A DNA stretch of 64,000 nucleotides from NCBI GenBank assembly GCA_003345545.1, contig PRDH01000076.1, forward strand, positions 37,784-101,783, given 5' to 3'. Shown here piece by piece: positions 1 to 64,000 of this stretch. The first letter of the stretch is position 1, and the number at the start of each line of letters is the position of its first letter. The translations under genes were made by a program, and so were the position numbers. Origin of the DNA: Candidatus Thorarchaeota archaeon. Its GTDB lineage: Archaea; Asgardarchaeota; Thorarchaeia; Thorarchaeales; Thorarchaeaceae. The notes below the pieces were generated by a model. That model did not search any database. It was not told the DNA's origin and saw only the letters and a list, made by a program, of their open reading frames with translations.

Positions 1-217
1 GCCGTATCCTATAGCTTGGATATGTATGGCTGAGTTTCGCTGCCACTCGCGTGCCCAGCAGTTTCTCAAAGATTGCAGCATTCCTGCCTCGCCAGAGATA
101 GATTGTCTTGGTCTCATGGACGATGTACACTAGCACCTTGTTCGTATCAACTATTACTCTGTCACCATGGAACTCTACCATCTTTGCCTGCGAGTCAATC
201 TCGAATGCTTCGACCAT
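1..217 (-). CDS. Gelsolin/villin-repeat-like protein (3' end outside window)
   Basis: Not in the ORF track. Manual translation from ATG 217 (AGGAG upstream): MVEAFEIDSQAKMVEFHGDRVIVDTNKVLVYIVHETKTIYLWRGRNAAIFEKLLGTRVAAKLSHTYPSYRIR. IYLWxG...EK...A..L fits the gelsolin repeat core. Confidence 0.7.
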   Translation of the reverse strand, partial: MVEAFEIDSQAKMVEFHGDRVIVDTNKVLVYIVHETKTIYLWRGRNAAIFEKLLGTRVAAKLSHTYPSYRIR

Positions 218-276
218 TATACTCCTGCCTCGAATGTGCTTACTACCCTATATGACATTTTGGTGCGAGTCCTTCG

Positions 277-1077
277 ATGTCCAACATATCGTTATATCCG
301 AACAAATATCATACAAGACTACAAATTCAGAAACTAGAAATAAAGAGGCAGAGTGAGCGCCGCTTGTCAGGGATAAAATTCATTGACAGGGAAATCAGAA
401 GGATTGATTTCAACATCGGAGGACTGACTGTATCATTCCCCCTGAATGCCATTCCAGATCAGGTCTATGATGCCATGGCAAATGCAGTAAACAAGTCAGC
501 AGATCAATCGGATACCATGAACGAACTGTACTCCTCACCGCTCATGAAGCCAACTGTGGCAACATTAAACGCATCGAATATCTTCCCAATAAACACAGCA
601 AAGAAAGTCATAAGGCTGACACTCACTGATGAGGTTCTTCAAGAAACGATACATGAGCTTGAGGGCGCCGAGCTATCTTTCCAAGGTCGTCCATTCGAGG
701 AAACATTAGACGAGAGAATCGAGCTATATCAGAGGGTAATGCTGGATGACCGTAAGATTGACAGGTTCAGATTTGGTGCAGTCGAGATGTACGGTGACCG
801 GACCTATCAGAATATTCTTAGAGACCCTCGCGTGACGCTCAATATGTATTGGACTCAGAAGCAGAAGCCTCAAGCTATAAGCTACCAGTTCAATTGCGTT
901 GCCGAAATAGTCCCTCCTGGCACTCCGTTCTATCGATATATGCGCCTGATGCGGAGAATCTTCAGCTCAACAATCATCGACTTGCATGACGTACCTGATT
1001 ATGTCTGCGCTTACAAATTCTGGGTCTGTGAATCAAAGGAAAAATCGCTTGCGGAGAAAGCAGGCTTCGTTCCATGA
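277..1077 (+). CDS. FMN-binding split-barrel (pyridoxamine 5'-phosphate oxidase-like) protein; true start may be TTG near 364
   Basis: TYQNILRDPRVTL and SYQFNCVAEIV segments resemble archaeal PNPOx-like proteins. Confidence 0.5.
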   Translation: MSNISLYPNKYHTRLQIQKLEIKRQSERRLSGIKFIDREIRRIDFNIGGLTVSFPLNAIPDQVYDAMANAVNKSADQSDTMNELYSSPLMKPTVATLNASNIFPINTAKKVIRLTLTDEVLQETIHELEGAELSFQGRPFEETLDERIELYQRVMLDDRKIDRFRFGAVEMYGDRTYQNILRDPRVTLNMYWTQKQKPQAISYQFNCVAEIVPPGTPFYRYMRLMRRIFSSTIIDLHDVPDYVCAYKFWVCESKEKSLAEKAGFVP

Positions 1078-1078
1078 G

Positions 1079-3616
1079 TCAATAATTGGTGACCCTGAGT
1101 AGTTTGGCTGGCAATTCGTCAACCGAACAGACATCCAATAGGACACCATGAGCTTTCTTCACCAAACTGGAGGCTGCCTCCTTGTTGTGCTCATGAGTAG
1201 GAACAAGTACAATCATCTTTATTCCCAGAGGTTTCATCCTCTCTGCAAGATCTTCGCACATTTGCTGGTCACTGAGATACATGTCAGTGCCGAAAATGAA
1301 TATCTTCTCCTTGGCTCGGGTGTCCTGGAAATTCCGGAGAGCAATCTTCATTGACTCTTGACCACCTGTACCTCCACCAGCTTTCACCTCAAGAAGGTCC
1401 GAGGCAACTTTTTCAACAGATACATTACGATCGGCGATATCTTTGACGACATAAGTAGAGCTGTCAAATAAGACAACTCCGAAATCGTCCTTCCTTATGC
1501 CATAGAGGCCGGCCATCACGGAGATTGCAAGCATTCCAAGTTTCTTTGGCGAGTCCATTGAGCCACTCTTATCTAAAGCCCAAAAGAAGGCACGATGGCC
1601 CATATAGGTCTCAGACACGAGAAAGTCAGAAGTTTCGACAATCCCAAAGTCCGTACGACCTTGAGAGAGGAGAAAATCAATGGTTTCCTCAAGGTCAATG
1701 AGATCCATGTCATCGCCAATTCTGAATGGTCTGACTGTAGTGGACTCCTGTATCCCACCAAGCATGCTGCTGCCCATGGTCTGCCTAGCATACCTCATTC
1801 CCAGGTCAATAAGAAGTCGCCCTGCAATGTCATGCAGTTTCTGTTTGAGCTCAAGAGGTAGTTCATCCCTATAGGCGTACCAAATCCTTATGATGTTCGT
1901 TGCAGGGCCTGCCAAGAGACCTCCCATTACCATGTTAGCCCTATCCTTGTCATATGGTTGAGCATGTGCGCCGGATTCAGAAGGCCGGTAGCTGTACCTC
2001 CGACTCTGCATTCCCGATCCTTGTGTGCCCAGCGCCGCATGGAGGTCTTCATGGGCCACCGCACCGAGGGCGCTCTGATTGCCCATCTGCATGGCTATGT
2101 TTCCAAGTTGCTGTAGCTGCTGTCGGTTCAGTCCTGCCGAAGACATAAGATTGTGCAATCTCTCGAAATCATCCAATCCCGACTGTATGAGCTTCTTTAT
2201 GACTTCAAATGAGGGATTGATAAGTTCTAGTATCTCCTCCTCGTTCATGCCGAGTTTCGAACCGGCTCTCCGAATAGCATCAGCTGAAGGAGCCTGTCCC
2301 AGTCTTGAAACATGTTTCACTGTCTGCCTGAGATGCTGTTTAGTTGGAGACCTCTCAACAGCTCCGTCAGCCAACTTGCTCATGGCACTGTCCCATTGTT
2401 GCATGGTCGTCTTGTCAGAAAGATGCTGGCGAAGCGATTGATTCTGAGAAAGAGCTGATCTAAGAAAGTCTGAGGGGGAAGAACGAGAGTCTGCACTCTC
2501 AATTAGGCTCTGGATCAGTCTACTCAACAAGCTCTGCCAATTCGTGTTCGCACGAGCATTCTCAGCTAGCTGCCGAATATCCACCCTGTTACTTGCTCCA
2601 GAATCGAATAGCTGATCGTACTGCTCAAGGAGGTCATCCATGATGTCCATTCCCGTTGCATCCTTTATCTTCTGAGCGAAGGCTGCCGCATCACTCAGCG
2701 AAAACTGCCTTGGAGCATCATTGGTGAATTTGTCCAGATTATCGGGAACTCGCCCTAGTTCTCTGGCATAGTCTGCGGCATCACTCAGATTGTCAATAGC
2801 ATCCTGGAGCTTCTGGCTCATTGCCTCTTGTTGTTCGCTTGTCAGCGATCCAAGCTCCTCCATATGCCTCAGGGCACGCGCTGCTGTTGTCGTGTCTCGC
2901 TCAGCCAATTTCGCAAAACGCTCTTCAATGTCTTGGTCTCCTCTAAGAGAACTTGCCGCAATCTGTTCAGCAGCATTAGGTGAATTACAGACTTCATCAA
3001 GACAGTCTAATGCTCGCGAATTCTCGAAGTCCTTTGTTGAGAGGCCTCCGAAAAGTCCCACGAGCTCGCGACCCGCCATTTCCTTGAGCTCACGGTCACT
3101 TGTTACGCCTCGAAGAACAATATCACCATCAGTGAGATAGTCGCGAGCAGCATCATAGAGGCTCTTGTTTCGCTTCTTCCGCAGCTTGAGAAGGTACTCG
3201 TATCCTGCCTCGACTCTATCCTTCCTGATAGCCTTCGCAAGTTCCTGTTCGCGCCTGATTTGGTCCATGACTCTTGACAGCGCATCAGTCGTCCCCTGCT
3301 GTTTGCCAACCTGTTGTTGGTCAGGTGGTATCTTCTTATTCTCAATCTCGCGACCAAGGAGGATGTCCTCAGCAACTTCTCTCGCAATCACTTGGTCAGG
3401 TGGAAAAGTCGTATAGACGGCCGCATCCAGAAAGTCTTCCAGGGACAGTCGCCCATTCCGAAAGTAACGGGCTAATAGGAGTTGGGGAATGGACTGAGTC
3501 TGACGGATACTAGGCCTCCTAGTCACATCTTTCCTCATTCGCATCTGTTCTGTGAACTCTTGGGCGAAGATAGGCGCACTGCTTGGAAGAGGAGACATCT
3601 TGGGCTGGGCTGCCAT
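1079..3616 (-). CDS. vWA (MIDAS) domain protein, MoxR partner
   Basis: C-terminal LDKSGSM, GGT and GTD MIDAS motifs. Long helical N-terminus. Starts 5 bp after the MoxR gene. Confidence 0.85.
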   Translation of the reverse strand: MAAQPKMSPLPSSAPIFAQEFTEQMRMRKDVTRRPSIRQTQSIPQLLLARYFRNGRLSLEDFLDAAVYTTFPPDQVIAREVAEDILLGREIENKKIPPDQQQVGKQQGTTDALSRVMDQIRREQELAKAIRKDRVEAGYEYLLKLRKKRNKSLYDAARDYLTDGDIVLRGVTSDRELKEMAGRELVGLFGGLSTKDFENSRALDCLDEVCNSPNAAEQIAASSLRGDQDIEERFAKLAERDTTTAARALRHMEELGSLTSEQQEAMSQKLQDAIDNLSDAADYARELGRVPDNLDKFTNDAPRQFSLSDAAAFAQKIKDATGMDIMDDLLEQYDQLFDSGASNRVDIRQLAENARANTNWQSLLSRLIQSLIESADSRSSPSDFLRSALSQNQSLRQHLSDKTTMQQWDSAMSKLADGAVERSPTKQHLRQTVKHVSRLGQAPSADAIRRAGSKLGMNEEEILELINPSFEVIKKLIQSGLDDFERLHNLMSSAGLNRQQLQQLGNIAMQMGNQSALGAVAHEDLHAALGTQGSGMQSRRYSYRPSESGAHAQPYDKDRANMVMGGLLAGPATNIIRIWYAYRDELPLELKQKLHDIAGRLLIDLGMRYARQTMGSSMLGGIQESTTVRPFRIGDDMDLIDLEETIDFLLSQGRTDFGIVETSDFLVSETYMGHRAFFWALDKSGSMDSPKKLGMLAISVMAGLYGIRKDDFGVVLFDSSTYVVKDIADRNVSVEKVASDLLEVKAGGGTGGQESMKIALRNFQDTRAKEKIFIFGTDMYLSDQQMCEDLAERMKPLGIKMIVLVPTHEHNKEAASSLVKKAHGVLLDVCSVDELPAKLLRVTNY

Positions 3617-3621
3617 TCGGA

Positions 3622-4530
3622 CTAGCTCCCGAGGCTCGTTCGGACAAGGGAGTTCACAGCTGGCTCTGCATCAATCCCCGGCCTGAAGCGAAGAGCACCT
3701 AGAAGCACATGCGTTGCTGCCGACGACAGAGTGGCATGCGAGATGTTCTTCTCTTTCTGGCGCTTTGTCATTTCAGCGGACAGGCGAGCAATAGAGATGC
3801 CTGCCCGGATGCTTGCAGGAGTCTCAATATCGGTGCTCATGCGCGTGGCGGACACTAGCCCATAGATCTTCTCCAAGATGGCATCAGATAGCTCGTACTC
3901 GGGGCTGTTCATTTTGATGATCTCAAGTTCTGTTTCCTTTCGTGGGTAACTGAGCCGAATCCAGACTCGGATTCGGTCTCTCAGCGCCTCGCTCAGTCTA
4001 TGAGCTCCACTCATCTCCTCTGGATTCATTGTGAGCACAGGAAAGAATCCCTCATTTGCCTTGATTCTGCCCAAACGTTGCACACTTATCGAACCCTCCT
4101 CAAATGGATCTAATAGCGAATTCTGAACGTATTCGCTGAGTCGGTTCCCTTCATTCAGACCGAAGACGCCCCCAAATACCATGCTCCTTAGCAACGGACC
4201 TGGCTCAAATGCTTCAAGGGTGAATCCCTTGTTGAGGACTATGCTTGGATTGAAAGCTCCGATGAGGTGAGAAGGCCGTACACCCTCATCTCCAGTTATC
4301 CAATAGAGGTCGCGTCCTGTCTTCTCAGCATAGGCTCGCAGAATCAGCGTCTTTCCGACCCCAGGCGGACCAACTATTCCAGGAATCAGATGTGCGTTCT
4401 CGCAATCCTCCAGAACATCAAAGGCATCGGCATACTGCTCCTTTATGACTATCCGGACCTTCTCCTTCTGAGCTGCATCCAATCGTTCTTCGAAGCTTTT
4501 CTTGAATCGTGTCATCTCAGTGTGCAACAT
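3622..4530 (-). CDS. MoxR-family AAA+ ATPase
   Basis: Walker A GPPGVGKT, variant Walker B GLNEGNR, TMNP sensor, LSEALRDR arginine finger. Confidence 0.9.
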   Translation of the reverse strand: MLHTEMTRFKKSFEERLDAAQKEKVRIVIKEQYADAFDVLEDCENAHLIPGIVGPPGVGKTLILRAYAEKTGRDLYWITGDEGVRPSHLIGAFNPSIVLNKGFTLEAFEPGPLLRSMVFGGVFGLNEGNRLSEYVQNSLLDPFEEGSISVQRLGRIKANEGFFPVLTMNPEEMSGAHRLSEALRDRIRVWIRLSYPRKETELEIIKMNSPEYELSDAILEKIYGLVSATRMSTDIETPASIRAGISIARLSAEMTKRQKEKNISHATLSSAATHVLLGALRFRPGIDAEPAVNSLVRTSLGS

Positions 4531-4631
4531 AGTGCCCCCGTTATGTCATGATAGAGGAGTGTTAGTGAGAGATATCGTTTTCACTCTCACAGGTCGATTG
4601 ATAAGGGTTACTTCTGATGCAGCACTGCATA

Positions 4632-5624
4632 TCAAGCAGTGCCTAGTTCAGGATAGGCATAGAGGGCTGGCTGCCCTCCTGTATGCCAAAACACTGTGGG
4701 GGAGTCCGATGGAATGTCGCCATTCAGTGCCATTCTCACGAGGGCGAGACCAGCCTTTCCTGTATAGACAGGGTCGAGGATTATTCCGTCCATCTTGGCG
4801 AACATCCCAAGACTAGTCCTGACGCCGTCACTTAGCACGCCATATCCCTCACCTATGTAGGTGTCATCGACCAGGACATTCGGCTTGAAGCTGCCTACCT
4901 CAGGATACTCATCTATGACGCGAGAGATCAGGCTACACACTCGATCACGAGTCGTTTCTGCATCACTCAGAACACTCACTCCGACTATTTCCACATTAAG
5001 ATCGAGCATATGAGCACCAATGATGAGGCCTGCGAGGGTGCCACCAGTTCCGGTGGCGACTAGGATTCTATCAGGAAGGAATCCCTCCTTTTGGGCCTGA
5101 ACCTGGAGTTCTTCCATGGCTATTGCGTAGGCAATTGCGCCAACAGGCATTTCTGCACCTGCGGGAACTGCATATGGATTCAGACCAAAGTCCTTCAGAG
5201 TTTCTACCACCTCATCAAGTCGCGTCTTCAGGGTCAGAACGCTTTCGTCAGGGTAGAACTTCAATTCAGCACCAAGCAACTTGTCCAGGAGCAGGTTGCC
5301 AGTGTAGTTTGGGGGTTCCTTACCTCCAAGGAGAAGGATACAGCGTAGACCTGCTATTGCGCAAGCTGCTGCTGTCTGCCTGCAGTGGTTACTTTGCACG
5401 CCACCCACCGTGACAATTGTATCTGCTCGGTTCTTTCGAGCATCACCTAGTACGAATTCGAGTTTTCGAGCCTTGTTGCCTCCAAGGGATAGGCCAGTCT
5501 GATCATCACGTTTTATCCACAACTCTTCTAGGCCGATTGAATTGCCAAGGTTCTTCAGTCTGTGAAGGGGAGTGGGCAAGAACGCAAGCCTCTCACGGGG
5601 CAGAGAGTCGAACAACTCAACCAC
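4632..5624 (-). CDS. D-cysteine desulfhydrase / ACC deaminase family PLP enzyme
   Basis: PTPL, KRDD, GGNKARKLE, QSNH, GTGGT, LDPVYTGKA, WHTGG. Confidence 0.9.
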   Translation of the reverse strand: MVELFDSLPRERLAFLPTPLHRLKNLGNSIGLEELWIKRDDQTGLSLGGNKARKLEFVLGDARKNRADTIVTVGGVQSNHCRQTAAACAIAGLRCILLLGGKEPPNYTGNLLLDKLLGAELKFYPDESVLTLKTRLDEVVETLKDFGLNPYAVPAGAEMPVGAIAYAIAMEELQVQAQKEGFLPDRILVATGTGGTLAGLIIGAHMLDLNVEIVGVSVLSDAETTRDRVCSLISRVIDEYPEVGSFKPNVLVDDTYIGEGYGVLSDGVRTSLGMFAKMDGIILDPVYTGKAGLALVRMALNGDIPSDSPTVFWHTGGQPALYAYPELGTA

Positions 5625-6321
5625 CAGCTCCTGTCACCCATGAAACAACATACATCAACGCGGCAGTGATGATTCCAGCAAAGAGTGTCTTGGCGCCATA
5701 GCTCCAAATATTCTTCTTGGAGACTGCGCCCAGGAATAATCCGAGTAGGAATAGTATAACCATACAGATGCCTACTGATAGATAGAGAGCCACGTTATAG
5801 TCTAGGTAACCAGCAGGCACAAAGAGAAGTGGTATGATGATGAGAAAAGCTGCGACTGCTGGGGAAGCTCCATCAACTATGGCCACTACGACAGATGTAG
5901 TCCTTCCAGCTCTTGCATACATTGAGTCGCTCATATCTGTCAACATCGCACGACCCAGATTCTCGACTTCGCGATCGCGCTCAGCACTCTCAGCTAGATA
6001 TGAGCCACTAAAGCCAGAAACGGCCATAGCAATACTCGTTCCGAATGCGGCCAACAGAATTGCGGCAAAACCAGGTTCTGGATTGGACGGATTGATTGTG
6101 AGAAGACCACCCAAGACTAACCCCAGCATAGTGAGTGCTCCATCAAAAGCATTCATTGCCAGATATCTTCGGGCAATCTCCACGCCACGAGTGAGCTCCA
6201 ATGCCCTCATGACTCGATGAATAAGCCCACCTTCACGAGCTGCATGCTGTCCTTCTTTGTCGTGAGCGTCAACCAAGGGAGATGTTTCTCCGTTAATGGA
6301 TTTGAGTTCCCCTACCTGCAC
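5617..6321 (-). CDS. VIT1/CCC1 family metal transporter
   Basis: RRYLAMNAFDG, AMAVSGFSGSYLAESAE, about 5 TM helices. Confidence 0.8.
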   Translation of the reverse strand: MQVGELKSINGETSPLVDAHDKEGQHAAREGGLIHRVMRALELTRGVEIARRYLAMNAFDGALTMLGLVLGGLLTINPSNPEPGFAAILLAAFGTSIAMAVSGFSGSYLAESAERDREVENLGRAMLTDMSDSMYARAGRTTSVVVAIVDGASPAVAAFLIIIPLLFVPAGYLDYNVALYLSVGICMVILFLLGLFLGAVSKKNIWSYGAKTLFAGIITAALMYVVSWVTGAGG

Positions 6322-6377
6322 TCAGTTATAAGCTAGATGGCAGCAGCTGCTGGGATTCATAATCTGAACGAACCCTT

Positions 6378-6569
6378 CTAGGGCAGCCAGCCAAACAGAC
6401 CGGACCATGGGCCATATATCCCAATCAGTACGAGGAGTACGATGATAAGGATGGCAAAGCATAGTAAATACAGCCAGCACTCGCAGATTCGTTGACAACA
6501 GCCCTTCTTAGCAACAGGCTGCGGGGGTTGTTTGGATCCATAATCACCGGGCATTGGAATCTCAGTCAT
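6378..6569 (-). CDS. Small Pro/Cys-rich single-pass membrane protein
   Basis: 63 aa, GAGGT RBS, Pro/Gln-rich N-terminus, KKGCCQRICEC followed by one TM helix. Confidence 0.6.
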   Translation of the reverse strand: MTEIPMPGDYGSKQPPQPVAKKGCCQRICECWLYLLCFAILIIVLLVLIGIYGPWSGLFGWLP

Positions 6570-6740
6570 TCTTACGACCTCATTTCATCAGGCAACTTCA
6601 GGGACCGATGCACATGCCCCTCTTATGAGGATTGCTTGCGTCTACTGTCCATGCAACGCTGGCCCAGTTGGCCAAGCAATTCGCAGGCGCAGATGTTTTA
6701 AGCCTCCGAAAGGAAGGAATAACATTCTGTGTAGCGTGAT

Positions 6741-8216
6741 TTGAGGAGAAGTGCTTTGCCAGAGAAAGACAAGGTCTACACGATATTTGACAGACCCAGA
6801 GGACTCAGATTCATTGGCCTCCTGCAGATGGCATTTGGAGTGGTGGGTCTGCTAGCGACAATAGGACTTGTCGTTGCCTCCTTCTTCGGAAGCTCTGAGC
6901 TACCTGGTGGAATTGGGTATGTGTATGCACTTCTATTGTTCGTTGGCGTTTCACTGCCATGCCTGACTATAGGGAACTACGTTGACGACCTCAGAAGAAA
7001 TGCAGTCATTGCTCAGATCATATACAGTCTTGCGGCAATGGGTTTGGTGGGTCTGTTTCTCTTCATGCGCGGCCTCCAATACATGTGGACAGTTCCCCTC
7101 TTTGAATTCGAGATTGTGGTGGCTATTGGCAATCTCTCCGCGCTGATAGTAGTCAGTCAGGCATTCGTCATTCTTTATCTGATCCTTGCTTGGAGTAATA
7201 TTGTACCGCCGGCAGGTGCCAAAGTCATTAGAGATAGAGGTGAGGCGAGGAGATACGAACGAGGGTTGGTACCGCTGCCATTCACACCTGCTGTACTCGC
7301 TTCGGACGGAATGACAGAACTCTCTGAGGAGGACTCTAGACGTGTGCTCGATGTCCGGAAGGAGTTCACTGCTGAAGGCATGGCCGTCCTCTGTTCCAAT
7401 TGTGGGGGAGCAACACCCCTAACGAAAGTCAACAGGAATAGGCTTGTCTGCGATTTCTGCGGAGTCACGCTTGGAGTGAGCAGCATCTTCGTCCCATGTG
7501 AGAATCATCCAGAGTACTTGGCTGCAACAACATGCGCTGTGTGTGGGAACCATTTCTGCAGAAAGTGCCTAACGGCCCAGGAACCACCTGTCGATACCCG
7601 CTGGGCAGGTTCTACAATCTTTATGTGTCGAAATTGCTTCGAGGGAAGATACCGGCCAGCTGTCACTACCACATCTCTTGTCATACCGGTTGACAAGCTA
7701 TTCTCGACAGCAGGTGCGAGGTTCTCCAAAGTCGGAGGAATCTATAGGCGTTTTCTGGGAGCATATGGCGGCGTGATGAAACATCTCTGGCGGCTCCCGC
7801 TTGAAATGCTGAGCGCCATAGGCAAAGGCGGCGGAGGCGGGGGCAATGATAATTGCGCGGGCGCTCTGATTATGATGGTCATCATAATCATAGCCATTCC
7901 ACTTATCGCGGGATTATTACTACTTGCTGGGGCGATTGTCATAATCCCATTTTTGTTCTATGCAGGTCTCATCGCAGTGACCATTGAGGCCATCAAGGTC
8001 ATCAGGAAAACAGACTTCCAATCCATTGATGTAGTCCGAATTCAGAGCATAGTCGAAAAGAAGATGCCAAAGCAGAAGGAGTCCAAACTCAGACCAGCCA
8101 CCAGGTCATGGGAAGCCAGTGCCATGGATGTGGCATGGACGCGGCGCGATGAAGAACGACGCCGGAGGTCTGAAGGCAAACAGCCGGCTCAGTCGTTCTG
8201 GGAGGAGAGATATTGA
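6741..8216 (+). CDS. Membrane protein with Zn-ribbon and B-box-like Zn finger
   Basis: 4 N-terminal TMs; CSNC..CDFC; CENH...CAVC...CRKC...CRNC; C-terminal TM hairpin. Confidence 0.7.
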   Translation: MRRSALPEKDKVYTIFDRPRGLRFIGLLQMAFGVVGLLATIGLVVASFFGSSELPGGIGYVYALLLFVGVSLPCLTIGNYVDDLRRNAVIAQIIYSLAAMGLVGLFLFMRGLQYMWTVPLFEFEIVVAIGNLSALIVVSQAFVILYLILAWSNIVPPAGAKVIRDRGEARRYERGLVPLPFTPAVLASDGMTELSEEDSRRVLDVRKEFTAEGMAVLCSNCGGATPLTKVNRNRLVCDFCGVTLGVSSIFVPCENHPEYLAATTCAVCGNHFCRKCLTAQEPPVDTRWAGSTIFMCRNCFEGRYRPAVTTTSLVIPVDKLFSTAGARFSKVGGIYRRFLGAYGGVMKHLWRLPLEMLSAIGKGGGGGGNDNCAGALIMMVIIIIAIPLIAGLLLLAGAIVIIPFLFYAGLIAVTIEAIKVIRKTDFQSIDVVRIQSIVEKKMPKQKESKLRPATRSWEASAMDVAWTRRDEERRRRSEGKQPAQSFWEERY

Positions 8217-9043
8217 GCGCAACGCCAGATATGATTAGCTGCCCTGTCTGCGGTGGCAAGGTGCTCATTGAATTTGATGACAAGGTCAGTCACTGTGGGT
8301 ACTGCGCAAGCCCAGTCCTAGGGCCAAGCCAGAGCAGGAACTGCACAAACCATCCCGATGTTCTAGCAAAGGAGGTATGCCATGTCTGCGGTGATCTTCT
8401 CTGTGAGGAGTGCGTGGAAAAACGAGTCGGTGACTATGGCGGTAAGCTACTGACTATCGTGAACTGCACCAGACCAGACTGCATTGCTGCAAGCGATTGG
8501 GCCAAACCACTCAATGAAGAATACCAACGGTTGGCAAATATGGAATGGGCGGACAGAGCGGACAATATCATCCTTCGAGTCACCGGAGGAGGGGCGGTGA
8601 TAATGATGATCTTTGAACTCATCTTCATTCTAGGGATGCTCTTTATGCAGTATTTCACTTCCCTAGGCAGTCTATTTCCAACATGGGTAGTAGCTGGTGT
8701 GGTGATTCCAGGACTTCCCATCATTGTTCTTATGGTCATGGGCAACTTGCTTGCAGCATTTCTGCTTCAGACTGCTCTTCAGGTGTATGTTCATGAGCGC
8801 CAGCTGGGGTCCGGGGTACTTCTCTTGTTCGTGTTGATAATCGAAGCGGTTTTTCTCCTCTGGAGAGGACTGTACTTCAATCTCCGTCAGCTTCCAGATC
8901 CCACATTCCTCCTGACATTGCTCTCGGCGTTCATAATAGGAGCATTTCTGATACTGATTGGTTCTATTGGAGCCATCTACATTGGAAACAAGAAACGGAT
9001 TCAGCTGAAGAGGGCAAGAGAGAAGCTCGGACTCTCTGCATAG
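8213..9043 (+). CDS. Zn-ribbon plus B-box-like finger membrane protein
   Basis: CPVC..CGYC; CTNH...CHVC...CEEC...C..PDC; 4 C-terminal TMs; 4-bp TTGA overlap with upstream gene. Confidence 0.7.
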   Translation: MSATPDMISCPVCGGKVLIEFDDKVSHCGYCASPVLGPSQSRNCTNHPDVLAKEVCHVCGDLLCEECVEKRVGDYGGKLLTIVNCTRPDCIAASDWAKPLNEEYQRLANMEWADRADNIILRVTGGGAVIMMIFELIFILGMLFMQYFTSLGSLFPTWVVAGVVIPGLPIIVLMVMGNLLAAFLLQTALQVYVHERQLGSGVLLLFVLIIEAVFLLWRGLYFNLRQLPDPTFLLTLLSAFIIGAFLILIGSIGAIYIGNKKRIQLKRAREKLGLSA

Positions 9044-9079
9044 TTCCTAGCAAGTGACAGTCATCCACGGATTGAGATT

Positions 9080-10825
9080 TCAGGCAGGTACATCAAACAA
9101 ATCAATGAGTCTGAACCGCTCCACATCCACGAGGCCTAGGTCAGTGATTTTCAGTTTCGGAATAACAGGAAGAGAGAGGAATGCCATCGCCATGAAGGGT
9201 TCATCCAATGGAGTCCCCAGCTCATGAGCAGCCTCCTTCAGCAATATCAGCTTCTCACTGACATATTCTACAGTCTGGTCTGACATCAGGCCCGCGATGG
9301 GAAGCGGCAACGATTCGATGACTTTCCCTTCCTTCACAACTGCAATGCCGCCCTGCATTCTGACAATCTGAATAGCGGCAGCTATCAGGTCGTTGTCACT
9401 TGTTGCGACAGCAACAATATTGTGGCTATCATGGGCAATTGAAGAAACCATGGCACCTTCCTTGATTCCTGTTCCATGCACAAAGCCCACGGCGCTCGGT
9501 TCTGTTGCATTATGCCTCTCAATAATAGAAACCTTCACTATGTCACGGTCAATATCAGGAACGACGAAGCCATCGACAACCTTTGCCTCTTCAATGAGCC
9601 GTTCCGTAATGATCTGGTTTGGAATCATTCCAATGACATTCATATGGCTACCCCGTGCTTTGACTTGAAAGTCTTCAGGCTCGAGATAGTGAATGTTCAC
9701 AGAACGCCTTAGCCTTGGTTGATCTTGGATGCCGAACTCCTGAACCATCTTGCCCTTCCTAGCCACAAGCACGCCCTGTTTGTACACCCGGTTGACCTTT
9801 ACAGACTCGAGTGAGTCCAAGACAACTAAGTCTGCAACATACCCAGGAGCGACTGCGCCGGTATAGCGAAGACCATAGTGCCTTGCCGTAGATAATGTTC
9901 CGACCTTGATGGCTTGCACTGGGTCAACGCCAAGTTCTATAGCATGTCGAATCATACTGTCGATGTGGCCTTCCGTTATCAGATCAAGCGTGTTGCGATC
10001 ATCAGTGGCGAAACTGCACTGCTCTGCAGTGTAGGGTGTTATAAGTGCAGCAAGAGCCTCAAGATTCCTTGCTGTGGAACCTTCACGAATATGGATATGC
10101 ATGCCTCTTGATAGTTTGTTGCGGGCCTCTTCAAGAGTTGTGCATTCGTGCTCAGAAGTGATTCTTGCAGCCGCATAGGCATTCAAATCAAGACCATCAA
10201 GACCTGGGGCGTGGCCATCGATTCGCTTCTCCATCTTGAGCGCGACAGTTATCTTCTCCAGTATCTCAGGGTCTCTGAAAATCACGCCGGGATAGTTCAT
10301 CATCTCAGCCAAACCCAATACATAGTGCTCTGTCATGAGAGGCTTTATGTCAAGAAAATCGAGAGCTACTCCATTAGTTTCCAACTCCGTGGAAGGAACA
10401 CATGAGGGGAGCATCATGTAGAACTCAAGAGGCCCACCCCGCATGCTCTTGCTCATGTACATGATACCCTCCATACCCAGAACATTGGCAACTTCATGTG
10501 GGTCGGCGACCACCGCTCCAGTGCCATGAGGAACCACAGCACGGGCATACTGAATCGGCATGACCATCGATGACTCAACATGCACATGACCGTCAATAAA
10601 TGAAGGCGCAACGAATTTGCCTTTGAGGTCAATGACTTCCTTTCCGCTATACTCACCTATCCCGGCAATGAATGCTCCATCAATCGCAATGTCGCCCGGA
10701 GTAATATCCCCAGTGAACACATTCACGACACTTGCATTCTTCAGTACAAGACCAGCGCGCGTTCTCCCAGATGCAACATCAATCATCTGGTCCAGAGGGT
10801 ATTCATCCGAGCGTTCCAGAAACAT
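9080..10825 (-). CDS. ade: Adenine deaminase
   Basis: DGHVHVESS, DPHEVANV, LAEMMNYPGV, DGHAP, AHDSHN, FLSLPVIPKLKITD. Confidence 0.95.
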   Translation of the reverse strand: MFLERSDEYPLDQMIDVASGRTRAGLVLKNASVVNVFTGDITPGDIAIDGAFIAGIGEYSGKEVIDLKGKFVAPSFIDGHVHVESSMVMPIQYARAVVPHGTGAVVADPHEVANVLGMEGIMYMSKSMRGGPLEFYMMLPSCVPSTELETNGVALDFLDIKPLMTEHYVLGLAEMMNYPGVIFRDPEILEKITVALKMEKRIDGHAPGLDGLDLNAYAAARITSEHECTTLEEARNKLSRGMHIHIREGSTARNLEALAALITPYTAEQCSFATDDRNTLDLITEGHIDSMIRHAIELGVDPVQAIKVGTLSTARHYGLRYTGAVAPGYVADLVVLDSLESVKVNRVYKQGVLVARKGKMVQEFGIQDQPRLRRSVNIHYLEPEDFQVKARGSHMNVIGMIPNQIITERLIEEAKVVDGFVVPDIDRDIVKVSIIERHNATEPSAVGFVHGTGIKEGAMVSSIAHDSHNIVAVATSDNDLIAAAIQIVRMQGGIAVVKEGKVIESLPLPIAGLMSDQTVEYVSEKLILLKEAAHELGTPLDEPFMAMAFLSLPVIPKLKITDLGLVDVERFRLIDLFDVPA

Positions 10826-10977
10826 CTCTTATCACTCACTCTGGTGGATAGTTCTATCATGAAAAGGGTTTCTCAAGATGTTCTTCGTTCCCGAGCGACG
10901 AATAAAAAAGAGCGTGTTATCTCAATCTACAAGATACAATTGCGTATGCTCTAACTGATTCAAGGAGAAACTTCGTA

Positions 10978-12261
10978 GTGCTTTATGAATGTATCAAAGC
11001 AAAGTCGCTCCTATCCAAGAAGGAGATGCTTGCTGAGGGATGGTTTCATGTCAACAGGTCACTCAATGCGTACAGAGGCTGTGAACATGGTTGCGTCTAC
11101 TGTGATGGAATGTCTGAGTACTACCATGTCGACGACTTCACGACACACATTAGGGTAAAGAAGAATGCGCCCGAGATTCTCAGGAAGGAATTGAAGAAAC
11201 TGGGATATTCATCTCAAAGAGAACTGGAAACCGAAACCCTATGGTCATTCCTCCCAGATGGGGATGCGAAGCAATTAGCCATGAGATTACCGCGCAGAAT
11301 TGTCATCGGAGTCTGCGGAGGCGTGTCTGATGGATATCAACCTGCAGAGAAGGAGTACAAGATAACACAGCAGATTCTTGAAACTCTGCTCGATTTCAGG
11401 CTTCCTGCGACGATTCTCACCAAGTCCAAACTTGTTCTCAGGGACCTCGATTTGTTGAAGGAACTCAATCGAGCTGCCTTCGTAAATGCAATGTTCACCA
11501 TCACCTTACATGATGATGGCGCACGGAAGATTATCGAGCCACGAGCTTCTTCTACACCAGACAGATTCGCTGCTCTGAAGGAACTGAGGAGAGCTGGAAT
11601 TCCTGGGGGAGTCATGGCAACACCTATCGTGCCTTGGATAGGCTCCACCTACGAGAATATGGAGGGACTGGCGAGAGATGCCAAGGCAGCAGGAGCAGAG
11701 TTCATCCTCTTCGGAGGTATGACGCTCAAACCGGGCCGACAGAAGGAGCACTTTCTATCCGTTATCGGAAAGCGCTTCCCGGAGTATCTTGACAAGATCA
11801 GAGCCATCTACGCTGATGACAATAGATATGGGATTCCAATATGGAGAAGACTTCCTATCAACACAATGCTGGTCGGACATCAGATATGCAAGAAAGTAGG
11901 CATTCGGGACAGGTCTGTACGCCATTTGCTTCCGTCTGAATCTGAGGCCAACTACAGAGTCCTCGGCATCTTGCTAGACATTGTATTCTATCAGCGGTAT
12001 ATGTTGGGTAAACCATGGAACGTGAGTAGACCGTTCTATGAACTGTCTGTCAAGCTCGAGCGTGGTGTTGAGAATCTCGTGTTGCTGAGAGATGCAGGGC
12101 ACCTGAAGGAGCGACTGCTAATCAGTGATGAGATGGAAGGAATTGTGCAACAAGTACTGGAAACTGGGTCATGTGACTATCTCAACCAATTGCTTGGGGA
12201 TACTCCCGAGGAAAGCAGTGTTGAACGAGCTTTCATCATCACAGATGGCGAGAATTTATAG
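10978..12261 (+). CDS. Radical SAM protein, SPL/Rv2578c-like family
   Basis: YRGCEHGCVYC, SDGYQPAE, ILTKS, IEPRASS. Confidence 0.85.
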   Translation: MLYECIKAKSLLSKKEMLAEGWFHVNRSLNAYRGCEHGCVYCDGMSEYYHVDDFTTHIRVKKNAPEILRKELKKLGYSSQRELETETLWSFLPDGDAKQLAMRLPRRIVIGVCGGVSDGYQPAEKEYKITQQILETLLDFRLPATILTKSKLVLRDLDLLKELNRAAFVNAMFTITLHDDGARKIIEPRASSTPDRFAALKELRRAGIPGGVMATPIVPWIGSTYENMEGLARDAKAAGAEFILFGGMTLKPGRQKEHFLSVIGKRFPEYLDKIRAIYADDNRYGIPIWRRLPINTMLVGHQICKKVGIRDRSVRHLLPSESEANYRVLGILLDIVFYQRYMLGKPWNVSRPFYELSVKLERGVENLVLLRDAGHLKERLLISDEMEGIVQQVLETGSCDYLNQLLGDTPEESSVERAFIITDGENL

Positions 12262-12270
12262 CAGTTATCC

Positions 12271-12307
12271 AAAAAGAAAGAAGCTGACCCGGAAAAGACC
12301 GGGTCAG
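12271..12307 (-). terminator. Hairpin plus U-rich tract downstream of 12317-14641
   Basis: 9-bp inverted repeat CTGACCCGG-N6-CCGGGTCAG (12284-12307), followed on the minus strand by CTTCTTTCTTTTT. Confidence 0.7.
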
Positions 12308-12316
12308 GAAGTTCTA

Positions 12317-14641
12317 CTATTTCTTGAATTTCTTCAAGTAGACAACAGCTAGCACAACTATGACAGTCACACCAATACCGACAGGCAAGGCGATAGCACC
12401 AAGCATTGCTAGGAGGTCACTGCCGACTGGTGGATGAGGCAGCAACTCAAGTGCGTGAGTTGGCAGAGGGGTCACTTGAATCCAGAGGAAGCCCTCCTCG
12501 ACAAGCACTCTATTCACTCGCAGATCGAGATACGCTACGTCCGAGATTGCGCCGAACTGGATAGATATGGCAGGCAGTACACCCACCAAGGCATCATTCA
12601 GATCACCATACGGAATTGAGTGCGTGCGATGATCATATGGAGCCATCTCACTTATCGACGGAATCCCTGATATATCACCGGTCTTGATTGATACATTGTA
12701 CCAGGTTCCTGGAACAGTGTCCAACACAACTGAGTAGTATTCCACACCGAGTCCTAGTAACGGTAGAGTGAAGTTATGTGATCCTGGTCCTCCGGTCACG
12801 TCAATTGACGCGTTGTCACTGATGTCATAGTACGTAATATCGGTCCATTCCACTGTGAAGTCCAATGCGTAGTCGGGGTATGCCTCTCCCACGCCAAGCG
12901 TATTATTGTATGGAGAAACAGCTATAACCAAAGTGGCAAACTCGTCGCTCCAGTTTCTGTTCGCAAGTGCGAAATTCACGTTGGTAGAATCTGTTGGGTG
13001 CGGAATAGCTGTTGAGCCATCGTACCATGTTCCCATGGTAAATCCTGAGGCCGACACATATCTGAAGTACTGATCATAGAAAGCAACATCCACCACCGAG
13101 GATACATTGTAAACATTGTTCAGTGTTATACTGAAGTTGTAGTAATGGCCAGGAATTGTAGGGACCATGAAACCACCAATGTATACAATATCTGCGCTAG
13201 AGTCCGAAACAATTGGACCAACGTTGAACTCTATGAATCCCGAAGTGCTCGCGGCTGTTGTAATGTCAATGAGGTATTTTCCGGCAGGTATGTAGGTCCA
13301 ATCTGAAGCCGGAATACTGTTTCCGTCTACAAGCTCTTCTTCTACAAAGTATCCATCTTCGTTTGCTCCGCGTATGTAGGTAACAAATGCACCAGCAACC
13401 TCTGTTGAGTTCACCTTTATAAGGGAGGGACTATCGAGATCCAAGCTGTATGTGGTTGTCACAGTATGGGAGAAGTAGTTCTCAAGCAAGAACTCGTGAC
13501 CCAATGGAAGAGTCTCAGCAACATCACTCTCATGATAGAGTGTGAATTCGATATTATCGCCGCCCATCACTGTTACATAGTAGATGCCACTTCTGAAATT
13601 CTGTACGCCACTTGCCGGGCTCGTGATACTATAGGAGAACCGATCGCCGCCCATGTAGCCATATACGAAGGCGTCGCTTGAGAATATGATGGCAGCTCCC
13701 TGAGTAGTGGCAATTGCAATCTCAGGATAGTTGAAAGAGTAGTGAAGCGACGAAACAGTTGTGCCCGCATCGATCTTGTACGTGTGGGTTGTTGGGGCCA
13801 TCTCCTCATGAACTAGACTTCCGGTTTCATCCAGAATAACCATCTCACCGGTCGGCAAGTCGTCTGTGATGACTTGGCCAGGCGAAATGAGTTGCGGTGC
13901 AATTGCCTCGAGATAGAAGTCGAACTGTGAGAAAACCGCAGAAGTGGGTGTTGCTTCGAAGATTATGTAGTATGTTCCAGCTATCGACGGCCGGAACGGA
14001 AGTACAGCAATGTCACCCTCGGAGCCCGTATATGTGGTCATCTGGCGACCCTGAGGGTCATATATTCCGAGACGCCAAGCTATATTGTCCTGTAAGGAGG
14101 CAACAGTCAGATGGACAAACTCTTGTCCGCTAACGGAGAATGTTCCGAAGTATATGTAGTCGCGGTTAACAACAACAGGCGTGTGCTGGCCAAAAGCAAG
14201 AGAAAAGACTTTTCTCTCAAGAGTTGTGTTAATCACTGCTCCAGATCCGTCGCTACCACTGAAATCGTAGAATAGTGGCAACAAACCAGGATTACCATAC
14301 GGTCCATTACTGAATGCGCCGAATTCTTGCCAGTCAAATGGCATATTGGGTGTTGCGGAATAAGAATAGTCGGGTGATCCCCAACCTGAAGAATCATACG
14401 CATATACAGTGAGATCGACATCCTCATTCAAGTGCAGTCTGCTAAATGATGTCTGGAAAAATGCATCATCTGCAGATGCATAGATGTACGTGTGATTGTT
14501 CGCTCCAGGAGCGTAGGCTGTGTTTTGTGATTGTTCAATAATGACAGATTGTAGTGCGGAAACTGGGGTCGTAACAGACCCAAGTAGGAACACACTAGCA
14601 ATCATGATACCTAGAATCATTTTAGTATTGACGTGCTTCAT
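12317..14641 (-). CDS. Large secreted, C-terminally anchored surface glycoprotein (beta-rich)
   Basis: Signal peptide, many N-x-S/T sequons, C-terminal TM ending KKFKK. GAGGTGAG RBS supports a start at about 14641. Confidence 0.7.
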   Translation of the reverse strand: MKHVNTKMILGIMIASVFLLGSVTTPVSALQSVIIEQSQNTAYAPGANNHTYIYASADDAFFQTSFSRLHLNEDVDLTVYAYDSSGWGSPDYSYSATPNMPFDWQEFGAFSNGPYGNPGLLPLFYDFSGSDGSGAVINTTLERKVFSLAFGQHTPVVVNRDYIYFGTFSVSGQEFVHLTVASLQDNIAWRLGIYDPQGRQMTTYTGSEGDIAVLPFRPSIAGTYYIIFEATPTSAVFSQFDFYLEAIAPQLISPGQVITDDLPTGEMVILDETGSLVHEEMAPTTHTYKIDAGTTVSSLHYSFNYPEIAIATTQGAAIIFSSDAFVYGYMGGDRFSYSITSPASGVQNFRSGIYYVTVMGGDNIEFTLYHESDVAETLPLGHEFLLENYFSHTVTTTYSLDLDSPSLIKVNSTEVAGAFVTYIRGANEDGYFVEEELVDGNSIPASDWTYIPAGKYLIDITTAASTSGFIEFNVGPIVSDSSADIVYIGGFMVPTIPGHYYNFSITLNNVYNVSSVVDVAFYDQYFRYVSASGFTMGTWYDGSTAIPHPTDSTNVNFALANRNWSDEFATLVIAVSPYNNTLGVGEAYPDYALDFTVEWTDITYYDISDNASIDVTGGPGSHNFTLPLLGLGVEYYSVVLDTVPGTWYNVSIKTGDISGIPSISEMAPYDHRTHSIPYGDLNDALVGVLPAISIQFGAISDVAYLDLRVNRVLVEEGFLWIQVTPLPTHALELLPHPPVGSDLLAMLGAIALPVGIGVTVIVVLAVVYLKKFKK

Positions 14642-14945
14642 GCACATCCTCACCTCGCATTCAGGGTGCGCGCAAAGCAATATGAATTCATTTCATTCGT
14701 ATTCAGTCGATATTTGCACGGGTAGTCACGATAGAATGAGAATGAGCGTGGAAAATACTCAGGGAGCGGTCTTCCCAGCATCAGGATTGGTTCTCGCTCA
14801 CAGATGTGATGAGTCAGCCCTCGTCTATTGGTCTAGCCCTCCAGAAACACGGAATAGCTTTTAAACAGGTCACTTGTATTGGCCATTCTAGCTCACAGTT
14901 TGAAAGCGTTTGCCAATTATATCGCTGTCAAGAGATGATAAATGA

Positions 14946-15608
14946 GTGAAAATCAATCTCAGAACAGATTCCAAGAGCATTGCGCTTCTAGCAGTCTTCA
15001 GTGCCATGGTTGCTATGCTGGAAGTATTCCCTATAGTTGGCATCACTGATCTGAAGTTCTTTCCAGGGGGGACCCCATTCACGCTGGATTGGACTGGCAT
15101 TCCCATTGCGATAGTGTTTCTGGGGCTGGGATTGGTTTCAAGTTTCGTGTCAATATCTGTCATGTTCGTTGCAATAGGCTATCGTAACTTCACTGGAGCG
15201 GTCTTCAAAGGAGCTGCAGAGCTACTCACGATCATCGGGGTTCTCTTGGCTAGAGTCATTGCGAAAAGGATGTCCCTCGGCAGCAGGGCGAGTATCTTAT
15301 TGTACATGTGCTTTGGAGCAGTCTTCAGAGCAATAGGCATGTATATCTTTAACATTCAATTTCTACCCGTTTTCTATCCTGCGTTCTACACGCCAGAAGC
15401 AGCGATTACTGCATCAACAGTCCTTGTTCCCTGGAACATTATTCAGGCCATTATCAACATTGTCGGAGGCATCACTCTCTACCAACTGATACCGAAGGAA
15501 CTCAAGGTTGAAGCAGGCCTCGGAGAGTTCAGACCCAAAAGCTCCATGAAATACGAAGAGATATCAACAGAAGAAATCGATGCATCGGATGATGAAAAAC
15601 AGGATTGA
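14946..15608 (+). CDS. ECF transporter S-component-like membrane protein
   Basis: IALLAVFSA N-terminus, F-x-L-D-x-x-x-I-P motif, about 6 TMs, PWNIIQ. Confidence 0.65.
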   Translation: MKINLRTDSKSIALLAVFSAMVAMLEVFPIVGITDLKFFPGGTPFTLDWTGIPIAIVFLGLGLVSSFVSISVMFVAIGYRNFTGAVFKGAAELLTIIGVLLARVIAKRMSLGSRASILLYMCFGAVFRAIGMYIFNIQFLPVFYPAFYTPEAAITASTVLVPWNIIQAIINIVGGITLYQLIPKELKVEAGLGEFRPKSSMKYEEISTEEIDASDDEKQD

Positions 15609-16344
15609 ACTGATACCGCTCCGAGGAATACAGCTTGTTAAGAGAGGAGATGATGTAGCTAGCCTACTTGTGGATGCGATTGAGAGAAGCAGCACTCAAC
15701 TAGAAGCAGGGGACATAGTAGTCGTAACGCATTCGATGATATCAATTGCTGAGGGGAGTCTATATGATTCGAGTGAAATTGAGATATCGCCACGTGCAGC
15801 TCTAATTGCGGGGGAAACTGGACACTCGCCAAGTAGTGTGGAAGTAGCTCTCAGGGAAGCAGATGAGGTCATTCGTGATCATCCAGTCCTTATTACAAGA
15901 ACCAAGCAAGGTATCATCACTGATTTCTCGGGGGTAGATGAGAGCAACGCTCCTCCTGGCTCGATTATTGCATTGCCCAGAAATCCTGATGTCTCAGCGA
16001 GACGTATTCATGAAAAGATATCGAGGAGGTATGGCCTCGGCATCCCGATAATCGTCACTGACACGCAGGGAAGGCCTTGGCGCAAGGGCGCGGTGAATCT
16101 AGCCATTGGATTGGCCGGCATGTATCCGTTCGTCGAGAATGCAGGAAAGACAGATCTACATGGCCGTGTACTGAGGTCTTCACTCGTTTGCTTGGCTGAT
16201 CAATTGGCGGCTGCATCAGAGCTCGTCATGGGGCAATCGAGTGAGGGTATTCCTGCAGTTATCATACGTGGGGTAACATTTGACGAAGGCGAAGGATCTG
16301 CCCACCAAATCCTTCGGAAGCAATCTGAGAATCTATTCCGATAA
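15580..16344 (+). CDS. cofE: Coenzyme F420-0:L-glutamate ligase
   Basis: GDIVVVT, GVDESN, LPRNPD, TDTQGRPWRKG, DQLAAASELVMG. Confidence 0.9.
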   Translation: MHRMMKNRIELIPLRGIQLVKRGDDVASLLVDAIERSSTQLEAGDIVVVTHSMISIAEGSLYDSSEIEISPRAALIAGETGHSPSSVEVALREADEVIRDHPVLITRTKQGIITDFSGVDESNAPPGSIIALPRNPDVSARRIHEKISRRYGLGIPIIVTDTQGRPWRKGAVNLAIGLAGMYPFVENAGKTDLHGRVLRSSLVCLADQLAAASELVMGQSSEGIPAVIIRGVTFDEGEGSAHQILRKQSENLFR

Positions 16345-16434
16345 TCCGTGATTTCACTTGGTGACAATTCTGCAGGGCGATATGAGAAACGTCAGAATAT
16401 GGATACAGGCGAGTTCTGAAACACGGCATGTTCT

Positions 16435-17106
16435 CTAACGATGAGGTAGTGGACTCTGCAATTTGCAGTGCTCAGGTTCTACCTCTAACGTGTCCTGAAT
16501 CTCAGGCTGACGTCCAGACCAAGGAGAAGAGAGAAAGATGACGGAGTGTGGTTTGGTCTTCTTGTCCAACGCCACATATCCTCGAGGAATCAGCTCGCCC
16601 ACGAGCTTCCTCAGTCTTGCTTTGCTGATTCCAGTTTCATCTACAAGTTGATCATATGACGAACGACGGTTCTTGCGAATGACTTCCAGAAGACTGTATT
16701 CAGGAACAGAGACTAGCGCTTGACGAAGGGCCTCATTTTCACGTCGGATGAAATTCGCATCTCCGGAGAGAGCGCGAGTCAAGGAAGCACGAATATCATT
16801 GATCTCCTCCTGAAGTGATGCTCTCTCTGCCTCATAACGTGAGATAATCCCGTTTGAGGCATGAATGAGTTCTGAGCTCAGATCATTACCAAGTCCATCA
16901 ATGGCCTCTCGGGAGGCCATACGGGATTCGCGAATTATACCAGCTATATCCTGTGAGTCAAACCACTGACCTTCTAGTAGCGACTCAATCTGATTATAGT
17001 AGGAGTCAATCCTCCGTATCCAGCTGTCTCGAATCTCCTGAAACGCACCTGCTATTCGGAGTGTTGTTCTAGCAGCAATCTCATCAGGACTTGTCATTGA
17101 ACTCAC
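16435..17106 (-). CDS. Coiled-coil protein with C-terminal winged-helix domain
   Basis: Heptad region followed by SYDQLVDETGISKARLRKLVGELIPRGYV. Confidence 0.55.
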   Translation of the reverse strand: MSSMTSPDEIAARTTLRIAGAFQEIRDSWIRRIDSYYNQIESLLEGQWFDSQDIAGIIRESRMASREAIDGLGNDLSSELIHASNGIISRYEAERASLQEEINDIRASLTRALSGDANFIRRENEALRQALVSVPEYSLLEVIRKNRRSSYDQLVDETGISKARLRKLVGELIPRGYVALDKKTKPHSVIFLSSPWSGRQPEIQDTLEVEPEHCKLQSPLPHR

Positions 17107-17159
17107 AGATTCTGTTTAACAAAGTAACAAGATTAGAGCTAGTGTCACTGAGATATGAC

Positions 17160-18011
17160 CTATTGAGCACCTATCCAGAAGAGCCTTGAATGGACAGATG
17201 CGACAGCGGGATTCCACTCCTTAGCCTGTAGGGCAGCCTCGGCCACCAAAGGTACCTCTTCGTCAATCATGAACGACTCGAGGTCGCTGCAGTAATAGAG
17301 CGGACTGATATCTACTGTCTTTAGCTGGTTCTCACTCAGGTCCAACCAGAGAAGGTTTTCGCACTCTCTGAGAGGCAACAAATCGATACTATGAATGCCG
17401 GCCTTTCTAAGCCAGAGACCTTCAAGATCCTTACATTTGTTGAGTGGATACAGATTCAGACTGCTAATCTGATTCTTCTCAAGGAAAAGCTCCTGAAGAT
17501 GTGTGCAATGGCTCAACGGGTCAAGATCGAGGGCCAGCATCTCATTACTGTCGAGTCTGAGGAATCGAAGTAGTAGATTGGAGCTGAGGGGAGAGAGATC
17601 AATCTGATGAAGAAGGTTCGATTGCAGATTTAGTTCCTCAAGCTGCAGGCATTTTGCCAACGGACCGAGATCAATGCGGTCTATCTTGTTTATTGCAAGC
17701 GAGAGCGATACTAGGTTCGTACACTGTGATAGAGGATAGAGCATGATCGACGTAAGAAGATTGGAGCCTAGGCGAAGTCGCTCGAGGCTATAGCATTCCC
17801 CAAGGGGCTCCAAATCGAGAGAGGTGAGCCAGTTGCCCGTGAGGTCCAGCTCTCGAAGATTCCTACAGTCGGATAGCGGAGTCAGGTCTACTTCCACGAT
17901 CTTTCGACCGCTCATGTCTAGCACTCCAACAGACTCATCTACTTCCATGTAGAGTTTTATTCCATTCTCAATCCTGTAATCGATTTGGATGTCTGTCACC
18001 CGGGTCATCAC
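17160..18011 (-). CDS. Leucine-rich repeat protein
   Basis: About 10 repeats of 22 aa, LxxLxLxxNxLxxIDLxPLxxC. Confidence 0.9.
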   Translation of the reverse strand: MMTRVTDIQIDYRIENGIKLYMEVDESVGVLDMSGRKIVEVDLTPLSDCRNLRELDLTGNWLTSLDLEPLGECYSLERLRLGSNLLTSIMLYPLSQCTNLVSLSLAINKIDRIDLGPLAKCLQLEELNLQSNLLHQIDLSPLSSNLLLRFLRLDSNEMLALDLDPLSHCTHLQELFLEKNQISSLNLYPLNKCKDLEGLWLRKAGIHSIDLLPLRECENLLWLDLSENQLKTVDISPLYYCSDLESFMIDEEVPLVAEAALQAKEWNPAVASVHSRLFWIGAQ

Positions 18012-18139
18012 CCAACTTCAGGAGGCTGCTCGTTGCGGCAGCATAGTTCTCGCGGACTTGCCAACAATTCTGCGGAGTTAGCTAGTCATACGTAAGTCGT
18101 TGATTAATCGTTTGTCCGATGCTGGTAATATAGAACTAT

Positions 18140-18868
18140 CTATGTTGTCTTGTACCTCTCACTTGATTCATGGAGCCAATCTATGTTATCTAGTATCTCA
18201 TTAATCGGCTCAGGAAAATAGGAGAGATGCCTCAGTTTGTGGTTGGCACTTATAGACACATCACTGTCGATAATCAGTGATTCAAGCTGCTCGCATTGGA
18301 ATAGTACCGATATGTCAACGAATTTGAGTGCGTTCTCGTTCAAATGCAGATACCGCAAGTCGAGGGAGTCTTGCAGTGGAGACAGGTCAATGCTCGAAAG
18401 CTTGTTGCCTGACAGAACGAGATACTGTAGCCTGGGGTTACCATTGAGAGGGGCGAGATCGATCTCCTGAAGTCGGTTGTCCGCTAGGTAGAGCCACTTC
18501 AGGTTCCTGCAGTCACCCAGAGGTGAGAGATCCAGCTTCTCCAGAAGATTATCCGAGAGCTCGAGCGCCTCAAGTTCCCTACAACTGCTCAGGGGGCGCA
18601 AATCAATAGTATTGAGCCGATTCGAGGATATGCTGAGCATCTTCAGCCGGTGGCAGGTAGAGAGCGGCGCTAAGTCAATATTCGTGATGTGGTTCGTGTT
18701 CAGGGTCAGTTTCTCAAGACGGGGGGATTGACCAACAGGCTCGAGACTCAACGACTTTATTCCAAGGTCGGATAGGTCGATTTCTGTGTGAATGTCATCT
18801 TTCTCGACCTGATATCTCTCACCATCCGAGTCTATGTACCTAATGGTGAATCTGGCCGCCATCCGCAT
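18140..18868 (-). CDS. Leucine-rich repeat protein (tandem paralog)
   Basis: About 8 repeats of the same 22-aa type, with similar N- and C-caps. Confidence 0.9.
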   Translation of the reverse strand: MRMAARFTIRYIDSDGERYQVEKDDIHTEIDLSDLGIKSLSLEPVGQSPRLEKLTLNTNHITNIDLAPLSTCHRLKMLSISSNRLNTIDLRPLSSCRELEALELSDNLLEKLDLSPLGDCRNLKWLYLADNRLQEIDLAPLNGNPRLQYLVLSGNKLSSIDLSPLQDSLDLRYLHLNENALKFVDISVLFQCEQLESLIIDSDVSISANHKLRHLSYFPEPINEILDNIDWLHESSERYKTT

Positions 18869-18984
18869 CTCCGACCTCTTTCTTGTTTAGGCTTTGGTGA
18901 TTATGAGCACATATCTTTATAGATTTGTCCCGAAGAGCGCATTGACAGATTCTGATGGGTCCAGTGCAGGGAAAAAGTCGTCTT

Positions 18985-19527
18985 CTAGGTTCTCTCAAGG
19001 TGTCCCCATGGCAAAGGAGTTGGGATAGTCTGCATGAACCGCGAGATTATCTCTTTTACGCCATCGGGATTGTGCACTTCATCGAAAACCAGTGCTGGGC
19101 AATCTTTGTCAGCAGCAGTGCAAATTTCCACTTCTCCCATCCCAACCCTGGTCTCTTCGGGACCACCAGTCGCCCGACATTCGACGATCTCGTCAAAAAA
19201 GACACGCTTGGTCCGACGTCTGATAATTCCTCTTCGAACCCGTACATTCCATGTAGTGATGATGTAGAGAGTGAAGAGGTGTCTGCCCTCGGCTCCAATG
19301 AAGAGGAGAACACCAAGAATCATAGAAGCTGAACTGAGCGACCAAGAGAGAACATCACTTGAGATTGTTCCGTAAGATGTCAGAACCATAAAGGTGAGAC
19401 CAACAATGAAAAGAACCACGCTGAAAACGTAGTAGAAAATGGATGATGCGCGCTGCGGGTGAAGTATCAGTACAAGCCGTTCTCGCTTGTCAGGTGGGAA
19501 TCTTACCTCTGGCTCCACTTTGCTCAT
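18985..19527 (-). CDS. Membrane protein with bacterial-type PH (bPH_2) domain
   Basis: 2 TMs then YIITTWNVRVRRGII...GMGEVEI...FDEVHNP; start set at MSKVEP. Confidence 0.7.
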   Translation of the reverse strand: MSKVEPEVRFPPDKRERLVLILHPQRASSIFYYVFSVVLFIVGLTFMVLTSYGTISSDVLSWSLSSASMILGVLLFIGAEGRHLFTLYIITTWNVRVRRGIIRRRTKRVFFDEIVECRATGGPEETRVGMGEVEICTAADKDCPALVFDEVHNPDGVKEIISRFMQTIPTPLPWGHLERT

Positions 19528-19637
19528 GTCCAACACCACATCTATGCAGTGAAGGGAACTTATCAAAGTGACGAATATATTGATCCTGTTCGAGGAACTC
19601 AACCATTAGGTGGGAGCTACGGATTCATACAGCCGTC

Positions 19638-20039
19638 CTAACTGGGGTAGATTTTCCAGAGAGTATCACATGCGTGGACTACATGGCCGACAAGCGTCTG
19701 AATCTCCTCGCTTGTCAAATCGGTGTCATTTGTTTCTGCAATAACAATGATGTCATCATCTTCATCAATGGCATATTTCACGCCGTTAGCCTTCCACGAC
19801 TCTTTGAGCATGTCATATGCAAGTTTCATCCTCTTGGTTTCTTCGACCTGATAGAAGTTGGTGAATGGCGCAACGATGTATGCCCAGGATTCATCCTTGT
19901 TCGAGATTATCTTGATCTTCAAATCCTCAAAATGCTCGGTCTTCCAATGCATTAACAGGGCACTTTCTTCCTTTTCGTACTTGATTTCAATCTGATCGAG
20001 CAGCGAAGCGATATGTTGAATGATACTCAATGCAAACAC
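19638..20039 (-). CDS. YbjN/T3SS-chaperone-like domain protein
   Basis: Acidic protein of about 130 aa; VKYAIDEDDDI pattern. Confidence 0.55.
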   Translation of the reverse strand: MFALSIIQHIASLLDQIEIKYEKEESALLMHWKTEHFEDLKIKIISNKDESWAYIVAPFTNFYQVEETKRMKLAYDMLKESWKANGVKYAIDEDDDIIVIAETNDTDLTSEEIQTLVGHVVHACDTLWKIYPS

Positions 20040-20114
20040 CCTAGAGGGCGAATTGCTACTGCACCATATTAAGATGTTTCGGGGATGCCTAGAGAGGAAA
20101 CAGACAGTAAATTA

Positions 20115-20148
20115 TATATCGCCTTACATACTATATCGTTATACATAC
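20115..20148. promoter_or_regulatory. Tandem 17-bp repeats upstream of padR, candidate autoregulatory operator
   Basis: TATATCGCCTTACATAC and TATATCGTTATACATAC (14/17 identical), overlapping a TTATATAT TATA-like box. Confidence 0.5.
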
Positions 20149-20181
20149 TAGTCCACATGCTACTGCTGGAGAAGGGGACGC

Positions 20182-20559
20182 ATGGTCGATGAAGAACTAG
20201 AAGCTGGTCCTGAGAGAGAATATGAACTCTGGTCACTCGAAATCAGGAGGGGTGCCCTTTCTCTGGCAATCCTTGCGATCATTCTTGATGGAGAATCTTA
20301 TGGCTATGACATCATGAAGAAGTTGAGCCAAGAGCCGTATGAGAGTCTCCAGATGGAGCCAAGCACCACATATCCACTTCTGAGACGCTTGGAGAAGAGG
20401 GGTATTCTAGAGGGTCGATGGTCGGATGCATCGGGAAAAAGGCGCAGACTCTATTATGTGACAAGGGACGGCAGGAGAATACTAAGAAGGATGGTCAAGT
20501 CATGGCAAAGCCTGAACGACCAACTGACACAACTAGTCATGGAGGCGGGTCTCAAATGA
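20182..20559 (+). CDS. PadR family transcriptional regulator
   Basis: RRGALSLAILAII, YGYDI, YPLLRRLEKRG, RRLYYVTRDG. Confidence 0.92.
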   Translation: MVDEELEAGPEREYELWSLEIRRGALSLAILAIILDGESYGYDIMKKLSQEPYESLQMEPSTTYPLLRRLEKRGILEGRWSDASGKRRRLYYVTRDGRRILRRMVKSWQSLNDQLTQLVMEAGLK

Positions 20560-22436
20560 ACAACGAGGGAGAAACCATCATCGAGGAATACCTCATGCTG
20601 GTCAGAGAGAAGTTGCCAGTCACAATTGCTGATGATGTAATCAACGAGCTTCGTTCGTACATGCAAGAGTCAGCAAGGGATCAGGGTGATGGGCAGATCA
20701 CTGTCCAATCAGCAAAGAAGATAGTAGCGCAATTCGGTGCTCCGGGTGAAGTGGCTGATGAATACAAATACTCAATGCTCCCCGAAACCATCCCTGAAAA
20801 CTTGGATTCATCGGAGGCAAAGAAGGAGCCGTGCGGAATTCCACAACAAGGACTAATGCAGTCAATTCAACCCGAGCTCACGCCGGTTCCTCAGCAGAAC
20901 CCAACGGTTAGTCATTCCTCGTTCTTCATTCGAGCAGTAATTCAATCATGGATTTGGATAGTGATTGTGTCTTTGACTACTCTGCCACTTTTGATTACTC
21001 TGCCAATAGGACCAATGGGGATTTCGTCTTGGATGGTCCTTGTCCCCGTATCTCAAGCCCTCATTGTAACATTTGGATTGCTCTTTCATTCACTCAACCT
21101 TAGGAGAAAAAGGACCATACTCTGGCGAAGGACATATCAAGAATGGTCCGCCCTTCAGAACTTCGTGACATTGCCCGAGCACTCTATACCAGAAGCAGGC
21201 ACTAGTATGCTGAGATTAGATGTTCTCACTTCACTGACTGGAATCATTCTTTTCTTGCCAACTGCCATTCTAGGCAATCAACCTTATTTCCTATTGTTCA
21301 GCGGAGTTCCAGTTTCTTTTCTCTTCGCAGCAAGAATGTACTATGGATTAGAGATAATCCATGATGACCGAGATCCTATCAGAAACTCTTGGAAGCGATT
21401 CGCTGTCAACCTGGCGTTGCTTGTTGTCCTCGAAGCATCAGTCTTCTGGATATTCAACCCGTGGGTGTATGGCGGTTTCCTTGTCTTTAGTATGGCCCCG
21501 ATTCTTTTGACGTTCATTGTATGCTACGGTTCATTGTTGCTCTTCAATGTTGTATCAGGAGCCCAGAATCTTTGGTGGAGGACTCAAGATGAGCCCGAAA
21601 CAATCTCTGCGAAAGAGAAAGGAGTATCTCGGGAGGATAAGGCGGAGCTACTAGCACGTTTGCCTAGCACTATGAAGAGGCTGTACGCAAAGATGATTGG
21701 CTGGATTGTTGTCTATAACCTTCCTCAGGTCTATGTCAGCTTCGAAAATGGATCATACGAGATTTGGTCATTCGATTGGTACAATTGGATTGCTTTGCTC
21801 ATCTTTGGGATGACTATTGCCGGGGCTCTACTTGTGTTCTATTTCCCCTATCGTAGGTTCATGATTAAGAGGCTAGACTCAAGGATGGTTTTTGGACGAC
21901 GAGGACGAGTAGAAGCAGCAGTCGATTCATTCATCAGCGCAATCTTTCTAGCTATGACTTTCACGTTCATACTTGCCAGTGGACTCGACAATATTGCCCT
22001 TTACAGAATCATTGACTATCAGCGACACTTAGGAATGCAATGGGGATTCATCCTGGCAACGATGGAATTGGTTGCATTTTCCCTAGGTGCGATAGCATTG
22101 TTAGTTCGCATCCTTGGTAATGTTCATGAGTTCAGACAAATATGGAAGAAGAGAGCAGTCGGACTGATCGAACAATCAGGTGTTCTCCTGGTTCTCACGC
22201 TAGCTACTTACTCAAGTGCAGAATATCTAAAACTGCAAGTCATTTATGGTTGGTATAGTAATTTCTATGCTTTGTACATGATTTTTCTAGCACTGGTTTT
22301 GTTCCTAGCTTTCCAAATAGGATCTTCATCTTTGAAAGGGGAGATGATGAGGAGGAATGATCAAGACCCAAGAATAAAGTCACTCAAAACGCATAGTGTA
22401 TATATTGGTGCCTCAAACTATGATTCTGAGCCATGA
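20556..22436 (+). CDS. Multi-pass membrane protein with N-terminal HAAS-like domain
   Basis: ATGA overlap with padR; IEEYL..VREKLP...ELRSY...FGAPGEVADEY; many TMs. Confidence 0.75.
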   Translation: MNNEGETIIEEYLMLVREKLPVTIADDVINELRSYMQESARDQGDGQITVQSAKKIVAQFGAPGEVADEYKYSMLPETIPENLDSSEAKKEPCGIPQQGLMQSIQPELTPVPQQNPTVSHSSFFIRAVIQSWIWIVIVSLTTLPLLITLPIGPMGISSWMVLVPVSQALIVTFGLLFHSLNLRRKRTILWRRTYQEWSALQNFVTLPEHSIPEAGTSMLRLDVLTSLTGIILFLPTAILGNQPYFLLFSGVPVSFLFAARMYYGLEIIHDDRDPIRNSWKRFAVNLALLVVLEASVFWIFNPWVYGGFLVFSMAPILLTFIVCYGSLLLFNVVSGAQNLWWRTQDEPETISAKEKGVSREDKAELLARLPSTMKRLYAKMIGWIVVYNLPQVYVSFENGSYEIWSFDWYNWIALLIFGMTIAGALLVFYFPYRRFMIKRLDSRMVFGRRGRVEAAVDSFISAIFLAMTFTFILASGLDNIALYRIIDYQRHLGMQWGFILATMELVAFSLGAIALLVRILGNVHEFRQIWKKRAVGLIEQSGVLLVLTLATYSSAEYLKLQVIYGWYSNFYALYMIFLALVLFLAFQIGSSSLKGEMMRRNDQDPRIKSLKTHSVYIGASNYDSEP

Positions 22437-22590
22437 GATGAGCGCGAGGAATATGGATGGTATTCGCAGCTAGGATTCTAGTCCGACACTGTTGCATACA
22501 CCCACTCATGTTTATTTGGTTTCACGAGTACATATACGCAAGAATCTGGAGACCCGGCTCACTCTCCAGCATAATGAGTGGTCGATAGTC

Positions 22591-23568
22591 ATGCAGGATC
22601 TTGTGGCACTTGCGTCTCTGTTGAGAGAGATTTCATTTGGAGTCTTGATTGCAGGTCTATTCTACACTTTTGGCATGTTCTTCCTGGGGAGAGTGTTTTC
22701 TGCATTCACCGAACACGCTCATGAGGTTGAGCATGACGTAGATCATGATGTTGACCATTCTGTTGAACATGGCGAAACCGAGCATGAAGTGGATCACTCA
22801 GTGGAACACGAAGTGGAACACGACTTTGAGCATGGTGCTGAGCAAGAACTAGACCACGATGTTTCTCACGTAGTTGAGCATGATATCGACCACGGCGGCG
22901 AGCACGAACTAGATCATGATGTTTCGCATGAGGTCGAACATGATATCGACCATGATGTATCACACGAAGCTGAGCATGATGTTGAACATGCCGACCATGG
23001 TGTTGACCATCAGGATATCAGTCAAGATACGGAGCATGTTACCGATCATGATGTTGACATAGACCATGACATAGAGCATGATCATTCGGGTTTCTTCGAA
23101 GCTGAGAGAGGCGCGCCCCTTGGAGTCACTATTGGCACCACTCTAGTCACTTTTGGCTTCTTGGGCTCGGTTATGTACTACGAAGGTATTGCACTTCCTT
23201 TCATCGGAAAGATAATACTCCATGTAGGTGGAACAGCGCTCTTGGTCTGGACTATGCGAACGATTCTGAGTAAATTCTTTGTTGAAACTGGTTTCAACAT
23301 CAAGCCGCGGCATATCGTGGGTCTTGAAGTAGAGGCAGCCAGCACAATTCGAGATGACTTTGGTGAGATACGAGTTCACACTGATATGGGTCTAAGAAGA
23401 TTCAACGCTCGGCCATTCCAGAAGGGAGTAGTCTTCCAGAAAGGAATCTTACTTTACGCTGTTTCTGCGGATGACAAGTTCATCTACGTGGATCCAAGAA
23501 AGGAAGTTGTGAAGTGGGTCCAGAAGCAGAGTCGAAGAAAAGACGAGGAAGAGAAGTCAAAGGAGTAG
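22591..23568 (+). CDS. NfeD/YqiJ-like flotillin partner with a long His/acidic repeat
   Basis: TM, His-rich repeat, 2 TMs, then an OB-fold-like segment (VGLEVEAASTI..DFGEIRV); lies upstream of the flotillin gene. Confidence 0.7.
   Translation: MQDLVALASLLREISFGVLIAGLFYTFGMFFLGRVFSAFTEHAHEVEHDVDHDVDHSVEHGETEHEVDHSVEHEVEHDFEHGAEQELDHDVSHVVEHDIDHGGEHELDHDVSHEVEHDIDHDVSHEAEHDVEHADHGVDHQDISQDTEHVTDHDVDIDHDIEHDHSGFFEAERGAPLGVTIGTTLVTFGFLGSVMYYEGIALPFIGKIILHVGGTALLVWTMRTILSKFFVETGFNIKPRHIVGLEVEAASTIRDDFGEIRVHTDMGLRRFNARPFQKGVVFQKGILLYAVSADDKFIYVDPRKEVVKWVQKQSRRKDEEEKSKE
22714..23085 (+). repeat. Coding tetrapeptide repeat (H-D/E-V/I-D/E)n
   Basis: 30 His in 124 aa, mostly every 4th residue (12-bp period). 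Confidence 0.9.
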
Positions 23569-23590
23569 TTTTCCACCCCTTCCTTTCTAC

Positions 23591-23608
23591 GAGGGTTTAT
23601 AATCCCTC
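23591..23608 (+). promoter_or_regulatory. TATA box embedded in a near-perfect palindrome upstream of the flotillin gene
   Basis: GAGGGTTTATAATCCCTC, 16/18 self-complementary. Confidence 0.4.
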
Positions 23609-23823
23609 AGAACAAATCATAACCAAGTGCGTCTGAGAGCTGCCATCAAACTGCACTGAGAGATGCAGGCAATGGAAGGGTCAAATCAGGGTCACCTCAG
23701 GCTTCGAGCACATGACTGGGGACTCAGGGTGGAGTTGACTGATTCATTCAGCAAATCTCAGTGAGTAAAGAGGGATGTGCCTGAGGATGCTGTTAAGCAC
23801 AGAATCTTGTAGGTAGGACAGAA

Positions 23824-25155
23824 ATGCAAGCCGACATATTTAACTGGTTATCCAGTAACCCGGGACTGGCAATTGGGCTCTTCTTAGTTCTGTTTGTTCT
23901 GTTGATTGGTTTCTACGTGAAGAAATACGTTCGCATCTTCGATCCGAACATCTTCTACGTTCATCTGCGGAAAGGTAAGGCCATCAAGCAAGGGGAAGGA
24001 GGCATGGTCGTCAGAATACCCTTCTTGGACAGGATTCTTGCCGTCGATAGAACTGTTCAGCAACTAAACATCTCAGCGGAATCTGTTCTGTCAAGAGAGA
24101 AGCAGAAGATCAGGCTCAGCACAGTACTTCAATGGCAGGCTGATAATGCCATTGCAACCATAAACAATGTGACTTGGAAGGAGATACCGACAAGACTTAC
24201 CGCAATTATTGAGTCTGTCATACGAACGGCGTGTGCGCAGCTCTCAGTTGAATCGATACTTATGGAGCGACAGCTGATTATTGAAGCTATAAAGAAAGAA
24301 CTCATCGACATTGTAAGCGAATGGGGTCTCAAAATCGTTACTGTCGAGCTGGTTGACGTCGTAGTCGTTAATGAGTCATTCCTCAGAGATATGTCCAAGC
24401 CCAGAGAGGCGGAGATGCATCGCCTTGCGCAGATTGCTCTGATCGAGGCTGACCAGGCAACTGGCACACGCGATATTGAGAGGACCAAGGTTCTCAGGGC
24501 TCAGGAAATCGAACGTGACAGGCTTGTCGGTGTCAAAGAGCAAGAACAGCTTAGAGATATCCAAGAGAATGAGAAGCAGCGTGAGCAGAGTGTCCTTGAG
24601 ATCGAACTACAGAAGGCCCTGATGCAGAAGAAGTATGAGAAACAACAGGCAGAGGTTGAGGCTGCAAAGGACCTAGAGGTTGCAAAGTTGAATGCTGAGG
24701 CCGAAAAGCAGCGCAAGATAAAGGAAGAGGTTGAGGTCCAAGCTCAACGTATTCTCCAAGAGGCCAAAGCAGAGGCCGAGAAAATAAACGTCACTGCAGA
24801 AGCTGAGGCGGGTCAAATCCTCAAGCTCACATCAGCCCAGGCGGAGGGTATAAAGAAGACACTCGCCGCAGCAAAAGACTACTCACCCCAAGCATTTGCG
24901 AGAGACTTTCTCCAGATACTCCCTGAAATCTACAAGCAGATAGAAATCGGCGATGTCACTCTCTTCGGAGGAGCCGGTGCCGCGGGGGCTGAAGGAGCTG
25001 AAGAGGGCGGAGCCGGAGCTGGTGCGTTCCAGGTCTTTGGAAACGTGCTCCTCCCAATGATGCTCATGTCAAGGATGATGGGATTCGATTTCAAGGGGCT
25101 CATGAAGGAAGCTCTTGGCGACATGGCATCTGAAGAGAAGAAGAAGAAGCAGTGA
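23824..25155 (+). CDS. Flotillin/SPFH (band 7) family protein
   Basis: N-terminal TM, SPFH domain (WGLKIVTVEL), long EA-rich coiled coil. Confidence 0.9.
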   Translation: MQADIFNWLSSNPGLAIGLFLVLFVLLIGFYVKKYVRIFDPNIFYVHLRKGKAIKQGEGGMVVRIPFLDRILAVDRTVQQLNISAESVLSREKQKIRLSTVLQWQADNAIATINNVTWKEIPTRLTAIIESVIRTACAQLSVESILMERQLIIEAIKKELIDIVSEWGLKIVTVELVDVVVVNESFLRDMSKPREAEMHRLAQIALIEADQATGTRDIERTKVLRAQEIERDRLVGVKEQEQLRDIQENEKQREQSVLEIELQKALMQKKYEKQQAEVEAAKDLEVAKLNAEAEKQRKIKEEVEVQAQRILQEAKAEAEKINVTAEAEAGQILKLTSAQAEGIKKTLAAAKDYSPQAFARDFLQILPEIYKQIEIGDVTLFGGAGAAGAEGAEEGGAGAGAFQVFGNVLLPMMLMSRMMGFDFKGLMKEALGDMASEEKKKKQ

Positions 25156-25241
25156 AGAAATAGCAAGATGGGATAGAGAGCTCCTAGACCTGCTGAGAAG
25201 GCTAGTCAGGGACACTATCCCCTTCTTTCATCTTCCTGCAC

Positions 25242-25481
25242 TTATTTGAGACGTCTTATGAACCAGATGAGCTTGTCTCCTTCTTCAGCCAGCTCCACTA
25301 TCTCATTACCACTTCTCTCAGCCCAAGCTGGAAAGTCTTTCTTTGTGCCAATATCAGTGGCTATCACTTTCAGTATCTCTCCAACCTTGATTCCTTGGAC
25401 CTCTTTCTTCGTCTTCAATATCGGCATTGGGCATCTAAGCCCACTGGCATCAAATACAGCCGCAACTTGATGATCTGTCAT
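25242..25481 (-). CDS. tusA: TusA/SirA family sulfur carrier
   Basis: DASGLRCPMPILKTKK, LKVIATD, DFPAW. Confidence 0.9.
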   Translation of the reverse strand: MTDHQVAAVFDASGLRCPMPILKTKKEVQGIKVGEILKVIATDIGTKKDFPAWAERSGNEIVELAEEGDKLIWFIRRLK

Positions 25482-25692
25482 AGTTGATCGCCTTCTGCTC
25501 CTCTAACGAACACTTCTTATACGTTTCTCTAGTACACTAATACATATTCAATCTCAGACTTGTTTCTGTGCGGAAACGAACATCGAAACAGAATTTTGGT
25601 TACGTAATAAAACCAATGTCCTGCCGCCGTGTTCCTTTTCCGACATGTTTATCTATTCTTGTTTTAGCTATTGAAACAATAGGTGTATCAAT

Positions 25693-26085
25693 ATGGCACT
25701 TTTTCAACTGATTCTGTTCGTTCTTCTGGCCTTGAACATAAGTGCGATGTTCTCGGGCTTTATGCTCGCTAGAAGAATGGGCTTCTACTTAATGAATCAA
25801 GTCATGGCATTGATGTTTGCGATGATGATTGGCATTGCCTCTTTGCTTGTTGGGCTTTTCTTCCCACCTGTACCTGCAATGTTTGACTATCTTCACATCA
25901 TCATATTGCTGGATTTCATTCTGGTACTAATAGCAACACTCATGCAATTCACTCAGATCCTGCCTGTATTGCTGAAGACAATGCAAGGCGGTCCATTCCA
26001 CAGCTCGCACATGACCAACCTCTTGGTTACGCTGTTTATGCTACTTGGACTCGTCATTTACTACGCTGAAATAGCTGTCATGTAG
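25693..26085 (+). CDS. Small 4-TM membrane protein
   Basis: Hydrophobic 130 aa, AGGTG RBS, ends 14 bp before the dsrE-like gene. Confidence 0.65.
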   Translation: MALFQLILFVLLALNISAMFSGFMLARRMGFYLMNQVMALMFAMMIGIASLLVGLFFPPVPAMFDYLHIIILLDFILVLIATLMQFTQILPVLLKTMQGGPFHSSHMTNLLVTLFMLLGLVIYYAEIAVM

Positions 26086-26099
26086 GAGATGAATACAAG

Positions 26100-26462
26100 A
26101 TGCCTAGTCTATACATTATCGCGCAATGGGGTCCTGAAGCAGCAGAACGATGCTATGGTCCCTTTGTAACTGGTACCACTGCACAGACTCTCGATGTCAA
26201 CGTGACTATCTTCCTCATGATGGATGGTGTCATGCTGATGAAGAAGGGAGCAGCTGAGAAGGTCAAGGCACCAGGATTTCCACCGCTGCCTGAACTCATC
26301 ACTACCTTCCTTGAGGCTGGCGGGAAGATACAGGTCTGCTCGAATTCCGTGCAATTCCGTGGAATCAAAAAGGAAGAACTGAGAGATTCCAGAATCGAAA
26401 TTGCGGGCGCGGCCACTATGGTGGATGATGTGCTAAAGCACGACCGTACAATCGTCTTCTAA
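26100..26462 (+). CDS. DsrE/DsrF family protein
   Basis: VTIFLMMDGV, GGKIQVCSNS..RGI, IAGAAT. Confidence 0.85.
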   Translation: MPSLYIIAQWGPEAAERCYGPFVTGTTAQTLDVNVTIFLMMDGVMLMKKGAAEKVKAPGFPPLPELITTFLEAGGKIQVCSNSVQFRGIKKEELRDSRIEIAGAATMVDDVLKHDRTIVF

Positions 26463-26520
26463 TCATACCTATATGAGAGGTTACTCCTCTCATATTGCTT
26501 CTTTTTCTTCGTCTGTTTCG

Positions 26521-28296
26521 CTAGAGGATGACAGGGTAGCAGCTCTTGGCAGCAAGATTCAGTACTGCATTCTTGATTGCTTCATCGGAGATGAAGCCAG
26601 TGAATTCCTCGCCGCAGATTTTTACAAGAGGCAGCATCGGAAGTCTATGACGGTCAATCCCCAGCGCTGGATCATCCACGTTAAGCTCTTCTACAATTGA
26701 CTTAGAAATGCTAAGCTCGTCAAGAACAACAAGAAGGGCTCGCATCGCAGGTTCACAGAATACGCAATGGTTAGACTTGTAGAACGTGATGCAAGTGTTG
26801 CGTCCACATGGCAGTTTCCGAGCCTCTACCCACATTGGTAGCATCATAACAAACTTGGCACCTTTTGTGTAATCTCCCTCAACTCTGTCCTCGGCACGGA
26901 TCATGCCTCCAAGTCCACGGATAATCTGGTCCACCAGCGTGAGTCCTAGGCCCCTTCCCACAATCTGTTCATCAGGGCTACCTGTTCTCCTGAAAACGAA
27001 TTCTTTGGCATGATTCGGGATACCCGGACCATTATCGAGTACTTCTACTCGTACCATCTTCAAATCATCAATATGCTTGGCATTCACTTCTACGTCCACT
27101 ACTTCTCGCTCATCGAATGACATCGAGTTGTGAATGATGTTGAAGAAGACCTGATGAAGATACTCGTGTCCTACTACTTTGAACTCGTTTCTAGTGATAT
27201 TTGTTTTCAAGGAGAGCTTCTTCCAAGGAAAGTCCTCCTCAACAGCATATTTGGCCATCTGGATATAATCGAACAAATCCACCTCCCCAGCAATGGGAGG
27301 CGATTCCCGAAGATGCATGATCGCACGCATATTAGCTATCATTCGGGCAGACCGCCTGATATGCCAACTCGATTGTTGCATCATGGACTGTATTTCCTTG
27401 GGAGTCGACGGCGCTGACTCCACAAGTCCCAGTGAAAAAAGGAGGCTCTGATTGATATTGTTGAGGTCATGTGTCATCACCTCGAGGTAGAGATTGGCAC
27501 GCTCCCGTTCCGCATACTCCCGCGCTTCAGCTGTTTTTCTTCTTTCAATATCAAGTGCCACTAGGCCTATGCTGGAGGACTCATCGGGGTACTCCAAGAG
27601 ATTCGCTGTCACACTCACCCAAGTCGGCCTACCATCTGAACGCTGCAATTGCATCTCAAAGTTCTCAAGGCTCTTGCCCTGAGCCACCTCGGAGGTGACC
27701 TCACCTACAATTCCTTTTCTCTCTCCATCGAGAATGAACGAGGCAAGGTTTCTGCGTAGAAGTTCATCCTCCTTATAGCCCAGAAGGCGGCATGCCGCTT
27801 TGTTAACTTGGAGAATATTACCTCTCAGACTAAGTGTAATATAGGCAATAGGCGAAGAATCAAAGAGAGCTCTGTACCGGCGTTCTGAGGAGTCAATGGC
27901 TGCCTCTAGCTCCATCTGGCCTGTAATATCCCTGACGAATCCCAGTGTCGCTGGAAGACAAGACAAGATGAAGTTGGATATGCTTATCTCCACATCCAGT
28001 AGACTGCCGTTTTCCTTCATGAGGCATGCGCGAAAACTGGGTTGGTCCAGTTCACTCCACTTTAGTGCCTCTTGCCCTTCCTTGTAATAATGAGCTGTTG
28101 CAGGATCGAGTATGCTGCTCACAGGTTTACCAACAAGCTCCCCATAAACGAAGCCAAGCATTCTGTGCAGAGCAGGATTCGCGAGAACCAACCGGTCTTC
28201 TTGAACTACCATGATGCCATCATTTGCCATCATAACCATGTCTTCGAACTGCTTGTCTTGTTCCTCTTTGCGATTTGTTCTATTGTGCTCCTGCAA
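26521..28296 (-). CDS. PAS-PAS histidine kinase with C-terminal thioredoxin-like (CxxC) domain
   Basis: H-box MTHDLNN, N-box NIIHNS, DNGPGIP, GRGLGL, then FYKSNHCVFCEP. Start set at TTG 28296 after GGTGGTGAG. Confidence 0.85.
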   Translation of the reverse strand: MQEHNRTNRKEEQDKQFEDMVMMANDGIMVVQEDRLVLANPALHRMLGFVYGELVGKPVSSILDPATAHYYKEGQEALKWSELDQPSFRACLMKENGSLLDVEISISNFILSCLPATLGFVRDITGQMELEAAIDSSERRYRALFDSSPIAYITLSLRGNILQVNKAACRLLGYKEDELLRRNLASFILDGERKGIVGEVTSEVAQGKSLENFEMQLQRSDGRPTWVSVTANLLEYPDESSSIGLVALDIERRKTAEAREYAERERANLYLEVMTHDLNNINQSLLFSLGLVESAPSTPKEIQSMMQQSSWHIRRSARMIANMRAIMHLRESPPIAGEVDLFDYIQMAKYAVEEDFPWKKLSLKTNITRNEFKVVGHEYLHQVFFNIIHNSMSFDEREVVDVEVNAKHIDDLKMVRVEVLDNGPGIPNHAKEFVFRRTGSPDEQIVGRGLGLTLVDQIIRGLGGMIRAEDRVEGDYTKGAKFVMMLPMWVEARKLPCGRNTCITFYKSNHCVFCEPAMRALLVVLDELSISKSIVEELNVDDPALGIDRHRLPMLPLVKICGEEFTGFISDEAIKNAVLNLAAKSCYPVIL

Positions 28297-28558
28297 CTTC
28301 TCACCACCTGGACTACGGTGTCCAACCCAAGGTGGAACTAAACAAATGTAGTGTATCAAATGATTCCGTGGAATCATCATCTACTGCGCATTGTTCGATC
28401 CCGGTCAGTCATTGCAGATGCTGGCGTACCTAGATAATACTTCTGCGTTCGAAATCAACAAGGCCTGCATTATAACTCGTTGACAGAAACTACCTATCTT
28501 GCACCAAACAGATAACATTATAACGTTACTACAATTGTTTGAATGTCATTAGAATCTG

Positions 28559-28903
28559 ATGAAACAGATTCAGATGGTGAACGCGGTGAATCAAGGAGTA
28601 CACATTCCTGTGGACTACAAAGAAGATGAGATACGAAACGTCGTTAGAATCTTCAAAGCCTTGGCTGATCCAACCAGACTGAGAGTGGTATCAGCCCTGG
28701 TAAAGGAGAGAAGTGTCTGTGTATCCGACATTGCTGAACTCCTTGGTATGTCGGTTAGCAGGGTGAGTCATCATCTCAGTATTCTTGACAAACTAGGATT
28801 CACTAGGCACAAGCAAGATGGGAAACAAGTATTCTACACGATAAGCGACGATTGCATTGTCGACATATTAGCGAGGGCGCATGAACATGTTAGAGGCAAG
28901 TAA
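28559..28903 (+). CDS. ArsR/SmtB family metal-responsive repressor
   Basis: FKALADPTRLRVV, CVSDIA, VSHHLSIL, GKQVFY. Confidence 0.92.
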   Translation: MKQIQMVNAVNQGVHIPVDYKEDEIRNVVRIFKALADPTRLRVVSALVKERSVCVSDIAELLGMSVSRVSHHLSILDKLGFTRHKQDGKQVFYTISDDCIVDILARAHEHVRGK

Positions 28904-30797
28904 GTGCGATTGTGAAACGTGTGGCAGTCCACAATCAACAGAAGACAGGAAGCCAAGAATTCACAAGTATAAGACTGCCATCTTCTCTGCTAGTATCCTC
29001 AGTGTAGGACTGATACTTGAGCTCCTTGTTGCTGACATGGTCTGGGTCTATTCTGCATTCTTGATATCGATATTCTCGGCGGGGTGGTCTATCATCCCGA
29101 AAGGAGTCAGAGGGCTGGCGAAACTCAAACTCGATCAACACTTCTTGATGACTTCAGGGTCCCTAGGAGCGGTCTTAATTGGTGCCCCAGCTGAGGGAGC
29201 TGCAGTCATGTTCCTCTTCTATATCTCGACACTCTTGGAGGAGAGAGCAGAAGACAGAGTCCGAAATGAGATACAGAAACTCGCGGAGCTAGAGCCGCCA
29301 ACAGTGGCAGTCATGGTGGATGGCGCAGAAAAGTGTGTTGCACCCGAAGACGTCAGAAAGGGAAACACACTAATCGTGAGACCTGGTGGAAGAATTGGAC
29401 TTGACGGAATCGTAACACTGGGTTCAACATCGGTCAATCAATCAACAATCACGGGAGAATCTCTTCCAGTTCCGAAGTCCGTAGGAGATCAAGTGTATGC
29501 GGGAACAATTAACCAAGAGGGATATATTGAAGTTGAAGCGACCGAAGAGTCGAAGACCACACTACTCTCCAGGATCGTTCAACTAGTGGATGAATCGCGC
29601 AAGAACCGAGCACCCACAGAAAAGGCAATTACACGATTCTCAAGGGTTTACACTCCAGTTGTTGTAGGTGTGGCAATGCTTGTTGCACTCATCTCATTCA
29701 TACTAGGCCTCTCGCTGGTAGACTCAACATATCGAGCCCTTACACTCTTGGTCATCAGCTGTCCGTGTGCCTTTGCAGTTTCGATTCCAGTGAGTATGGT
29801 ATCCGCAATAGCTGGATCTGCTCGCAATGGTGTCCTCGTGAAAGGAGCAATTCACATTGAGCAGATGAGTAAGACGAAGGTTGTGGCATTTGACAAGACA
29901 GGAACTTTGACCGAAGGTGTGCTTTCTGTCAAGGATGTCTGCTTGCATAATGATCACACGCGTAATGAAGTCCTGTCTGCAGCGGCTTCGCTTGAAACGA
30001 TGTCAGAACATCCAATTGGGAGAGCCCTAATCGAGGCTACGTCTCGGGAAAATGTAGACAGAGTTCAGGTGTCAGACTTCGTGTCGAAGCCTGGAAGGGG
30101 AGTCACAGGGCACATTGGTGAAACGGAGTACCTCGTCGGCAATAGGAGGCTCCTGCTTGACAGCAGTATTCCTCTAGAGCCAATTGAACAGCATATCTGC
30201 GGAGCTGGTACGATGGTCTATGTAGCGCAGGACTCGGAGCACTTCGGCACCATCATACTCTCGGATACGATTAGACCAGGTACAAAGGAAGCTATCGCCA
30301 GACTAAATGAAATGGGCATCCGTACAGTCATGTTGACAGGGGATAGCGAGAATGTCGCAAAGGAAATCGCGCAGGAGATTGGCATCTCTGAGTATAGAGC
30401 AGAACTGCTGCCAGATCAGAAAGTGGCTGCGATTGAGGAATTGAAAGAGTCCGGAATCACTCTGATGATTGGAGATGGAATAAACGATACGCCTGCTCTG
30501 GCGGCTGCAGATGTTGGCGTAGCTATGGGAGTCGCCGGATCAGACGCAGCCCTAGAAACTGCAGATGTTGCCCTTATGAAAGAGGACCTGAGCAAAATCC
30601 CAGGACTGATTATGAAAGCAAAGAAGACTATGCAAATCGTGCGTCAGAATGTGGCCACTTCCCTCTCGGTGAAAGCTATGACCGGAGTATTGGCAAGTGT
30701 CGGTCTCATGACACTCTGGATTGCAATCGGAGTAGGAGATATGGGTCTTACTTTTCTGGTCATCGCAAACGCTCTTAGACTGGCAGGAAGAAACTAG
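28881..30797 (+). CDS. Heavy-metal P1B-type ATPase (ZntA/CadA-like)
   Basis: N-terminal CDCETC, TGES, SCPC, DKTGTLT, SEHP, GDGINDTP. Confidence 0.93.
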   Translation: MNMLEASKCDCETCGSPQSTEDRKPRIHKYKTAIFSASILSVGLILELLVADMVWVYSAFLISIFSAGWSIIPKGVRGLAKLKLDQHFLMTSGSLGAVLIGAPAEGAAVMFLFYISTLLEERAEDRVRNEIQKLAELEPPTVAVMVDGAEKCVAPEDVRKGNTLIVRPGGRIGLDGIVTLGSTSVNQSTITGESLPVPKSVGDQVYAGTINQEGYIEVEATEESKTTLLSRIVQLVDESRKNRAPTEKAITRFSRVYTPVVVGVAMLVALISFILGLSLVDSTYRALTLLVISCPCAFAVSIPVSMVSAIAGSARNGVLVKGAIHIEQMSKTKVVAFDKTGTLTEGVLSVKDVCLHNDHTRNEVLSAAASLETMSEHPIGRALIEATSRENVDRVQVSDFVSKPGRGVTGHIGETEYLVGNRRLLLDSSIPLEPIEQHICGAGTMVYVAQDSEHFGTIILSDTIRPGTKEAIARLNEMGIRTVMLTGDSENVAKEIAQEIGISEYRAELLPDQKVAAIEELKESGITLMIGDGINDTPALAAADVGVAMGVAGSDAALETADVALMKEDLSKIPGLIMKAKKTMQIVRQNVATSLSVKAMTGVLASVGLMTLWIAIGVGDMGLTFLVIANALRLAGRN

Positions 30798-30799
30798 GC

Positions 30800-32392
30800 C
30801 TACTTGTACGTATTCAGTGCCTTTGCCCCAAACCAGAGGAAGATGAGAGTGAATCCAATGGTGTACAGCGGCAATGCAATGAGAACGCCCTGATTGCCTG
30901 CAAGGATAGTCACAATAAAGATCATTAGCGCTCCAAGCGACAGATCAATAACGGGGTACGAGAACGCAAGCGGCACGGGCAGAGTTCGAGGGTCGTTTGT
31001 CAATACAGGTACGTATGCACCGATTGCCACGCCAATGGCTGTGAACAGTATTGTCATGGGAGCCGCCAATGCAAGTAGGGCGAGATATCCTTCAATTCTT
31101 AGAATGTAGACCAGAAATCCGCACGCAGGAATAACAGCAATGCCCACCTCGAACAGACTCAGCAAGAACTTGGCGAGAACGATATCTCCTGAACTGAACG
31201 GACTCGCTTTAAGAAGATAGACGTTCTCCTTTTCATCAACAAAGCTTAGCATCGAGGTAACGCTTGACATCTGAACGAGAAGTATCATCATGAGCAGGAA
31301 TGCAGGAACAATCGCGAATGCAAGATCATGCGGTACCTGAATAGGTCTGAACCATGCGGGGTGAACCAAATTGAGGTATAGCACCGTGATTGTTCCGACT
31401 ACTGCATAGACATACTTCCATATCTGCATTGGCGTACGTAGCCTGCTGTAAAAATCCTTGAGCATTATCCATACCATGGGATCTTGAAATCTGGTTTCTG
31501 AGAAATCAACCTCGCCTCGAATGATTCTACTGAAATTGCCTTCTGTTGTTTCCCGACCCTTGACGATTGAAAAGAGCTCGTAGTAATCGTAGCTGCATAG
31601 ATTCGCAGTAAGAAGGACAGCTATGGCAAAAACGATGACTTGCAGTACGAATCCTATCAAGAAACCGATGTCCAACGAAAAAAGCCCTGTCATCTCGGTG
31701 AACAGAAATGCAAAGGCATTAGAAGGCACGAGATAGGCAAATGTGAAAGCCGAAGTGAACTCTGGCAATGCTGGAAGGAGAAAGAGAACACCCAAGAAGA
31801 ATGGCACAACATAGCGCCACCGACTCCTTGTTCTTCGCTCAACGACAAACCGAATGTAGGAGCTCACTGCCCCAAGAAAATAGTTGGTTTCCAGAAAGAT
31901 GATCAAACACACTATCATGAGAGAGGTTGAGTAGTACAGAAGACTAGCATCTGTGAGCAGCGGCAGAATGACTATGAGACCAATCAGTGCGAATACAGTC
32001 TTCCTAACTATACGACGGAGATAACTGCTCAGGAATACTTTGTATGGCAATACGGGCGCGGGAAGTAGCACAATCTCTTGGATGACAGTGAGGCCGGATG
32101 CGATGCCTGAACCAAAGTAGCCGCCGATAACAGAGGTAGCACTAAGGAAAGCAAAGGCGGCAAAGAGCGTGCTTCTATCGATGGTGCTCTCGAGAAGTGA
32201 AGCAGTCTCCGCGATTAATGGCGTGAGCGCTAACATTGATGAAACGACCGTGCTTACAAAGAAGATACCAAACAACGTGATGCCATAGAAGAGCAGCATG
32301 GAAGGAGTTCTGACTGTCTGTTTGAACTGGTTGTAGAGCATTCGAGTTTCATTCTTGAACATCACGTACATGCTTGACTTCAAGGGATTCAC
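30800..32392 (-). CDS. ABC exporter permease
   Basis: About 12 TMs, LLKASPFSSGDIVLAKF, directly follows the ABC ATPase. Confidence 0.75.
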   Translation of the reverse strand: MNPLKSSMYVMFKNETRMLYNQFKQTVRTPSMLLFYGITLFGIFFVSTVVSSMLALTPLIAETASLLESTIDRSTLFAAFAFLSATSVIGGYFGSGIASGLTVIQEIVLLPAPVLPYKVFLSSYLRRIVRKTVFALIGLIVILPLLTDASLLYYSTSLMIVCLIIFLETNYFLGAVSSYIRFVVERRTRSRWRYVVPFFLGVLFLLPALPEFTSAFTFAYLVPSNAFAFLFTEMTGLFSLDIGFLIGFVLQVIVFAIAVLLTANLCSYDYYELFSIVKGRETTEGNFSRIIRGEVDFSETRFQDPMVWIMLKDFYSRLRTPMQIWKYVYAVVGTITVLYLNLVHPAWFRPIQVPHDLAFAIVPAFLLMMILLVQMSSVTSMLSFVDEKENVYLLKASPFSSGDIVLAKFLLSLFEVGIAVIPACGFLVYILRIEGYLALLALAAPMTILFTAIGVAIGAYVPVLTNDPRTLPVPLAFSYPVIDLSLGALMIFIVTILAGNQGVLIALPLYTIGFTLIFLWFGAKALNTYK

Positions 32393-33325
32393 CTACCGAG
32401 GTATTCCACCTGTCAGACCAAGGAATACTTCCTCAAGGTTGCGTGCATCCTTGTTGTATTCCAATAGAGCTTCGAGGGTTCCGCGTCCGACGACTTCCCC
32501 CTCGTTCATAATGACAAATCGACTGCATAGTTCCGATGCCACTCCCAACATATGCGTTGACATGAGTATTGCGGAGCCGTCATTCCGTAGCTTCTTCATG
32601 AGGGCTTTGAGATTCCAGGCACCTCTAGGGTCCAGACCATAAATGGGCTCATCAAAAGCAAGAACATACGGAGGGGGTCTTACAAAGATGCCCACAAGTA
32701 GGACACGCTGAAGATTCCCCTTCGAAAGCGTTCCGATGTATGTATCCAGAAGCTCGTCTAATTGAAACATGTCGACGAATTCTCGCATTCGGATTAGTGC
32801 AATCTCGGTAGGCACATTGTAAATTCGTGCCATGAACATGATATACTCTCGAACAGTGAGACTCGGATAGCACGTGGGCTTCTCAGGAATATACCCAATA
32901 CATCTCTTGGCCTTGATGGCCTCAGAGGACATGTTATAACCATTCACTTTTACAGTACCCAAGGTGGGCTTGATTATACCCGTGAGAATTCTAAGAGTCG
33001 TAGTCTTACCTGCTCCGTTAGGGCCAACAATGCCTACGATTTCACCCGGATCCACGTTCAAATCAAGATTTCGTACTGCCACTTTTGAGCCAAACCGCTT
33101 CTCAAGTCCTTGGATTTGGATTGCAGGCGATTGAAGCTTCGCGACTGGCCCCTTTCCCGTTCCACGACGGTTAAACTCAAGCATTACCTCGTCCAAGAGC
33201 CAACTGCGTTGAATGGCTCTCTTGGCGAGGGGTATCCTTAGCACCCTCGCTAAACGGAGTAGCTCGTCACTCTTCAATCGGCTTACGTCTGCACGTTCAA
33301 TCAAGTACTGGTCCGCTCCCGCCAT
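32393..33325 (-). CDS. ABC transporter ATP-binding protein with an N-terminal extension
   Basis: GPNGAGKTT, LSKG signature, FDEP, STH. Confidence 0.92.
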   Translation of the reverse strand: MAGADQYLIERADVSRLKSDELLRLARVLRIPLAKRAIQRSWLLDEVMLEFNRRGTGKGPVAKLQSPAIQIQGLEKRFGSKVAVRNLDLNVDPGEIVGIVGPNGAGKTTTLRILTGIIKPTLGTVKVNGYNMSSEAIKAKRCIGYIPEKPTCYPSLTVREYIMFMARIYNVPTEIALIRMREFVDMFQLDELLDTYIGTLSKGNLQRVLLVGIFVRPPPYVLAFDEPIYGLDPRGAWNLKALMKKLRNDGSAILMSTHMLGVASELCSRFVIMNEGEVVGRGTLEALLEYNKDARNLEEVFLGLTGGIPR

Positions 33326-33571
33326 TCAATCTAGCAGCCAAGTCTTAGGTTGTAATCAGGGCAATAATAAGTCAGTGGTTTACGTACACATATTCTAGAC
33401 TTCGCAGGCCTCCAACAGGCAAGGGACACAGGAGGCGAGTATCAGACCACTACCCTACTGTGTACCTTCACCATACAAACACTACTCGCCAATCTGCGAT
33501 GACTCCCTCAACGCGAAAACCTATGTGTCTTGCTGAATACTATACACGAGCTTCAATGGAGTGGAAGCCAA

Positions 33572-34195
33572 GTGAATACTCGACTATTGCTTGCTGATGA
33601 TGATGTGGAACTGCTTGATATCGCTCGAATACTCTTCAGGCAGACAGACCAGGGACTCGAACTTCTCGTTGCGAGATCTGTGAAAGAGGCTCTTGAGGTG
33701 TTGGACCGTGAGGAGGTCGACGTTGTGATTGCTGATTATCTCATGCCGGATGCTACGGGCCTTGACCTCTTAGAAGCGGTTCGTTGCACCAGCAATACTA
33801 TTGGCTTCATCATATGGACAGCACACTCTCGAGAGGATGTAGCAATCAAAGCCTTGAATCTGGGCGCAGACTTCTATTTGCTCAAAGGAACAGACATCAA
33901 AGAACAGCTAGTATCTATGTGTGGCATCGTGCGAAAAGTAATCGATTCCAAACATAAGACATCGAGCGCGCGCCCTGCAAAAGAAATACCTACTGAGATC
34001 GCTAGCGAGTTCATCCATGGATTGTCACATGATGTGACCGGAGTATTGCATAACATCATGGGCTATGCAACGCTCCTAGAGGACGATTGCGACAAAACCT
34101 ACATTCAGGGAATCACACGACTCGTAGCGAAGCTAGCTGAACGCATAAAGCAAGCAGTTTCAGATGTGGACAGCGGAATTCTGATTCGGAAATGA
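33572..34195 (+). CDS. Response regulator receiver fused to a HisKA/DHp-like helical domain
   Basis: ADDD, ADYLMP, WTAH, LLKG; C-terminal LSHDVTGVLHNIMGYATLL; GTG start after GGAGTGG. Confidence 0.8.
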   Translation: MNTRLLLADDDVELLDIARILFRQTDQGLELLVARSVKEALEVLDREEVDVVIADYLMPDATGLDLLEAVRCTSNTIGFIIWTAHSREDVAIKALNLGADFYLLKGTDIKEQLVSMCGIVRKVIDSKHKTSSARPAKEIPTEIASEFIHGLSHDVTGVLHNIMGYATLLEDDCDKTYIQGITRLVAKLAERIKQAVSDVDSGILIRK

Positions 34196-34200
34196 CAGAA

Positions 34201-35334
34201 TCACATGTACTCCGTCAAACATGACTGCTCGGTCACATCACTTAATCCTGATACTCTAACTCCAACTAGCCTTATCGGCCTCACGGGATCCCTCTTGTGG
34301 TCGAAAATCTCCAAAGCCAGTTTCTCAAGCATTCCCGTATCATCAGTTTCCACAGGTACGCTTCGACTTCTTTGGATGGTCGAATAGTCGCTGTAGCGTA
34401 TCTTGACTGTGACGGTGCGAAACCTTAGCTTCTTGGTGACAATCTTGTCTCCGATTCGAAAACACATCTTCCTGAGAACTTCTTGCAGATACTCTGAAGC
34501 ATCAGGTTCGACATCTTCCATGAAGGTACGATCTTTGCTTATGGACTTTCGAACTCTGACTCCATTATCCATTAGTGGCCGATCATCAATCCCACATGCT
34601 CTATCGTGTAGCCAGATGGAGCCTCGACCCATGGCCGGCCAGAGCTCAGGAAGTGTCATCTTCTGGACTTGACCTAGATTGTCGATTCCGAATCTGTGTA
34701 GCCACTCTGCTGTCTTCTTGCCTACTCCGTTAAGAGCTTCGACTGGAAGCGTCGCTAAGAACTCCTCGACAGAAGCTGGATCAGGGCCAACGAGCGTTAT
34801 TCCTCTAGGTTTGTTTATTCCTGTGGCTATTTTGGCGACGGACATATTGGGTGCAATACCTATCGAACAAGGAAGCGACGTACGCACTCGTACAGCGTCC
34901 TGTATTTCTCCAGCTAGTTCGCGAGGGCTGGTATAGTTCTGGCATGCTTGAGTCACTTCTATGTATGCCTCATCGATACTCGCTCTTCGTACGCGTCCGT
35001 CGTCCGCAAACTCCCTAAGAACCTCCATGAGCTCATCAGAAGCTTCGCTATAACTTTCGAACGAACTATCAACAAACACCGCTTCAGGACACAGCCTGTA
35101 AGCCTGCGAAACCGGCATTCCTGCATGGATGCCCTTGGCGCGTGCTTCGTAGGACGCAGTTCTGACAACTCCCCGCCCGAAGCCCCCCTTTGGGTCATGG
35201 CCGACGCATACTGGACGACCGATAAGCTCTGGATGATTTCTGAATTGCTCTACACTGGCAAAGAACGCATCCATATCTATGTGCATTATCCAGCGAATCA
35301 TTAGAGTCTCTACACCCGTTGACGGACGAGTCAA
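34201..35334 (-). CDS. dinB: DNA polymerase IV (Y family)
   Basis: HIDMDAFFASVEQ, ASYEAR, SIDEAY, GVGKKT, IRLVGV. Confidence 0.95.
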   Translation of the reverse strand: MTRPSTGVETLMIRWIMHIDMDAFFASVEQFRNHPELIGRPVCVGHDPKGGFGRGVVRTASYEARAKGIHAGMPVSQAYRLCPEAVFVDSSFESYSEASDELMEVLREFADDGRVRRASIDEAYIEVTQACQNYTSPRELAGEIQDAVRVRTSLPCSIGIAPNMSVAKIATGINKPRGITLVGPDPASVEEFLATLPVEALNGVGKKTAEWLHRFGIDNLGQVQKMTLPELWPAMGRGSIWLHDRACGIDDRPLMDNGVRVRKSISKDRTFMEDVEPDASEYLQEVLRKMCFRIGDKIVTKKLRFRTVTVKIRYSDYSTIQRSRSVPVETDDTGMLEKLALEIFDHKRDPVRPIRLVGVRVSGLSDVTEQSCLTEYM

Positions 35335-35505
35335 TAGCAGTTCCTAGGACACTAAGTGCGTCAAACTGAATGATTCGCTCCTAGAGAGGTAACCGAACAT
35401 ATTGCGGTTCATACCCGCTGAAGACAACTACATCCTAGAGAATTCTATATAGTTTGCCTTCATCAGAAAAGTGAGGCTTTCGATGCATTAAGAGCGAAGT
35501 GGAGT

Positions 35506-37794
35506 ATGGACGAGAAGACAGGAAGCAGTCCCGAGAATGGACTCACACATCAAGAAGAGGCCTATCGGTACAGAGCATTAGTCGAGTCCATGAATGATGG
35601 TTTTGGGATTATCAATGATGAGGGAATCTTTACCTATGTGAATCCTCGTTTCGCAGAGATGCTTGAATATTCCGCAAATCAAATGATTGGCAAAGCGATT
35701 ACTGACTTCCTCGATGAGAATAACAGGAAAACCCTCCGACAAGTGATTCGTCAGCGAGCAAAGGGACAGGCAACCCAATATGAGCTTGACTGGACCAAGT
35801 GCTCTGGAGGAACCATTTCCACAATTGTATCCGGTGCGCCTTTGCTTGACGAGAATGGCAAGCACAAGGGGTCCTTTGCTGTCATAACCGATATCACAGA
35901 GCTAAAGCGATCTCGTGATGCCTTAGAAGAGAACGCAGAACTAATGAGGAGAATTTTCGAAGAGTCACAAGTTGGAATTGAATTCTTCGATAGCGAGGGA
36001 ATACTTACCAAAGCTAACCTTGCGGCTCTGGAGATGGCAGGCATAGCAAGCCTACAGGAACTTCTTGGATTCAGTCTTTTTGATGATCCAAATATCCCTG
36101 CGGAAATCAAGACTAAACTCATACGTGGAGAACCTGTGAAGTACGAAGTGGTTTTCGATTTTGACAAGGTGAAGGAGAAGGGTCTCTACAAGACTAGTCG
36201 TTCCGGCACTATAATCCTCGATGCATCAGTGATTCCCTTATGGTCCAAAAACAATGGCAGACTCAAGGGATACTTGAGTCAAATCACAGAGAAGACAGAG
36301 CACAGAGCCACAGAAGCAGCTCTTCAGGATAGTGAGAAACGATACCAACTGCTGGCCGAGAATGTAACCGATGTGATTTTCACTACAGACTTGGAACTGA
36401 ATCTCACATACGTTAGCACATCCGTGAAGCTACTAACTGGACACACCGCAGATGAACTGATTGGCAAATCCATGATTGAACTCATGACACCTGATTCTGT
36501 ATGGACAGCAATCCAAGCCATGAGTGAGGCACTTGAAGCAGAAAAGATGTCGGACCAAACACTGACCAGAGGTGACTCGCCGCCTATTGAACTGAGACTC
36601 AAGCACATAAACGGCTCAACGATTCAGGTAGAAACCACACGCACCTTCTTGCGTGATGAAAGTGGCAAACCCACAGGTGTGCTCGGAGTGGTCCGCAACA
36701 TTGAGGAAAGAAAGCGGGCAGAGCAAGCCCTGATTGCCTCAGAGCTCAAATACAGAACACTGGTCGAACAATCATTTCAAGGAATCGCAATCATTCAAGC
36801 ATTGCCACTAGCGGTGAAATTTGCCAATCCGGCCTTTGCAGGTTTCCTAGGCTTGACCGTTGAGGAAGTCCTTGCTCTGACACCAGGAGAAATTCAGAAG
36901 ATGATCCATCCTGAGGACTGGAGCATTCTCATGGACAGGCTCCAGAAGCTGATGGCAGGAGAGCCACCAGCGAGCATCCCGATAGTGATGCGAGCCTCCC
37001 ATAAGGACGGAAGTACGCAATTCCTTGAGATGTTCGGGAGACGCGTGGAGTTTGAGGGAGTTCCAGCCCTACAACTTGTTGCAATGAATGTTACTACGCG
37101 CAACATTGCCGAGAAACACATACAGACACAGAAAGAGCGAGCGAGCATGTATCTTGATCTGATGTCTCACGATTTTAGAAACCAACTACAGATAATCCTT
37201 GGCAGCTCCATGGTCATGGAAGCGAGATTAGAGGATTCCAACGACCGAAGGTTATTGGGGCAGATAGTATCGGCAGTGGAGCGTTGCCAAAGCATGATAT
37301 CAAAAGTAAAGATCACCGAGCCCCTCATGTCAGTACCGCTTTATCCAAGAAGACTGGATTCGACAGTTGAGGACGTTGTTGAATCGCATCGGACCCAAAA
37401 CAGGGATGCTGAAATAGAGATGTCAATAAGAAACAGGAATGCCTCTGTGGACGCTGACGAGTTTCTGGAGCAATTGCTGACCAATCTCATCGAGAATGCA
37501 ATTGAGCATAATCCAAAAGCAGAGAAGAAGGTATGGGTGAAGCTGTTCAGGAATGGCGAGGGCTATGAGGTCTGTATCTCTGACAATGGCGATGGGATCT
37601 CAGAATCACTGAAGAGCGCTATCTTTGACGTATCCAGGCGTTACGGGGGCGTAGGTCTCCTGCAGTCAAAACAGATTTGTGACAAGTACGGAGGCCGGAT
37701 CGAGGTTCGAGACCGAGTGCAGGGACACCCCTATGAAGGAGCAGAGTTCTCTGTATGGCTGCCAAGAACAAAGAAGCCAGAAATCGTGTCATAG
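35506..37794 (+). CDS. Multi-PAS sensor histidine kinase
   Basis: 4 PAS repeats, MSHDFRNQLQ, NLIENAIEH, DNGDGI, GVGL. Confidence 0.9.
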   Translation: MDEKTGSSPENGLTHQEEAYRYRALVESMNDGFGIINDEGIFTYVNPRFAEMLEYSANQMIGKAITDFLDENNRKTLRQVIRQRAKGQATQYELDWTKCSGGTISTIVSGAPLLDENGKHKGSFAVITDITELKRSRDALEENAELMRRIFEESQVGIEFFDSEGILTKANLAALEMAGIASLQELLGFSLFDDPNIPAEIKTKLIRGEPVKYEVVFDFDKVKEKGLYKTSRSGTIILDASVIPLWSKNNGRLKGYLSQITEKTEHRATEAALQDSEKRYQLLAENVTDVIFTTDLELNLTYVSTSVKLLTGHTADELIGKSMIELMTPDSVWTAIQAMSEALEAEKMSDQTLTRGDSPPIELRLKHINGSTIQVETTRTFLRDESGKPTGVLGVVRNIEERKRAEQALIASELKYRTLVEQSFQGIAIIQALPLAVKFANPAFAGFLGLTVEEVLALTPGEIQKMIHPEDWSILMDRLQKLMAGEPPASIPIVMRASHKDGSTQFLEMFGRRVEFEGVPALQLVAMNVTTRNIAEKHIQTQKERASMYLDLMSHDFRNQLQIILGSSMVMEARLEDSNDRRLLGQIVSAVERCQSMISKVKITEPLMSVPLYPRRLDSTVEDVVESHRTQNRDAEIEMSIRNRNASVDADEFLEQLLTNLIENAIEHNPKAEKKVWVKLFRNGEGYEVCISDNGDGISESLKSAIFDVSRRYGGVGLLQSKQICDKYGGRIEVRDRVQGHPYEGAEFSVWLPRTKKPEIVS

Positions 37795-38736
37795 AAGCGT
37801 ATCGAAGAAACCTGTAAGGTCGATATTCCCCCCACTTATCATCACACCAGCACGTCTACGTTTTATTCTGCTCTTCAGTTTTAGTAGTCCTGCCAGAGAA
37901 ACTGCACCAGATGGCTCCACCACGAGCTTCATGCGTTCCCAGAGGAATCTCATTGCACCTACGATTTCCTCTTCTGTCACTGTGATGATATCATTCACGT
38001 TCTTCTGAATCACCGCGAATGTGAGATCTCCCAGTTGGGTCCTTAGACCATCAGCTATTGTGCGAGGATTCACGCTGGGAAATATCTTCCCTGCCCTGAA
38101 GGAACGATAGGCATCATCTGCATTTGCAGGTTCGACCGCGATCACCTCTATGGTAGGACAGAGGCCCTTGGCTGCTATTGATGTGCCACTCAGAAATCCG
38201 CCGCCTCCGACAGGGGCAAAGACATAGTCCAAGCAGCCAACCTCCTCGATGAGTTCGAGCGCTGCTGTGCCGGCTCCTGCGATAACTCGAGGATCATTGT
38301 AGGGATGAATGAGTGTGTAGCCATGCTGTTTGATGAGAGAATCACACACAGATGCTCTGCTCTCTACAGTGTTCTCGCAAAAGACAACCTCCGCACCATA
38401 GCCTCGCGTTGCATTGACTTTCACCTGCGAGGAGTTCTTGGGCATGACGACGGTTGCTTTCACACCGAGCATCGATGCTGCCAGTGCAAGAGCCTGAGCG
38501 TGATTGCCGGAGGAGTGAGCAATAACACCCCTCTGGCTTTCCTCGGGGGTCAGCTGGCTGATTGCATTGAACGCGCCCCTGAACTTGAAAGATCCGGCGC
38601 GCTGGAAATTCTCGCACTTGAAGAAGATGCTGCCTCCCGACAACTTATCAATTGCCGTTGATGTCATAACAGGGGTCTTCAGCGCAGCACCCTGGATTCT
38701 ATTACTAGCTGCACGGACATCAGCGAGAGTGACCAT
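37789..38736 (-). CDS. Serine racemase / threonine dehydratase family PLP enzyme
   Basis: KCENFQRAGSFKFRGA, SSGNHAQ, GGGG, VEPSGA, SGGN. Confidence 0.9.
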   Translation of the reverse strand: MVTLADVRAASNRIQGAALKTPVMTSTAIDKLSGGSIFFKCENFQRAGSFKFRGAFNAISQLTPEESQRGVIAHSSGNHAQALALAASMLGVKATVVMPKNSSQVKVNATRGYGAEVVFCENTVESRASVCDSLIKQHGYTLIHPYNDPRVIAGAGTAALELIEEVGCLDYVFAPVGGGGFLSGTSIAAKGLCPTIEVIAVEPANADDAYRSFRAGKIFPSVNPRTIADGLRTQLGDLTFAVIQKNVNDIITVTEEEIVGAMRFLWERMKLVVEPSGAVSLAGLLKLKSRIKRRRAGVMISGGNIDLTGFFDTLL

Positions 38737-38819
38737 GACTCAGTCACGGGTAACGAAACAGAAAAGGGTTACCCCAGATGTGATTCTCTTTTCAGAAACG
38801 CTTAACGCTTGGTTTTGAC

Positions 38820-39602
38820 ATGCAAGATGAAAGAAAAAGTGCTGGTGAAGCAATGTCTGGGAAGTATCTGAAATCAAGTATTGACATTCTGCGACTCCTC
38901 ATAGTCATTGGTATATTGATACTTATTGTCGCATTTGTAGTGATGGATAATTCACAACCCTTGTTTCTCTCATCATCGATTGCCATCGCCCTATTGGCCC
39001 TTGTGAACTACTTGGCTCTTCATAGAGAGGGCAACAGCGAATGGAAGACCTATGCGCTGTTGCTTTTCTTTGCCATGGTGTGTGGGACAATCGGCGACTT
39101 CCTGATGGCAGGGATTATCTATATTACCCCTGAGCCTCTAATCAATGGCATCCTGCTCTTTGGCATTGGACATGTGTTCTACCTGATGGGCCTAAGAAAT
39201 AGATCACCACTTCTACTTCGGAAAAGGGACAGCGGCGGAACGAAGCTAATTGCACGCAATCTCATAATATGGATCGTCTGCGTAGTGATAGTTCTGGCCA
39301 TCTTCTATTTCACAGTCTTCAACTCCGCGATGCTCATACTTAGTATTGGAGCGTTAGGCTATGGCATTCTTTTGGTGACTGTGCTCGCATTCGCAATTAC
39401 AAAATGGGCCAGCAAGTTCTCTTTACCATTAAGGATAGCTCTGGTCCTTGGGTTCTTCTTATTCCTATTCTCTGATTGGTTGATTGCATATCACGAATTC
39501 ACCGATCCCGCATTTCTGTCGGGGGCTTATGTTGGAATCACCTATGCCATAGGACAACTACTGATACAGCTGACACCATTCCTTGGTTCAAGAGCCTCGT
39601 AG
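38820..39602 (+). CDS. YhhN / lysoplasmalogenase (TMEM86) family membrane protein
   Basis: IGDFLM, FGIGHVFY, LFLFSDWLIA, TYAIGQLLI. Confidence 0.8.
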   Translation: MQDERKSAGEAMSGKYLKSSIDILRLLIVIGILILIVAFVVMDNSQPLFLSSSIAIALLALVNYLALHREGNSEWKTYALLLFFAMVCGTIGDFLMAGIIYITPEPLINGILLFGIGHVFYLMGLRNRSPLLLRKRDSGGTKLIARNLIIWIVCVVIVLAIFYFTVFNSAMLILSIGALGYGILLVTVLAFAITKWASKFSLPLRIALVLGFFLFLFSDWLIAYHEFTDPAFLSGAYVGITYAIGQLLIQLTPFLGSRAS

Positions 39603-39637
39603 CAGACAATGTGGCCGAGTTGTAAGAGAGTGGTCTA

Positions 39638-40129
39638 ATGAGAGGAATTCGAAGAAAAGAGAAGGCGATTGAAAGCGACGAGGAAATGATGACAATTCTT
39701 GAGAGGGCAAAATATGTGACTATTGCAATGTGCCAGGATAACGAACCATATCTAGTGACGCTAAGCCATGGATTCGACCGAGAAAAACATTGCATCTATT
39801 TCCACTGTGCTCACGAAGGAAAGAAGATTGACATTCTCAATGCGAATAATACGGTATGGGGGCAGGCTATTGATGACAAGGGATACGTTGAAGGTGCTTG
39901 TGATCACCTCTGGGCTACAACGCAGTTCAGGGGCACGGTAAGCTTCATCAAGAATGCGGCAGAAAAGAAACATGCGCTCCGCATCATGATTCATCAGCTT
40001 GAACCGAACCCCAAGAAGGTAATTGAGACCCAGATCACTGCAAAGTCGCTGAAACGCGTCAACATCGGACGAATCGACATTGACTACATGAGTGGCAAGA
40101 GATCAAAAGAGGTCATCATTTCTGTCTAA
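39638..40129 (+). CDS. Pyridoxamine 5'-phosphate oxidase family / NimA-like flavin-binding protein
   Basis: RRKEK, PYLVTL, IYFHCAHEGKKID, MSGK. Confidence 0.85.
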   Translation: MRGIRRKEKAIESDEEMMTILERAKYVTIAMCQDNEPYLVTLSHGFDREKHCIYFHCAHEGKKIDILNANNTVWGQAIDDKGYVEGACDHLWATTQFRGTVSFIKNAAEKKHALRIMIHQLEPNPKKVIETQITAKSLKRVNIGRIDIDYMSGKRSKEVIISV

Positions 40130-40523
40130 TACTTGACAGACTGCGCAATACCGTCATTGCTTCACGGACTCTATCCAGGGGAACGAATAGATGATCATGA
40201 TAGACTGCAGACACAGCATTCACACTGATTGATGCCTTTGCTAGTTCTTTTGTCACAGCGGCAAGAAATCCTACTGCGGAGAGCGGCGAATGAACAGAGA
40301 GAGTTATGAAACCCCAAACGCCTTCGTAGAGGAGGGATCTGGCATCAGCAACCTCTTTTCTCAGGATGACAGTGACAGCCTCCTTCTCGCGAAATACAAG
40401 GATAGGACTGTCAGATAGTTCCTGTAGAGTATGTTCATCTACGCATGCAAAGACATACTCTCCTGGATTGATTTGGGGAGTCATATTCGCAAGCAGGAAA
40501 TCCAGATTCTTTGACGCGGGCAT
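40116..40523 (-). CDS. ACT-domain protein (DUF2241-like)
   Basis: GEYVF, FREKEAVT, ITLSVHSPLSAVG, HDHLFVP. Confidence 0.85.
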   Translation of the reverse strand: MPASKNLDFLLANMTPQINPGEYVFACVDEHTLQELSDSPILVFREKEAVTVILRKEVADARSLLYEGVWGFITLSVHSPLSAVGFLAAVTKELAKASISVNAVSAVYHDHLFVPLDRVREAMTVLRSLSSIRQK

Positions 40524-40529
40524 AATGAG

Positions 40530-41045
40530 TCACTTGGATTTATTCCCGAATGTTTCCCATGACACAATCTCGTCAAGAGGGTAGCGTGAACTGGTACGCT
40601 CCTCGTCCCCATATCCTACTGCAACTGAGCAGATGACCCTTAGCTCATCTGGAATTTTGAGTATCTTTCTGAATGCGGGTTCTATAGCTGTATCACGAAC
40701 GCCCATCCAGCATGTACTGATTCCTAGATTGTATGCGGCAAGCAGCATGTTTTGAACAGCATTATGAGGGTCTGCAAGACAATACCTCGGATCCTTTTGT
40801 GGATCTCCAAGCACAACAATCACAGCTGGTGATTCCTTCATGAATCGCCCATGGGCATGAGCATCAGCCAGCCTTCCTCGGAGGTTGGGGTCCCGGACCA
40901 CAATAAAATGCCAAGGCTGCTTGTTCGCCGAAGATGGTGCCCATCTACCGGCTTGAAGAATGATACTTAGGCTCTCTTCGCTAACCTCTTTCGACTTGTA
41001 CTTTCGAATACTCCTTCGTTCTCTGATTGCTTTGATGACATCCAT
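40530..41045 (-). CDS. Nitroreductase family protein
   Basis: RRSIRKY, APSSANKQPW, QNMLLAA..LGISTCW. Confidence 0.92.
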   Translation of the reverse strand: MDVIKAIRERRSIRKYKSKEVSEESLSIILQAGRWAPSSANKQPWHFIVVRDPNLRGRLADAHAHGRFMKESPAVIVVLGDPQKDPRYCLADPHNAVQNMLLAAYNLGISTCWMGVRDTAIEPAFRKILKIPDELRVICSVAVGYGDEERTSSRYPLDEIVSWETFGNKSK

Positions 41046-41179
41046 CGTGGTTCACCGTTCTTGAGCGCTTAACATCATGAGGAACGCACTACTTCAAACC
41101 ATCGGAAAGCCAGAATCGCAAACCTAAAAGGCGCAACGAAGCTGCGGGCGCCATCTAACCTCTTGCGGAGTGGACAGAG

Positions 41180-42616
41180 ATTCTAAGGACCCAGCGAAAA
41201 GAACTGACCAGTGTCGGTATCGACATAGGATCCTCAACATCTCACATCGTGTTCAGCAGAATTGTGCTAGAGAAGAATACAAAATCCACTACCGAGAAAT
41301 TCGAGATTGTCGACAGGAATATACTCTATTCGGGCCCAATTCATCTGACTCCATTCAAGGATGCACAGAATATCGACTACTCCAGACTCAGAGACCTTTT
41401 ACTTGATGACTATCGCGCAGCCAAGATTGCCACGTCTGATATCGATACTGGAGCAGTCATCGTTACCGGCGAGACTGCAAAGAAAAACAATGCAGAGTGG
41501 ATGGTCAATGCGCTAGCAGGAGAGTCTGGCAAGTTCGTTGCTGCTACCGCAGGCCCCAATTTTGAAGCAGTCCTGGCGGCACATGGATCCGGAGCAGTTG
41601 CAAGGTCGATGGCAACTGGAAAGACAATCATGAATGTTGATGTAGGAGGTGGCTCCTCCAAAATCGCAGTCTGCAAAGACGGGAGAGTACTCGCAACTGC
41701 AGCGATAAATGTTGGAGGGCGACTTTATGCCACCGATGAGTCGGGCATCATCGTTCGGCTGGAGGAGATGGGAAGGAAGCTCGCGTCACTCATAGGCATC
41801 GATCTTGAAATCGGACAGACATTGACTCCAGCGAATAGGCACAAGATCGCAAACGAATTGGCGGAAGCGCTTGTCGAAGCACTACAGGGGAAGAGCATGC
41901 TGAAAAGCACTCAGCTCTTGATGATGACTCCTCCACTTCAGTTGAATGAACACATCGACCTCATTACATTCTCGGGCGGAGTTGCTGAATACATCTACAA
42001 GACAGAGAAAGAGTATTTCAACGATTTGGGCGCCGACCTCGCCAAGTCAATAGCGAAGAAGTCGCGTCCGCTAGGATTGCCCATTGAGATGCCAGACCAA
42101 AGAATTCGAGCGACTGTCATCGGGGCAGGAAGTTTCAGCCTTCAGGTCAGCGGGTCCACGACATTTCTATCATCAGGACTTGCTTACCCTATCAGAAATG
42201 TTCCAGTGTTGGTGCCATATACGCCCAAGAGAAAGGCATCTGCTGCAGATATCGAGGGTGCCATTTCGAGTGCCCTTCGAAGATTCGACCTCAGTGAGGG
42301 TGAAGACAGAATGATCCTATCGTTCAATGATGCCGTAAGACCCTCATATGAGAATCTTGCAGAGTTTGCTAGAGGTGTGGTCGCGGCTCTTCCGACGACC
42401 ATATCCAAAAATCTGCCAATACTGATGTGCTTTGATACCGATATCGGAAACAGCGTTGGCAATATCATGCGCCGTGAAACAAGCATAACGAACAAGATAC
42501 TGTCTATTGATGAGATAGCCCTGAGAGAAGGAGACTTCATTGATATCGGAGCACCCATAATCGAGGATGTCGTGGTCCCAGTTGTTGTAAAGACTCTCGT
42601 ATTCAATGCTGAGTGA
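41180..42616 (+). CDS. eutA: Ethanolamine ammonia-lyase reactivating factor EutA-like ATPase (start uncertain)
   Basis: TSVGIDIGSSTSH in frame upstream of the ORF-track start; GAVIVTGETA, AGPNFEAVLAAHGSGA, DVGGG, IRATVIGAG, VPVVVKTL. Confidence 0.85.
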   Translation: MLRTQRKELTSVGIDIGSSTSHIVFSRIVLEKNTKSTTEKFEIVDRNILYSGPIHLTPFKDAQNIDYSRLRDLLLDDYRAAKIATSDIDTGAVIVTGETAKKNNAEWMVNALAGESGKFVAATAGPNFEAVLAAHGSGAVARSMATGKTIMNVDVGGGSSKIAVCKDGRVLATAAINVGGRLYATDESGIIVRLEEMGRKLASLIGIDLEIGQTLTPANRHKIANELAEALVEALQGKSMLKSTQLLMMTPPLQLNEHIDLITFSGGVAEYIYKTEKEYFNDLGADLAKSIAKKSRPLGLPIEMPDQRIRATVIGAGSFSLQVSGSTTFLSSGLAYPIRNVPVLVPYTPKRKASAADIEGAISSALRRFDLSEGEDRMILSFNDAVRPSYENLAEFARGVVAALPTTISKNLPILMCFDTDIGNSVGNIMRRETSITNKILSIDEIALREGDFIDIGAPIIEDVVVPVVVKTLVFNAE

Positions 42617-42682
42617 ATACGAGGCATTGGTACTCATATTTACGGCCCTTTGAAGGCTGGAATACCTCAGCACTCGCGTAGG

Positions 42683-43885
42683 TCACTCGACATTCGGTCT
42701 TCTGGAATCGTCGTTGTGTCGTCTTTTTCGAAGATGAGACACCATCATGTAGGTCAAGGGCACTGTGATTATCTCATCTTCAAGGTGACTCGGTTGCTCA
42801 GAGACAGACGCTACTCCTCGTCCTTTCCCTTCTTTCTCAAACCACATTCTGGCCTCAACATCCTTCCATATCTGATTCGCGACAGGTACAACGGATCTAT
42901 GAAGTCTAGTAACCAGCATTCCAACAACTACGAGGCACGGAACAGGAAAACCGCCATACGTGAAGGTAGACCAAGGATAGATAACGCCTTGCATCACCGT
43001 GAAGGCAATCACCGGAAAGATATCGGCAAGAATTCCCAGGTATAGCAGCCTCCGATAGTTGATTTCATGCTTGAGATAGCGGTAGATGTCCCGAACAAAT
43101 ACGAACCTCAAAGAGCTAAGAATGCCAAGTATCGGCAAAGAAAAGAGGGGGACAACCAAACCATAGATAAACATCGGATAATACTCAGCAAGAACGTTGC
43201 CGCCATAGCCGGCGTCCATTATATAGGCAAATGAGAATACCTCAAAGGTCCCGCCATAGTAATATGCATATGTCGGCACCACGAGATAGGGAAGAAAGTA
43301 AAGGCTCGCCCAAAGTATTGTAGCAAGAATCACTTCTCTTCCAATGCCTGACTTCGGATGCTTTTGCAGGGTTTCTGGTGGACTACTATGCATGTTTTCG
43401 GAAGATGCAATCAAGATAGCTTGACGCTGTATTATTGGAAGGACAATGAACGCACCAACTGCAATTGTCGGAAAGGCCTCAATATTCAGAAGAATCTCGT
43501 AGCTGTAATAGGCGGACGAACTGAGTATAGCTACTGCAATAGACGCAGCCACATAGACCATTATGCCAGAGACGACTAATGCAGCTGCTGCAAGCCTTCT
43601 AATGCTCCTATTTGCGGGAATCCTGGCTAGGCGATAGTTGAAAAGAATTGCTGGAAGGGCAAGCATGAAACCAATGGCCAAGTTCAGCCCAATACCATTG
43701 ACGATTGAAGCATACGCCACTGGCACTAATTCAAAAGGAAACACTGGATACCAAGAAGTGGAGAGCAATCCTCGGAATGGGAGATTGAGAAGATCATGCA
43801 AGCTTGTGATCTGGAACTGAAGTGGGAAAAGCATGACCAGTAGAGCCTTCAATAGAAGCCTAGACCATAATGGAAGCCGCTTCAA
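42683..43885 (-). CDS. Multi-pass membrane protein of unknown function (paralog of 47713-48843)
   Basis: About 9 TMs; N-terminal LKALLVMLFP, C-terminal EDEIITVPL. Confidence 0.65.
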   Translation of the reverse strand: MKRLPLWSRLLLKALLVMLFPLQFQITSLHDLLNLPFRGLLSTSWYPVFPFELVPVAYASIVNGIGLNLAIGFMLALPAILFNYRLARIPANRSIRRLAAAALVVSGIMVYVAASIAVAILSSSAYYSYEILLNIEAFPTIAVGAFIVLPIIQRQAILIASSENMHSSPPETLQKHPKSGIGREVILATILWASLYFLPYLVVPTYAYYYGGTFEVFSFAYIMDAGYGGNVLAEYYPMFIYGLVVPLFSLPILGILSSLRFVFVRDIYRYLKHEINYRRLLYLGILADIFPVIAFTVMQGVIYPWSTFTYGGFPVPCLVVVGMLVTRLHRSVVPVANQIWKDVEARMWFEKEGKGRGVASVSEQPSHLEDEIITVPLTYMMVSHLRKRRHNDDSRRPNVE

Positions 43886-44187
43886 TAGTCTCGTTGTGCT
43901 CGCCTATTGAATTATTAGCACCTTCCCTAATAAGAGTGACCAACCAAGAATCCATTGGTTGGGGATGTAGGGTCATGTGAGAAGGTCATTAGGGGTCAGA
44001 TAGTTGCCATTATCAAGAAGATTCATGGATGACCTCTTGGTGACAGTATCATTAGGTGAAAACACAATGACTACTTGACAGCCCTTCGGGATGAAATAAT
44101 CGTCTACCCCATCATAGGCATTTCAGAGATGGGAATTAAGGACTGGCATGACATCCTTGCTCCCATGCCCTCGAAAGACTGACTAGA

Positions 44188-46002
44188 TCAGCCTGATGTG
44201 AATAGCATCTTTGTGACTGCAGCTCGAAGATCATCTTCTGAAAGATAGCCGGAAAGCTGTTCTGGGCCCATATAGATAGTCGGCAGAGCCGGTAAGTCAC
44301 CCTCAGAAACGTCACTTAAGGGGTCATCAACGTTGATGGTCTTTATCGCATGGGCCGCGATACCCATTTCGGTCAGAACAGCAGTCAAGCTGGCTAGAAC
44401 TGGTCCACAGAAGACGCAGTGGTCTGATTTGTAGAAGATAATCTGTGGAACTGCCAGTACTTCCTTCCAAGCAGGAATTAGGACTATGAACCTTGAACCC
44501 TGAGTATAATCACCACGTACACGGTCTTCAACCCAAATCCTCCCACCCAGCTGTGAGATATAGCGTTCAACAACCGTGAGACTAAGACCCTTTCCTGCAA
44601 GCTGATCTCTAGACTCTTCTCCCCTTCTGAATATGTGTGCCTTCTCACCATCTGGTGTACCCGGTCCTCTATCTTCGAATTCGATCCTGACCATATCGTC
44701 TGTTTCAGTCATGTCTGCATGGATGTTCATAACGACTTTTTCACTTGTATCAGAACTTGCACAGTAGTGAATAATGTTGAAGAATATGTACCACATGAAT
44801 GCATGCCCTATTACATCAAAATTGATATCTGCGATGTTCGAGGATATCTGAAGAGATTTCCATTCAAAGTCCCTGAGCGCTTCTGTCACTGCTTTTTTGA
44901 AATGAGGAAGAAGTCGTGTCTGGGACTTCTCAGGTGGCGATTTGTCGAGCGATATCAAAACGCCAATATTGGCTATCATTCGTGCAGCATTTCTGAGGCT
45001 CCACGCAGTCTCGCTTATGAGTGACTTCAATCGCACGGGAAGGTCTAGGGAAATACTGAGGTCCTCCAAGGCGAAGAGAACGTTCTGATTTGTCATATTC
45101 AGGTCGCTTGTCATAACATCCAGGTAGAGACTTGCCCTCTCTCTCTCTTCCCGAAGATTCTGTTCCATGACTCGACGACGAGTTATGTCTGCAGCAGTCA
45201 ACGCAATCTCGATTGGTTTCTCAGGATCGGACGACAAGGTGCGAGCTGATACACTTGCCCAAAGACTCCTTCCATCCTTATTGCGAAACTCCATCTCAAG
45301 GTCCTTTACACTCTTGCCAAGCAACACTTCTCTTGTGATATCGGCACCAGGATTGTAGCCTGGTTTTGGCTCTGGGAGGAAAACAGAGAGGGGTTTTCCT
45401 ATCATCTCTTCAGCACTTGTCCTGAGCAACTCCTCAGCTGCGGCATTGACCTGCTCTATCACGCTATTTCGATTCAAAGTGAAATATGCTACAGGAGACA
45501 TATCATAGAGCGAGGCAAATCTATTCTCCAATTCAGTCACAGCAGATTCCAATGCTATTTGCTTCGAGATGTTCTTAATGCTCGCCAGAATCGCCGAATT
45601 TCCTTTCAGGGTGACTTGTGTGGGAGTGATCTCGACATAGAGAATGTGACCATGCTTTGACACGAGGCGGGTAGAGAACCTGGATATATCCTCGCCACTA
45701 ATCAACGAATCAATAAGCTCACGGTCATGCCGTCGAGAATGCTTGTCCACGATATCCTCGAATGCGACGTCGATAATCTCGCTGCCGTCATACTCTAGCA
45801 TATCAGCGAAAGCGGAGTTTGCCATCACAATGTCCTCATCTTGGATGACTATCATACCTTCATTGACAACATCTAGAACTCTCTGTATCCATTCAGTGTC
45901 TTGCTGTGCGGCGGACAACCTCAACACCTCGCGCTCTGAAGGATGCGCGTTGCTATTGATAAAGAAATGTTGCGAGTCTTCTTCGGGGTACTGTTGCTGC
46001 AA
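44188..46002 (-). CDS. PAS-PAS histidine pseudokinase with C-terminal thioredoxin-like (CxxC) domain
   Basis: H-box MTSDLNM (His replaced by Ser), NIIHYC, DRGPG, GKGLSL, FYKSDHCVFCGP. Confidence 0.8.
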   Translation of the reverse strand: MQQQYPEEDSQHFFINSNAHPSEREVLRLSAAQQDTEWIQRVLDVVNEGMIVIQDEDIVMANSAFADMLEYDGSEIIDVAFEDIVDKHSRRHDRELIDSLISGEDISRFSTRLVSKHGHILYVEITPTQVTLKGNSAILASIKNISKQIALESAVTELENRFASLYDMSPVAYFTLNRNSVIEQVNAAAEELLRTSAEEMIGKPLSVFLPEPKPGYNPGADITREVLLGKSVKDLEMEFRNKDGRSLWASVSARTLSSDPEKPIEIALTAADITRRRVMEQNLREERERASLYLDVMTSDLNMTNQNVLFALEDLSISLDLPVRLKSLISETAWSLRNAARMIANIGVLISLDKSPPEKSQTRLLPHFKKAVTEALRDFEWKSLQISSNIADINFDVIGHAFMWYIFFNIIHYCASSDTSEKVVMNIHADMTETDDMVRIEFEDRGPGTPDGEKAHIFRRGEESRDQLAGKGLSLTVVERYISQLGGRIWVEDRVRGDYTQGSRFIVLIPAWKEVLAVPQIIFYKSDHCVFCGPVLASLTAVLTEMGIAAHAIKTINVDDPLSDVSEGDLPALPTIYMGPEQLSGYLSEDDLRAAVTKMLFTSG

Positions 46003-46096
46003 AACATGCTACCTATCTCTTTTCGTTACCACTGATGGAGTAACCTGGCTCGAAGAATCCGTACTAGGACCCTTTTTTCGGGCCTCTTCACATTGC

Positions 46097-47392
46097 TTAC
46101 CTTTTCGCTTTGAAGATAAGTTCTCTCTGCCTTGGGGGACCAGCCAATTTGGCGTTGCTGATACTACGTAGCAGAACGAATAAAACAAAAGAGCTGACCA
46201 TCATTCCAGCACCTGCCACTCCCCAGACAACTCGCAAGCTGTCAGTTGTTTCCCAAATCATTGCGCCCAGAAATTGCCCTGCCATACCCACAACACCCAT
46301 CAGCAGGTCATAAGTCCCTAACGCGCGACCTTTCGTCTCCTCAGAAACCACAAGCACTATGATGCTTCTCTCCGCCCCGACCCATAGGACAAGAGGGAAT
46401 GCCCATGCGAAGTTGATGAGATACATCATCAAGGCGCCGCTACCAACAGCCCACCACAAGTAGACAGCTGCATTTCCGAACACGCCAGCAAGGAGCGCCA
46501 TCTTGAGATTGCGGTCTGCGATGATGCTCGCGGGATACATTATGACAGCTGCGGTCACTGAGAAGAAGCTCCAAGTCAATCCGTATGTTATCTCATCGAC
46601 ATTCCAAGGCCCAACGCAGAGATTCCCAAGATACTGAATTGATAGGGCCCAGAAGAAAGCGAAACCAATCATTCCCAGGGTTAGAAGCCAGTAATCGCGA
46701 CCAAGACTGCGAACAGGTATCTTGGGTCCCGAGCGTGCCTTCTTGCGGATATCTGAGCCAAGAGATTCTTTGATCAATAGAACTGACGAGAGGAAAGTGA
46801 CTATAGACACTACTGCGGCAAGGCGATGTAAGTCACCGGATTGATACCCAGCGTTCAGCAGGATAGATCCGACTAATGGACCGAGCGCATCAAAAAACCA
46901 GAGAGGCATCGTGACCATCATGAGCCTGCGCGCTGGATTATGTCCGTCATCAGAGGCGATCTCATCTGCTGGAATGGCACGTGCCATGAGTCGTGCAGTA
47001 CTCATTCCGAACCATACCAAGCTGAATTGAACAGCCACAAAAGGCCAAATCGGAATATAGGACATTGTGGCTAGACCAAAGGTCACAGGCAAGAAACCGA
47101 GAGCGACAGTCCACCGCCGGCCAATGAAGTCAGCAATGTAACCTGCGAAAACGCTGGCAATCAGACCTGCGAAAGTAGCGGCTGAAAAGACAATGCCCAT
47201 TTGCCAAGGCTGCAGAAACCTCTCTAGGAAGATACTGAACTCCCACTTCCAGAGGGCCAGCGAGAGCTGGGCAATTCCCATGACTAGAGCCAGTCTCCAG
47301 AGGTTATTGCTCAGGCCAAGGAATCCAGGTTTCTTGGTAGCAGGCTCTGGAGCTATCTCGTCATCTTCCGGTGACTCTTTGTCGATGGCCAT
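46097..47392 (-). CDS. MFS transporter
   Basis: GYIADFIGRRW motif A, 12 TMs, KGRALG. Confidence 0.9.
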   Translation of the reverse strand: MAIDKESPEDDEIAPEPATKKPGFLGLSNNLWRLALVMGIAQLSLALWKWEFSIFLERFLQPWQMGIVFSAATFAGLIASVFAGYIADFIGRRWTVALGFLPVTFGLATMSYIPIWPFVAVQFSLVWFGMSTARLMARAIPADEIASDDGHNPARRLMMVTMPLWFFDALGPLVGSILLNAGYQSGDLHRLAAVVSIVTFLSSVLLIKESLGSDIRKKARSGPKIPVRSLGRDYWLLTLGMIGFAFFWALSIQYLGNLCVGPWNVDEITYGLTWSFFSVTAAVIMYPASIIADRNLKMALLAGVFGNAAVYLWWAVGSGALMMYLINFAWAFPLVLWVGAERSIIVLVVSEETKGRALGTYDLLMGVVGMAGQFLGAMIWETTDSLRVVWGVAGAGMMVSSFVLFVLLRSISNAKLAGPPRQRELIFKAKR

Positions 47393-47712
47393 CTGTCTTT
47401 CTCAGCCTTGGCAGAAGTCATGATGGACCATCTTAAGTTCGTGCCGATGCGAACCAAAACGCAGAACGTGACATGAGGAAGGTAGAGGATAGCAAAGAAG
47501 GAGATTAGAAGCAATTCCTTGAATTCACGGTTCGAATGTTGGCAAGAATCTGCAGGTTCACGAATCGAAAAGACCAGTGTCTGCCGCTACAAACGTATTG
47601 GCAACTGCCGCGCCTACTGCTTACACCGTAGACGTAACCATTCAACCGAAATCTTCCGTCCAGCGGCAACCTTATCAATCTACAAGCAAAACAGCCAGAT
47701 GGAGAAACGGTC

Positions 47713-48843
47713 GTGAGGTTCGCAAAGAGCGGTGCGCTCGTCATACTCAAGACTCTAGTTGTACTATTCATCCCATACTCTTGGTACATCAGAACAGATC
47801 AGACAAGTCCCACGCAAGTCTACACGACGAATACGCTCGCTGGGACTTGGGGAGCATGGAGTCCCGGGGTCGGTTATGTGCCCTATTTCAACTACGAGCC
47901 CTCGCCTATTTGGGAACAGAGTCAGATTCTCTTTTCCCTATTGCTCATTCTACCCCTGATCACATTCGCACTCTTCTTTGGCAAAAGAGCGCTTGACAGA
48001 ACCTGCATCATGGCCGCAGCAGTGTCTGTTTTCCTATCTCTTATCGTCACCTACCTGCTAACACTGAATTTCTACTTTGATCCTTTCTATCTAGTTATGC
48101 CAAAGGTTGTTTCTCTGGCAACCTTTGTGTTCGTCTTTTGGCCACTTCTCAGGAGTTCATGGCCATCGCTTCACAGTGCCGATGAGCTTCAACAGAAGCA
48201 AGGTGGCTCGTCTGGACTACGTGGAATTCTGAATGAAATCGTTCCCATTAACACGTCAATTCTTGTATGGATAATCTTGGTCATATTTCCAGCTGTCTCA
48301 AATGTCTATATTTCATTTATTCCAGGAACGTTTCTACAGTATGACTTTTCGACTTCAGGCGGATTATCAGCAGTTACCTACTATTATGCATGGATTAATG
48401 GCGTCGGCCAGGTTTATCCCAGCATTCTTACAGACCTCCACTTTAGCACTGCCTCGGCAGCATCACCGACTGGACTATTATTCTGGACCCTCAATCTATG
48501 GCTAGGGGTCACGACATTACGATACGTTCTAGGGAAGTCTACGATAAGAACAGTTCGTATACTAGCCACAATAATAGTCCTAATCAATGCGATTCCAGCT
48601 GCATCTGTCCTCATGATGGGCATGGGACTTTACATCATTCCCTTGCCATTCTTTCCCATAGCAATGCTGCTCGTTGCTAAGTTTACACACGCACCAGATT
48701 CCGCAATCCCCATCACTGAGGATATGATAAGAGTCCCTCTGAGAACAAGAATCTCATCGATATTCCAACGAAAGGATGAACTCCATGAAGTGGCTGAGGC
48801 GGCAGATACTGACGACCAAACGCCCAAGACAGATGAAGAGTAG
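47713..48843 (+). CDS. Multi-pass membrane protein of unknown function
   Basis: About 8 TMs; N-terminal LKTLVVLFIP, C-terminal EDMIRVPL. Confidence 0.65.
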   Translation: MRFAKSGALVILKTLVVLFIPYSWYIRTDQTSPTQVYTTNTLAGTWGAWSPGVGYVPYFNYEPSPIWEQSQILFSLLLILPLITFALFFGKRALDRTCIMAAAVSVFLSLIVTYLLTLNFYFDPFYLVMPKVVSLATFVFVFWPLLRSSWPSLHSADELQQKQGGSSGLRGILNEIVPINTSILVWIILVIFPAVSNVYISFIPGTFLQYDFSTSGGLSAVTYYYAWINGVGQVYPSILTDLHFSTASAASPTGLLFWTLNLWLGVTTLRYVLGKSTIRTVRILATIIVLINAIPAASVLMMGMGLYIIPLPFFPIAMLLVAKFTHAPDSAIPITEDMIRVPLRTRISSIFQRKDELHEVAEAADTDDQTPKTDEE

Positions 48844-49000
48844 AGATTATATTCAGTCTGTCTGCGGTGTTCCGTCTAGTTAGTCTCCGAGACTAGGCCC
48901 GAACAGACTCATCGCTGTCGATCCGTCTGCCTTCTACGTATTTCAGCATTGATTATTACTCAAAAAGCAAACAAACATCACTTGTCCAAATGGAAAACAG

Positions 49001-49046
49001 AAAAAAAAGAAGATGCGACGAGCAGTCCAAGGGACTACTCGTGCAT
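49001..49046 (-). terminator. Hairpin plus U-tract terminator downstream of the RGG-tailed SSB gene
   Basis: Minus strand ATGCACGAGTAGTCC-CTT-GGACTGCTCGTCGCAT followed by CTTCTTTTTTTT. Confidence 0.7.
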
Positions 49047-49083
49047 TTGTTGGTAAAGAGTGTTAATCTACTTACAGGATGGA

Positions 49084-49668
49084 TTAGCGTCTTCGGCTTC
49101 CGCCGTATCCGCCACTACCGCCTCGTCGGTCACGACCACCATAGCCGCCACCGCCACCGCCACCGCGTCGGTCTCCACCGTAACCACCGCCACCGCCGCC
49201 TTCATAGCCGCCGCCACCGCCGCCACGACGATCTCCGCCATAGCCGCCGCCGCCACGACCACCGCCACCATAGCTTCTGCGTGGGCGATCGTCTTCGTGT
49301 TCCTCGGCACTCATATCGTTCTCAAGGTTGACCTCTTCGATTGGGGTCTCAGCTGGTGTGAGTTCACCATACTTTCCAACGTTGAGTCGTAGGTTACCTC
49401 TGAATAGACCAGTGTAACCGTTCTTGAGTGTGTATGTGTTTCCAGGTGTAACGTTTTCAATTGCATCGTCCCAGAGTGGAACTTGGACAGATCCTGTCGA
49501 GTCAGCTACTGTAACATCAGCAACTCTGTGGTTTTCTCCGTCGTTTCTGGAGGCAACCTCTCTAACCTCACCTGCTTCTACCACCTTGAAAGTGATGGTA
49601 ACATTCTTCATTCGTGGCTTCAACTCAGCCACTGTAGCCTCAATAGGCTCTCTTTCTTCGTATGTCAT
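49084..49668 (-). CDS. Single OB-fold ssDNA-binding protein (crenarchaeal SSB/RPA-like) with Gly/Arg/Tyr tail
   Basis: VAELKPRMKNVTITFKV, VADSTGSVQVPLWDD, NGYTGLFRGNLRLNVGKYG; start set at MTYEER. Confidence 0.9.
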   Translation of the reverse strand: MTYEEREPIEATVAELKPRMKNVTITFKVVEAGEVREVASRNDGENHRVADVTVADSTGSVQVPLWDDAIENVTPGNTYTLKNGYTGLFRGNLRLNVGKYGELTPAETPIEEVNLENDMSAEEHEDDRPRRSYGGGGRGGGGYGGDRRGGGGGGYEGGGGGGYGGDRRGGGGGGGYGGRDRRGGSGGYGGSRRR

Positions 49669-49897
49669 TTTGTATCTCTCGCAAATGCGATTATGCAAGT
49701 AGTTCAAAACTGGCGTGTTCTTCTGGGGATGTACGATGCGTGAAAAAAAACGTCGACAATTCCTATGTAAGAAAGCGCTCCTCGCTTGGCAGTACCTGCA
49801 GGTTTTTGTGGATAACGTGTGCTTAAGAACTTGTTCACACTGGCCTTTTATCGTCGAACCGGAGTGTATTTCATTCAAACCTGTGCCTGCATAGTAT

Positions 49898-50689
49898 ATG
49901 GGTACTGAGCAGTTAAGGAAGAAGAACACTCGGTTTCTGAAACTCCACTTCAAGAGGCTATTGAGAGACATAGGAGCTCACGGAGTCGTAGGTGTCGCGA
50001 ACTTTCGATGTGTCTATGAGGAGTTGATGCACGTACAACAGGAAAGGCTCAAACTGCTCGCTAAAGAGCGTTTTGAGGATTTCATGAAGCAAGGTTCATT
50101 CATTTCGATTGGCATTGCGTATGCAGAGAAAACAATCAACGACATCAACGTGATTAACGGAAAGACCATTGATATGGAGCGATGGAATAACTATGCCTCA
50201 GAGTACTCCAGAATCAATGGTGTTCTTGATCGGATTGCTCAGCATCTGGCAGCGGAGTTCGAAGGCATGGCGATTCCAGCTACACTCTCAGGTTTGGCAA
50301 ACAAGGTAGAGCATGTGACCGATTATTTCGGAAACACTGTATCGCACAGGACAGTCGCTGAGATGGCTGGCCTCGGCTGGCGAGGGAAGAATGGACTCAT
50401 CATCAACGAAACATACAGCTGCGCACTGCGTTTTGCATCCATCGTAACGGAGATTCCCCTTTCTCCCGGGAGACGGCTTCAGTCAAAGTGCGGACGCTGC
50501 ACGGCTTGCGAGGACGCATGTTCGTTCATCAAGAACAGGGCACGACTCAAGGACTATCGAGAGAACTGCAGAAGATACATGGTGGGCCTTCAACGCAAAG
50601 GATTGGATGATGAAGTGTGTGGGAAATGCATCCAAGCCTGCTATCGAAACGGCCTTTTCAGTAGGCAATTCAGACTTGAGAACGAGTAG
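49898..50689 (+). CDS. QueG/reductive-dehalogenase-like Fe-S (cobalamin) protein
   Basis: SHRTVAEMAGLGWRGKNGL, CGRCTACEDAC, CGKCIQAC. Confidence 0.75.
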   Translation: MGTEQLRKKNTRFLKLHFKRLLRDIGAHGVVGVANFRCVYEELMHVQQERLKLLAKERFEDFMKQGSFISIGIAYAEKTINDINVINGKTIDMERWNNYASEYSRINGVLDRIAQHLAAEFEGMAIPATLSGLANKVEHVTDYFGNTVSHRTVAEMAGLGWRGKNGLIINETYSCALRFASIVTEIPLSPGRRLQSKCGRCTACEDACSFIKNRARLKDYRENCRRYMVGLQRKGLDDEVCGKCIQACYRNGLFSRQFRLENE

Positions 50690-51341
50690 AGGAACGGGAC
50701 CGGGGTAATTCTAGGGATTTGATTCCATGACTCTCGCGTTCATCCTTTCCTAAGAGCATCGTGTTGTAGGAAACGAGGCCGACAAAGATCAGTGAGCCAA
50801 AGACTGTGTACCATTCAACGAAGGGGCCACCAAGAAAGACCTCTAGAGGCAGGCTCAAGAAAGTCAGAACCAATCCAAAGAGTCCTATTAGTTTGATGAA
50901 TCGATGATGAAGTAGAAGCGCGATGCTGATCAAAACCAGAACGAAGAAGTTCAGCAGAAAGAATGCCGATGATGCAATCATGTGTGGACTCCCTTGATCT
51001 TCAGAAAAGACGCCTATAAGGATCAGAGCCAATGCGGAGCACATGCCCATTACCTGACCTAGTAGAAGGACTCCTTTTCCGAGTGCATTGGTTGGGGACC
51101 ACTCCCACATTCCAATGAAGAACGGAATGAGTGCTATGCCTGTGAGAATGCATCCCAGATTGTAGAAATACGCACCAATGGGACTGTAATCAAAATTGCC
51201 CAGTCTGCTGAGGTAATTGCTCCAAGGTGAATAAGGATAGGGATAGAAAAGCCAAGACACAAACGTGAATGTGCAGTACAGCAGGATGAGTAAAATGCCA
51301 CTAGCACTGGATAGCTGAAGGCCACCATGACTAACTCTCAA
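50670..51341 (-). CDS. DUF998-like membrane protein
   Basis: YSPWSNYLSRLG, LIGVFSED, H...S..FF, VEW. Confidence 0.65.
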   Translation of the reverse strand: MRVSHGGLQLSSASGILLILLYCTFTFVSWLFYPYPYSPWSNYLSRLGNFDYSPIGAYFYNLGCILTGIALIPFFIGMWEWSPTNALGKGVLLLGQVMGMCSALALILIGVFSEDQGSPHMIASSAFFLLNFFVLVLISIALLLHHRFIKLIGLFGLVLTFLSLPLEVFLGGPFVEWYTVFGSLIFVGLVSYNTMLLGKDERESHGIKSLELPRSRSSTRSQV

Positions 51342-51423
51342 TCAGAATAGCTCCTCCTCGGCTGATACATCACCAATTCCTGCTTCTTTCGAATGTAACA
51401 TGAGTAGCATCAACAAGATATTC

Positions 51424-51902
51424 CTATCGGCAGCATCTCTGCTTTTCCGGTAGATTCTTCAAAGTAAGGCCTTCGTCTTTGATATACGCCCTTAATGCTT
51501 CAATTCCAGTATATGCCAGGAATGATTTTCTGAATAATCTCGGGATTCTAAAATGGTTGATTGCAGTAAAAACGCAATTGCCCCCTTTTGCCTCAAATAT
51601 GTAGGCTCCTTTGGGAGGAAATATCGAGAGAGGAAAGTAGGGTTCATTCTCAGAATATTCGTATCTCTCGACTTTGGTTGTTTTCACTCTAATCTTGAAT
51701 GGTTTTCCATCAAGGGCCTCTTCGAAGTGCGCGACTGACCCCACCTCATGGGGACGCCCTTTAATCGATCTGCAAGAGACATGATCCTTTGGGTGCCATG
51801 ATGGATAATTGTCCTCGAGATTGTCAAAGAGTTCCACACTTTTTCAACATCTGCTTCAATTTCCACTGAGTCTTCAAGAATCACATCTTCAAAGAATTTC
51901 AA
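51424..51902 (-). pseudogene. SRPBCC/START-like protein split by a 1-nt frameshift near 51830
   Basis: DSVEIEADVEKVW in one frame continues as FDNLEDNYPSWHPKDH in another; GAGGT RBS at the 51902 start. Confidence 0.65.
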
Positions 51903-52013
51903 GTCGTTACCTCATACTACTTTGAGTACTCATACCACCTTTCTATATCAAAGATTCTCACAATTAGAATTGGACTGAACGCTTGGCCTAGTAACATTGA
52001 TTCTGAAGAGCCC

Positions 52014-52493
52014 CTATGAGCCATCCACAGGTATGAGCTCAGCAAAGGCTTGCACTTTATTCTGCCAGCCGTCCTCGAGGGGCCCCTTTATCCCGAGCAC
52101 GTAGACTCTCTCCTCAGCTATCTTCTTGAGCCCCTTGGCCTGCAAAAGTTCCCTCATGATTGGAAGAACCTTCTGACAAGCCCCTTCCTCAGTGGACACC
52201 TTGCCTGTCTTCTTGTCTGGCAGCGGGGCCATTTCCGTGGTCAGAACGGCACATCTCGTCCCAGGGGCAAATTGGGCCTTCTCCAAGAAGCCGCGTACAT
52301 CTCCGATTGGCTTGCCGAAGCGGCCGGAGGAGCTGAACACATACAGATCAGCAGGTGGGATCTCTTTCGGCTTGACCTTCTTGACGTGATGGACGTTCAC
52401 TGTTACGCCCCTGGCAGTCATGATTCTCTTGAATTCTTCAGCGACCTTAACACCATTCCCATACTTCGAAGCGTGATAGTACTCTATTATCAT
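52014..52493 (-). CDS. Flavodoxin-like protein
   Basis: YYHASKYGNGVKVAE, DLYVFSS, KGPLEDG. Confidence 0.75.
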   Translation of the reverse strand: MIIEYYHASKYGNGVKVAEEFKRIMTARGVTVNVHHVKKVKPKEIPPADLYVFSSSGRFGKPIGDVRGFLEKAQFAPGTRCAVLTTEMAPLPDKKTGKVSTEEGACQKVLPIMRELLQAKGLKKIAEERVYVLGIKGPLEDGWQNKVQAFAELIPVDGS

Positions 52494-52520
52494 TACTTGA
52501 TTTTCACATCCGTATTCAAT

Positions 52521-53360
52521 TCATTCTTCATTGAGTCCAAAACCCGATTGCATGAGTTCTGAGAGCCTGGCGAGGAATCGAGTTGCAGGAGCTCCTAGTG
52601 ATACCTCTTCATCGAACATTACTGTCATGTTAAGAAACTCGCCCATCTCAATCGGATCGGCGAAGTCTCTCGGCCTAGTGGAGATGCCCCCCAAAGCGAA
52701 TACAACAGAGTGCAGTCCGATTGGGATGGCCCATCCACCGCCTTTCCCAAACATCCCCACTGCCGTGACGGCTACTGTCCCCATCAGGCGTTTCCTCAGA
52801 AAGGGATCTGACCTTATCTTTCTCCAGTACAACTTCCTCAGCAGTTCTGGCAGGCGGGAGAAGACTCTCACTGATGCAGGAGGCCTCTCGTCAGACTCGC
52901 CGCTTTCACTCGCTTCGCCCTTCTGAGCATGGCGAATCTCATCGTGAATCTGCCTAAAGCTCTTCTCATTCGCCTTCCTTACACAGTAAGAGGTCGCGAA
53001 TCTCTCAGATTTCACCTGCCGTTCGATAATCATCCCAACATCAACATCATCGAATACAATTAGCTTCTTCTTACCTTTCTTCATGGCTTGGACTTCTCTG
53101 TGCTCGCAGACAGCCTGGGCAACACACTTTATCACCCAGCCGGTGAAAGACAACTTCTCACCGGTCTTTGCCTCGTTCTCTGAGATGAGCTTTCGGGCCT
53201 TTGTGACATCTATCTCAACTAGCCCGTAGATACGGTGTTTCGGCGCGAGGTTGTTGAGAAGCTCAATCGGTCTGGTGGATCCACGTGTTATTTCCCTGAA
53301 AGGAGCAACGCCTACCATTTGTTTGGACTTTGCATCTGAGTCCTGCCTTAGCGAGGTCAT
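52521..53360 (-). CDS. Standalone 2-oxoacid dehydrogenase E2 acyltransferase-like domain with degenerate active site
   Basis: EIDVT, LSFTGWVIK, GTVAVTAVGMFG; HxxxDG replaced by EEVSLG; no lipoyl domain. Confidence 0.75.
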   Translation of the reverse strand: MTSLRQDSDAKSKQMVGVAPFREITRGSTRPIELLNNLAPKHRIYGLVEIDVTKARKLISENEAKTGEKLSFTGWVIKCVAQAVCEHREVQAMKKGKKKLIVFDDVDVGMIIERQVKSERFATSYCVRKANEKSFRQIHDEIRHAQKGEASESGESDERPPASVRVFSRLPELLRKLYWRKIRSDPFLRKRLMGTVAVTAVGMFGKGGGWAIPIGLHSVVFALGGISTRPRDFADPIEMGEFLNMTVMFDEEVSLGAPATRFLARLSELMQSGFGLNEE

Positions 53361-53592
53361 CGTAGAACAACCTTCTTTCCAGACATGAGATCGCGCGAAG
53401 TGTCCAGCACATCGTTCGTTCTCCGCATACTAGAAATTCCTAGTCTGGGAGCCACATTTCCGTATCATTTATAATGTGCGGTGGGTTCACTTGGTTCTAA
53501 ACGACAACATCCACGCGAATTGGATTCAGACTCGGAGCACTATTTGCGAAGCTAACGCAGACTGCATGAAAAGGACATCAAAAGGGACAACC

Positions 53593-54300
53593 ATGAATCT
53601 CGACATCATCTGTAGTCAAACAAGGAATGCAGGGTTGCTGAGAAGCCTACTTGTCTGCGGTATCATCTCTTCCCTGTTTTATGTCGCCACCGACATACTC
53701 GGGGGTATGCTGCTGGGGGACTATGACTCTATCTCTCGATTTGTCAGTGAACTGAGCGCCATCGGGGCACCCTCGAGACCGCTCTTCGTGTCGCTCTATA
53801 TCGTGCATGATATTCTTGTGACAGCATTCGGATTAGGCTTCTGGGCACTTGCTGGTCGGAAGCGCGCTCTGCGTTTCGCGGGAGGCTTCCTTGTTGGGTA
53901 TGCGGTCGCCGGCTTTGTGGGTTTATTCTTCCCGATGAGCCCAGGTGAAAGCGCGATGGCTTTTTCCAATGTTATGCACCAAATAGCAATAGGCTCGACG
54001 GTGCTCCTCATTTTGCTATCAGTAGGAGTCGGAGCAATCGCATTCGGAAAGAAGTTCCGTTTCTACTCTTTCGTCACAATCATGGTATACCTTGTGCTGG
54101 GTGCTCTGCCCTTCTTGGGCGCAGTTCAGGCTGAGGCAGGACAGCCCATTCCATGGATTGGACTTGTCGAGCGCACTATGGTCTATGGCTTTATGCTATG
54201 GGTAGCTGTGCTGGCCGTTGTCCTCTGGCGTTTGGAAACAGGCAGTATTCAACTGAGTGAAGCGACGCCGGCAGAAACTCTGAGTAAGGATAGTATGTAA
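53593..54300 (+). CDS. DUF998-like membrane protein
   Basis: YDSISRFVSELSAIGAPSRP, FFPM, MH, GLVER. Confidence 0.7.
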   Translation: MNLDIICSQTRNAGLLRSLLVCGIISSLFYVATDILGGMLLGDYDSISRFVSELSAIGAPSRPLFVSLYIVHDILVTAFGLGFWALAGRKRALRFAGGFLVGYAVAGFVGLFFPMSPGESAMAFSNVMHQIAIGSTVLLILLSVGVGAIAFGKKFRFYSFVTIMVYLVLGALPFLGAVQAEAGQPIPWIGLVERTMVYGFMLWVAVLAVVLWRLETGSIQLSEATPAETLSKDSM

Positions 54301-54312
54301 GGTGTATCTCAA

Positions 54313-55521
54313 ATGACCACAGAAAACAGTACAATATCAGGTTTCGTCAAGACGGGATTTGAAGCTGTTCGAGAAGCCTTCGTTAAGAACTTCCAGCTTC
54401 GTAATGAACTTGGTGCCGCATGCTGCATTTACTACAAAGGCGAAAAAGTAGTCGACCTGTGGGGCGGAATCAGGAATGAGGCAACAGGAGAACCGTGGGA
54501 GGAGGACACTATGGTGCTTGTGTGGTCGACTACTAAGGGGTTGTCAGCTCTTGCGATGGCGCTTGCTCATTCGCGGGGACTATTCGACTACGATGACCCT
54601 GTTTCCAAGTATTGGCCGGAATTTGCGCAACAAGGCAAGGAAAGGATTACTATCCGGCAGCTGTTTGCGCATCAGGCTGGGCTCTTTGCATTTGATGAAC
54701 TAGGAAACAAGGAAATCGTGGCAGATCTCGACCGCTTGGCAGTGGTTCTGGCCAGACAGAAGCCAGCATGGGAACCAGGAACACGACATGGATACCATGG
54801 CCTGACTTTGGGCTTCTACCAGGGCGAACTTCTACGCCGCGTTGACCCCAAGGGCCGCAGCCTAGGACGATATTTCCAAGATGAAATTGCAGCTCCACTG
54901 GATCTTGACTTCTATATTCGACTTCCTGAAGATATTCCGAATACTAGACTCGCTACTCTCAAATCACCTAAATTTGGCATTTCAGCAATGCGCTCTGCTC
55001 CAATCGGATTCATTCTCGCGGTAATGAATCCGCGGTCTGCGGCTCGTCGTGCGTTAGTGGGAACCGAGTTCTGTCTGGACGAGAATCGCATCTATACGCG
55101 GAATTATGAAGTCCCTTCTGGCGGAGGAGTAGGAACAGCTCGTGCAATAGCTCATGCATACGGTGTCTTCGCGGCGGGTGGAAGGGAGCTTGGAGTGCGA
55201 GAGGAAACGCTTCAGGAACTAAAGGCGCCACCTGTGGCGCCTCTGCACGGATTTCGAGATGAAGTCTTGAAGGTAGAAACATGCTACTCACTTGGTTTCT
55301 CGAGGTCCCTTCCGAATGAACCATTTGGTTCGCCTAGTGTGTATGGGATGCCTGGGACAGGGGGCTCATATGGATTTGCCGACCCACAATACGAGATAGG
55401 ATATGGATATGTTCTCAATGGATTGGGCACATCATTTCCAACAGATCCAAGAAGCGACGCTCTGTGCGCAGCAATGTATCGCTCGATTGGAGTGAAAGAC
55501 CAAAAGCTCACAGGCAGATAA
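54313..55521 (+). CDS. Serine hydrolase, beta-lactamase/EstB family
   Basis: VVDLWGG, WSTTK (SxxK), HQAGL, HGYHGLTLG, GTGGSYGFADP. Confidence 0.9.
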   Translation: MTTENSTISGFVKTGFEAVREAFVKNFQLRNELGAACCIYYKGEKVVDLWGGIRNEATGEPWEEDTMVLVWSTTKGLSALAMALAHSRGLFDYDDPVSKYWPEFAQQGKERITIRQLFAHQAGLFAFDELGNKEIVADLDRLAVVLARQKPAWEPGTRHGYHGLTLGFYQGELLRRVDPKGRSLGRYFQDEIAAPLDLDFYIRLPEDIPNTRLATLKSPKFGISAMRSAPIGFILAVMNPRSAARRALVGTEFCLDENRIYTRNYEVPSGGGVGTARAIAHAYGVFAAGGRELGVREETLQELKAPPVAPLHGFRDEVLKVETCYSLGFSRSLPNEPFGSPSVYGMPGTGGSYGFADPQYEIGYGYVLNGLGTSFPTDPRSDALCAAMYRSIGVKDQKLTGR

Positions 55522-55584
55522 GACATGCCCAGAATGGGCACGGAGAAGGCAGGGGCAATTCGAAGTTGCCAGATACAACGGGAA

Positions 55585-56463
55585 CTATGACTTGTGAACT
55601 TTCACATAGCTGTCGCCACATTCAGATGAGCAGAATGATTCATTCTTCCCGTCGATGGCACGAAACACTGTAGAACCAGGTTGCAGTGGATCACCGCAAA
55701 ACGAGCAGACTGTTTCCATGTCAGTCGCGGGTCCACAGCATGGCGTCAAGACTGTCCTCTTTATCTCCTGTTGAGTATTCAAGAAGTCGTCATTATCAGA
55801 TAGGAAGATGTAGGCTAGTCCCTGAAGCAAGTCGCTCAATGTCGTAGATTCGATATCGACTTCTTTGAGATGCATGGCGAGATATTCCATTGCATCATCA
55901 ACCATCTTGACCTGCTTTACCAAGAGGTCTTCAAGGCGGCCCCATTTGCTATCGCTTAGGTTCATCTCAAGGCCTTGCTTGATGAGCTTGATATAGGTCT
56001 GGACGATATCGCCACTCATCTTCGCATCGATGACAACGAACACCTTTGCGGTTCTTCGGTAGTAGACACCTCTCCTGCTTTTGCTTTCTGCATCTTCCCT
56101 GGTCGAGAACTCCTCAACCAGACCTTGCTCAACAAGTTTGGGAAGATGATAGTAGCAGTTGTATTTGGAAACCTCAATTTCTGGGATATACAGCTGAACA
56201 GTGTCTACAATCTCAGGCACAGTCATCCAAAAACGTTTGACCTTCTTCTCTTCAACTGTTGTTGTCTTTATTCTAGTTCCATCATCCCTGACCTTTTCTT
56301 CAGTCGTGATTGCTTCCTTTATGCTCTCAGTGCCGTAACGAAGGGCGACAAGTATTGCTCGGCGAATTGGGTCGAGAAAAGACTCTACTAGCTCCGGATC
56401 TGTAATGGACACATAACTACGTATTTTTGTGTCAGGAAGGTCAGGTACCACTTCAACAGTCAT
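55585..56463 (-). CDS. ArsR-like winged-helix regulator with C-terminal TRASH/YHS metal-binding motif
   Basis: DPIRRAIL, YYHLPKLVEQGLV, YYRRTAKVF; CSFCG...FCSSEC. Confidence 0.7.
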   Translation of the reverse strand: MTVEVVPDLPDTKIRSYVSITDPELVESFLDPIRRAILVALRYGTESIKEAITTEEKVRDDGTRIKTTTVEEKKVKRFWMTVPEIVDTVQLYIPEIEVSKYNCYYHLPKLVEQGLVEEFSTREDAESKSRRGVYYRRTAKVFVVIDAKMSGDIVQTYIKLIKQGLEMNLSDSKWGRLEDLLVKQVKMVDDAMEYLAMHLKEVDIESTTLSDLLQGLAYIFLSDNDDFLNTQQEIKRTVLTPCCGPATDMETVCSFCGDPLQPGSTVFRAIDGKNESFCSSECGDSYVKVHKS

Positions 56464-56667
56464 TCAATAGCCTCGAGCAGTCAATGAGTGCATGCTCTCG
56501 ATATAGTTCATTAGACGAGGTGCTTATTATGCATTTCTATTCCGACACTGGTTGTGTTGTTGCACTTGAGATGAGATAAGTTTATAAACAAGTGTAATGT
56601 CTACACTCGATAGACGTAACAGATGTGACGAGCAAACTAAGTCGCATGTTGCGTGAAGGTGACAAAA

Positions 56668-56787
56668 ATGGTAATGAACATATTCAGAAAGCGCATTTCA
56701 AATGGTTCTTGGAACACCGAGGCCATGCTTCGAGAGTTTGGTAATGCGTACCTCTACACGCGCACTGCGAACATGGTGGTACGCTAG
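56668..56787 (+). CDS. Unannotated 39-aa small ORF
   Basis: MVMNIFRKRISNGSWNTEAMLREFGNAYLYTRTANMVVR; GAAGGTGA RBS, TTTATAAA box at about 56581, downstream hairpin. Confidence 0.5.
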   Translation: MVMNIFRKRISNGSWNTEAMLREFGNAYLYTRTANMVVR

Positions 56788-56822
56788 ACTCCCCCAAGCT
56801 GAACACTATAGCATACCAAGTC

Positions 56823-56856
56823 GAACACCCTGAAGGGTGTTCCTCATGGCTTTTTC
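56823..56856 (+). terminator. Hairpin plus T-tract between the small ORF and convergent abfD
   Basis: GAACACCC-TGAA-GGGTGTTC followed by ...GGCTTTTTTC. Confidence 0.55.
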
Positions 56857-56890
56857 TAAATATCGACTCGTACGAGTGTATATTGTCCCT

Positions 56891-58369
56891 CTAGGACTGA
56901 ATATTAGCTAGAGACTTGGCAAGTTTCTTCTTCTCCTCAATATTGCTCATACGCCCTATCATGATTCTCTGTGCTTGAGGAGAACCTGCACCATGCATTG
57001 ACTCAGCCAGGTAACCAACAGCAGCTCTGCCTAGAGTGAGGTTTTCAATCAGTCGCAACATCTTGATTCGATCTATTGCACTGACCTCATCAACCCCGAC
57101 CAAGTACTTCTCAATGATCTCTCGCGTCTCGGGATTACGGAGTTCCTTAGCGCTCGGGCATGTGACAAAAAGGCCTCCTGCAATATCCTGCAGGAGTCGG
57201 GCTATCTCATAGGGAAACCTAGTCACGTTCTGTTTGCAGATGTTTGCCAAAAGAATATCAACCAAGTAGTTCCCTGCCGGTGTTTGTTCTCCGGCAGCCG
57301 AACAAGCTATCCCACACGAGTATAGTGTTTCGTTGAGGTGTGTCATCTCTACAAGCTTGTCCTGTATATGAGAAGCCTTTGAAACGCCATTGTATTCAGC
57401 AATGGTGGCCGCAGCTCCAATGAGAACATCCCCAACGCCAACTTTACAGCCACCATAGCTCTGTCTATGGTAGGCGGCAAAAGAATCAACAAGACGACCA
57501 CAGAACTCGTTCTCTCCATTCATGAAGATTCTCTCGTTTGGGACAAACACATCGTCGAAGACAACAAGGCACTCCTGACCGCCGTAGACTGGATTGCCGC
57601 AGTCTATGTCACCTTCAGTGCTCTCATCAAGCCGTCGAAGGTCGCTGGATTGCCTTCCATAGAAATAAGTGATACCTTTTGCATCAGCTGGTATTGCACA
57701 ACAAATCGCATAGTCCTTGTCTTCATTTCGCATCGCTAGCGTTGGCATGATGAGGTGTTGGTGAGAATTGACTGCGCCTGTCTGATGAACTTTAGCGCCC
57801 CTTATCACAACGCCATCATCGGTCCTTCCTGCTATGTGAACGTACACATCCTTGTCTCTCTGCTCCGAAGGACGCTTACTGCGGTCTCCTTTCGGGTCAG
57901 TCATACATCCATCAATCACCCAATCCTTGGCTTCAGCTTCCTTTGCATACCGTATGAATCTTTGATGATAGTCTGTTCCTGTTTTCTTGTCGATTTCGTA
58001 CGTCGTCAGAAAGACTGCATTCAGAGCATCCATTCCCACGCATCGCTGGAAACATGTTCCACATCTTTGACCCAACAGACGCTGCATCTTGACCTTCTTC
58101 TGAAGGTCTTCAACGCTACTATGGAGGTGACAGAACCTATTGATGGTTTTCCCGGTGAGTCTTGATTTCGCAGTCATGAGGCCACGGTATTCAGGATCAT
58201 GCGCAAGGTCGTATGTCAGAGCAACCGAATTAATCGAAGCTCGAATAATGGGATGCTCGACGGGGTTCTCAATTCTCTCACCTAGAAGAAATATCTTGAG
58301 AGGACCCCTCTTCCTCAAACTCTCAATGTATTCGTTTCCTTTCATCAAGACCAATGAACTTCTCTCCAT
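56891..58369 (-). CDS. abfD: 4-hydroxybutyryl-CoA dehydratase / vinylacetyl-CoA isomerase
   Basis: CGTCFQRCVGMDA, MTDPKGDRS, HRQSYGGCKVG, ESMHGAGSPQAQRI. Confidence 0.88.
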   Translation of the reverse strand: MERSSLVLMKGNEYIESLRKRGPLKIFLLGERIENPVEHPIIRASINSVALTYDLAHDPEYRGLMTAKSRLTGKTINRFCHLHSSVEDLQKKVKMQRLLGQRCGTCFQRCVGMDALNAVFLTTYEIDKKTGTDYHQRFIRYAKEAEAKDWVIDGCMTDPKGDRSKRPSEQRDKDVYVHIAGRTDDGVVIRGAKVHQTGAVNSHQHLIMPTLAMRNEDKDYAICCAIPADAKGITYFYGRQSSDLRRLDESTEGDIDCGNPVYGGQECLVVFDDVFVPNERIFMNGENEFCGRLVDSFAAYHRQSYGGCKVGVGDVLIGAAATIAEYNGVSKASHIQDKLVEMTHLNETLYSCGIACSAAGEQTPAGNYLVDILLANICKQNVTRFPYEIARLLQDIAGGLFVTCPSAKELRNPETREIIEKYLVGVDEVSAIDRIKMLRLIENLTLGRAAVGYLAESMHGAGSPQAQRIMIGRMSNIEEKKKLAKSLANIQS

Positions 58370-58563
58370 AGACAGTAGAAAGACTTCTCCTACTCAACAC
58401 ATTCACTCTTAAGAGCTATGTCATTTTTCTTCCTCATTTCTGGTTGCAGATCTCGAGGTGCGATCACTGCGGCATTTTTGTGGAATACTAGCGCACATCT
58501 GAAGCGGTGACCCGTTTCCATTCCCTGAAGCTCGGTTAAGTATGCACAAGCGGCAACCAGTGC

Positions 58564-58599
58564 ACTCACCGAATGAGTTATACAACTAACGTTTGTTAG
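58564..58599. promoter_or_regulatory. Two inverted repeats upstream of tetR, candidate operators
   Basis: ACTCA-CCGAA-TGAGT and CTAAC-GTTT-GTTAG. Confidence 0.35.
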
Positions 58600-58628
58600 C
58601 CTCCACTATACGGACTACATAAACGGGC

Positions 58629-59219
58629 GTGGTTCTTTTGGAAACCGACATTACAACAAAGAGACATATTCTCGACTCTGCGTATGAGATGTTCAAAGCA
58701 AGAGGATTCGGAGGGACATCCATGAGGGATATTGCTGCAGAGGCCGGTATCAAGGCGGCGTCGATATACAATCATTTTCACGGAAAGGAAGAGATCTTCA
58801 AAGCGGTCTTCATAGAGAAGCATCCCATGTTCAGAATACTTGACGTTCTCGACGGGGTTGATGGAAAGACCGCAGAGGAACTTCTCACTAATGCTGTCCA
58901 GGAGCTCAACAATGAGCTTCAAAAGGAACCCGGATTGCTCAACCTCTTTTTCGTTGAGCTTGTCGAGATGGATGGAAAGCATATTCCTGAAGCTATTAGA
59001 ATCAACTTCCCCATGGATTCAAGATTCATGAAACGCGTTTTTGCCATGAAATCAGATATGCGGAACATCAGAGAACCTGTTCTTGTAAGAGCCCTGATTG
59101 GCTCTATCCTTGCGAACATTATGTTCAATTGGTTCGTAGGAGATGCCAATTCCAAAAGATGGGGTTCTCTTACTGAAATAACCGATGTCATTCTCAGAGG
59201 AATTCTCAAATCAGAATAG
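58629..59219 (+). CDS. TetR/AcrR family regulator
   Basis: ILDSAYEMF...GF.GTSMRDIAAEAGIKAASIYNHF.GKEEIF. Confidence 0.93.
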   Translation: MVLLETDITTKRHILDSAYEMFKARGFGGTSMRDIAAEAGIKAASIYNHFHGKEEIFKAVFIEKHPMFRILDVLDGVDGKTAEELLTNAVQELNNELQKEPGLLNLFFVELVEMDGKHIPEAIRINFPMDSRFMKRVFAMKSDMRNIREPVLVRALIGSILANIMFNWFVGDANSKRWGSLTEITDVILRGILKSE

Positions 59220-59384
59220 ACAATCGGATGACACTCTCATATAGTTTGGAGTTACTTCTCAAAACCGGAGTTCCAGAGTACTCACTCATAGAAGTGATTG
59301 GACACCCACTAGATTCTATCGTTTATCCTCGGTACATAGCATCATACACAGTATTCGGACTATGTGCAATAAGCTGAATTTGAT

Positions 59385-59433
59385 AAAAAAAAGGTGAGCG
59401 GGCAACAGGTCAGCCCACACGGGGCAGCTCATC
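59385..59433 (-). terminator. Stem-loop plus U8 downstream of the second SSB gene
   Basis: Minus strand GATGAGC...GCTCACC followed by TTTTTTTT. Confidence 0.5.
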
Positions 59434-59507
59434 CAGGTTCAGTAGTTGAACTTGTTCGTGGCTCCTGATGCCGCCTGTGACTGCAACGTCGAATACTGCT
59501 GCAAGAT

Positions 59508-59903
59508 CTAATGACTTCTCGGACCGCCACTGTAATCTTTGGCAGACATGTCGAGTTGGTCATTCACTTCGGCTATTGGCTCTACGGCCGCAGCGATCGT
59601 ACCGAACTTCCCCAGGTGAAGTCTTAGACTGCCCTTGAAGAGACCCGTATATCCATTTGTAAGCGTGTAGGTCTCGTTTTCCTTTACTGCTTTAATGGCC
59701 TCATTCCAAACAGGCATCATTACTGTTGCTGTTGAATCACCTACTACAGCATCCACGACGTGGTATGTTTCGCCATCGCTACGGGATTCGACTTCTCGCT
59801 GTTCACTGGTGCTCAGAACCTTGAAGGTTATGTTGACACTTTTCATTCCGGGCTTAAGCTCGGCTATTGTGGCCTCAATGGGCTCTCTCTTGTTTTCACT
59901 CAT
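59508..59903 (-). CDS. Single OB-fold SSB paralog without the RGG tail
   Basis: REPIEATIAELKPGMKSVNITFKV, NGYTGLFKGSLRLHLGKFG; clearly colinear with 49084-49668. Confidence 0.88.
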   Translation of the reverse strand: MSENKREPIEATIAELKPGMKSVNITFKVLSTSEQREVESRSDGETYHVVDAVVGDSTATVMMPVWNEAIKAVKENETYTLTNGYTGLFKGSLRLHLGKFGTIAAAVEPIAEVNDQLDMSAKDYSGGPRSH

Positions 59904-60132
59904 TATGTATCACTCGCTTATGCGAATTCAGGGCAAATAAAACTAGGATAGTCCTCATGTGGCGCTACAGGAAGATTGCTAGTCCTCAATAAGACCAGTC
60001 TGAGAAAATCTGCATAGTTGCTATGCCTTGCCTCTGAAGTGCGGGAGTCTGCTTAAGGCACTATGCATTGCGCCGCCCAGGATTGGGACCAGCTATTCTC
60101 GACAGAGCTCATTTCAAGAAGGAGAGAGTAGA

Positions 60133-60267
60133 ATGGAAGGATGTGTGACAGGCGCACGCTTGTAGGATGGTCTAGTCCGGTCAGTCCATTTCCGAGCAGG
60201 TCTTTATCCGCCGCCAGTCACAAGTCAATTCTCAAACATCACAGGGTCCTCTTCATGGACAAAGACC
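60133..60267 (-). pseudogene. Degenerate copy of the vhuU 3' half, SECIS and downstream hairpin
   Basis: About 86 of 136 columns identical to 63122-63256 (offset 2989, manual alignment). Translates VFVHEEDPVMFEN*LVTGGG* versus VVVDDEGREIVRKELVTSSG*. Confidence 0.7.
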
Positions 60268-60304
60268 GCTTCATCAGGAAGACTCAAGCTCGAAGCACTC
60301 ACAG

Positions 60305-61207
60305 CTATGACAGTAGCTCCATCATTCTGACACGAGTAAGGCCATCAAGGACAGTGGCCGAATAGTAAATCATCGTGTTCAGTGCCAAAACGCCATTGAG
60401 TCTTCTTAGTCGTCGCGATATGTTCTGGATGGCAAACAGGTGATCCACCATGAATACACTGAAAATCACCGGTTCTACAGCAGAGATATGGGAGTAGAAG
60501 TACTCCAATGGATATACTTCTCGTATCTCTCTGTCAATAGCCTCAGGCTGAGTTGCCTTGGAATCATATGTCAGTCTAGAAATAAACGCCATACCTTCTC
60601 CTGCGTTTGGATTCCAGACGAAAGAGAAGTCAAACGCATCACTCTCGACAAGCTCGTCGACCAGCCTTTTGACTCTTCGAGCTGTGAGCCCTGAATCCCT
60701 AGCAATATCAGAGATGCTCGCCCTTGGGTCTTCTGCTAACCATGGAAGAATCCGTAGATGCAATGGTCCCAACTTCATCTTCCTCCCAGCACTGGCTGTT
60801 GTCGGATGCACTTTGACATCAATGACGCCATCCACGGAACGAATGAAAGATGTCAATTCAAGCAAAGAAGCTGCGCCTATGTAGAACGCATGCAGGGCAA
60901 AGTCTCCAGTCGTCAAGGGAAGAAGACAAAAGATCATTGGATTGGTGCCAAGGGTCTTGAGGAGCGTGTCTTCGTCTTGGCTTCCATCCGTTTTCACTTC
61001 GACGAAGGCGAACTGGGCATCAATCATTGCAGGACGGAATGCCAGATACCACTTCCGAATGACACCGGTTTCCAGCAACTTCGCAACACGTTGCATGACG
61101 GCGTTTGAACTGATTCCTATCTTATCGGCCAAATACCTGTAGGAGTGCCGGCAATTCTGACCTAGTTCTATCCAGAGTTGCTTGTCGATAGCATCCAATC
61201 CTATCAC
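60305..61207 (-). CDS. Tandem-duplicated Lrp/AsnC-type wHTH regulator
   Basis: LDAIDKQL...NCRHSYRYLA..IGIS, and a second module ILPWLAEDPRASISDIARDSGLT. Confidence 0.85.
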   Translation of the reverse strand: MIGLDAIDKQLWIELGQNCRHSYRYLADKIGISSNAVMQRVAKLLETGVIRKWYLAFRPAMIDAQFAFVEVKTDGSQDEDTLLKTLGTNPMIFCLLPLTTGDFALHAFYIGAASLLELTSFIRSVDGVIDVKVHPTTASAGRKMKLGPLHLRILPWLAEDPRASISDIARDSGLTARRVKRLVDELVESDAFDFSFVWNPNAGEGMAFISRLTYDSKATQPEAIDREIREVYPLEYFYSHISAVEPVIFSVFMVDHLFAIQNISRRLRRLNGVLALNTMIYYSATVLDGLTRVRMMELLS

Positions 61208-61297
61208 CCTTGATGCTGTCGATATCTAGCCACGAGCTTACTATTAATCTAGACGGAAATTGGGGATAATGGCTGAGAACTCCCTGGAAAAGGACAA

Positions 61298-61323
61298 AGG
61301 ATGGAAGGAGTGCGACCAGCACA
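61298..61323. repeat. 26-bp direct repeat, copy 1 (copy 2 at 63119-63144)
   Basis: AGGATGGAAGGAGTGCGACCAGCACA versus AGGATGGAAGGAGTGCGGCCAGCACA (25/26). Confidence 0.85.
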
Positions 61324-61393
61324 TTCATGGAGCACTATCAATCTCAATAGGTTTAATTGGATGGACAGAACTGTGTAGCTGGCGGAGAGTGCA

Positions 61394-63119
61394 TTGGCTG
61401 CAGAAGGGCGACAGCAACATGACTTTGGCATCACAATCGTTCTTGTCACAATTGCTCTAGTCCTATGCCTGAATCCAATCATCGCTGTTGTGAACTCAAA
61501 TGTACCAGATCCCAGCATACTTGTAGAGTTGGGTGAAGAAGTTGATGAGCCGGAGACTTTCCTTGCGCTAACGAAAGAATACACACCAAGCTCAGCCGTT
61601 ACACTTGCCAACGATACTCCCGGGCATATTGGAAGTGCCTGGAGAGGTCTTTATTCGTCGTTCTCCAACATGTCGACGTTTGAACGCTATCTGAATATAC
61701 CTTTGAGGAACATAAGCGAGGTCATCATTGGCGCATCTTTCAGGGTTCACAATGGCCCTAGATTCATTGCCATAGGAAATGTCGATCATGAAGACACCAC
61801 AGTGCTGTATGCAACCAATTCGACACTTGGTTATGGTGGCGAAAACGTGACTCTGACCCTTCGAAGACCCCCTGAGATATTCAGGGGCTATCTCTCTGGC
61901 GCCTTCATACGTACCACAATAATGAGCATCGAAATAGAAGGTGATTACAGAGATGGGATTGAGATGACCGGATTCTGGACGCAGGCGATCCTTAATGGAG
62001 CAGTCTATCCAGTAATGGTCAACATTCAACGAACAAACGGAGTCAGTCTGTTTTCGTACCCTACAACAGCAGAGATTCGTTTATCATCGTCATTCTTGCC
62101 AAGACTGACATTCGCCAGTGGCAATTTGAGTATTCACGAAATGCCTCTTACTCAGATTAATGAAACATTCCTACTACCTTCGGAAATGTACGACGTTACA
62201 TTCCGTTGGGTGACCTATTGGCTGAATTCAAGCTATTTCCATTCCGAAGAGGAAAACATCATAGTATGGCTAGTACGCTCTGTCAGATTGGACGTAAGAC
62301 TGACTCAGAATGTGCCTCGATATGGCATAGGTATGGACTTTGAAACTTTCGGCGAAGATATCATGATAGGGGATTCTCTATCGTTCTGTCTCCCCCCCCG
62401 ACAGGAACTATAGCGTCTATGTCCATGGACCTGGCTGGAGTCGAGCTCTCACCGAACTCAGTACAGGACGTAACTTGAACATCACGATTTGGGTTGATTC
62501 GAATCTGCTAAAGCTGGGTATCATCGCGCTTCCACCTGGCAGACTACTCATGATTGTGCCCTCGTTACTCGCAGTTTCCATAATAGTATTCGGGATTAGG
62601 AAATACCAAATGGACTACATCAGACTTATCCCATTCTCTTTGCTGTCCTTGAGCTATATTCTCCCTTGGATGAGCTACGAAGCTCAAGGCTATGAGCCCA
62701 AGACGGTTCCTGTCAATTACTACCTAATCGTTTCGAATGATTATTTGGGCATGGCTAGCTCCACTTCCCAGATATCTGATAGCGCGGTTCTAGTGACTCC
62801 CGTATTCTTTCTCGCCACCCCATTGATGTATTTGCTGCTTTTCTGTGCGTTATGGGGGGTTTTGCCGAACGGTAGTCTAACGGGTCTTGAGTCTAAGAAA
62901 TCTAGTCTGGTCTTCCCAATCTCGCTCTTCTTGATTCTGTTGCTAGGAGTGTTCCACATCCTAAACATCCTCGGCATATTCCGAAGATATTACGGTATGC
63001 TGTCCGTTACGCCTGGTATAGGCCTATTCGTGGCAGCTCTTGCATTAATCGTATGGATTGCCCTGCGAATACAAAGAGCGGCGCCAGCGCTACCTACTCA
63101 GACTCCTACAGATGAATGA
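61394..63119 (+). pseudogene. Secreted-domain plus multi-TM membrane protein interrupted by a +1 frameshift in a C8 run (62392-62399)
   Basis: Removing one C joins the 61394 ORF to the 62475 ORF (LPP-DRNYSVYVHG...NLNITIW), giving about 574 aa. Confidence 0.65.
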
Positions 63120-63144
63120 GGATGGAAGGAGTGCGGCCAGCACA
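63119..63144. repeat. 26-bp direct repeat, copy 2, in the vhuU 3' region
   Basis: Matches 61298-61323 at 25 of 26 positions. Confidence 0.85.
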
Positions 63145-63158
63145 CCCTTGCGGGGTGT

Positions 63159-63196
63159 GTCAGACCCGGCCCGTTAGTTTGCGGCCGTGCCTTCAT
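63159..63196 (-). promoter_or_regulatory. Eukaryote-like SECIS element of vhuU
   Basis: AUGAA-GGCACGGCC-GCAAACUAACG-GGCCGGGUC-UGAC: UGAN/NGAN core, 9-position stem with one mismatch, apical AAA. Confidence 0.75.
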
Positions 63197-63345
63197 CCAC
63201 TGCTGGTCACAAGCTCCTTCCTGACTATCTCGCGACCCTCATCGTCGACGACGACCAGATGAGCGCCGCATGATAGTCAGCAGTCATAGCACCGAACCAC
63301 CATTTCCAGGAGGTTCAGTACCCCTTCAGGGATTTCTTCTGACAT
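63193..63345 (-). CDS. vhuU: Selenocysteine-containing small subunit of the F420-non-reducing [NiFeSe] hydrogenase
   Basis: MSEEIPEGVLNLLEMVVRCYDC(TGA=U)LSCGAHLVVVDDEGREIVRKELVTSSG*. TGA at 63277-63279 sits at the first Cys position of the DPCxxCxxH motif that the upstream large subunit lacks. Confidence 0.9.
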
Positions 63346-63396
63346 TGTAGTTCACATTTCCTTCTCTGCTTTATAATACTGAGGTATGGTCATTTT

Positions 63397-64000
63397 CTAG
63401 GTCTTCACCATTGGGTCAGGTAGTTTCAGACTCTCGTGAGCCTTGTCCTCAAAGATCTGCTTTGCAGCAACCATGAGGCTCTTTTCAATCCCAGCAATGT
63501 TGTTGTTGGTAGCAACAATGAGGTTCGCCTTCACAAGCATGCCCTTGTCATCGCTGACATAGTTATGCAGTAGTGTCCCTCTTGGTGCCTCGACAATACC
63601 GACACCGTCACCGGCCTTTGGTTCAACATCTGAGAGTTTCACGTCGGTGCTCACAATCTCTGGATCTTCCAGTAGTTTCTTGATCGACTCAGCAGCTTGC
63701 ACCAGCTCCACTATTCGTGCATAGTGGTACGCAAAGGTGTGGTGTGAAGGTCTGCCAATGAGCTCTCTCATCTCCTTCAGTGCCGCATTGGCAAGAGGAG
63801 TTGCCATCTTGTCTGCAACATTGCATCGAGCAAGAGTGTTGGCTCTCCAGATGCCTTCAGGGTATCCTGCAGGCTTGTAGTAGATATGAGTGGCATAGCT
63901 ATGTTCTGATACGTGCTCTCCGTAGTACTTGGTGTAGTCCTTGGGCTCGAAGTCAGCGACAATCTTGCCATTCGGATCCATGACACGAACAGTCCCATCA
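63397..64000 (-). CDS. vhuA: F420-non-reducing [NiFe(Se)] hydrogenase large subunit, split VhuA type (5' end outside window)
   Basis: YGEHVSEHSYA, HYARIVEL, GVGIVEAPRGTLLHNY, ANLIVATNNN; stops without the C-terminal CxxC. Confidence 0.88.
   Translation of the reverse strand, partial: DGTVRVMDPNGKIVADFEPKDYTKYYGEHVSEHSYATHIYYKPAGYPEGIWRANTLARCNVADKMATPLANAALKEMRELIGRPSHHTFAYHYARIVELVQAAESIKKLLEDPEIVSTDVKLSDVEPKAGDGVGIVEAPRGTLLHNYVSDDKGMLVKANLIVATNNNIAGIEKSLMVAAKQIFEDKAHESLKLPDPMVKT

Follow-up and report, generated by a model that had tools for sequence, protein, structure and literature searches.

A predicted eukaryote-like SECIS element that includes the vhuU stop codon in its core in a Thorarchaeota archaeon

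The vhuU gene at the end of a Thorarchaeota contig carries two in-frame UGA codons, and the second of them lies within an RNA structure resembling the selenocysteine insertion sequence (SECIS) of eukaryotes. The question raised by this locus is how one mRNA could have one UGA read as selenocysteine (Sec) and another read as stop. The window, i.e., the whole stretch of DNA analyzed here (64,000 nucleotides), lies at the very end of contig C76, and the genome has a size of 2.69 Mb and 48% G+C. The 3′ RNA of vhuU is very probably a functional Sec insertion element, predicted here to be an Asgard SECIS of the eukaryote-like kind, in which the UGA of the AUGA core is the stop codon.

The vhuU gene and the selenocysteine machinery

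The vhuU coding sequence without its stop codon was located at 63196..63345 on the minus strand (50 codons, ATG at 63345, MSEE...VTSSG), and its translation is MSEEIPEGVLNLLEMVVRCYDC-U-LSCGAHLVVVDDEGREIVRKELVTSSG. Codon 23 is the in-frame UGA assigned to Sec (63279-63277, minus strand; motif RCYDC-U-LSCGAH), and the terminal in-frame UGA is found at 63195-63193 on the same strand, where the open reading frame (ORF) ends in GGA UGA (63198-63193). The distance between the two UGAs, given as about 80 nt in a preliminary description of the locus, was measured as 84 nt from first base to first base. Upstream of vhuU, a [NiFe] hydrogenase large-subunit ORF on the minus strand stops at 63397, leaving a gap of 51 bases to the vhuU ATG at 63345; the 5′ end of this ORF is clipped by the end of the contig, and its PF00374 match covers profile positions 341-463 of 508. 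The nearest named relatives of the vhuU locus were 'Candidatus Thorarchaeota archaeon' MAGs, with Promethearchaeota (Loki-type) MAGs coming next.

A Pfam search with the 50-residue VhuU product returned no match, even at E = 10. The identity of the product was settled by a phmmer search against the PDB, which matched where Pfam gave none: the product aligned with residues 373-403 of 405 of FrhA (3zfs), the extreme C-terminus of that protein, and with residues 424-453 of 473 of MvhA (5odc), and the solved 27-residue VhuU chain aligned with residues 5-30 of the product. In the phmmer alignment the in-frame UGA coincides with the first Cys of DPCxxCxxH, a motif that reads DPCLSC at this point in FrhA and MvhA. 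As judged from these alignments, the gene is a Sec-type vhuU, a separate small ORF bearing the (U/C)xxCxxH Ni-ligand motif with Sec in the first position, and its product is predicted to complete a split [NiFeSe] hydrogenase large subunit by providing the C-terminal segment with the Ni ligands. In [NiFe] hydrogenase large subunits, a maturation protease cuts off a C-terminal tail after the His. By analogy, the tail of approximately 21 residues after His29 of VhuU is probably a propeptide removed in maturation, and the 27-residue length of the solved chain is consistent with such cleavage.

A PSTK-like gene and the genes for tRNA-Sec, SepSecS, and SelB/EFsec were found together on one contig (C12). 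The tRNA-Sec (57.5 bits), SepSecS, and SelB all scored above their cut-offs, and the PSTK-like gene was under its cut-off with an E value of 5e-40. The presence of a Sec-type VhuU and of this machinery in the same genome supports the earlier proposal that one mRNA has two UGAs, for Sec and for stop. No in-frame stop was detected in SelD (inside a 743-aa open frame on C81) or in any of the four VhuD/FlpD homologues, and VhuU may be the sole selenoprotein of the genome among the families searched. The contigs carrying the Sec machinery, SelD, and the VhuD/FlpD homologues are C12, C81, C47, C69, and C15.

A four-helix RNA structure at the 3′ end of vhuU

On the minus strand, to which all coordinates of the element refer, the sequence reads ...AGU GGA UGA AGGCACGGCC GCAAACUAACG GGCCGGGUCU GAC, followed by CACCC-CGCAA-GGGUG, in agreement with the preliminary description, which had also equated the AUGA core with the vhuU stop codon. 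The element spans 63221-63124 and is larger than the region of 63141-63196 originally proposed. It is predicted to be a four-helix RNA (H0, H1, H2, and H3) of approximately 100 nt whose 5′ third belongs to the vhuU reading frame; the final 11 codons double as the 5′ strands of H0 and H1. The structure was examined with vhuU loci from 60 related genomes, including 28 Sec-type loci.

The AUGA core at 63196-63193 consists of A63196 and the stop codon (63195-63193), and the 3′ GA that completes the GA/GA quartet is located at 63161-63160, as seen from the sequence and its conservation. The core partners were G.A in 27 and A.G in 25 of the 28 orthologues. Helix H2 and its apical loop occupy 63192-63162; the strands AGGCACGGCC (63192-63183) and GGCCGGGUCU (63171-63162) face each other over 10 positions with one A.G mismatch, and the helix was recovered by RNAalifold with 8 of the 10 pairs compensated. 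The apical loop GCAAACUAACG has 11 nt (63182-63172) with AAA at loop positions 3-5. The U before the 3′ GA creates a second in-frame UGA (63162-63160), 33 nt past the stop codon; the base at this position is often G or C in the orthologues, and the second UGA is not conserved. Helix H3 (63157-63143) is the CGCAA hairpin that had been noted as a second hairpin behind the core, and it proved to be real and conserved: 95% of the cells were paired and 3 of its 5 pairs were compensated, and its covariation also holds in Loki-type and more distant sequences. H3 branches off after the 3′ GA, ahead of the 3′ strand of H1, and the core is therefore predicted to sit in a three-way junction.

The 5′ strand of H1, GUGACCAGCA (63210-63201), lies within the codons Val-Thr-Ser-Ser and pairs with UGCUGGCCGC (63142-63133), as supported by RNAalifold, covariation, and the minimum-free-energy (MFE) fold; 8 of its 10 pairs were compensated, with some of the changes at third positions of the Thr codon. 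The outer helix H0 is formed by GGAAGGAG (63221-63214), within the codons Arg-Lys-Glu, and CUCCUUCC (63131-63124). It was supported by covariation, with 91% of the cells paired and 4 of 8 pairs compensated, and appears in the MFE fold. The H0 strands GGAAGGAG (63214-63221) and CACUCCUUCC (63124-63134) are reminiscent of a Shine-Dalgarno motif and of the anti-Shine-Dalgarno end of 16S rRNA.

With the four-helix structure of 33 pairs applied to the 28 orthologues, pairing was seen in 87.7% of the cells, compared with 42-46% in controls in which the 3′ partners were slid by 1-3 columns. Compensatory changes were seen in 23 of the 33 pairs, and none of 500 shuffles matched the observed values on any of five measures. 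RNAalifold recovered H1, H2, and H3 from the 28 sequences, and 14 of their 18 pairs were compensated; the MFE fold of the window's own 109 nt contained all four helices (−49.1 kcal/mol, z = −3.1).

Two bases were invariant, the G located three bases 5′ of the core GA and the C just after the 3′ GA (63159). Together they would be suited to close a K-turn, and their invariance bars a covariation test of this pair. At the sequence level, the core would be compatible with a K-turn or k-junction, with tandem G.A/A.G pairs beside a 3-nt bulge (G-A-U), an invariant G-C closing pair, and a third helix entering on the non-bulged strand. A short lower stem adjoining the core (GYG/CRC) was also considered and was unsupported, one of its pairs being an invariant G-C and the next mostly C.A.

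A covariance model was built from 25 orthologous 3′ ends, leaving out three distant orthologues that were misaligned by MAFFT. It replaced an earlier hand-written pattern, which had given 40 loose matches in the genome, two of them convincing. The model found three matches in the 2.69-Mb genome, among which the vhuU element scored 94 bits (E 8e-22). A search of Rfam with 62900-63500 at E values up to 10 yielded six matches, with no SECIS family among them; the top match, 'skipping-rope' on the opposite strand, had 18.6 bits and was well under the cut-off. A 2024 ISME J survey (PMC11227280) reports that SECISearch3 finds nothing significant in Asgard genes. The failure of Rfam is therefore not taken as a refutation, and eukaryotic models are an unfair test of Asgard elements. 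Of the two parts of the covariance-model check proposed at the outset, the known SECIS families thus gave no match and the orthologue-built model did. Similarly, the designation of the element as a eukaryote-type SECIS is upheld by its core motifs and not by any eukaryotic covariance model, and 'eukaryote-like' is the better term.

The element shares with eukaryotic type I SECIS its 3′ location, the AUGA...GA non-Watson-Crick core, the unpaired A residues in the loop, and a lower helix; like them, it would act on a remote UGA from which it is separated by a minimal spacing. In contrast with the eukaryotic elements, its upper helix is shorter, it has an extra branch hairpin, it is partly coding, and it matches no SECIS family of Rfam. 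With the euryarchaeal vhuU and fruA SECIS it has in common the split Vhu hydrogenase gene, a position just behind the coding sequence, and a similar distance from the UGA; in Methanococcus, the SECIS can directly adjoin the coding region, and the fruA SECIS of M. maripaludis is 88 nt from the UGA. However, the core of the euryarchaeal SECIS consists of a GAA_A bulge and G-C pairs, with no overlap of an AUGA and a stop codon described there, and the GAA_A internal bulge is absent from the covariation-supported structure at vhuU. Two published surveys report that Asgard genomes have no SBP2.

The closest counterparts are Asgard elements. Mariotti et al. (2016; PMC4989117) defined the lokiSECIS as a 9-bp stem preceded by AUGA and followed by GA (AA in VhuU), with an 11-nt A-rich loop whose final base is G. 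The vhuU element has the compensated stem of approximately 9 bp and the 11-nt loop with a final G that mark a lokiSECIS, and like VhuU.1 of that report it lies at the end of vhuU, with an AUGA that abuts the stem and is the stop codon. As reported, VhuU.1 has AA after the stem and a loop starting with AAAAA, whereas GA follows the stem here and the loop starts with GCAAA; the stem here has 10 positions including one A.G, compared with approximately 9 bp in the lokiSECIS. Thorarchaeia frhA and vhuU elements with AUGA_GA cores and G[U/G]AAA loops (type I eSECIS-like) are described in PMC11227280, and the element here shares their lineage, gene family, core, and loop type, its apical loop being close to the G[U/G]AAA type given for Thorarchaeia frhA. 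The model in that survey comprises the core, the upper stem, the loop, and a short [U/C]GG_C[C/U][A/G] lower stem for frhA, whereas the present alignment supports a 10-bp H1, the branch hairpin H3, and the outer helix H0. The Loki-type loci examined here show H1 and H3. No mention of the extended H0/H1/H3 architecture was found in the portions of PMC4989117, PMC11227280, and a 2026 review available to us. What is added here is a covariation-backed fuller structure with two more helices that have one strand in the coding sequence.

Overlap of the AUGA core and the stop codon

In 26 of the 28 Sec-type loci, an A precedes a TGA stop located exactly 84 nt past the Sec codon. One of the two exceptions has a premature TAA with the AUGA element still in place, and the other, L039 (genome G042), which is Sec-type and 45% identical, has a TAA stop with the AUGA 20 nt downstream. 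A second set, obtained by scanning one genome per species, comprised 80 named loci from Thorarchaeota and Promethearchaeota MAGs and one Odinarchaeota MAG. The Sec codon was TGA in 79 of the 80 loci, and 78 of these 79 had an A-TGA stop, at 84 nt from the Sec codon in 69 loci and at 96 nt in nine; the remaining locus (L114) had a UUGA core variant. These counts speak for the finding in a check that the preliminary description had called for, namely whether orthologous vhuU genes always end in a TGA preceded by A. The only Cys-type homologue found, which has TGT at this position (L134, Odinarchaeota MAG), carries a TAA stop and lacks the SECIS structure. On the evidence of these counts, the overlap of stop codon and AUGA is not chance, nor is it obligatory, as seen from L039 and from the locus with UUGA.

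The overlap, including its proposed mechanism, is already published. The AUGA of Loki VhuU.1 is likewise its UGA stop codon, and a minimal-distance model was argued by Mariotti et al. (PMC4989117); the 2024 survey (PMC11227280) repeats the point, stating that UGA stops often overlap the AUGA. That one mRNA can hold two UGAs of opposite meaning, and that this supports a eukaryote-like SECIS with a distance rule older than the eukaryotes, were points made in 2016. The count of the overlap and the constancy of its spacing across two Asgard classes are added here.

The proposed course of events is as follows. While the Sec UGA (codon 23) occupies the A site, a distance of 58 nt separates it from the base of H0 further downstream, and the element would be fully folded. 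In this state the element could bring in EFsec together with Sec-tRNASec, whether on its own or by way of a binding protein. As the ribosome crosses the last 11 codons it would unwind H0 and then H1, and once the terminal UGA is in the A site, the G.A pairs would be blocked and the 5′ strand of H2 would be within the mRNA channel. No SECIS would be left at the terminal UGA, and the release factor would terminate translation. We infer factor recruitment, termination by unfolding, and cleavage of the VhuU tail, which, if cleaved, would serve mainly as a spacer and as RNA. The argument for melting, put forward in the preliminary description, is strengthened because the 5′ strands of H0 and H1 are also coding. 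Termination through a melted SECIS and a simple minimal-distance rule fit the present data alike and cannot be separated.

A different account, less probable but to be taken seriously, is that the overlap is a by-product of compaction: the first stop codon of the frame would be the invariant UGA of the AUGA, a UGA so close to a SECIS would always be read as stop, and the overlap would have no discriminating function. L039, a Sec-type locus that stops at TAA 20 nt ahead of its SECIS, speaks for this account, as does the retention of ACCAGCAGUGGAUGA behind cysS, where it is non-coding, so that the RNA, rather than the stop codon, would set the sequence. Mariotti et al. (PMC4989117) word the point as a distance rule. 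On the other hand, an overlap in 78 of 79 Sec-type loci with the spacing fixed at 84 or 96 nt in two Asgard classes exceeds the expectation from drift, although compaction and a stop codon that functions within the SECIS predict the same sequence data. The conservation of ACCAGCAGUGGAUGA in non-coding sequence behind cysS points to the RNA as what dictates the T-S/G-S/G-G residues at the C-terminus of VhuU.

Copies of the element behind cysS and near vhuU

The second match of the covariance model in the genome was found on contig C82 (L042, 2906-2986, plus strand, 46.5 bits). It is an intact AUGA...GA element located 13 nt past the stop codon of cysS, and there is no vhuU ORF. Copies linked to cysS in this way lie 8-33 nt after the cysS stop (L042, L046-L053, L141, L142, and L163); the arrangement was found in nine genomes first, and a sample of 30 cysS loci from across the class yielded it at 10. 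Where an element is present, the cysS stop codon is TGA, TAA, or TAG, and the downstream neighbours differ between genomes. No internal TGA was found in cysS of the nine genomes. A selenoprotein served by the cysS-linked element was sought and rejected, as cysS has no TGA and the downstream neighbours vary. In the cysS set, paired cells amounted to 85.5%, compared with 30-41% when the partners were slid; compensation was seen in 13 of 24 pairs, and H1, H2, and H3 covaried. This set was aligned to the model itself, a procedure biased towards the structure. No report of a cysS-linked SECIS-like RNA was found in the literature searched.

Because cysS, which has no Sec codon, keeps a copy, the RNA element may have a role in addition to, or in place of, Sec insertion. 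For example, the cysS copy might bind the archaeal SECIS-binding factor or EFsec and couple the expression of CysRS to selenium status. We tentatively propose, as a view that could well prove wrong, that in Thorarchaeota and Lokiarchaeia the vhuU SECIS, rather than being a simple stem-loop, forms a three-way junction of approximately 100 nt with an outer helix and a coding 5′ third, and that its paralogous copy at cysS in a subset of Thorarchaeota is a SECIS-like element put to a use other than Sec insertion. The cysS copy, if functional, would provide a handle for finding the archaeal SECIS-binding factor. The fuller structure and the cysS-linked copy might be the sole novel parts of this analysis.

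The cysS copies also bear on the idea that the structure is a general 3′-end element, for K-turn protein binding, stability, or termination, and is not specific to Sec. A covarying copy of the vhuU type behind a gene without an internal UGA, at one-third of the cysS loci examined, would suit such an element, and the orthologues have a pyrimidine/U-rich tract 3′ of the element. This idea is nevertheless improbable: in the genomes searched, model matches were confined to vhuU 3′ ends, their relics, and cysS; the Cys-type VhuU is without the element; and the same core and loop motifs stand behind every Asgard selenoprotein gene according to two published surveys.

The third model match is in the window, at 60223-60141 on the minus strand (40 bits), and corresponds to a decayed vhuU 3′ end with its SECIS. 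It has AUAA in place of AUGA and an 'LVTGGG*' remnant behind an in-frame stop, and its H2 and H3 are broken, whereas H1 and the CCUUCCAU tail are retained. The decayed copy lies downstream of an Lrp/AsnC-like ORF (61207..60305).

Occasional reading of the terminal UGA as Sec, extending VhuU by 10 residues up to the UGA at 63162-63160, is very unlikely. The next in-frame stop in this sequence is indeed the UGA formed by the 3′ GA of the core, but many orthologues have another base than U ahead of the 3′ GA, so the extension is not conserved, and there is no further downstream SECIS except the decayed copy 3 kb away. A chance hairpin adjoining the stop codon, with which the lack of an Rfam match would agree, is refuted for practical purposes by the covariation, the fixed spacing, and the E value of the model match. 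The predicted Sec insertion element that contains the stop codon is retained as the preferred reading.

A 26-bp direct repeat (25 of 26 identical) was found at 61298-61323 and 63119-63144, corresponding to the 3′ strands of H1 and H0, and in a sister genome (L013) the sequence following vhuU matches the window from 61297 downwards. Because of this repeat, and because the post-vhuU sequence of L013 resumes at 61297, we conclude that an insertion of approximately 1.8 kb immediately after the SECIS has displaced the U-rich tract. The inserted segment contains two plus-strand membrane-protein ORFs (61394-62413 and 62475-63119).

Additional copies were observed in other genomes. At L055 (genome G027, contig C24), three vhuU SECIS copies of 82-95 bits were located within 1.5 kb, at 1083-1165, 1648-1731, and 2473-2556. 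Several other genomes had weak extra copies 1-1.5 kb past vhuU, or a SECIS beside truncated vhuU remnants (G008, G012, G022, and G024).
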